IMG/VR virus record: IMGVR_UViG_3300005077_000088
Span: 1-32,953 of that record
Reading direction: 5' to 3' (one strand)
Length of the DNA stretch: 32,953 nt
Source of the DNA: a virus
Taxonomy: Duplodnaviria; Caudoviricetes
Below are positions 1 to 32,953 of this stretch, piece after piece. Within the stretch, counting starts at the first letter, position 1, and every line of letters begins with the position of its first letter. Both the position numbers and the translations under genes were made by a program. The notes under the pieces are model-generated. The model searched no databases. It was not told the DNA's origin and saw only the letters and a list, made by a program, of their open reading frames with translations.

Positions 1-19
1 AGTATAACCCGACGCGAAC

Positions 20-55
20 TTTGAGATAATTTAACACTCGGTTTAAGATATTTGC
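20..55. repeat. Left-end motifs, putative transposase-binding sites
   Basis: CACTCGGTTTAAGATATTTGC (35-55) matches 32613-32633 at 20/21; TTTGAGATAAT (20-30) is the reverse complement of 32717-32727. Confidence 0.7.
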
Positions 56-62
56 AAAACCT

Positions 63-2837
63 CTATAATTTGCTTTTATTCTCTTCATAACTACCATATT
101 CAACAATGGCAGCGCTATCATACTTTGAAATATGTGTTTTAGCGTTAACGGGACGATGAGCCAGCCTACTAATTTCTTTATTCTGATCCCTAACATCCTT
201 ACGCAATGCTTCTATAGCTGTTATTATGCCTGATTCATCCAAGTCATGCTTGGGATCACCATAAGTGATCCGGTCATTATTCACAGCCTCGATGAGATTA
301 AAATGTTTCTCCGTCATTGCGTTCCGGACAATATACTCTTTATTGGAAATCCAGGCCAGATTTTGATCATCCTTAGAACCACCGCGTCCAATAAAAAGAC
401 CTCCCTCGGCATATTTCGGCGGGCTTTGATTGGCAATCTGAGTGACATTTTTCATACCTAATCCTGTTATAATTGCCGCCATAGCTATACCAAGCCATAC
501 TGGTTGCGTTTGCAATGCCGATGTGGCGGCCGTCAGTGTATTTATAGTTGCGTTGATAACCGATGTTGCCTGGTTAACTTCAAACGCTTTGATAGCAGCC
601 TGTTCCTTGCGTTTAGTCATTTCTTGTTCCAGACGTTTTTCCTTGGCGTCATAATCACGGTTTATGCGGTCTCTGGCCGATTGAGTATAGGCATGAGCAA
701 GACGCTGCTCACGTTCAGTCTTTAATATTTCGTTGCGCCGGTCCTGCTCTTTATCGATGGCCTCTTTTTGAGCATCAGCCTCATTGTTATAATAATCGGA
801 TAAAAATGCCGTTAGTTGCGCCCAAGTGTTGGATAAGATCTCACGCCTTTTCTCAGCGGTATTTTTGTCTTTATCCAAAGTCGCACGGTTAAAATTATCC
901 TGCGCATCAAGTACCCCTGCGTTGGCTTCTTCGACTGCGATCTTTTGATCATCCGCATTAGCATAAACGGCCGCTTTAACCTCAGCTAATTTTTGCAACT
1001 TATGATTCAGGACTAATTGTGCCACATCGCGTTCGGATTGTCCGGCTAATCGGGCCGCTTTGATTTGGTTTTCAAAGACCAGTTCCGCAGCACGCCCCCG
1101 CTTATCAGAGGCGTCTTTTGTTTCTTTAAGAATGGCATTGTTGATCTGTCCCTGTAGCAGTGCTATTTCGTGTGCGATTTCTTTTTGTCTGTCAAGGTCG
1201 CCTGAATAGATATTCAGCAGGGAGTTATAATACTGCTGTTTAGCCGTCAGTTTGGCTGAATCGCTCTCATTTTCCAGGCTTAATTCCGCCAGTTCAAAAC
1301 CTCGTTTAGCCGCCAGCGCTTTAGCGTCAGCGTCCTGCCTGTCATATTTTACGGTAATCTCTTGTTCCCGGCGTGTTTTTGCCGCATCGAGCAGAGCAAT
1401 AGCCTGCGCATTATTTTTAGCTTTGGCCAGCCTGGTATTATACCAGGCATCCAGTTCTTTTAGATCCTTCTCTCGGCCATCTTTGAGAGCTTCAATTTCC
1501 AACTCGGCAACAAGGGCGGCTTGCTCCCGTTCATCTTTTATTTTTATGTCCGTATATTTTTTTTCAATTTCCTGTCTTTTAACATCATAGACCTGTTTTA
1601 ACAGAAGTAATTTCTGATCATTTTCACCAGCCTTGTTTTGTTCAGTCAGATACCACAATCCTAATTCTGCCAGTTCTTTTTCACGCTCACCTTTGATGGT
1701 CATAATCCGTAATCTGTTCATTTCGATCTCAGAATCAGCGCCTTTTTGGATAAGACTATTTCTGATCTTTTCCTGTGCTTCAATCTGTTTTGAAAAATCC
1801 TGAATGTCCGTTTCGGAGCGAGCTGCTTTACGCAGCTTTTCCAACCTGATCAGCTCTAGCTCGATATTGGCCAACAGACCTTTTTGTTCTTTTTCCTTTT
1901 GCAATGTATCAATATTAGCAAGGATGCCTTTTTTTTCATCCTCAAGCAAGCTGATTGCTAAAAAGTAGCTTCTGGTATCCACTTGCAGGCCGCTACTACT
2001 TTCTTCGGTAATAGTGTTTTTTAGTCTTGTAATTTCGGCATCTATTTTCTGCAGGCGCTCCTGCGCATTTGAGATGTTGATTCCTATTTCGGCATCGCTC
2101 AGCTTAGACAGCTCGTCATTAAGTTCTTGGGTCTCTTTCTTCCATAATCCTGCGCGTTCCGCGGCTTCCAGCTGTGCATTAGAAAGTTTCTTTGTTTGGC
2201 TTTCTGCTTTGGCAGAAACAAATGAGAATATTTGAATAACAGCTACCACGGCGCTAAAGGCCAATGATAAGCCGGCCGGACCAGCTAAATTTCTGGCCAG
2301 GGTACGCACAAAACCGCCCATACTACCCGATTCCCGTTTCATGGCCAGCATATTATCAATCATAGGGCCTATATTATTGCTCACAGCCATAATGCCCATG
2401 TTCAGGTTTTGAAATAAATATGGTGAATCCCTCAATGTATAATTCAAGCCAACCATGGCCATTTTTGCATCGGTTGATTGTTTACCTAACTGATTAAATC
2501 CGACTGGAACGGCGAATTTCGCTGCTTCTGATCGTGCTTCTGCCAACTCATTTGTCAGCAAACCAACTTGTGCAGAAAGGCTCCGAAAAGCATCTCCGCC
2601 TATCTCTGAAGAATTGAGATCTGCACGCAACCGGGATATTTGATTTTCTAACAATGAAATAGAGCGTACCGGCTGTAAGGTCTCAGATGCGACTTCCTGC
2701 ATGGCGTTTGTGCCGCTTAAATTCGCCATATTGAATTCGGATACTAAATTACTTACACCTTGACGGGTATTTTGTAAAACGGCCTGCGCTTGTTTGCCGT
2801 CTATCGTCAGTGTGATATTAATTGCATTATCTGCCAT
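63..2837 (-). CDS. Tail tape measure protein (924 aa)
   Basis: N-terminal INITLTIDGKQA, long Ala/Glu/Lys-rich helical body with internal repeats, hydrophobic segments, C-terminal KYAEGG..GG..DD..AWISNKEYIV motif typical of tape measures. Confidence 0.9.
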   Translation of the reverse strand: MADNAINITLTIDGKQAQAVLQNTRQGVSNLVSEFNMANLSGTNAMQEVASETLQPVRSISLLENQISRLRADLNSSEIGGDAFRSLSAQVGLLTNELAEARSEAAKFAVPVGFNQLGKQSTDAKMAMVGLNYTLRDSPYLFQNLNMGIMAVSNNIGPMIDNMLAMKRESGSMGGFVRTLARNLAGPAGLSLAFSAVVAVIQIFSFVSAKAESQTKKLSNAQLEAAERAGLWKKETQELNDELSKLSDAEIGINISNAQERLQKIDAEITRLKNTITEESSSGLQVDTRSYFLAISLLEDEKKGILANIDTLQKEKEQKGLLANIELELIRLEKLRKAARSETDIQDFSKQIEAQEKIRNSLIQKGADSEIEMNRLRIMTIKGEREKELAELGLWYLTEQNKAGENDQKLLLLKQVYDVKRQEIEKKYTDIKIKDEREQAALVAELEIEALKDGREKDLKELDAWYNTRLAKAKNNAQAIALLDAAKTRREQEITVKYDRQDADAKALAAKRGFELAELSLENESDSAKLTAKQQYYNSLLNIYSGDLDRQKEIAHEIALLQGQINNAILKETKDASDKRGRAAELVFENQIKAARLAGQSERDVAQLVLNHKLQKLAEVKAAVYANADDQKIAVEEANAGVLDAQDNFNRATLDKDKNTAEKRREILSNTWAQLTAFLSDYYNNEADAQKEAIDKEQDRRNEILKTEREQRLAHAYTQSARDRINRDYDAKEKRLEQEMTKRKEQAAIKAFEVNQATSVINATINTLTAATSALQTQPVWLGIAMAAIITGLGMKNVTQIANQSPPKYAEGGLFIGRGGSKDDQNLAWISNKEYIVRNAMTEKHFNLIEAVNNDRITYGDPKHDLDESGIITAIEALRKDVRDQNKEISRLAHRPVNAKTHISKYDSAAIVEYGSYEENKSKL

Positions 2838-2855
2838 AGTAATTTCCTTGATTGA

Positions 2856-4223
2856 TCATAGCTCCACTAAATCCAGATCCAGCTTCATCCCTGCCAAATC
2901 CATCGTCATCCCCTCAATAAACCAATCCATACTGTTCCAGTTTATTTCGTCCAGCATCTCAACCGTTACATTGTTTGCCGTTAACGGCGTTTGTAAGGCC
3001 GCGGCCTGCCTTGCCACGCCATAAAAATTGTGATATTCCTGGGCAATAGTGCCTAGATTATCAGCCAGTTTAAAAACATCCCGTTCCATTTTATTGCGCG
3101 GTATAGTGCTCAGATTCTCAGGATATTCGCCCCAGGTATCCGGATCCACTTCGTCGTAAAGATCAACCTGCCTGACTAAGACATAATCCACCCGCCGCGA
3201 CCAAAGATATTTTAATGACCAGTCTGTTACAGCGTCTGCATTTATGGTATAGGTGGCGCGAACTCCGAGGTTGTGATAATCCTGCAGAATGAGATTGCCG
3301 CTGCGATCCACGTAAATATAGAGCCGCATCATATTGGCCATATATTTAAAGGCCTCCAGCGGGTGTTTGCCAAAGCAATTCAGCACCAGGTCCTCCCAGT
3401 AAGACAAATCAATCGGATAAGTGGAAGTATTGGTACGATTGATCACCGTGGGATTATACCACTGCATACCGTAAATAGCTGGAATTATTTTGTATCCGTC
3501 AAAATGTGTGACCAGGCCCAGATCGTTGATAGTAATCTGTTTACTGAAATAAAAATCGCTGTAATAATACACATACTGATTAAGGATCTGCGTGTCTGGG
3601 CGGGTATTGTAACTGCGCAGATAATTATAATCGGAATTGGTCACCGTATCATGGCGGATCTCTGAGAAAATAATAAAATAGAGAGCTGTACCGATCTTAA
3701 GGATTGATCCAATGGGCAGAGCCCAGTCCACATCTACATATTCGCTGATGTCCGTGTCGTAATTATAAATTCCGAAAGCCTCTGAAGCGTCGCCCCAATG
3801 TTTGATATCAAAGCGGTATTTCGAGCCTCCGGAATAGTGTGAGAGTTCCTGACGCGCATCTGTATTTTCGAGATCGATCAGGGCATTGATCTGGTCCAGC
3901 ACATCAAACCGTGCTGTGCTATGCGAGGTATGTTCCACCGAACTTTTATCCAGCATGCCGTTGAAAATGGTGGTATAGCTTTCACAAAAGCCTGCTTCGA
4001 TCTTAAAGGTATAACGCCCGTTGGCATCCAGGTTTGCAAACGAAAAATCATTGTCATTAAAGGCGCTAAGGGGAACTTCAAGTGAAACGCCGTCGAATAC
4101 GATTGCGCCCGCTTCGCCCGGCTTTTCGCTTTCCACTCTGCGGCGTAATGGCGAAATATCTATAATTTTATCGGATATATTGTGATTGGATGTGCCGGTG
4201 CAGGAGTAAGTTACTTTAAGCAT
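2856..4223 (-). CDS. Tail tip / baseplate hub-like protein (455 aa)
   Basis: Position in the tail operon; hub-like segment EAFKYMANMMRLYIYVDRSGNLIL; beta-rich composition. Confidence 0.6.
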   Translation of the reverse strand: MLKVTYSCTGTSNHNISDKIIDISPLRRRVESEKPGEAGAIVFDGVSLEVPLSAFNDNDFSFANLDANGRYTFKIEAGFCESYTTIFNGMLDKSSVEHTSHSTARFDVLDQINALIDLENTDARQELSHYSGGSKYRFDIKHWGDASEAFGIYNYDTDISEYVDVDWALPIGSILKIGTALYFIIFSEIRHDTVTNSDYNYLRSYNTRPDTQILNQYVYYYSDFYFSKQITINDLGLVTHFDGYKIIPAIYGMQWYNPTVINRTNTSTYPIDLSYWEDLVLNCFGKHPLEAFKYMANMMRLYIYVDRSGNLILQDYHNLGVRATYTINADAVTDWSLKYLWSRRVDYVLVRQVDLYDEVDPDTWGEYPENLSTIPRNKMERDVFKLADNLGTIAQEYHNFYGVARQAAALQTPLTANNVTVEMLDEINWNSMDWFIEGMTMDLAGMKLDLDLVEL

Positions 4224-4231
4224 GTTGTTTA

Positions 4232-4621
4232 TTATGTCGTCTGTTTAACCCGGGTAATAAACGTTACCTTAGCCGGACGTTTCTGAAACACATCGCCGGC
4301 GTCGTCGGCAAAGTCGTCCTGGTCAATATCTACTGTGGCATTATAAGTTATGCCATTCAGATTATCCAGGCGCACATCTTTGACCGGCTGCACCGTAAGC
4401 GCCGTAATAATGCTTTTAAGGCTGGTTAAATCCGCAGCGGACAGGTATTCCCATTCCAGTTCAAAGATCCATTGGTGCGCTCTCACATAACTGTCCGTGC
4501 CGCCGTTAACATAATCGTAACGGGAACGGACAAAGCGCCGCATAACTCTCCACTTGCTTAGCGTAAGCGTTATGGTTTGCGGCAAGCTGGTAGGATTGAT
4601 GGTAAATTGTACTGCGGCCAT
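4232..4621 (-). CDS. Minor/distal tail protein (129 aa; start revised to ATG at 4621)
   Basis: The upstream extension in the ORF track runs through a palindromic repeat and the previous gene. The segment WIFELEWEYLS resembles distal-tail proteins. Confidence 0.55.
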   Translation of the reverse strand: MAAVQFTINPTSLPQTITLTLSKWRVMRRFVRSRYDYVNGGTDSYVRAHQWIFELEWEYLSAADLTSLKSIITALTVQPVKDVRLDNLNGITYNATVDIDQDDFADDAGDVFQKRPAKVTFITRVKQTT

Positions 4622-4633
4622 AGTTAGATCCAA

Positions 4634-4693
4634 AACCCACCCCCCAGCCCCTTCCCGAAATATCGGGAAGGGTGGCCGGAGGCCGGGTGGGTT
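4634..4693. repeat. REP-like palindrome, family A copy 1
   Basis: AACCCACCC/GGGTGGGTT outer arms, CCCTTCCCGA/TCGGGAAGGG inner arms; 25 nt (4669-4693) identical to 8871-8895. Confidence 0.85.
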
Positions 4694-5207
4694 ACACCGT
4701 ATCCACAATAGTTGCGGTTTTACGCAGTTCAGCCTTGGTTTGGGCGATTTTCTCGCCTTTAATCACAATAGCGCTCACCTTGCCGGATCCATATTTCTGA
4801 TCTTCCTCGATCTTAAGAACGCAGGGCCGTAACATGGTGCCGCTGGGCGTTGCCGGTAATACTACGCCGGATGTTGCCAGGGTGGTTGTAAGCGGCGCGG
4901 CGCCAGATGGAATGGTTACGCCGCTCGTGGGCAAGAACAGCAGGGATGCCGTAACGCCGTCGATCTGGGCCTTTTGTGCGTCGGTGAGAGCCGTGAGCGC
5001 TTCCACATTGATTTCCAGTTTATAACTTAGCACGATATCGTTGCTGGCGCTGTCTTTAACCGTTTCTTCCTGGGAAAGCTTAAATCCGGAATCGGATTTG
5101 CACACACCCAGATACTTGCAGTCCGCATCATCCACGGAACCGGCCGTAAATTTCGATTCCGGGGTTTCATCGATCATGAACACATAAGCGTCCAAATAAT
5201 TATACAC
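4692..5207 (-). CDS. Tail tube-like protein (171 aa)
   Basis: YLG..K...FKLSQEETVKDS pattern; shares GSGKVS and KDS/RDS motifs with the two upstream paralogues. Confidence 0.55.
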   Translation of the reverse strand: MYNYLDAYVFMIDETPESKFTAGSVDDADCKYLGVCKSDSGFKLSQEETVKDSASNDIVLSYKLEINVEALTALTDAQKAQIDGVTASLLFLPTSGVTIPSGAAPLTTTLATSGVVLPATPSGTMLRPCVLKIEEDQKYGSGKVSAIVIKGEKIAQTKAELRKTATIVDTV

Positions 5208-5290
5208 TTTAAGTCTCCTTTAATAGGTTTGTGTTATTTTTGAGCGTTCTGCGCATAGAAAACAACGCTTTACGCTCAACGATTTTTACT

Positions 5291-6991
5291 CTATGGTTTC
5301 GTATAAACCCTGAAATAAACGTCATGGATATTATCCGCGGCAATCCTGTTTTCTGCCGCGAAAATAAGCTTGTTAACATCCTGGAATGTATTGGTCAGCA
5401 TATAGGCAAATTTATAGTTTACCGAATCATTGATCAGCGTTTCCAGAAGCGTCCAGGTTTCGCCTTTATTCTGAGTACGCCACCGTTTCAGGATATGATA
5501 AGTGGTCGCCCCGCCGTTATTGTCGATCGCGAAAAGGTCAAACGTCAGATCGTCATAAACCACCAGGGCGCAATGGGCAGAGTTACCCCCGTTAAAAATG
5601 TTTGTTGGCAGGGTGCGGTGAACCCAGTTAATTCCGTCGCAAAAAGTAAAACGCTGCGTGTGAACAGTGGTGGATCCATCGCTCCACACCAGGTAAAGTT
5701 TATTGGAACGTGAAACCACCGCCGAGCGGCAGAAAACCAGCGTGCTGGAGCTGCTCGAAATGAGGCAGTGCGTCTGGCTTTCATCGCTTAAGAAAAAACC
5801 GTCTTCAAGCACATTCTTGGTAAAGGTTTGCTGTTCGTTGCTCCAGATAATCCCGTCGCGACTTCGGAATACGAACAGGCTGGTATTGGTGTTGGGTGTT
5901 CCATCGTCATAAGGATGCACAATAACCCGCAGATCCGTGCCTCTGGCACCGATGGCGCAAAAATTATAGGCCCAAAAATCATCATTATCATTGATCTGGC
6001 AGATACGGTAAGCATTACACCAGGTTATGCCACCGTCACTGCTGCGGGACATCTCCACGCCGTAATGCGGTCCGGAAGGCGCGCCATAAGCCAAACGGTA
6101 GCCCACAACAATTTCGCCATTGGGCAGTTCAGCAAACCAGGGATAGGATCCATAATCCGTAGTGCCGTCCTTCTGAATCATGCCCATACTGTCCATGGCT
6201 TCTATATCATGAGGATTCTCGCTGCGCTGGATCAATATGCCGTAATTATGGCTTTGTCCGTCTGTGGACAACGGATCATAGGCCGTAAGAATATAACCGT
6301 CGGATGTTACAAAAAGCGCTGCAATATGGTGGCCATCGTTTCCGGTTTTATTGGGTCCAATGTTGACCACGGAAGAGAAAGTTTGAGTGCTGTGGTCATA
6401 ATATAACAGATAATTAGTCTGCATTTCACTGGTGCCGGCCCGGCCACGGCTAAAAGTCATATAGGTGCGGTTTACAGAAGGGCAGTACACCAGGCGAGGA
6501 CGCATATAAAAATAGATTGGCTGAGAAAGGGTTAACGCCGCGCCGTCGTAATTCTGCGTATCATCCACTGTCAGAACGCTGCTGTTGTATAGAATACCGG
6601 CCAACTCGGTTGTGGTCAGGGCGCGTTCTGCAGTCATTTTAAGCCCGGATACTTTTCCGGAACCATCAATTTCAAAATCCGGAACCGGTAGAACATTGTC
6701 CAGGATAAAACTGTTATTGCCGTTACTGTGCAGAATATACAAAGTGCTAAATCCGTCCGAGGCCGCAGAATTGATCAGGTTATACATGGTTTCATTATCG
6801 CTCTGCAGGACACGCCACTCCGCGCTAACCAGATAACCGGCGGGTACAGACCGCATCAGGCTGTCTTTCCCGGCTTCAATTTTCTTGATGGTAAGCTTCA
6901 CTTCATTCACGAGTCCATAATTGGCCGAGCCGAATTTGACCGTGGCATTGCGAATAATGATCTGCCTGGTATTGTCCGTAATATTAACCAT
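5291..6991 (-). CDS. Tail tube-like domain fused to a BNR/Asp-box beta-propeller (566 aa)
   Basis: First ~135 aa align with the whole 7000..7413 protein; Asp-boxes SRSSDGGITW, FRSRDGIIW, RTQNKGETW; BNR_4-like DGHH..ALFVTSDGYI. Confidence 0.7.
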   Translation of the reverse strand: MVNITDNTRQIIIRNATVKFGSANYGLVNEVKLTIKKIEAGKDSLMRSVPAGYLVSAEWRVLQSDNETMYNLINSAASDGFSTLYILHSNGNNSFILDNVLPVPDFEIDGSGKVSGLKMTAERALTTTELAGILYNSSVLTVDDTQNYDGAALTLSQPIYFYMRPRLVYCPSVNRTYMTFSRGRAGTSEMQTNYLLYYDHSTQTFSSVVNIGPNKTGNDGHHIAALFVTSDGYILTAYDPLSTDGQSHNYGILIQRSENPHDIEAMDSMGMIQKDGTTDYGSYPWFAELPNGEIVVGYRLAYGAPSGPHYGVEMSRSSDGGITWCNAYRICQINDNDDFWAYNFCAIGARGTDLRVIVHPYDDGTPNTNTSLFVFRSRDGIIWSNEQQTFTKNVLEDGFFLSDESQTHCLISSSSSTLVFCRSAVVSRSNKLYLVWSDGSTTVHTQRFTFCDGINWVHRTLPTNIFNGGNSAHCALVVYDDLTFDLFAIDNNGGATTYHILKRWRTQNKGETWTLLETLINDSVNYKFAYMLTNTFQDVNKLIFAAENRIAADNIHDVYFRVYTKP

Positions 6992-6999
6992 TTCGCATC

Positions 7000-7413
7000 C
7001 TAATAGGTTATGCCCGTCATTTCGTCTTTAGACATAATTTTATCCATACTCACTTTAATCTTGCTCACGCCGCCGGCGCCGTCCAGCTCAAAATCATAGA
7101 CCGGCTTAACGTCCGTAAGCTGCAGGCCGTTTACACCTTTTTTTAGTTTGACCGTGCCAACATCATCGGAATTAACGGCTGTTAACAGAGTATCGATATT
7201 AGCGTCGGTAATCTGCATTATATTAAATTCAAATTTTGCGTCATAGCCGGCTGTAAAGGAACGGCCCTTGCTGTCACGTTCGGCGTTTATCGGCTTAAAC
7301 GTGATCTTAACCTCGCTGATCAGGCCAAAGGTGTACTCTGTGGATGCGATGGTTATACTGGCTTCATAATTGCGCAGTATGACCTGGGTGGGATTGGCTG
7401 TTATGTTTTGCAT
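7000..7413 (-). CDS. Putative major tail tube protein (137 aa)
   Basis: Size, beta-strand pattern, adjacency to the tail chaperone; paralogous to its neighbours. Confidence 0.55.
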   Translation of the reverse strand: MQNITANPTQVILRNYEASITIASTEYTFGLISEVKITFKPINAERDSKGRSFTAGYDAKFEFNIMQITDANIDTLLTAVNSDDVGTVKLKKGVNGLQLTDVKPVYDFELDGAGGVSKIKVSMDKIMSKDEMTGITY

Positions 7414-7516
7414 GTTTTCGCCTTATTCATTAACCATAACATATCTTTATATTCCATGCGGCGGATGCACTCCAGTTCGCTGGCTCTTCCGCGGCACAGG
7501 TAAAATATCATTTGCC

Positions 7517-7951
7517 TTACATAGCTTTCTTGTGACCCCGTGAATTCCCGGCCGTGCCCGCCTTCGCCTGGGCTGTCAAAAATCCCGGCATAAGTATTTT
7601 CTGTAAGGTCCCGCCAGTAAAAAAATGGCTGAACACAGCCTCCGCCTTTTCATAGCTCAAACTTGCGAATTCCTGGATGCGCTGACGGAATTCCCGTTCA
7701 TCAAACAGGCTATCCTTTTTGACCACGCAAAGCGCCGCGAATTCCGTTAGTTTGCCCTTGCGCCGGATATCCTGCAGAATATCGGAAATCTTAACGCTGA
7801 AAGTGATCAGGTCCTGTGGTGAACCGGCTTCATTCAGTACCTTTTTCAGCAGGGACTCGCGGCTTTCGTGCAGCATTTCGCTGAGAATCTCCATCTGCCG
7901 TACAGTCGGCTCCGTAAAACAATACACCGTACCTTTATGCTCAAATTCCAT
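7517..7951 (-). CDS. Tail assembly chaperone (gpG-like), with predicted -1 frameshift extension to 7401
   Basis: EPTVRQM start and late FF motif on a U7 slippery run (7619-7625); the -1 frame stays open for 72 codons. Confidence 0.7.
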   Translation of the reverse strand: MEFEHKGTVYCFTEPTVRQMEILSEMLHESRESLLKKVLNEAGSPQDLITFSVKISDILQDIRRKGKLTEFAALCVVKKDSLFDEREFRQRIQEFASLSYEKAEAVFSHFFTGGTLQKILMPGFLTAQAKAGTAGNSRGHKKAM

Positions 7952-7964
7952 TATTCCCTCATTC

Positions 7965-8273
7965 TTACATTAATTTCATAACCGCTGTGGCAATGCTTAT
8001 CAGCGCGGTCATGATTGCCGTATAGCGAAAAAAAATCTTTTCCTGCTTATTCATCAGCGCCTCCTGGAATCGCGCCTGTTCTTCACGCATTTCCGTAACT
8101 ATCTTTTCGGCATTACGCGAGGTAATCGTCGCTTCCACTACATTACGGTTCAGATATTCCGCCAAGGCTTTAGCTTCTATCGAGCGCCTTTGTGCTTCAT
8201 CCACCCGCTGCCACAAAGCAGGCAAGGTTGCCACAAGTTTTTCCTGTTCGTTGGTCATCCTTCCCTCGTACAA
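7965..8273 (-). CDS. Coiled-coil protein with C-terminal TM helix (holin/XhlA-like candidate)
   Basis: Heptad-rich body; hydrophobic tail YTAIMTALISIATAVM. The start may be the downstream Met. Confidence 0.45.
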   Translation of the reverse strand: MYEGRMTNEQEKLVATLPALWQRVDEAQRRSIEAKALAEYLNRNVVEATITSRNAEKIVTEMREEQARFQEALMNKQEKIFFRYTAIMTALISIATAVMKLM

Positions 8274-8521
8274 TTTTGACTGCAGGGTAATGCACTCAGA
8301 GTGTTTTTGATATCCGAGAGTTTATCATCAATCGATCGCACATAAACCAGCGTTGCTTCTACGTGGTTCATGATCATCCGCTCCAGTTCATCGTCTTTTC
8401 GGGTCAGCTTGGCCAACTTTTCCTGGTGCTGTTTTTGCCGGCGTTCGAGTTCGACCAGGCGTTTCTCGCTATTTCCGATAAAGGTGTCCAATTTATCGCT
8501 CAGATCTTCCAGTGTGCACAT
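8255..8521 (-). CDS. Small coiled-coil hypothetical protein (88 aa)
   Basis: Start overlaps the upstream stop; coiled-coil pattern. Confidence 0.6.
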   Translation of the reverse strand: MCTLEDLSDKLDTFIGNSEKRLVELERRQKQHQEKLAKLTRKDDELERMIMNHVEATLVYVRSIDDKLSDIKNTLSALPCSQNCTREG

Positions 8522-8820
8522 CAGCCTTCCCTCACGCGAATTTTAATATCCTTCTCAAACGTATTTCCGGCGTCCGTTACCGCTTTAAGCGTCAGTTTGT
8601 AATCCTGTCCGTCTGTTCCCCCGATGACCCGCACTTTAAGTTTGTTATTATCCACAACCGCCAGCGTTCCCGAATCGATCATACCAGGAACATCATTTCC
8701 GGATGCGTCTGTCACCCCAGCTGAAGATGATCCCAGGGTGATCGTCTCGGCATCATCCAAGGCTTCAAAGGTCACCTGGATGAAGAATTTTTCTGTCGGT
8801 TGTATGATAAATGAATCCAT
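8521..8820 (-). CDS. Small beta-rich virion protein, fibre-adaptor-like (99 aa)
   Basis: Motif VRVIGGTDGQDYKLTLKAVTDAGNTFEKDIKIRV resembles phage fibre-tail adaptor proteins. Confidence 0.55.
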   Translation of the reverse strand: MDSFIIQPTEKFFIQVTFEALDDAETITLGSSSAGVTDASGNDVPGMIDSGTLAVVDNNKLKVRVIGGTDGQDYKLTLKAVTDAGNTFEKDIKIRVREG

Positions 8821-8832
8821 GATTTTCCTAAG

Positions 8833-8900
8833 ACCCTCCCTAACCCTCCCTGCCCTCCCTACAAGTAGGGAGGGTGGCCGGAGGCCGGGTGGGTTGGGTT
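8833..8900. repeat. REP-like palindrome, family A copy 2
   Basis: CCCTCCCTAC-AA-GTAGGGAGGG hairpin followed by GGCCGGAGGCCGGGTGGGTT, shared with copy 1. Confidence 0.85.
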
Positions 8901-9384
8901 ACGATAACGTGATCTGCAAATCCAGTGTCCAGGTCTGGCCGGAGGCTTTGGTTCCCTGGGCTGAGACTTTCCGGTTAAGGTTCTTATCCGCTGTCGCGCC
9001 GTTACGCACGCTGAATTCGTTCCAGGAATAATTGGCGTCCGCGCTCCCGAATACCGACCGGAAGGTCACCGTTTGATTGGTCCGTGATGGATATGTGGCC
9101 TCCATTCCTTTCCAGGTTTTATTGGTAACGGCCTGCAGGTCAGTCTGGGAAGCAGATTCTGCCGTGCTGGAATCACCCACGCCCAATTGCGCGTTGGCAT
9201 TATTGTATGCCGTGGGAGAGCCAAGGCCGCACATCAGGTTTAAAACTTCCTGAATACCTTCGTTGAGCAGCAGATTGCCATCCACAACAGCCACTTCATA
9301 AGGCTTGTCATCCTTAAACGCCTGGTCATTGGTAAATTTATGGATAAGCCAGCGTGTTTTATATTTTAACCGGTCTTTCAACAT
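8899..9384 (-). CDS. Virion structural protein, fibre-associated (161 aa)
   Basis: GNLLLNEG...GVGDS...QTDL...ANYSWNEF...LNRKV...TK pattern typical of small phage structural proteins next to fibres. Confidence 0.55.
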   Translation of the reverse strand: MLKDRLKYKTRWLIHKFTNDQAFKDDKPYEVAVVDGNLLLNEGIQEVLNLMCGLGSPTAYNNANAQLGVGDSSTAESASQTDLQAVTNKTWKGMEATYPSRTNQTVTFRSVFGSADANYSWNEFSVRNGATADKNLNRKVSAQGTKASGQTWTLDLQITLS

Positions 9385-11384
9385 TGATCCGCTCCTTGTA
9401 CAAAATCTTTAATCACGATATGTTTGAACTGCGAGTTCGGTTTTTTAGATAAGAAATCTTTTTTTAGCACGTAACGGAAAGCATGACGCACAGCATCCAG
9501 GATAAGGCCGCGGTCAATAACCAGAGTATCATTGCTTAAAATCTGCTCCGCGATAGTGACCAGACCGATCAGCGTCTGGATGTTTTCCGCACTCAATCCG
9601 GCGTCATTGAGCAGAACCTGGGACAGAATGCTGATGAGCTCTGCTCCGGATCCGGCGTCTTCCATGGCGAGCATAGCCTGCAGCGAGCTGATGGTATCCG
9701 AACCCATTCCGGCTTCGGTAATCACTTTCAGCGCTTCGGCCAGTAATTGAACCAGGTCAGCGCCCGCGCCGCCGTCCGCGATCGTCAGTCCGCATTCAAC
9801 GCCCGGTATTCCATCTGCGCCTGTACCGCTTTCCGCAATCCCCAGTCCGCAATCCACATTCAGAGATTCGTCCGATCCGGAAGCCTGTTCCAGGATGGCA
9901 ATCAGCGCCGTCATCAGGACCTGGATCAGATCCGCGCCGGTTCCGTTTTCTGCGATCGTCAGGCCACACGCTACATTCAGTAATAAGTCTGCGCCGGTGC
10001 CGCTTTCCGAAATCCCCAGTCCGCATTCCACATTCAGCAACTCATCCCCACCGGTGGCTTCATCCAGCACAGATTTGAATGCCTGGATCAGCAGTTCGAT
10101 GATATCATTTCCGGAAGCGTTGTCTGTAATAAGGGCCAGTGTTGTTAAATAGGCGATGGTGTCGTTTATGGCTCCGGTATCTGCAATTCCAAATCCGCAG
10201 CCAATATTCAGCGATCCGTCATCGCCTTGCACAGATTCATCCATGAGCAGAGCGACCAGGGCTCCTAAAATTTCTGCTGCTGCGGCTGTCTCTGCCAAAG
10301 AAATCTGCGCCTGCAGAGAGCCTAATAAATCATTTCCCGATCCTGTTTCCGCAATCCCCAACCCGCAAGCCAAATTCTGTAATCCATCTGCGCCGGATCC
10401 GTTTTCGCTTAAAGCCAGGGATGCCAGTAATCCGGATAATGCATCCGCTCCGGAGCCGCTTTCGGTTACGGTTTTGGTAACGGCTGCAGAAACATACTCA
10501 TCCGCCCCGATATCCCAGGTGGAACGGGTTTGCCCGTCGATATCATCAGTAAAGTAAGAACTCAGACTGGTGCCGTCATCAATAGCCGCCGAATCCGTGG
10601 AAGCCAGATGATAGTTTTTATTAGCCGCGTCATGAAAAGTCAGGCTGACGCCATTCTGCGAGTGCGATCCCGGGGCGTCGCTGGCAATGCTGGAGAGATT
10701 ATAATCGGAATCGGCATGAAAAGCCCCGTTAAATCCGTCATCACCTCCCTGGGTGATGTTATTGATGGCCACCACAATATTGGACGCGGAATAGATGCCG
10801 ACTTTGCAGCCGACCAGGGTATTGTTATAAACTTTTGGAACCTGGTAAATACCGTAATTTCGTGCGGATTCAGCTGAGGAAATGCCGTAAATAATGTTAT
10901 TGTAAGCTTGTACGCTCGAATAGTACAGTGAACCGCAGTAGATACCGCTGCCGCGTCCGTAGTTACCCGATAAGTAACGGTCATGGATCAGGCACTTCCG
11001 GATGATAGCCATCACATTTGCGGTAATAGAAACAGCGTGATAAGCTGTGTAAACATCATTACTGCCCCAGTTGCGCAGTTCAAGCCCTTCAATGATGGCA
11101 GCATTGCTGATCGTAATAATGCTGGTCGTGCTGGTGAGTTCGATCCCGGATCCCGGGACGCCGTTGTGCCAGTAACCGGCTGCCGGAGCGATCCACCAGT
11201 AATGCGTGGCGTCGGTTGTGGCGCCCGTCAGGTTTACTGCGCCGTTAAAAACGCCGTCATCATACACCTCGGCTTTATGGATCACGTCCAGGGAAACAAA
11301 GTTCCCTGCCTTAGCTGTAATCCAGGCCGCGAGAGTTGCATAATCCCGTCCGGTGCCGATAGATGATATGATGACTGTTGCCAT
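9378..11384 (-). CDS. Fibre/adhesin: beta-helix-like N-terminal domain plus ~17 repeats of 18-20 aa (668 aa)
   Basis: IGTGRDYATLAAW start, YNNIIYG/YNNTLVG beta-helix motifs, YHL...AID.G...DIDG..R..WDIGADEY cap, then [AS]E.G.GAD..LN..CGL.I repeats. Confidence 0.7.
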   Translation of the reverse strand: MATVIISSIGTGRDYATLAAWITAKAGNFVSLDVIHKAEVYDDGVFNGAVNLTGATTDATHYWWIAPAAGYWHNGVPGSGIELTSTTSIITISNAAIIEGLELRNWGSNDVYTAYHAVSITANVMAIIRKCLIHDRYLSGNYGRGSGIYCGSLYYSSVQAYNNIIYGISSAESARNYGIYQVPKVYNNTLVGCKVGIYSASNIVVAINNITQGGDDGFNGAFHADSDYNLSSIASDAPGSHSQNGVSLTFHDAANKNYHLASTDSAAIDDGTSLSSYFTDDIDGQTRSTWDIGADEYVSAAVTKTVTESGSGADALSGLLASLALSENGSGADGLQNLACGLGIAETGSGNDLLGSLQAQISLAETAAAAEILGALVALLMDESVQGDDGSLNIGCGFGIADTGAINDTIAYLTTLALITDNASGNDIIELLIQAFKSVLDEATGGDELLNVECGLGISESGTGADLLLNVACGLTIAENGTGADLIQVLMTALIAILEQASGSDESLNVDCGLGIAESGTGADGIPGVECGLTIADGGAGADLVQLLAEALKVITEAGMGSDTISSLQAMLAMEDAGSGAELISILSQVLLNDAGLSAENIQTLIGLVTIAEQILSNDTLVIDRGLILDAVRHAFRYVLKKDFLSKKPNSQFKHIVIKDFVQGADQC

Positions 11385-11388
11385 AGCT

Positions 11389-11426
11389 TGTTTCGAATCC
11401 GCTTTAGCGGGGAAGGAATCCCCTCG
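11389..11426. repeat. REP-like palindrome, degenerate family B copy
   Basis: TTTCGAATCCGCTTTAGCGGGGAAGGAATCCCCT: inner hairpin and the GAATCCCCT end shared with other copies. Confidence 0.5.
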
Positions 11427-11499
11427 TTTTTTTTATCATGAAAGGCCCGATTTTTATTTCCGGCCTCGGGCCCACGGCCTTTCTTTTGGGTGGATTTGC

Positions 11500-11919
11500 T
11501 TACGTCTTCTTTTCCCCGGGCAGTAATCCTATTAGTTTGAGTATAACCCGGATAAAATCCCAGTCGAACAGGCCATTCGCGATCAGGCCGGCAGCCAGGG
11601 CATAAACCAGGCCAACGTACCAGGTCACTCCAATAAAGATTCCTATTTGTAAAACATATCCGACTGCACTTAACAAAACTGCGATTAACCAGGATAGGTA
11701 CTGCGCCCACTGGCCATTTATATTGACCGCTTTCCTGACGATTTGCGTCACCAAAACAATTCCACCGGCCAGATATGGAATTGAAAGAAACATCGAGAAG
11801 AAATCAGGATCTTCACCGGGTGGACCTGTATCCTGTGATAATGCCGGCGCGATAGCCAGGAACAAAATCAGAATCAGGATAAAATGAAACATTATCGGGA
11901 CGCGCATAAGACCGCGCAT
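11500..11919 (-). CDS. Membrane protein, holin-like (signal/TM plus ~3 TM helices)
   Basis: Hydrophobic N-terminus ending ALS-QD, then three hydrophobic helices; GLIANGLFD motif seen in phage holin-like proteins. Confidence 0.55.
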   Translation of the reverse strand: MRGLMRVPIMFHFILILILFLAIAPALSQDTGPPGEDPDFFSMFLSIPYLAGGIVLVTQIVRKAVNINGQWAQYLSWLIAVLLSAVGYVLQIGIFIGVTWYVGLVYALAAGLIANGLFDWDFIRVILKLIGLLPGEKKT

Positions 11920-11997
11920 ATGGAACTCCTTTCTGTTAGTGCCTTTTTATGGTTCCCACGCTTCGTCCTGAGCATTCGTGATCAGGGCAAGACTTTC

Positions 11998-12273
11998 CTA
12001 ATTTTTGTTTTCAATCCAGAAATTACCGGTGTATTGGTTGGGCTTTGACCTCTTCGCTCTCTCCATGCCGCACAAAGTCCAGGCTTCGTCCTCCGTATCT
12101 GCCTCAACCTTAATCACAAATTTTTCCGGAACTTTCTGCGCATTTTCCTCGAAAAATTCAAAACAAAAAAGACGCCCCGCGGAGGCGGGCGGGACGTCCT
12201 TTGGCTGCTCTTTTTCGGCGGTTGGGGCAGGTATATGTGGATTTGTTTTTTTAGACATTTTCGTATTCTCCAA
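11998..12273 (-). CDS. Hypothetical protein downstream of the capsid gene
   Basis: ORF in operon orientation; the true start may be MSKK. Confidence 0.55.
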   Translation of the reverse strand: MENTKMSKKTNPHIPAPTAEKEQPKDVPPASAGRLFCFEFFEENAQKVPEKFVIKVEADTEDEAWTLCGMERAKRSKPNQYTGNFWIENKN

Positions 12274-12328
12274 ACCTTATCCCTTTGCCCCTTCCCCTGT
12301 TAACAGGGCAAGGGGTTGTGGTTAGGGT
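12272..12328. repeat. REP-like palindrome, family A copy 3
   Basis: CCCCTT.CCCTGT-TA-ACAGGG.AAGGGG hairpin just after the capsid stop codon. Confidence 0.7.
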
Positions 12329-12333
12329 ATTTA

Positions 12334-13290
12334 TTACAACCGGATTCTGCTCAGGCGGCGCACAGCGTCCGTACGTTCCACCGTCAGATTCAGGAAAAAC
12401 TGCAGGCGGCTGATCCCGCGCGGACCTACTTCGCTTTCGTCGAAATCGGTAAAGTAAAAGCCGCTGTTGGTGGAGAAGCAGGCGCCCAGGTCTTCCGCGA
12501 AACGCGCAACAAACATCGAGCAGCAGTCACTATTCGTGCCGTCACTCTCAGTCTGGGGGAGAGCGGTCGTCGGAACTTTGATAATGGGCAGGCCGTCAAA
12601 AGTCTGGATCGCGGTTCCGAAGCTGTTACGGGTTTCGCCGGCTGCGCCGATATTGCGGGCGACCGTGGAAAGCCGCGCCCCGAGGTTGGTATTCACGATC
12701 AGGGCATTCGCGCCGGGAACCTTGGCGATTTCCTTTTCCAGCATTTCCACGAATGTTTTTTCATTAGCGCTGGTTATCTGCAAACTGATCTGTGTATTCA
12801 TGGCTGCCAGTTCGGCCGTGGTAAAACCGAGACGTGCTGTCTGACCGGCAGCTGCCGCATCCAGAATAAACGTTGCAAAACCAAGCATACGGTTGGATGC
12901 GTCGATACCTTGCAGAAGTTCATCCTGGACTTCAATAGCCAGTTTCCCGCCAAGGCCGTTTACGCGGCGGTCGGCAAACAGGCGTAAACCAGCCGGAGCA
13001 ATCCCTACATTGGCGTCTAATTTGCGCACGTCGTCAATGGAAATTTCCCGGCCGTAAAGCGCCAGGTTACGGCTGTTAACGGTCGGTACCTGCGCATCGC
13101 GCTGCAGGGTGGCTCCCTCGGCGCGGGCGGCTGATCCGGCAAATGAATCCTTATCTGCAACCACCATATGCGTGGAAGCATCCAGTTTAAATTCCGCAAA
13201 CTGCAGCAACGGCGCCACAGTAAGCATATTGGACAGCAGGCCTGCGCCGCGTCCGGATAATCTCGAAATCTGGGCAATATTCATTTTCAA
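12334..13290 (-). CDS. Major capsid protein (318 aa)
   Basis: Size, position after the scaffold, RAEG and GFATF motifs, C-terminal AVRRLSRI typical of HK97-fold capsids; strong GAGGAG RBS. Confidence 0.8.
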   Translation of the reverse strand: MKMNIAQISRLSGRGAGLLSNMLTVAPLLQFAEFKLDASTHMVVADKDSFAGSAARAEGATLQRDAQVPTVNSRNLALYGREISIDDVRKLDANVGIAPAGLRLFADRRVNGLGGKLAIEVQDELLQGIDASNRMLGFATFILDAAAAGQTARLGFTTAELAAMNTQISLQITSANEKTFVEMLEKEIAKVPGANALIVNTNLGARLSTVARNIGAAGETRNSFGTAIQTFDGLPIIKVPTTALPQTESDGTNSDCCSMFVARFAEDLGACFSTNSGFYFTDFDESEVGPRGISRLQFFLNLTVERTDAVRRLSRIRL

Positions 13291-13330
13291 CTCCTCTTAA
13301 AACGGTTTATTATTTTGTATTTTGTATTTT

Positions 13331-13879
13331 TTATTCCTTTATCCCTGCAAACTCCTTCACCTTTGCCAGAATCGGACTGCCGGTATCCAGCGGACTTTTA
13401 ATAACCGGTTCATCCTTTTTCTGTTGGTTGTTTTTGTCATCCGCCTTAAAATGAGGATCCGGCTTCATATCCTTTATCAGGATTTCGTAAGCCGCAAAAT
13501 CCGCCCCGGCCAGTTTGCTCATTGCCTCACGTTTGGCTTCAGGAAACAACCCCTGTTTTATGGCGTTATCAACGGCTTCTTTAACCTTCTTTTCCTGCTC
13601 CGCCTTCACCTGCGCCTGTTGTGTGCTGATAATCTTCTCACGGTCTTCGCGCTCTTTGGTCAGCGTAGCCATTAATGCTTTATTCTGCTCGGTCAGCGCA
13701 GCCACTTGTCCCTGCATGGCGTCCATTACACCCTTGAGTTCCGGAGCCAGTTTCGAGGTATCCACCACCGGCGGTTTAGGATCTTCAATAATTTCACTGA
13801 GCTTTGAATCCAGCTCTTTGGCCTTTTCATCATTCCACAATCCCAGGGCCTTAAGTAAAGCAATCAATTTCTCTTTCAC
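13331..13879 (-). CDS. Capsid scaffolding protein (182 aa)
   Basis: Lys/Glu coiled coil; VDNAIKQGLFPEAKRE resembles the Mu gpI/Z scaffold region; GTG start with GGAGG RBS. Confidence 0.7.
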   Translation of the reverse strand: MKEKLIALLKALGLWNDEKAKELDSKLSEIIEDPKPPVVDTSKLAPELKGVMDAMQGQVAALTEQNKALMATLTKEREDREKIISTQQAQVKAEQEKKVKEAVDNAIKQGLFPEAKREAMSKLAGADFAAYEILIKDMKPDPHFKADDKNNQQKKDEPVIKSPLDTGSPILAKVKEFAGIKE

Positions 13880-13886
13880 GTATCCT

Positions 13887-13918
13887 CCATTCCGAGCGCA
13901 GTCGAGGAATCCCCCTGT
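13887..13918. repeat. REP-like palindrome, family B copy
   Basis: CATTCCGAGCGCAGTCGAGGAATCCCCCTGT. Confidence 0.65.
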
Positions 13919-13949
13919 TGCGCATCATGTTTTTTGCATTTCCTACGCC

Positions 13950-14045
13950 AAATTTATCACCTTATATTATTATTTTCTTTACGCATAGCCCATGCGCAAT
14001 TTTTTTTGTTTAACATAATCCTATATTTCAAAGGTGATAAAAGAT
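13950..14045. promoter_or_regulatory. Divergent late control region with 11-bp inverted repeat
   Basis: AT-rich gap between divergent structural operons; TTTATCACCTT (13953-13963) / AAGGTGATAAA (14031-14041). Confidence 0.55.
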
Positions 14046-14053
14046 TTTATTGT

Positions 14054-14108
14054 TACCCCATGCCATTCCCTTCCCCTATGGGTAGGGGAAGGGGCAGGGG
14101 TTAGGGTT
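14054..14108. repeat. REP-like palindrome, family A copy 4
   Basis: CCCTTCCCCTA-TGGG-TAGGGGAAGGG hairpin followed by GCAGGGGTTAGGGT. Confidence 0.75.
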
Positions 14109-14132
14109 ATTTATAATTTGTGAAAGGTCTCT

Positions 14133-14516
14133 ATGCCGTTTGCAGATCTTGAAGCCATTCAGCCGTTTCTGCCCAAGGATCACTTCCTGCTTTCGGAACA
14201 GGATCCGCAGGGCATGACCGAAGCCTTTGCTCAGGCCGATGCCGTTATCGTCGGTTTTACTGCAGCCGAAGCGCCGGAAAGAGCCGCCGATGCTGATCCG
14301 TTATTACGGCATATTGCTGCCAAGCTCGCCGTGCATTTTTTATTAAACCAGAAGCCGGTGGCCAATGAGAACGAGTTAAACTACCGTAAAACACTTTATA
14401 CTGAAGCCATGGATATGCTGGAGGCTATTGCCGGCGGACGCATTACACCGGGCGGATCAACTAAGCCCACTCTGCAAATCCTCTCGGCTGAAAAGCGCCA
14501 TACGGAGATGCCATGA
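14133..14516 (+). CDS. Mu gp36-like (DUF1320) head-tail adaptor
   Basis: AFAQADAVI...LLRHIAAKLAVHFL...YTEAMDMLEAIAGG pattern of the gp36 family. Confidence 0.75.
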   Translation: MPFADLEAIQPFLPKDHFLLSEQDPQGMTEAFAQADAVIVGFTAAEAPERAADADPLLRHIAAKLAVHFLLNQKPVANENELNYRKTLYTEAMDMLEAIAGGRITPGGSTKPTLQILSAEKRHTEMP

Positions 14517-14941
14517 TATCGCCCTCCCTGGTTATTGCCGATGTGATCAGCCGCCTGGAAGACAGCCGCGCCGCCTTAAAAATTACCGGTGTTGAGGAAA
14601 TCAACGAAGACTTTACCAGTAACCTCCGGCCGCCTTACGTTACGGTCCACGCCGATTTCGAAAATGAGGCTGAACAGCTATCCAGCGCCTCGCAGCTCAT
14701 CGAAATCCCGGTGGAAATAAAACTTGTCATATTTACAGCCGGGCACCGCAACCAGTCCGACGCATTCAACCAGGCTTTTCAAATTGCCGCCGGTGCGCTT
14801 AATACGGCCTGTGGAATTTATGAGATATCCGGCGAGACGATCCGCGTCATGCCGCGGCCAAAGCCTTTCGAAATCTGGGCCAAGAAAAAAGATAGTTCGG
14901 TGATCATGGTCAGCTTGTTCTATCTCAACAGGATCCTGTGA
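14513..14941 (+). CDS. Mu gp37-like tail completion/terminator protein
   Basis: Overlaps the gp36-like gene (ATGA); IADVISRLE...PPYVTV pattern. Confidence 0.55.
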   Translation: MISPSLVIADVISRLEDSRAALKITGVEEINEDFTSNLRPPYVTVHADFENEAEQLSSASQLIEIPVEIKLVIFTAGHRNQSDAFNQAFQIAAGALNTACGIYEISGETIRVMPRPKPFEIWAKKKDSSVIMVSLFYLNRIL

Positions 14942-14983
14942 TTGAGGTTTGTGATTTGAAATTTGTAATTTGTGATTTGTGAG
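14942..14983. repeat. Six tandem heptamers, consensus TTGTGAT
   Basis: TTGAGGT TTGTGAT TTGAAAT TTGTAAT TTGTGAT TTGTGAG. Confidence 0.85.
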
Positions 14984-14991
14984 TTATCGTT

Positions 14992-15528
14992 ATGCCTAAA
15001 GCCCTTAAGACATCATTTCATAAACGCCGTGTGATCATGGAACTGCATAATGAAGGCAAAACAACGCCGGAAATTATGCAGATTACCGGCTGCACTTACT
15101 TCCAGGTGTACAACGTGATCCGCCACCGCGTTAAAAAAACACCCGCGGACGATATTCCCCGGCAGGAACGTGATCTGTATGAAACGCCTCAAAGCGATGA
15201 TGAGGACGATGAAGATACTGATGACACCGCGGTCGATATCTCGCAGTTCGAAAATCCCGAAGCTTTTTTTGAGCATCAGATTGCCCTGGTGCTCACCCAG
15301 CTTAACCGTTTACGTCTGGTTCCCGAAAAGCGCGTTAAACTGCTTAAGGATCTCATCATTCTGCAGAAAAATCTTAAGATCGCCCAGGTCGAAGCCTTTG
15401 CCAGGGAGCCTAACGCCATGCTCGTGGTTAACATTATGAAGCGCCTGGCGCCCAAATTAAGCGATGAGGAAATCATCCGCATCCTGGAGGAAGAGCGTGA
15501 AAAAATCGCCCTGTCCAAAAATAAATGA
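14992..15528 (+). CDS. HTH protein, putative terminase small subunit
   Basis: N-terminal HTH (GKTTPEIMQITGCTYFQVYNVI), acidic linker, helical C-terminus; lies upstream of the large terminase. Confidence 0.6.
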   Translation: MPKALKTSFHKRRVIMELHNEGKTTPEIMQITGCTYFQVYNVIRHRVKKTPADDIPRQERDLYETPQSDDEDDEDTDDTAVDISQFENPEAFFEHQIALVLTQLNRLRLVPEKRVKLLKDLIILQKNLKIAQVEAFAREPNAMLVVNIMKRLAPKLSDEEIIRILEEEREKIALSKNK

Positions 15529-15698
15529 TAAGCATGGTTTTTTATTTACCATTGCCGTTTATACGCTCAGATTTACGTTTTAAGAGAGCCGGATTTTCCC
15601 CGGCCAATACCATAAGATTTCCAGGATCGTCAAAATTGAACGAATTTAAACGGAAATTGAACGACTTTAGAAGGATACCGTTAAGTGTTAACGCATAG
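15525..15698 (+). CDS. Possible 57-aa basic ORF (not in the ORF track)
   Basis: ATGA overlap with the upstream stop; open to TAG at 15698; fills the gap before terL. Confidence 0.35.
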   Translation: MISMVFYLPLPFIRSDLRFKRAGFSPANTIRFPGSSKLNEFKRKLNDFRRIPLSVNA

Positions 15699-15702
15699 AA
15701 AT

Positions 15703-15737
15703 AACACTTAACGAACAACGAACAACTAACAACAGAT
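15703..15737. repeat. Tandem heptamers, consensus AACGAAC
   Basis: AACACTT AACGAAC AACGAAC AACTAAC AACAGAT; a similar array lies at 18701-18735. Confidence 0.75.
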
Positions 15738-15744
15738 ATTAGCT

Positions 15745-17397
15745 ATGGTAGAACGCCGAACCACAGACCGCCGTCAGAACTCCACCACCGATATTCTGAT
15801 CGGCCAGATCCATGAGGAATTAAAGCGCCGTCATTTAAAGGATCAGCAGGAAGAGCTGCGCCGCCAGATGCAGTCCGCTCCGCCCTTTACCGTGCACAAG
15901 TCCGGTGATGAGGAACGCGCCAAACGCATTAACCTGTGCAGTAACGATTTCTGGATCTTCGATAAAATTTACTTCCCCCGGGAGAACTATCAGGATTATG
16001 CCCCTCCCGGTAAATTCCATCATGATCTGATCGATCTGGCCGTTCTCCATGACAAAAAAGCCCATGTCGTGGCCGGGCCCAGGTCCCATGCAAAAACAGC
16101 CATGTACAAGAAAGCGCTGATCTGGCTTATTATTTTCGGCAAACGCCGCTACATGCAGATCGCCTCGGAAACCCTGATGACGCCCGTGGCCTTTATCCTG
16201 GATGTCATGGATTATGTCCATCTTAACGAGCGCTTAAACTTCGATTATAAAATTGATTTCGTGGAAGGCAGCCAGGAAAAACTCTTCGTCCGCACCGATC
16301 AGAATCCCAAAGGCACATTCCTGGATATCCTCTCGCAGGATCGTTCCGCCCGCGGCAAAAATCGCGGATTGTTTCTCCGTCCGGATTTTATCTTTATCAC
16401 GGATTTCGAAAACGAAACGTCCAGTCTTACCGAAAACTCGGTAACGCAACGGCTCGGACGGCTTAATGAAATGCGCACATCACTGGTGGATAAAGGCACC
16501 CTTATCTGGGAAGGCAATAACTTCTCCACCAAATGCGCCATGCACCAGCTTTTTAAAGAAGAAGAAGCCGGTATTTTATCGCCCAATATCATCATGCACA
16601 AATATAAAGCCTGGGACGAAACAAGGCCCCCAAAACAGCGCTCGCTTTGGCCGCAAAAATACCCGGCCGCATCCGAGTCCGGATTAAAAGAACAACTTAA
16701 GCCGCGCGATGCCAACGACTGGGCCGGAAACTTCCAGCAGGAACCGCGCGAAGCATCCGGAGATATCTTCCCCATGGCCAACTACCGTGAGGAGGATATC
16801 ACCAACGATATCCGCGCTGTCATTTACTGCGATCCAAACCTGGCGCTTAAAAGCAAAGGCGACACCACCGCCATAGCCTGCCTGGGTTTTTCCGTTACAC
16901 GTATGCGTTATTATATTACGGCCGCACGCTGCAGATCCTACTCCAATTCCAATGAACTGCTCATGGATCTGCTTAATATGTATAACGAGCAGAAACGCCG
17001 CGGCGTGCGCATTTTTACCCTGGGATTCGACGGCAACGTAAACCAGGAAAGCACCTGGACCAATAACCTGTATAATTTCTGCGCCTTGCACAAAACCCTT
17101 TTTCCGCATGTGGAATTTAAACGCTATCATGTGGACGATCTGGTTAAATCTCCCGAGCTGGATTGGAAGTCTGATAAATTCTGTTTCCCGGTCGGCTTCA
17201 GGCAGACTCAGGAAGGCAAGCGCTTTACCGACCAGGTGTTTGATTTTGCCGGTAAAAAAGCCAAAAAGAAGGATGATGCCCCGGACTGCCTGGTGAGTGC
17301 CTATGAACTTTTACACGAGTTTGGCGCTGTGGCCTTGTTGCGGCAATATCAGCGCGTCCAAAGCATTTCCAACAGAAATATTAATGAACGGTTTTAA
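15745..17397 (+). CDS. terL: Terminase large subunit (550 aa)
   Basis: Walker A-like GPRSHAKT, RG...RPDFIFITD Walker B region, nuclease motifs YCDPN..KGDTTA and DDAPD; precedes the portal. Confidence 0.9.
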   Translation: MVERRTTDRRQNSTTDILIGQIHEELKRRHLKDQQEELRRQMQSAPPFTVHKSGDEERAKRINLCSNDFWIFDKIYFPRENYQDYAPPGKFHHDLIDLAVLHDKKAHVVAGPRSHAKTAMYKKALIWLIIFGKRRYMQIASETLMTPVAFILDVMDYVHLNERLNFDYKIDFVEGSQEKLFVRTDQNPKGTFLDILSQDRSARGKNRGLFLRPDFIFITDFENETSSLTENSVTQRLGRLNEMRTSLVDKGTLIWEGNNFSTKCAMHQLFKEEEAGILSPNIIMHKYKAWDETRPPKQRSLWPQKYPAASESGLKEQLKPRDANDWAGNFQQEPREASGDIFPMANYREEDITNDIRAVIYCDPNLALKSKGDTTAIACLGFSVTRMRYYITAARCRSYSNSNELLMDLLNMYNEQKRRGVRIFTLGFDGNVNQESTWTNNLYNFCALHKTLFPHVEFKRYHVDDLVKSPELDWKSDKFCFPVGFRQTQEGKRFTDQVFDFAGKKAKKKDDAPDCLVSAYELLHEFGAVALLRQYQRVQSISNRNINERF

Positions 17398-17457
17398 CCA
17401 TCCCCGGCCCTCCCTGTGAGCAGGGAGGGTGTTCCGATTTATCGGAACGGGTGGGTA
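17397..17457. repeat. REP-like palindrome, family A copy 5
   Basis: CCCTCCCTG-TGAG-CAGGGAGGG followed by GTTCCGAT-TT-ATCGGAAC and GGGTGGGT. Confidence 0.8.
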
Positions 17458-17476
17458 TTTAACAAAAGGTTAAGAT

Positions 17477-18664
17477 ATGTACAACAATCCCCATCTTAAG
17501 AACAGCGTCTATCCCACTATTGCCCAAATTAAGCGCTATCTGCGCAGCGCCAATGAAACCGACCGCAGCGTCCGGGATGTGCGCCCGCTTATGTCCTTTC
17601 TGCAGCGTCTGGCCGCAGATCAGTATTTTTACGGCCTTATTCAGACACGCCGCCTGGCCATCACCGGCTATCCCTGGGAACTGACATGGCCCAAAGATTT
17701 TCAGCCATCCAAAGATGATGAGAAGCGGTTGGTGGCTATGCACGACCGCTTTGTAAACTGCAATGCCGCGCGTCTGTTCGATATCGCCATTAACGGCATC
17801 CTGTTTGGGCTCGGCGGAGCGCGTTTAGTCTGGAAAAACGTTAAAGGCGAGAGTCTGTTGGAATTCATAAATCCATACGATCTCACCGAGCTGGATATCG
17901 ACAGCAGCCAGAATATCTTTTATTTCCTGGAAGACCGCGGCGGTCAGGTTCAGTATCAGGATCTCGATCCGGAAGTCAATTTCCTGATTCATTACAATCC
18001 GCTTTACGGCATCAGCAATAATTTTGTGGGCAGCGTGGCCCGCATCAATTCCATTTACGTGGTGCTTAAATATTTTTCCCGTTTCGACTGGTCCAAGTTT
18101 AACGAGAAGTTTGGCCAGCCGCTTATTTTCGGGCAATATGGCCTGGGCGCCGATCCCAATGATGTAGCTGCCTTACTGGCCGATCTCGAAAAGCTGGGCA
18201 GCGACGGTTACGCCGCCATTCCGGAGAACGTTAAGCTCTCCCTGCTGGAAGCGATGAAGTCCGGATCCGTCGATACCTATAACGGATTCATCAGCACGGT
18301 TAACAGTGAAATGGCTATATCCGTGCTGGGTCAAAACCTCACCACCCAAGTTGAGGAAGGCAGCCGCGCCGCCGCTCAGGTACACAACCAGGTGCGCAGC
18401 GATATTCTCTTTGCCGATCTGCTGTTTGTAGAACAGGCCGTAAACGCCCAGTACATGCAGCGCGACTACCGCCTTAATTACAGCGGGGGAGGCGTTGCGC
18501 CTGTGTTTCGCTTTATTACCGACGAAGCGGAAGATTATGAAAAGAACGCCCGCATCTTAAGCGAAGTAAAGAGCATCCAGGGCGCAGAAATCCCGCTCCG
18601 TAAAAACGAAGTCTATGATAAAATCGGCTATTCCATACCCGATGAAGGTGAAGAAGTTATTTAG
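17477..18664 (+). CDS. Portal protein, Mu gp29/DUF935-like
   Basis: DWSKFNEKFGQP..FGQY, EMAISVLGQNLTT...GSRAAAQVHNQVR motifs. Confidence 0.9.
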   Translation: MYNNPHLKNSVYPTIAQIKRYLRSANETDRSVRDVRPLMSFLQRLAADQYFYGLIQTRRLAITGYPWELTWPKDFQPSKDDEKRLVAMHDRFVNCNAARLFDIAINGILFGLGGARLVWKNVKGESLLEFINPYDLTELDIDSSQNIFYFLEDRGGQVQYQDLDPEVNFLIHYNPLYGISNNFVGSVARINSIYVVLKYFSRFDWSKFNEKFGQPLIFGQYGLGADPNDVAALLADLEKLGSDGYAAIPENVKLSLLEAMKSGSVDTYNGFISTVNSEMAISVLGQNLTTQVEEGSRAAAQVHNQVRSDILFADLLFVEQAVNAQYMQRDYRLNYSGGGVAPVFRFITDEAEDYEKNARILSEVKSIQGAEIPLRKNEVYDKIGYSIPDEGEEVI

Positions 18665-18739
18665 GGAACGTTAAAAGTTCAGCTGAAGAAGAAGCTCAAT
18701 CAACGGACAACGCATCACGAATAACGAACAACAAAAACT

Positions 18740-19324
18740 ATGGCCGATCCAAATACCATTATACCCGCCATTCAAAAAGACCTGGATAACCTGGTCGAGA
18801 ACGTTCTGTTGAAACGACTGGCCAATGGCGCCATTGCCCTGATCCGCAAACGTACTCTGCAGGGCGAATTTATCGCAGGTGATCATGATTATTCTACTAA
18901 GCCTTTTGCCATGCCCGTCGGCGGATTAACAAAGATGTTGCAAAACCGCATTATCGCAACGGCAAAAGGCGGCAGGGGCCGCGCCCCTGATCCCAATTTC
19001 CAGCTCTTCACTTCCAAAAGCGGCCATATATGGGTAGTAGTCAAACAGGGATATAAAAAGATCAGGGAACTGGCCGGTAAACAGAGCGACCATGTAACCA
19101 TGACCTGGACCGGCCGCATGATGCGCAATATGGGGATTGTGAATATTGACCATAGCCGGGCGGAAATCGGCTTTACCAGCGGCGAAGAAGAACAGAAAGC
19201 CGTCTGGCATAATCTGCTCGGCGCCGGTAAAAGCCGCCGCATTCACAAGTTTATGTACCTCACCGAAAGAGAGATTGAAGACCTTTTAAAAGAGAGTTTA
19301 AAAGATATTTCGATACGCACTTAA
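18740..19324 (+). CDS. Virion morphogenesis protein, Mu gpG-like
   Basis: TWTGRMMRNM...AEIGF....KAVWHN..G....R.HKFMYL. Confidence 0.7.
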   Translation: MADPNTIIPAIQKDLDNLVENVLLKRLANGAIALIRKRTLQGEFIAGDHDYSTKPFAMPVGGLTKMLQNRIIATAKGGRGRAPDPNFQLFTSKSGHIWVVVKQGYKKIRELAGKQSDHVTMTWTGRMMRNMGIVNIDHSRAEIGFTSGEEEQKAVWHNLLGAGKSRRIHKFMYLTEREIEDLLKESLKDISIRT

Positions 19325-19353
19325 CATAAAATTATAGCGTCTTTGTATCCATT

Positions 19354-19380
19354 GCCGCTCTGTAGCGGCTTTAATCTTTT
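19354..19380 (+). terminator. Probable intrinsic terminator of the rightward late operon
   Basis: GCCGCT-CTGT-AGCGGC hairpin followed by TTTAATCTTTT. Confidence 0.55.
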
Positions 19381-19389
19381 ATCTCCCCC

Positions 19390-19418
19390 TTGCCTTGGTT
19401 TGATCTGTTTCGTAATAT
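19390..19418 (+). promoter_or_regulatory. Putative sigma70 promoter for the methyltransferase
   Basis: TTGCCT-17 nt-TAATAT. Confidence 0.4.
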
Positions 19419-19466
19419 CCTTGCCATTAAAATCCATCTGGCGGGCTTGTCCGTCTTAGGCGGGGC

Positions 19467-21020
19467 ATGGATCAACAATACCAAAACAAATTATATTATG
19501 GTGATAATCTAACCATTCTGCAGGATCATATTGCATCAGAAAGCATTGATTTGATTTATCTTGACCCGCCGTTTAACAGCAAACGGGATTACAATCTGCT
19601 TTTTAAAACTCCTAAAGGACATGAGTCCGATGCTCAGATAACTGCCTTTGAAGATACCTGGCACTGGGGTGAACAGGCCGAACGCGAATTCACCGGGCTT
19701 TTTAAACAAGCCAATACGGCTGTGGCTGAAATGATAAATTCCCTGCGCCGCTTTTTAAAAGAAAGCGACATGATGGCTTATCTGGTTATGATGGCCAACC
19801 GCCTGCTGGAAATGCACCGGGTTTTAAAACCAACCGGCAGCCTGTACTTGCATTGTGATCCGACATCCAGCCATTATCTAAAAATCGTTCTGGATACTAT
19901 TTTTTGTGCAGAGAATTTCAGAAATGAGTTGATTTGGAAACGAGCGACGTCAGGAAGTAGTAAGGCTGTAGCCCAAAGATTTGGTTCAGATCACGATGTT
20001 ATTTTGTATTTTTCAAAGAATTCTAATGTTATGTTTAACAAAATATATCTGCCCTATCCAGCATACGAAATAGAAAAGAGATTTAAACGCAGTGATGATC
20101 ATGGCAGATACAAAGACGCAGAATTAGCAACATACTCTGCCGATACTCTTGAAAAACTCAAGGCTGAAGGAAAGTTAATCATCAATCCAAGCGGTAAATA
20201 TCGCTATAAAATTTACTTGGATGAAATAAAAGGCGTATTAGCTGATGATGTTTGGACTGACATATTTCCAATAAATTCTCAGGCGCAAGAACGTCTTGGT
20301 TATCCAACTCAAAAACCGCTTGCCTTATTGGAGCGCATTATCCAGGCCAGCAGCAATCCCGGCGATATCGTGATGGATCCATTTTGTGGCTGCGGTACAG
20401 CCGTTCACGCCGCCCAGAAACTTAACCGCCGCTGGATAGGCATCGATATTACCCACCTGGCAATAAGTCTTATTGAAAAACGCATGAAGGATGCTTTTAG
20501 CAATATCAGCTTTGAAGTTCACGGCACGCCCAGGGATTTTGACGGGGCGAAAAACCTGGCTGAACGGGATAAATATCAGTTTCAATGGTGGGCCTGCTCC
20601 CTGGTCAATGCCCAGCCTTACCAGGGCAAAAAGAAAGGTGCGGATAGCGGTATTGATGGTTTGGTTTTTTTTCAGGATACTGCTAATGAAGCAAAAAAAG
20701 TTATCGTATCGGTCAAAGGCGGAACGCACGTTAATGTAACAATGGTCAAGGATTTAATTGCCACCGTTGAACGGGAAAAGGCTGCCATTGGCCTATTTAT
20801 AACACTTGCAGAACCAACCCGGCCTATGACAAAAGAAGCTGTAAGCGCCGGTTTTTACCACTCCGAAGGGTGGAATAAAGATTTCCCCAAAATACAGATT
20901 TTAACTGTTGAAAACCTAATGTCGGGCGCGTCTGCGCAATTACCACCTGCGAATATCACCTTTAAAAAGGCGGAAAAAAATTTAACTGAAGGCGGAAAAC
21001 AAAAGATTATTGAATTTTAA
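19467..21020 (+). CDS. Beta-class N6A/N4C DNA methyltransferase with C-terminal Mrr-like PD-(D/E)XK domain (517 aa)
   Basis: LIYLDPPF (motif IV), GYPTQKP, MDPFCGCGT (motif I); C-terminal GADSGIDG...VSVKGG. Confidence 0.9.
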   Translation: MDQQYQNKLYYGDNLTILQDHIASESIDLIYLDPPFNSKRDYNLLFKTPKGHESDAQITAFEDTWHWGEQAEREFTGLFKQANTAVAEMINSLRRFLKESDMMAYLVMMANRLLEMHRVLKPTGSLYLHCDPTSSHYLKIVLDTIFCAENFRNELIWKRATSGSSKAVAQRFGSDHDVILYFSKNSNVMFNKIYLPYPAYEIEKRFKRSDDHGRYKDAELATYSADTLEKLKAEGKLIINPSGKYRYKIYLDEIKGVLADDVWTDIFPINSQAQERLGYPTQKPLALLERIIQASSNPGDIVMDPFCGCGTAVHAAQKLNRRWIGIDITHLAISLIEKRMKDAFSNISFEVHGTPRDFDGAKNLAERDKYQFQWWACSLVNAQPYQGKKKGADSGIDGLVFFQDTANEAKKVIVSVKGGTHVNVTMVKDLIATVEREKAAIGLFITLAEPTRPMTKEAVSAGFYHSEGWNKDFPKIQILTVENLMSGASAQLPPANITFKKAEKNLTEGGKQKIIEF

Positions 21021-21079
21021 AGTAACTTATTCTTGAATTCTACTAAAGCGGACATTTATATATCAATTTTTTATAAAGG

Positions 21080-21925
21080 ATGCGAATAATGATCGAATTT
21101 CAACTTTTTCGAATAAAAGTGTATCCTGTGCACCAACGTAATTTGTTTATTAATGATATGACACGTCCTGAGATTCTTAAATCTGTAATACAATCTTTAC
21201 CTGAATTTGAATTAAGAACAGGTTCAGTGTGGCATATTGGAAATATCTCAAATATTGATCAAAATGCTTTATATTTTAGACTTGGTAGAACTACAACATC
21301 CACTGTGGAATTGTACCAGGATCATAACTTTTTAGAACGTCCATTTGAATTAGCACCATATACTCATGTGATTTTTGATATTGAATTAGAGATCGCGGCA
21401 ATAGCGAATAAAAGTAGGCTTTCTCCAAAAGTTAGAGGCATTGCTAATTCATTTGTTGAACTGTTGAACAAATCACAAGAAGCAGTGAGGATTAATGCTT
21501 CTTTTGAGGTCGGTGAAATATATGACCCACAAACATTTATTGAGCAATTACATGTTGCACATGCAATCTCCAAATTTTGGGTTACTTTTTCAAGACCAAA
21601 TCCCTGGGACATCGATCAGGAATTCGTAGCTCCGATGCAAAACTACTTGACCCAAACTAATGCAAAGGAAGGAAAAACTGAAATAAAAGGAGAAATACTT
21701 AATCCTGAACGTTTACAAGAAATTAGTCGTTCAGCAGCCGCTACAGGAAATAATGCTGGTGCGGTCTTACAATTAACATCAGATGGTCAGAAAATTAAAA
21801 AAAATTTGAGACAAAATCCTATTTTAATCCAACAAGAAAATATAGCAGACCAGGACGATAAAAGAACATTATTAGACCGAATTCGTAATTTGTATCAAAG
21901 AATTCGTGGGAGGAATGTTAATTGA
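21080..21925 (+). CDS. AT-rich soluble moron protein (281 aa), DUF4747/RexA-like candidate
   Basis: AT-rich gene overlapping a multi-TM partner; FRLGR and VTFSRPNP segments. Family call tentative. Confidence 0.5.
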   Translation: MRIMIEFQLFRIKVYPVHQRNLFINDMTRPEILKSVIQSLPEFELRTGSVWHIGNISNIDQNALYFRLGRTTTSTVELYQDHNFLERPFELAPYTHVIFDIELEIAAIANKSRLSPKVRGIANSFVELLNKSQEAVRINASFEVGEIYDPQTFIEQLHVAHAISKFWVTFSRPNPWDIDQEFVAPMQNYLTQTNAKEGKTEIKGEILNPERLQEISRSAAATGNNAGAVLQLTSDGQKIKKNLRQNPILIQQENIADQDDKRTLLDRIRNLYQRIRGRNVN

Positions 21926-22509
21926 TCGAAAAAACAGATTTTATGAAATTTTGGACCTGGTTTTTTAAAGGAAGTGGAAACCGTTCAGGATTTAGAAAGT
22001 TATTCGATAGATGGTTTTTCTTTCATGTCATTATTGGATTTATATTTTCATGTTTTATACCAGTTGATTTGAACACCGCAGCGAATTCAGTATTATTACC
22101 CCTTGTCGGGATTTTAGTTGGATTAACATTTGCATGGGCAGGAAATGCGCAAGCTCTGTTGCAATCTCCAGAGATTAGTGAATTTGCAGAATATAGTAAA
22201 GGCGGCTTTGTTGATTATGTCTTCACTTATCAGTTAGCAATACTTGTAATTTTAATAACCATTGTAATTTGGGCTTTGGCAGGTCTTGAAGTATTTGATA
22301 AAGTGTGGCCAAAAGATCGTTATAGCACCGAATATTTTATAACATCACTTATTTTATATTTAATATTAAGTTTAACACTGAGAGAATGTTGGCATGTGGT
22401 TCTTGGTGCTCAATTCATGATAATGGCTCAAAGAAAAATTAAAAAGTTAAAGTATATCAAGAAAAACAAATTAAGGATGCCTTATGGAAGAAAATCGAGT
22501 CGAAATTAA
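21922..22509 (+). CDS. AT-rich 4-TM membrane protein (195 aa)
   Basis: Four hydrophobic helices; TTG start overlapping the upstream stop; basic C-terminus. Confidence 0.75.
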   Translation: MIEKTDFMKFWTWFFKGSGNRSGFRKLFDRWFFFHVIIGFIFSCFIPVDLNTAANSVLLPLVGILVGLTFAWAGNAQALLQSPEISEFAEYSKGGFVDYVFTYQLAILVILITIVIWALAGLEVFDKVWPKDRYSTEYFITSLILYLILSLTLRECWHVVLGAQFMIMAQRKIKKLKYIKKNKLRMPYGRKSSRN

Positions 22510-22537
22510 ACTGGATGCTATGTGTCAATTTAATCGT

Positions 22538-22687
22538 TCAATCCAGCCCAAAGCTCAGCATTAACAATATGGTGCACATCATCAGCGTCGGTATATCGCC
22601 GAACCATATGGCCAGTATTCCGCCGACAAACAAAAGGAAACGCGCCATCCACAGGCAGATCAGCAAAAACAGGATCAGGTCTCTCAA
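22538..22687 (-). CDS. 49-aa two-TM membrane peptide (not in the ORF track)
   Basis: TTG start overlapping the upstream TGA, GGAGGA RBS; MRDLILFLLICLWMARFLLFVGGILAIWFGDIPTLMMCTILLMLSFGLD. Confidence 0.65.
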   Translation of the reverse strand: MRDLILFLLICLWMARFLLFVGGILAIWFGDIPTLMMCTILLMLSFGLD

Positions 22688-22878
22688 AGCAGGTCCTCCG
22701 GATTCACTTCGCTCTTAACTACTTTTACAATACGAACCTCCGTATATTCAACACTTAGTGGGTTGAGCAGATAGTCTTTGGCCTGTTGCAGTGTGTCGCA
22801 TAACGCCAGTACATTCCACTGTCCCAGTCTTTTCGCCTCCACCCAGTACCGCGTAATTAATATTTTTTCCTTTTTCAT
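22684..22878 (-). CDS. Hypothetical protein (64 aa)
   Basis: Tightly packed in the leftward operon with an AGGA RBS. Confidence 0.65.
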   Translation of the reverse strand: MKKEKILITRYWVEAKRLGQWNVLALCDTLQQAKDYLLNPLSVEYTEVRIVKVVKSEVNPEDLL

Positions 22879-22881
22879 CTT

Positions 22882-23157
22882 TCATTCCTTCCTCTCGAAT
22901 AGGATCTCGTTTTCCTGTTCCGGATGCTTTCTAACATGGATAAATTGATCCGTTAAAATATCCACCGGAATGCCATCCTCACCCGGGAATGCCTTGCAAT
23001 AAATTGTGCCGGTATAATGTCTGCAATTCTCACATTGGCCGGCCCCAAACATATCCACACCATATTTTTTAGTTAATATTGCCCAGGCTGGTGTTACTTC
23101 CCCCGGTTTTTCATTTTTATCTTTTGCAGGCAATTTTTTATAATCCGATAAAGCCAT
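22882..23157 (-). CDS. Small Cys/His protein (CxxCxH...CKAFP..GIP..I...H), candidate immunity protein
   Basis: TAATG overlap with the MuF-like gene; clustered potential metal ligands. Confidence 0.6.
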   Translation of the reverse strand: MALSDYKKLPAKDKNEKPGEVTPAWAILTKKYGVDMFGAGQCENCRHYTGTIYCKAFPGEDGIPVDILTDQFIHVRKHPEQENEILFERKE

Positions 23158-24344
23158 TATTTATCCTTTCTAAGTCTCATAAATATAATATCCGGACGAC
23201 CAAAACGTTCATAATTCCACCCTTCCGGTGCATAACGGTCGTCCCATTTTACACGCTTATATTCATCGAAACCAAATTTACGGTAAAATCCCGGCAGATT
23301 GGTATCAAAACAATCCAGGGTTTCCGCGCCGTTCTTTATCGCATCGATAACAGTAGCAGGGCCCTGGTGTGCGCCTGTGGCCGAAAATACATTAATTAAA
23401 TCCTTATCTCTTGTAAGTCCATAGCCGCTTTTTTCATTATCGGAAAGATAGAAACTTACACCTAAATTGGCTAATTCTTCTTCATTATAAAAAGATATCA
23501 TTTTTTGTAAATCCGACGGCAGCCCCTTACTAATAGATATGTAGAACTTGTCAGGATTTACCTTAATAAAGTTCACAGCATTCTGTTTTCCGCTCTGTAT
23601 TTTGATATTTTTTATTTGAGATTTATCCTCTCCCACCACCGGCGTCCACCAATGGGTGCAGTTAAACCCGCCGCAGCTCGTCTTTACGGAGAGTCCCTGC
23701 CCGTTATTCAGCAGGGCAATCTGCTTTTCAGTGTATACATTTCCAAGGTGTTTTTTGCAGAATGGCCGGCTGTTGGGATGCAGTACTCCGTCATATTTAT
23801 ATGCGGTTATGCCCGCTGCCTGAGCGTTCTCAAACATATAGGCATTATCGAACATAGCCACCGATGTATTGGCCAGGGTAGCCGCGTCCGGAACAGAGCG
23901 CTTGATCAGCCGCCGGCGCAGGGTTTCAAAACCATAGTCGGCCCGGGCCGCCCGCTGCATTTCTTCCATCAGGATCCGGCGGTGTTTTTTATTGATCTGG
24001 TCGAAATCCCATTTTATCCCGTATGCTGCCAATATTTTCTCGTAATCCCCATCCTGTAAGGGCACAACATTTTGTGCCCCTGCAAAATAATTATCCCATA
24101 CCTCGCCGATTTGCCGCATGGTATCTTTTACCAGGATATTCATCCGGATTTGTTCCTGGGCCGGAAATTTAAAATGCTTCAGGACTATAGATGCCAGCTC
24201 ATCCATATCCTGGATATTATATTTCTGTTTAAGGTAAATAATCTCCCGGATAATGGCTTTTTTATAAGCCTCTAAATCAGCGTTAAACTGCTTTTCAAAA
24301 TCGCTTTTAATAGTTAATATTTTGGATCGGTAGTTGGCTAACAT
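23157..24344 (-). CDS. MuF/minor-capsid-like protein with C-terminal GNAT-like domain (395 aa)
   Basis: YKYDG.....SRPFC...G.VYT and CGGFNCTHWWTPV MuF-type motifs; C-terminal GAETLDCFDTNLPGFYRKFGF acetyltransferase-like motif. Confidence 0.75.
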   Translation of the reverse strand: MLANYRSKILTIKSDFEKQFNADLEAYKKAIIREIIYLKQKYNIQDMDELASIVLKHFKFPAQEQIRMNILVKDTMRQIGEVWDNYFAGAQNVVPLQDGDYEKILAAYGIKWDFDQINKKHRRILMEEMQRAARADYGFETLRRRLIKRSVPDAATLANTSVAMFDNAYMFENAQAAGITAYKYDGVLHPNSRPFCKKHLGNVYTEKQIALLNNGQGLSVKTSCGGFNCTHWWTPVVGEDKSQIKNIKIQSGKQNAVNFIKVNPDKFYISISKGLPSDLQKMISFYNEEELANLGVSFYLSDNEKSGYGLTRDKDLINVFSATGAHQGPATVIDAIKNGAETLDCFDTNLPGFYRKFGFDEYKRVKWDDRYAPEGWNYERFGRPDIIFMRLRKDK

Positions 24345-24350
24345 AATTTC

Positions 24351-24632
24351 TTATTTTCTTTTTTCATTTTTCATTGCTGTCACCCCGAGTCCCGATTCGG
24401 TCGGGAAGGGGTCAGCTTCAAACATATCTGTTTGTTTGGTCAATAAAAGCCGTTTCAGATACCGTTCTCCCGTAGGCCGTGCGATAACCTCCGCAATCTC
24501 TCCGCAATTACCGCAACGATAGCCATAGCGCCGCGACCGCATATAAAAATGATCGTCGCCATGATAAAATCCGCTCGGTTCTTTCCCTTTCGGAACATCC
24601 CTGTAATCCTTACCGCAAAATGGACAAATCAC
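24351..24632 (-). CDS. Zn-ribbon hypothetical protein (93 aa)
   Basis: CPFC...CGNC; contains an in-frame palindrome at 24379-24413. Confidence 0.65.
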   Translation of the reverse strand: MICPFCGKDYRDVPKGKEPSGFYHGDDHFYMRSRRYGYRCGNCGEIAEVIARPTGERYLKRLLLTKQTDMFEADPFPTESGLGVTAMKNEKRK

Positions 24633-24647
24633 TTAACCTCCCGATTT

Positions 24648-24718
24648 TCACCCTCCCCCAGCCCCTCCCTGTGCTTGCCCGCCTATGGCGTGGTACAGGG
24701 AGGGGAGCAAGGGGTGGA
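24648..24718. repeat. REP-like palindrome, family A copy 6, with a nested family C motif
   Basis: CCCCTCCCTGT ... ACAGGGAGGGG arms enclosing GCTTGCCCGCCTATGGCG. Confidence 0.75.
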
Positions 24719-25174
24719 TTATTTTTTATTTTCTTTTGGCCCAATCGCCTCTATCCCCCGGATTACACAGCTAACTTGTCTGCGCGGCAGCCATTCCAGC
24801 CGGTCAACTTTGACGATACGCCTTAAGAAGCTGTTCAGAGAAGCCGGCGTTTTTACCCGCACATGCGGATGGTTGTACCACAGATGCCTGATCAGTCCGA
24901 TCTGTTTAGGCGTGGCGTAGTAATCGCATATCGCCGGGTTAAATCTGGCCTTGTTTTTCCCGTTGCTCAAAACCGGATGCCCGCCTTCTTTAGCTGGTTC
25001 GTGTTTAAAGCCCAGCGACTCAAAAAACTGCATCAGCTCCTGTACCTGGGAAGTGTTAAGATCTTTGCTGGACTCCACCCCAAATCCGGAAAGCATAGCC
25101 CGGTAATCTTCTTCCTTAATACCGAGCCTGGTTTTCGCCGTGTGGATTAAAGCCGTTTGACGTTTATTAGCCAT
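24719..25174 (-). CDS. gemA: Mu GemA/gp16-like regulatory protein (DUF1018)
   Basis: LIHTAKTRLGIKEEDYRAML..GVESSKDL...GF and ATPKQIGLIRHLW...LNSFLRR. Confidence 0.85.
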   Translation of the reverse strand: MANKRQTALIHTAKTRLGIKEEDYRAMLSGFGVESSKDLNTSQVQELMQFFESLGFKHEPAKEGGHPVLSNGKNKARFNPAICDYYATPKQIGLIRHLWYNHPHVRVKTPASLNSFLRRIVKVDRLEWLPRRQVSCVIRGIEAIGPKENKK

Positions 25175-25196
25175 GTTTTTCCATTTTTTTTATTTT

Positions 25197-25760
25197 TTAT
25201 TTTGTATTTTTTATTAAATCTACCCACATATTCAGGAATTCATTTTTAGCGGTTCTCGGGTCCCAGGGATGTATCCGGAACGTAAGCGGAAGGCCAATGG
25301 TCGGTAATGCCCATTTAACCTTGTCACCAAGCAGCGCCTGCTTTTCGCTGTGCAAAAGGCAGACGTCAACCGTTTTCACCGCATCGCGCATATCTTCGGT
25401 ATAAAATGCATGTACCCCGGCCCAGCTATAAATGCGGTTCAGAAGATTGTATTCCGCGATCTGGATCACCGGCATGTGGTCTTTGATCGGCTTAACGATA
25501 TCGCCAAGATAGGCTTCAGCCGCGTCATGCAGCAGGGCAATAAGAATCTGTCCGGGTTTATAATGGCTGTGTTGGAAATACTTCGCCATTAATACACTAT
25601 GCTGCGCCACGCTGTAAAAGGCTTTGGTATGGCCGTTAAACCGGCATTGCTGTGACAGACTGTGCGCAATATCCTGGATATTGAAATTATTTTCTTCCTG
25701 CCGGAAGGGGAAAAACCGGATCCCGCTGTTGGTCTCAATCCAAATCTCGCCTAATTGCAT
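25197..25760 (-). CDS. HD-domain phosphohydrolase (YfbR-like deoxynucleotidase family)
   Basis: DIAHSLS..CRFNGH...YSVAQHSV and ALLHDAAEAYLGD. Confidence 0.9.
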   Translation of the reverse strand: MQLGEIWIETNSGIRFFPFRQEENNFNIQDIAHSLSQQCRFNGHTKAFYSVAQHSVLMAKYFQHSHYKPGQILIALLHDAAEAYLGDIVKPIKDHMPVIQIAEYNLLNRIYSWAGVHAFYTEDMRDAVKTVDVCLLHSEKQALLGDKVKWALPTIGLPLTFRIHPWDPRTAKNEFLNMWVDLIKNTK

Positions 25761-25780
25761 AAAACGCCTTTCTCATATTT

Positions 25781-25899
25781 CACAGAGATACTCAGAGTAT
25801 CACAGAGATGCACTGAGAAAAAGAATCTGATTTTAAAAGAAATTTGTTCTTTTCTTTTATCTTTTATCTTTTATCTTCTTTCTCTGTGCAACTCTGTGA
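25781..25899. repeat. CACAGAG ~10-mer repeats and inverted CTCTGTG copies enclosing TCTTTTA heptamers
   Basis: CACAGAGATA CTCAGAGTAT CACAGAGATG CACTGAGA ... TCTTTTA x3 ... CTCTGTGCAACTCTGTG; related run at 26500-26527. Confidence 0.7.
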
Positions 25900-25910
25900 A
25901 ATTCTCCTTC

Positions 25911-26465
25911 TTAAGCCGCCGCCTGCCCGCCTCTGGCGCTGGCTTGCTCGCTGGCTACTTTGGCCTCATAGCCGAACGTTTCGTCCTGCACAACCTCGCA
26001 GCCCAGTTTCGCCAGGTCTTCGTTGTCTGTTTGCGCCTGCTGATAATCGATAATGATCTGTTCCTTATTCACATCCTCTTTGGTACGGATCCAGATATTC
26101 GCAAACGCCGTGCGTTTGATCATATCGAGCACCGCCTGCCATGTCCAGCCCTTTAATGTTTTAAGTTTGGGTGTGCCCGTGCGGAATCCTACTGTGCCGT
26201 TGGAAAACTCCAGGGTTTTTTTCTTTCCGAAATCGTCGCGGTGTTCTTCGCAGAACAGCTTCATTTCCTCTTCCAGGTTAGCAATGCGGTCGCGATGCGG
26301 ATTGCATAACTCGTCCAGGGCTCTGCGCCGGATCGCTTCCTCTTCGTTGTATTTGCCTGTGGCCGCCTCAATCGCGCTTTTGCGTTCGGCGATTTCCCGC
26401 AGCGTTTCATTCACATCGTCCCAGCTCGTAAGCTTAGACGCAACAATTACTTTTGTTCGTGCCAT
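25911..26465 (-). CDS. gam: Mu Gam-like host-nuclease inhibitor
   Basis: SWDDVNETLREI..., KKKTLEFSNGTVGFRTGTPKL, IRTKEDVNKE, G.EVVQDETF. Confidence 0.9.
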   Translation of the reverse strand: MARTKVIVASKLTSWDDVNETLREIAERKSAIEAATGKYNEEEAIRRRALDELCNPHRDRIANLEEEMKLFCEEHRDDFGKKKTLEFSNGTVGFRTGTPKLKTLKGWTWQAVLDMIKRTAFANIWIRTKEDVNKEQIIIDYQQAQTDNEDLAKLGCEVVQDETFGYEAKVASEQASARGGQAAA

Positions 26466-26534
26466 GTCTGTTCTCCTATCATGTTATTACATAACGTGCC
26501 ACAGAGAATCACAGGGATTCACCGGGGCTTTTTT

Positions 26535-26840
26535 TCATTTTTCATTTCCATCATTCACCGCTTCAAGAAATATGGATCGGCTTAGCGCCAGTTTGCGGTC
26601 AATAAAAGGAATAAACTTATCCCGGGCGCTAAAATTATAGCAGTCACCGTGCTCAAAATATTCTCCGGTTTCACCTGGCTTAATCACAACATCCACCGGC
26701 CAGCCTTTTCTTAGCAGGGGAAAAGATTTTAAGGCCCGCACTTTTCGGGGAATCTGCTTGTACCCCTGTTCCGTAAGGATAACTAGAGTATCCGTTTTCT
26801 CTTCCATTGCATCCACCGCTTTAATAAGGATAACTCGCAA
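26535..26840 (-). CDS. Hypothetical protein (101 aa)
   Basis: ORF in the early operon. Confidence 0.55.
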   Translation of the reverse strand: MRVILIKAVDAMEEKTDTLVILTEQGYKQIPRKVRALKSFPLLRKGWPVDVVIKPGETGEYFEHGDCYNFSARDKFIPFIDRKLALSRSIFLEAVNDGNEK

Positions 26841-27018
26841 TAATCTCGATATTGAGAATCCGGTGCTTCAGGCATTCCGGTTGAACATTCAGCACTTCCT
26901 TGGTCTCATCATCCGCCACAACCATTTTCCCGGATCCCGCGAAAAGCACCTTCATAATTCTGCCCTCATAACGGCAGAACTTACCCCGCTTAATTTCCAC
27001 GCCATTCTTATCTATCAT
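26821..27018 (-). CDS. Hypothetical protein (65 aa)
   Basis: DKNGVEIKRG start; GAGGGGG RBS. Confidence 0.6.
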   Translation of the reverse strand: MIDKNGVEIKRGKFCRYEGRIMKVLFAGSGKMVVADDETKEVLNVQPECLKHRILNIEIIASYPY

Positions 27019-27060
27019 TTTACCCCCCTCTCTTCATTTTTTTATTTTGTATTTTTTATT

Positions 27061-27477
27061 CTAGTATCCCAATCCCCACTGCGCATTGGCATGGCAGCGT
27101 ATAACTCCGCCTGGTTGCCTCCCGGTTATCTCCTGCTCCCGGAGAGCGGCTTTGCATTTGCTGGCCAGATAACAGGCATTGCCATGGGCACATCGCGGAA
27201 GATCCCGATGTAACAAACCGCATGGCAGTTTTTCCCGCGTCCGGATATGGCTTTGCATCACAAATATCCGCCGCCCTGTGGTAAAAGTCTCCACCAGCTC
27301 CATGCCGCGTTCCCGGGCGATCTCTTCCACTTCCTGCAGGTTCAAGCTTATTTTCGCAAAATCACTCCAGGCCAGATAACCTTTTACATCCAGTGTTTGC
27401 CACATTTGCTGTATGCGCATAGCCAGCGGCTTATTTTGACTATATTTCTTCATTCCGCCTCCATCCTTCATTGTCAT
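27061..27477 (-). CDS. Hypothetical protein with Cys-rich C-terminus
   Basis: ORF in the early operon; likely start at MKKY after GGAGG. Confidence 0.6.
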   Translation of the reverse strand: MTMKDGGGMKKYSQNKPLAMRIQQMWQTLDVKGYLAWSDFAKISLNLQEVEEIARERGMELVETFTTGRRIFVMQSHIRTREKLPCGLLHRDLPRCAHGNACYLASKCKAALREQEITGRQPGGVIRCHANAQWGLGY

Positions 27478-27520
27478 CCCGAGTTTTCGAGGGATCCCCT
27501 GCTCAGGGAATCCCCCTGTT

Positions 27521-28402
27521 TTATACCAGCAGCATCTCCGCCGCCTTATCCACCAGCGATCGCGTTAACTGCGCGTTATTGATCTGTGTTAACCGCTTGG
27601 CCCGCCGTAAGAGCTTTACCAGAATGCGTGCAGAACCGCCGCAGGCCGTGCCAAACGATTTGCACATACCGTTGGCCCCGGGAAACACCCCCTCCACAAA
27701 CAGCTTTACATCCTCTTCCGTCAGCTTAAAAACCCTGGCCGCCATACCGATCCGCGAATACAGGTAAGCATAATCCCCGCGTTTTTTGGTCACCTGTTCC
27801 ACCAGGCGCGGTAAACCGATCAGCACAATGCCTACGCCGGTTTTGTCATTAATACGCCGCAGTAAATCAAGGGCCCGCGTCGGCAAATGCTCCGCTTCGT
27901 CCACAATAATCAGGCGTCCGCTGCCGTTTAGCTTATCCACAACATCCTCAAACATATCGTGCAGAATGCCTTCGCCATCGTGGCCGGTTTTACGGTGCAG
28001 CTCTTTAAACAACACCCGGGCGGAATATCCCAGGTCCGCCTCAATCAAAACAACATCGCTATTCTGCCTGGCGTATTCCTTTACTGCGGTTGTTTTACCG
28101 TTCCCGGCCTCACCGGTAATAAGTCCAATTTCACCGTCCAGGTGGCACATACGGCAAACTTCCAAAATGCGCCGCGCTGTATCCGTGTAAAGAAAATCGA
28201 TTTCCAGGCGCGTAATCGCCCGGCGTTCCCTTTCGCGCTGCAGAAAACCATCCACCGCCGCAGCTATCTTTTCGCTGCGGCCGCTGTAATCTCCAGCCAG
28301 CCATTGGCTTAAAGCCGCCGTGCTGATGCCCAGATTACGCGCCACCGCCGTCTGGCTATAGCCGCGTTCATTCATGAGTTGCTTTAAATCATTCTGAATC
28401 AT
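27521..28402 (-). CDS. MuB-like AAA+ transposition ATPase with N-terminal HTH
   Basis: HTH SQTAVARNLGISTAALSQW, Walker A GEAGNGKT, Walker B LIIVDEAE, YSRIG arginine finger. Confidence 0.93.
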   Translation of the reverse strand: MIQNDLKQLMNERGYSQTAVARNLGISTAALSQWLAGDYSGRSEKIAAAVDGFLQRERERRAITRLEIDFLYTDTARRILEVCRMCHLDGEIGLITGEAGNGKTTAVKEYARQNSDVVLIEADLGYSARVLFKELHRKTGHDGEGILHDMFEDVVDKLNGSGRLIIVDEAEHLPTRALDLLRRINDKTGVGIVLIGLPRLVEQVTKKRGDYAYLYSRIGMAARVFKLTEEDVKLFVEGVFPGANGMCKSFGTACGGSARILVKLLRRAKRLTQINNAQLTRSLVDKAAEMLLV

Positions 28403-28542
28403 CTCAAACCTCCATGCATTATTGTTATCCCGATCCCAGTCTCGAGCTTGTCGAGAGATCCCCTGTTTGTGGTGGAAGGAATATCCCCCTGTTTTACTTT
28501 GATCTTCAGCTTTGCCTTAAACCAGGCCTTTCCCAGAGCCAT
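28399..28542 (-). CDS. Possible 47-aa ORF, or frameshifted tail of 28571..28804
   Basis: Stop overlaps the MuB ATG; encodes the same PSTTNRGSLDKLETG peptide as the transposase. Confidence 0.3.
   Translation of the reverse strand: MALGKAWFKAKLKIKVKQGDIPSTTNRGSLDKLETGIGITIMHGGLR
28435..28479. repeat. 45-bp direct repeat, 44/45 identical to 29079-29123
   Basis: CCCAGTCTCGAGCTTGTCGAGAGA(T/C)CCCCTGTTTGTGGTGGAAGG. Confidence 0.9.
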
Positions 28543-28570
28543 CCACCACCGCCCAAGGTTGTCAACCGAT

Positions 28571-28804
28571 TCATGTCCGGATCAGGAAATATCGTTCATC
28601 CGGTGAATACAGCACTTCCACCCGCTGTTCTGGATTAATCTGCGCTTGTTCGGCAATATCCTTCGGAAGGCCGATAATTAATTGATGACCATTGTCGTTT
28701 AGCTTGACCCGGAAAGTGATGCCATGCTTTTTATGGCCTTCGCTTCGATGATTCCGGTTTATTTCAGTCAGATTTACAAACATATCACATTCCTTCCTTG
28801 TCAT
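28571..28804 (-). CDS. AbrB/MazE-like small DNA-binding protein
   Basis: QLIIGLPKDIAEQAQINPEQRVEV swapped-hairpin pattern; likely start at MFVN. Confidence 0.5.
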   Translation of the reverse strand: MTRKECDMFVNLTEINRNHRSEGHKKHGITFRVKLNDNGHQLIIGLPKDIAEQAQINPEQRVEVLYSPDERYFLIRT

Positions 28805-28841
28805 TTCGAGTCCCGCGCTTCGCGGGAGAGAAATCCCCTGT
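28800..28841. repeat. REP-like palindrome, family B; sister copy at 30735-30776
   Basis: GTCATTTCGA-TCCCG[hairpin]CGGGAGAGAAATCCCCTGT. Confidence 0.85.
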
Positions 28842-28919
28842 TTGTTTTTTATTTTGTATTTGCTTGCCCGCCTCAGGCGCTGGCTTGCCCGCCTATGGAG
28901 GGTTATTGTTTATTGTTAT

Positions 28920-31106
28920 TTACTCCCCCATCGCTTTTTTTTTAAGCCAGGCCTCCCGTTCGTACTCAAATAAAAAGATGGGATTATCACCAGATTCCAA
29001 TTGCTTTTTTTTCCGCTCCGCCATGCGCATTTCCGCGTCCCGTGCTAAAATGCTAAACACACTCTCTTCCTTCTCATCCCCAGTCTCGAGCTTGTCGAGA
29101 GACCCCCTGTTTGTGGTGGAAGGCATGTCCCCTTCTTCATTTTGTATTTTTTCTTTTGTCACCCTGAGTCCCGATTTATCGGGAAAGGGTCTTCCTATCC
29201 CCGCATTCAGAAGCGCCTTCGCCTGGCTAACCGTCTTCTTCTTCAATGACCGGTGCGCGGCAATCAGCCGCGAAAGCTGTTCCTGGTCGTCTTCAGACCC
29301 CAGTATCGAAGCCGCCGGATGCGTCATGCCCGCGCGTTTCGCGGCGCAGATCAGCTCGTCATCCTCATCATAAACCAATGCCGTATCCGGATCCCCGAAA
29401 TCCACCCGCAGGGTAACCGTTCCCGTCAAACCATACAGCGCCTCATCCCAGTACCATTCATTATTATAGCGCACGCCGTTGCGGCCTATGGAAGCTTTGC
29501 GCTGCGCCAGCATCAGGTAATTCAGTTCGTTCCGGCCAATCAGCCGCTGCTCAAAATCGTCCGCATGTTTTACCCGCTCCAGGCTCTCCGCAAAAATGTC
29601 CAGCGGAGCCCGGCCCTTGTAAAATCCGCCCTGGTATGGACGCTGAATATACTCCGCGATCCACTCTTTAATAAGGTTGGTAATAGTGAACAGGTCCGGC
29701 GCCGTGCCCGAGGTAAGACGTTCATGAGCGGTCTTGTGCAGTTTTTCATTGCGCATCATGCGCGCCGGTTTATGGCTTATATCGATGCCGGTGTAAGAAG
29801 GCAGGCGCCGCTCCAGCTCCGCGAAAGAGCCAAAAAAGCGTTCGATGGTTTTGGATTGGCCATGGTAGGGTTCCGCAAATACGGTTTTAATGCCCAGGCG
29901 CTCAAACAGCCCGCTAATGCCGCTGCCCTCCAGGCTGGAAGTAAAGTAAGTTGCGCCAAAAGCCTTGCCGTTATCAATGTAGACCGCCCGCGGCTTAAAA
30001 CCCATCGTTAAAATCGCCTTGCGCAGAGCCGAGGCAATCACCAGCACATTCTCTGTGGGCATAATATCAAATCCCGTCGGACATCCGCTCTTAAAATCGC
30101 AGAAGCCGATCAGCGTCATGCGCTTGGGCTTGCCCGTAAAAGGATCTATCGCCTCAAAATTAAGCGTATGCCCGTCCGCCACCAGAATATCGCCGCTCTC
30201 AATCTTGTCCCGGTCACGCTGAATATAAGGCATGGCCAAATCATTCAGCGCTTTCTCACCGTCGCGCATGGCGATATATAAATCGTGGTTCTCGCGGATC
30301 CAGGACTGGATGAACCGCCGGTAAGTAATCTCGCTCTGGCCGCAGGCGATGTTCTGCGCCCGCATCATCTGCTGCGCCCGCCTAATCGCCTCCTGCAAAG
30401 GCAGCCGGTTGGGTGAGAGCACCACCTTAAGCAGAATGTCCGCCTGCGCGGCCGATATACTGCTCATACGAGTGGGATGGTAGTTATCCCGCAGCGCGTC
30501 CGGATTGCGCTCCGCCTTCTCCCATAAAAGCCGCCAGCGTTCCGCCGTCTGGTAAGAAACCAGGCCCAGCCGCGCCAGCAGATCCGGAAAGGCCCGCCCG
30601 TTGTTATAATGTTCAAGAAAATGGTGTTTAGCCTCCACCTTGCCGCCCCAGTTCGTCTCCGAGGCCTGCGTGTACAGCCGCAAAAAATCATGCCTGGCCA
30701 GCGCCTTCTCCGTCGGCGCCGCGTCTGATACTTTGTCATTTCGATCCCGATTTTTATCGGGAGAGAAATCCCCTGTTCCGGCGCTATTCCAATACCTTAC
30801 CTGCGCTTCAATGGGCAAAGAATTTAGCAAAATCTCATAACGCTCCCCGCCATTGCCGCGAACCTTGCGCACCGTGTATTTCCCGGCCTTGCACCGCTCC
30901 TGAGCGGTTCTTTGCGGAATATTCAAAAGTTGCGCACCTTTTTTAACCTCAATCCACACCTCGCTTAAAGCTAACTGCTTATTTTTTAACCCGTTTGCTA
31001 AGGTGCGCAATTCTTGCGTACCTTGATCAAATTCTTGCGTACCTTGATCAAATTCTTGCGTACCTTTATCTGACAAGGTAGGCAATATATTTTCCAGTTC
31101 AGGCAT
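28920..31106 (-). CDS. MuA-like DDE transposase (~728 aa; start revised to ATG at 31106)
   Basis: N-terminal Mu DNA-binding-like region (GNGGERYEILLNSLP), DDE residues in VADGH, YIDNG and KTIERFF, Mu C-terminal domain; GAGGAG RBS before 31106. Confidence 0.95.
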   Translation of the reverse strand: MPELENILPTLSDKGTQEFDQGTQEFDQGTQELRTLANGLKNKQLALSEVWIEVKKGAQLLNIPQRTAQERCKAGKYTVRKVRGNGGERYEILLNSLPIEAQVRYWNSAGTGDFSPDKNRDRNDKVSDAAPTEKALARHDFLRLYTQASETNWGGKVEAKHHFLEHYNNGRAFPDLLARLGLVSYQTAERWRLLWEKAERNPDALRDNYHPTRMSSISAAQADILLKVVLSPNRLPLQEAIRRAQQMMRAQNIACGQSEITYRRFIQSWIRENHDLYIAMRDGEKALNDLAMPYIQRDRDKIESGDILVADGHTLNFEAIDPFTGKPKRMTLIGFCDFKSGCPTGFDIMPTENVLVIASALRKAILTMGFKPRAVYIDNGKAFGATYFTSSLEGSGISGLFERLGIKTVFAEPYHGQSKTIERFFGSFAELERRLPSYTGIDISHKPARMMRNEKLHKTAHERLTSGTAPDLFTITNLIKEWIAEYIQRPYQGGFYKGRAPLDIFAESLERVKHADDFEQRLIGRNELNYLMLAQRKASIGRNGVRYNNEWYWDEALYGLTGTVTLRVDFGDPDTALVYDEDDELICAAKRAGMTHPAASILGSEDDQEQLSRLIAAHRSLKKKTVSQAKALLNAGIGRPFPDKSGLRVTKEKIQNEEGDMPSTTNRGSLDKLETGDEKEESVFSILARDAEMRMAERKKKQLESGDNPIFLFEYEREAWLKKKAMGE
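31009..31070. repeat. ~3x 21-bp in-frame tandem repeat in the transposase N-terminus
   Basis: AATTCTTGCGTACCTTGATCA x2 plus a near copy, encoding DQGTQEF. Confidence 0.9.
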
Positions 31107-31611
31107 TCTGTGGCTCCTCAAGTCGATCGATCAGGCTGGTCTGTTTGTGGTCGGTTTCAGCCTTGCGCCGCATTTCCATAAAATGGGCGATATGGCCGTC
31201 AAGCTGCTGGTCAAATTCCGCCTTAAGCGTGCGGGTGGGTTCCTTTAAAAGAAGGGCAAAAGTTTTTAACAGCAGGGCATATTCCAGGTTAAAATCCGCG
31301 ATCTCAATTTCGCGCTCGGCCTTGCCCTGGCCCGTTCGCGGCTCGCGGCTAAAGTAACCGCCGCACAACCGGCATATCGTCTGGATAATGTAATCTTTCC
31401 TGCTGCATTTAATTAGCTGTACCAGGCGCTGCAGGTGCTTCAAAAAACCGTCGCCGCTTTCGCCTTCAATGGCCATACGGTAAACCAGGTTTGCGCTAAT
31501 GCCGAGCTGGTCCGCCAGGTCGTCCACCGTGTAATCATCGCAGTGGATCGTCTTGCGGATGCTTTCGATCAGGGAATAGGTATTTTCACGCCTCATAAAT
31601 GCCTCGCTCAA
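31099..31611 (-). CDS. Phage CII-like regulatory protein
   Basis: TVDDLADQLGISANLVYR HTH; IIQTICRLCGGYF motif of the P2/186-type CII family. Confidence 0.6.
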   Translation of the reverse strand: MSEAFMRRENTYSLIESIRKTIHCDDYTVDDLADQLGISANLVYRMAIEGESGDGFLKHLQRLVQLIKCSRKDYIIQTICRLCGGYFSREPRTGQGKAEREIEIADFNLEYALLLKTFALLLKEPTRTLKAEFDQQLDGHIAHFMEMRRKAETDHKQTSLIDRLEEPQNA

Positions 31612-31675
31612 AACAAATCATCATATTTTCATTGACATATATTGAACAGCAGCGTATTTTTACTTCAAAAGGGAA

Positions 31676-31849
31676 TCAGGCCGCTTTGTCCTTGGCCAGT
31701 TCCCTGGTCAACAGTTCATTGATAAGTTTGCGGTATTTGGGCGCCTTGCGCTTCCCGCGCAGAATCAGCGAAACATAGTTTTGCGAAATGCCCAGCTGTC
31801 GCGCAATCTCGGACGTATTTACCAGGCGTCGGTTAAAAGTGGGAGCCAT
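31676..31849 (-). CDS. Cro/Ner-like HTH regulator (57 aa; start revised to ATG at 31849)
   Basis: SEIARQLGISQNYVSLILRGKRK; divergent from the repressor. Confidence 0.85.
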   Translation of the reverse strand: MAPTFNRRLVNTSEIARQLGISQNYVSLILRGKRKAPKYRKLINELLTRELAKDKAA

Positions 31850-31894
31850 ATTTGAGTTCCTTTTTTTTGTGATCAATGATTTAATTTTAGAGCG

Positions 31895-31928
31895 AATATA
31901 AATAGGCTATTGGCAATATGCAATAGCC
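31895..31928 (-). promoter_or_regulatory. Early promoter overlapped by a palindromic operator
   Basis: Minus-strand TTGCAT-17 nt-TATATT; inverted repeat GGCTATTG-8-CAATAGCC (31905-31928). Confidence 0.6.
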
Positions 31929-31943
31929 AATGATTATTTTTTT

Positions 31944-32399
31944 ATGTCATTAGGAAAACGGCTAAAAAGTCTGATTGAAGAGAGGTTTAGAAATCTCGCT
32001 GATGCTTCATCTGCTTTGGGTATTGATGCGGGTTCGTTATCACGAATTATTAGAGATAGTCAAGACTTAAGTTCATCCAGGTTATTATTGATTGCTAAGT
32101 ATTTTGATGTTACTACAGATTGGCTGCTCACCAGCGTGGATCCGGTTCCGGATAAAAGCTATTCCATCTCGCAAAATCTCAGCCATGCCAGGCATATTAA
32201 CCAAAACAATGTCCTGGCTATGGGTAGCGCAAAGGTCGTTCAAAAAGGGCATGCCGCGCCGGATCAGGCGCCCTTATCCCTGGAACTTATCAAAATGTTC
32301 CAGGCATTATCGCCTGCTCAGCAGCAGCTCATATTAAATATGGTCAAAGAGCTTTATTCAGCCTTGCCCAGGTCCACGGCTATCCGGTCCTTCTCGTAA
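31944..32399 (+). CDS. XRE-family HTH immunity repressor
   Basis: LGKRLKSL...ASSALGIDAGSLSRI...FDVTTDWLLT; no S24 peptidase domain. Confidence 0.88.
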   Translation: MSLGKRLKSLIEERFRNLADASSALGIDAGSLSRIIRDSQDLSSSRLLLIAKYFDVTTDWLLTSVDPVPDKSYSISQNLSHARHINQNNVLAMGSAKVVQKGHAAPDQAPLSLELIKMFQALSPAQQQLILNMVKELYSALPRSTAIRSFS

Positions 32400-32559
32400 A
32401 TCTCACACTCAACCACCAGTTGCAGTCCGCCCATACAGCAATTATCGCAATGTCCGTCCATGTCCGTTCATCAGTTTTTGCAAAATCCGTTTCCGCAAAC
32501 CAATATATATATTTTACAGGTGCTTTAAAATGCCAAAATACGTTATTTATTCAATTCTT

Positions 32560-32727
32560 AAATATCTCAAACCAAGTGTCTACCTTGCAATTTTCGGCCA
32601 TTTTTCGCTTATCACTCGGTTTGAGATATTTGCCCGCCATATCCTTGCCAATCAAGGCTTTGTGGCTTTCTCTCAAACCATATGAAAATCTCAATCTCTT
32701 TGTCAAATTACAGTGGATTATCTCAAA
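32560..32727. repeat. Right-end TCTCAAA motif cluster, putative transposase-binding sites
   Basis: AAATATCTCAAACCAAGTG (32560-78) inverted with 32613-31 (18/19); further cores at 32671, 32689 and 32721. Confidence 0.7.
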
Positions 32728-32757
32728 AAAGAATTAAACGTGATCTTCGCGGAAAAG

Positions 32758-32953
32758 CTCAGCCATGCCAGGCATATTAACCAAAACAATGTCCTGGCGA
32801 TGGGTAGCGCAAAGGTCGTTCAAAAAGGGCATGCCGCGCCGGATCAGGCGCCCGTATCCCTGGAACTTATCAAAATGTTCCAGGCATTATCGCCTGCTCA
32901 GCAGCAGCTCATATTAAATATGGTCAAAGAGCTTTATTCAGCCTTGCCCAGGT
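32758..32953 (+). repeat. 196-bp direct duplication of 32178-32373 (3' part of the repressor gene)
   Basis: 194/196 identical (T>G at 32799 and 32854); runs to the window edge. Confidence 0.9.

Follow-up and report, generated by a model that had tools for sequence, protein, structure and literature searches.

The window, by which we mean the whole 33-kb stretch of DNA analysed here, is a Mu-like phage record whose main features are listed in Table 1. At the far end of its early-strand run, the genes follow one another in the order GemA, zinc-ribbon protein, 395-aa protein, 91-aa protein and 64-aa ORF. The 395-aa and 91-aa ORFs have one base in common at a TAATG overlap, and the GC content is 0.468 in the N-terminal part of the 395-aa gene, 0.373 in its C-terminal part and 0.413 in the small gene. 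A sequence-only reading of this DNA had described both ORFs and their motifs, the overlap, a MuF domain ending near position 23630 and an AT-richer C-terminus, and all of these are confirmed; it did not contain two further points developed below, namely that the core of the small protein is shared across unrelated enzymes and that muf lies at the end of the early strand, opposite the portal.

Table 1 Features of the window and of the locus under study (aa, residues of the encoded protein)
Feature	Positions	Strand	Remark
Mu-like phage record	whole window		33 kb
Transposase, MuB-like ATPase, Gam, HD phosphatase, GemA	28920-31121 (first) to 24719-25174 (last)	-	
Terminase and Mu-type portal	15745-18664	+	
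Protease and major head protein	near 12334-13879	-	
DNA methyltransferase cargo gene	19467-21020	+	
Zinc-ribbon gene just upstream of muf	24351..24632	-	conserved in phage clade
395-aa MuF-GNAT ORF	23157-24344	-	
MuF-type (minor head protein) carrier domain	23631..24344	-	aa 1-238
C-terminal GNAT-like domain (phrog_2563)	23160..23579	-	aa ~256-395; Y354 and W376 in 149/149 representatives
91-aa partner gene	22882..23157	-	translationally coupled via TAATG overlap
GNAT-cognate helix of partner	23044..23094	-	aa 22-38 (T22, W25, L28, Y32, F37, G38)
Cys3His metal-binding-type core of partner	22894..23034	-	aa 42-88 (C42, C45, C54, H74)
64-aa ORF after partner gene	22684-22878	-	

The late genes diverge near position 14000 (window 11500-19324), with protease and major head protein running leftward and head-tail adaptor, terminase and portal running rightward, while a cargo region lies between muf and the portal operon opposite it; this rearranged Mu head module is common to relatives L008-L016 and L297-L306. 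The zinc-ribbon gene is also found upstream of muf in L008, L009, L011-L015, L299, L301 and L304, and could be a late-gene regulator, which would explain the expression of muf from the early strand. Scans of the locus for sigma-70-like promoters and terminators stayed at chance level. The cargo (19467-22509, + strand) comprises a DNA methyltransferase fused to a restriction-endonuclease-like domain, followed by an AT-rich pair made up of a 281-aa protein (phrog_10040) and a 195-aa membrane protein; the pair has no PADLOC match and is possibly an unlisted defence pair. The 64-aa ORF has no family match, and a similar-looking small gene lies upstream of muf, on the opposite strand, in L009 and L305.

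The N-terminal part of the 395-aa protein is assigned to the MuF superfamily through its homologues. The window protein itself matches TIGR01641 at E 1e-4 and 22.6 bits, below the curated cut-off of 39.65, and has no Pfam match at E<=0.01, while homologues 38-51% identical to it match PF04233 (P0005, E 1.8e-6) and PF06152 (P0003, E 1.7e-6). Searches with the full protein gave 21 matches, of which one is the protein itself, 19 cover the N-terminal 238 aa and one covers only the C-terminal domain, and the conserved MuF-type region ends at residue ~238 (~23631). Within 30 aa of the conserved motif, 15 of the 19 homologues (P0003-P0021) stop; the other four carry different domains, namely CdiA_C (P0005, E 5e-11), an HExxH zincin (P0020) and an unnamed domain (P0003, P0011). 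The genomic loci add an ADP-ribosyltransferase (ART) allele (L304, E 3e-20) and further zincin alleles. Each extended allele (CdiA_C, zincin, ART) has its own small downstream gene, and the question raised by the sequence-only reading, whether MuF homologues exchange the C-terminal domain together with the downstream gene, is thereby answered in the affirmative. These sequence comparisons show a polymorphic carrier with interchangeable C-terminal domains, as had been proposed. Among the 26 loci of the MuF clade that were scanned, only two, L032 (zincin) and L304 (ART), have a Cys gene of the kind that follows the window protein, and in both the MuF in front of it is an extended one. The same MuF clade also bears two unnamed C-terminal domains (P0003/P0011, L301:5691-6251; and L297:1720-2178), which are candidate new effectors without Pfam names. 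Ten relatives lie in GTDB genomes of Bacteroidota, Ignavibacteria or, once, Zoogloea.

In the close relatives that were viewed, muf likewise sits at the end of the transposase-MuB-Gam-GemA strand, facing the portal operon, a position that calls for real caution about packaging. Together with the cargo genes that adjoin muf, it would suit a protein that is not packaged in this phage clade and is instead expressed early or from the prophage, as a toxin-antitoxin-like or superinfection-blocking switch inside the lysogen. We consider this very unlikely: no second muf gene was found among the 42 window ORFs scanned, short enzyme-free MuF versions occupy the same genome position, as would suit a structural role, and the closest GNAT-partner pairs (L209, L210) lie directly after the portal.

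The window protein's C-terminal domain matches phrog_2563 (E 8e-20), and 2937 protein clusters match it at E<=0.001. Y354 and W376 are invariant in 149/149 representatives, G358-F359 is conserved, and so is G328 in a motif-A-like loop (144/149 representatives). An Atlas predicted model resembles three named GNAT clusters (TM 0.67-0.69, ~130 aa) and a 128-member MuF cluster (TM 0.78); a single-sequence fold of the domain reached a pLDDT of only 36.7. Support from sequence is weak. No Pfam GNAT model matches the window domain or any of 88 aligned relatives, and hhalign against 26 cellular GNAT sequences gave a weak match (7.7%, E 0.0045) with motifs A and B in register, 20 column shuffles reaching at most 4.4%. 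Against the PDB, both matches obtained with a 7-row profile (A2) are GNATs (E 0.097 and 0.2), whereas an 88-row profile (A7) placed CueR first (E 0.006) and a GNAT at E 0.68. The CueR match was rejected as chance, a helical protein having been aligned to a strand-rich segment. The predicted structure makes it very probable that the domain has a GNAT fold, in agreement with the motif-based proposal of the sequence-only reading, and the domain is treated below as a putative enzyme.

Members of this GNAT-like family are found well beyond MuF proteins. Among cultured viruses, 203 records match the domain, 172 of them from Streptomyces phages, 22 from Pseudomonas phages and a few from others including archaeal viruses. 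In the 172 Streptomyces records the family member is a stand-alone gene, present in most of the Arquatrovirinae-type Streptomyces phage records hit. Six cultured contexts were opened. In the T7-like Pseudomonas phage UNO-SLW1, the family member is the first gene (gp01, L003:752-1231), and it is a solo gene near the genome end in Streptomyces phage Marav and a solo gene in HATV-2. In DC33 it is embedded in a 3125-aa protein with LPD22 and ART-PolyVal domains. It closes the minor capsid protein of the Microbacterium phage Barnstormer (gp4), with a scaffold gene next, and that of a Methanobrevibacter virus, where a cysteine-poor 89-aa gene follows. Environmental loci show the domain fused to MuF1, MuF2, VG15, HK97-type portal and Mu portal proteins, and it also occurs within polyvalent proteins that have ART-PolyVal. 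Head-protein fusions, polyvalent proteins and the first gene are places of entry-acting proteins. The first-gene slot of T7 and T3 is used by anti-restriction genes, and UNO-SLW1 gp01 offers a ready test case for an anti-defence role of the family. Word-based homologue searches for longer GNAT forms, limited in sensitivity, returned only the window's own protein.

The 91-aa partner belongs to a large family with no named counterpart in the PHROG, Pfam, NCBIfam or PADLOC libraries; phrog_8178 matched at E 2.5. Scanning DNA for a degenerate form of CxAFPxGIP gave 120 loci, 107 of which contain the strict CxxC...CxAFPxGIP pattern, and the strict DNA motif is estimated to match about 1600 stored IMG/VR stretches. 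Against a family profile built without it, the window protein scores 49.3 bits, the best of 500 shuffles reaching 7.1. A word-based search with the 91-aa protein, tblastn of two Cys proteins against cultured phages and single-protein locus scans returned no relatives because of their limited sensitivity; the degenerate motif scan did find the family. An alignment-based fold of the protein has a pLDDT of 78, and about 90 over the core. The fold search that had been suggested for it yielded no match at Z>=2 among 48161 chains and, with Foldseek, 2hip at E 5.6, and it did recover three unnamed phage look-alikes. C42, C45, C54 and H74 are the likely metal ligands, the fourth position being His in 83 of 93 family members and Cys in ten. 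Because the resemblance to high-potential iron-sulfur proteins (HiPIP) covers the first three cysteines only, Zn and an Fe-S cluster are both candidates for the metal.

The genes upstream of this family place its core behind several kinds of enzyme. In a set of 75 upstream genes, drawn from 80 loci with long flanks after duplicates were dropped, 41 have a MuF Pfam domain (PF04233 or PF06152) and many others are cut by the flank; similar small proteins thus do lie behind other MuF effector domains, as the sequence-only reading had suggested. The C-terminal labels (n=69) comprise 44 zincins, identified by HExxH, 9 JAB-like domains, 8 ARTs, identified by Pfam or by eye, and 8 others. The JAB-like label was given by motif, without Pfam support, and follows an HxH...S..D pattern that we take to mark such domains. 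None of 77 upstream genes from the motif scan carries the GNAT-like domain of the window's family, and the idea that the Cys core is specific to GNAT was rejected. The occurrence of the core behind effectors of several unrelated folds (zincin, ART, JAB-like and others) shows by sequence a shared scaffold of their partners, and no GNAT-specific antidote.

In most of the zincin-linked partners (L088-L167) the N-terminus is very short, 4-10 residues preceding the first Cys, as would be fitting if it plugged the peptidase site. The protein at L124:2-1702 has a Cys-family gene behind it and ends in what, judged by eye, looks like a second GNAT-type domain of a different kind, without a Pfam match. 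The Cys-family proteins of L104, L117, L205, L293 and L369 either contain the core twice or are joined to additional domains, in L293 a kinase-like one.

What links the partner to the GNAT-like domain is a short helix N-terminal to the Cys core. From 244 of 245 GNAT loci we obtained 132 distinct domains, 54 of which end their protein: 16 are followed by a Cys gene, four have the helix as a tail in cis, five have behind them a small gene that encodes the helix and no Cys core (one recognized by score, four by eye), and for 29, including gp4 of the cultured phage Barnstormer, no partner was detected. It was by eye that the helix was first noticed, forming a tail in 11 of the 149 representatives. 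When these 11 cis tails alone were used to train a profile, it ranked all five GNAT-linked Cys proteins tested above all 93 others, with 7.1 bits for the window protein, the lowest of the five, 10.9-36.2 bits for the other four and 0.0 for the best of the 93. The helix motif is present in 15 of 16 GNAT-linked Cys copies, as against 1 of 92 others. Its arrangement varies: GNAT, helix and Cys core are united in a single chain in P0027, the helix stands alone on a 52-aa ORF in L327, and in L212 a portal-MuF fusion has it in the enzyme chain.

A quick tree was built from 89 rows: all 54 terminal domains, 3 of the remaining, internal or open domains that are partner-linked, 25 of the 75 others of this kind, the window, and 6 references. 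In it the window belongs to a group of 22 rows (SH-aLRT 92, not starred), and all 22 of these rows, which are kin, have the helix, 15 of them on a Cys protein, six in cis and one alone. Three more Cys-linked rows lie in a neighbouring group. Partner identity also follows the enzyme. Nearest neighbours among the Cys proteins agree in enzyme label in 57 of 75 cases, a figure inflated by kinship, compared with a mean of 29 and a maximum of 45 in 5000 shuffles. In L210, two Cys genes come after the gene for a MuF-GNAT-JAB-like protein, the first having a JAB-linked protein as its nearest neighbour and the second a GNAT-linked one; when only the cores are compared, the second Cys gene loses its GNAT label. 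The ART-linked partner of L304, from the window's own phage clade, is nearest to the ART-linked partner of another phage, which indicates that partners travel with the enzyme and not with the carrier. Taken together, the alignments and profiles show a partner composed of a shared core and an enzyme-specific N-terminal segment, with a GNAT-specific helix that is interchangeable between cis and trans. The metal-binding antidote or partner proposed in the sequence-only reading is thus GNAT-specific in its helix and generic in its Cys/His core.

The interchange of the helix between cis and trans makes it quite likely that it touches the GNAT-like domain directly, and the nature of that contact is where readings divide. 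The helix might activate the enzyme or recruit its substrate instead of acting as a brake, so that the small protein would complete or aim the acetyltransferase and the Cys3His core would be a stabilizing or sensing carrier. Its presence in the enzyme chain in six of the 22 subclade members and in the 11 representatives with tails, its absence from no member of the subclade, and the union of all three parts in P0027 favour such a role. The helix is missing from other branches of the family (29 of the 54 terminal copies, and the polyvalent forms), which argues that the fold does not need it; one core with different N-terminal segments behind unrelated enzymes is the pattern of an inhibitor; and small genes behind MuF effectors are inhibitors in the case of Bxa, according to the accessible text of PMC11699363. 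We therefore regard an activating helix as unlikely.

The sequence-only reading had instead pictured an injected acetyltransferase toxin with its antidote. On such a reading, an antibacterial MuF polymorphic toxin with a cognate immunity protein would kill or arrest competitors, for example by acetylating aminoacyl-tRNA in the manner of AtaT/TacT. The architecture is that of MuF toxins as laid out in the available part of PMC5576092, sister alleles end in CdiA_C and ART toxin domains, and the partner is enzyme-specific. No toxin model in Pfam, NCBIfam or PADLOC matched, however, and the family's occurrence as a solo, early gene in lytic phages, as a stand-alone gene in the Streptomyces records, as a T7-like first gene and in polyvalent proteins points to host-takeover contexts, while many terminal copies have no detectable partner. 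The antitoxin partners of AtaT/TacT are ribbon-helix-helix repressors, unlike the Cys3His protein encoded downstream here; searches of Pfam, NCBIfam, PADLOC and PDB sequences gave no AtaT/TacT match to the GNAT-like domain. A dedicated toxin is accordingly rather improbable, and the tRNA-acetylating version finds no support in any library.

The most likely reading, to which we give an even chance, is a head-loaded, host-modifying acetyltransferase that is kept in check by the partner helix. The MuF carrier would bear the putative enzyme as its interchangeable C-terminal domain, and its packaging and injection, suggested by the fusion of the family to five kinds of head protein, are reasonably probable for this phage. 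The precedent of MuF toxins and their immunity proteins makes it on balance probable that the helix contact is inhibitory, probably over the acceptor site. On the model of phiKMV Rac, the enzyme would act on a host protein to serve takeover or counter-defence, and such toxicity as it may have would be a side effect contained by the partner. The cis forms are the main difficulty for this inhibitory scheme: with the helix in the enzyme chain (6 of 22 rows, including L212), a pure inhibitor would be injected too and would need release, so that either a same-chain inhibitor is cut or displaced after entry or the helix is activating.

More broadly, and tentatively, as a possibility short of an even chance, the Cys3His scaffold may be a general inhibitor chassis for head-packaged enzymes (zincin, ART, JAB-like, kinase and GNAT), with specificity supplied by a swappable N-terminal plug; for GNAT, this plug would be a portable 17-residue helix, which could sit on the scaffold and work in trans, stand by itself on a mini-gene or form an autoinhibitory tail in cis. 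If so, the N-terminal segment would be a readable code for the enzyme that each partner blocks, and the GNAT would be a widespread injected anti-host enzyme of temperate, T7-like and archaeal viruses. MuF effectors are common, but tests have covered few of them, and most of the small partners are unclassified. The locus brings to light a partner family that is large and unnamed, together with a short and portable helix, specific to its enzyme, that is testable with a peptide, and it ties a GNAT-like family of nearly 3000 protein clusters, among them the first gene of some T7-like Pseudomonas phages, to head-loaded delivery, making the host target a direct experimental question.

The partner core invites comparison with HiPIP (PF01355; HPIP_like, PF18524), with which its first three cysteines and the residues following them align (hhalign 50.6%, E 1.6e-4, 29 columns; controls 1.9% and 3.3%). 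A Pfam scan of 93 Cys-family members at E<=1 matched HPIP_like in four and HIPIP in two, at best 0.027. Membership was rejected, the HiPIP C-terminal motif being absent, the fourth ligand mostly His (His74 in the window) and no fold match having been obtained.

MuF toxins with small immunity genes are already known, as the portions consulted of Jamet et al. 2017 (PMC5576092) and Zhang et al. 2012 (PMC3482391) describe, and share with the window a MuF-type N-terminus, a variable C-terminus, a small coupled downstream gene and a temperate phage. The accessible text of the former reports a small ORF after 89.4% of MuF toxin genes and gives the position after the portal as the usual place of muf. 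Here, too, a small downstream gene changes with the domain; the C-terminal domain is GNAT-like, however, the status of toxin would be by analogy, and muf does not stand beside the portal in the window and its clade, as it does in L209 and L210. The words GNAT and acetyltransferase are absent from the main texts of both papers, as far as these were available. In the literature covered, mostly non-subscription, we found no description of a MuF-GNAT with a partner, of the Cys3His family or of the helix, which the supplements of PMC5512222, PMC5576092 and PMC3482391 may list; the accessible part of PMC9503650 mentions none of them.

Close parallels are the pairing of Bxa and Bsi/BAH and that of Apk2 and its immunity proteins (PMC11699363, in the text available), in which a MuF-fused enzyme and a small binding partner are encoded alongside each other and Bsi blocks Bxa; binding in the window pair would be by analogy. 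Bxa is an ADP-ribosyltransferase and Apk2 an alarmone synthetase, in contrast to the GNAT-like domain here, and Bsi is described in that text as globular and alpha-helical with no mention of metal, which sets it apart from the Cys3His partner by description only. For the enzyme itself, the consulted part of Iyer et al. 2017 (PMC5512222) reports ART-neighbouring GNATs in phage polyvalent proteins, with predicted protein substrates, and makes no mention of MuF or portal fusions or of a partner protein. The first family of that study lies beside ART in polyvalent proteins and has solo members in Firmicutes and Actinobacteria; the window's family is found likewise in L002, L235 and the Streptomyces phages, and, compared by context only, may be the same. 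Finally, Rac of phage phiKMV acetylates the host RNA polymerase, according to the available text of PMC7824862 and PMC7552054. Compared by description and not by sequence, Rac is a solo gene whereas the window GNAT is a head-protein fusion, and it offers, by analogy, a working model for the window enzyme: a phage GNAT redirecting the cell through modification of a host protein.
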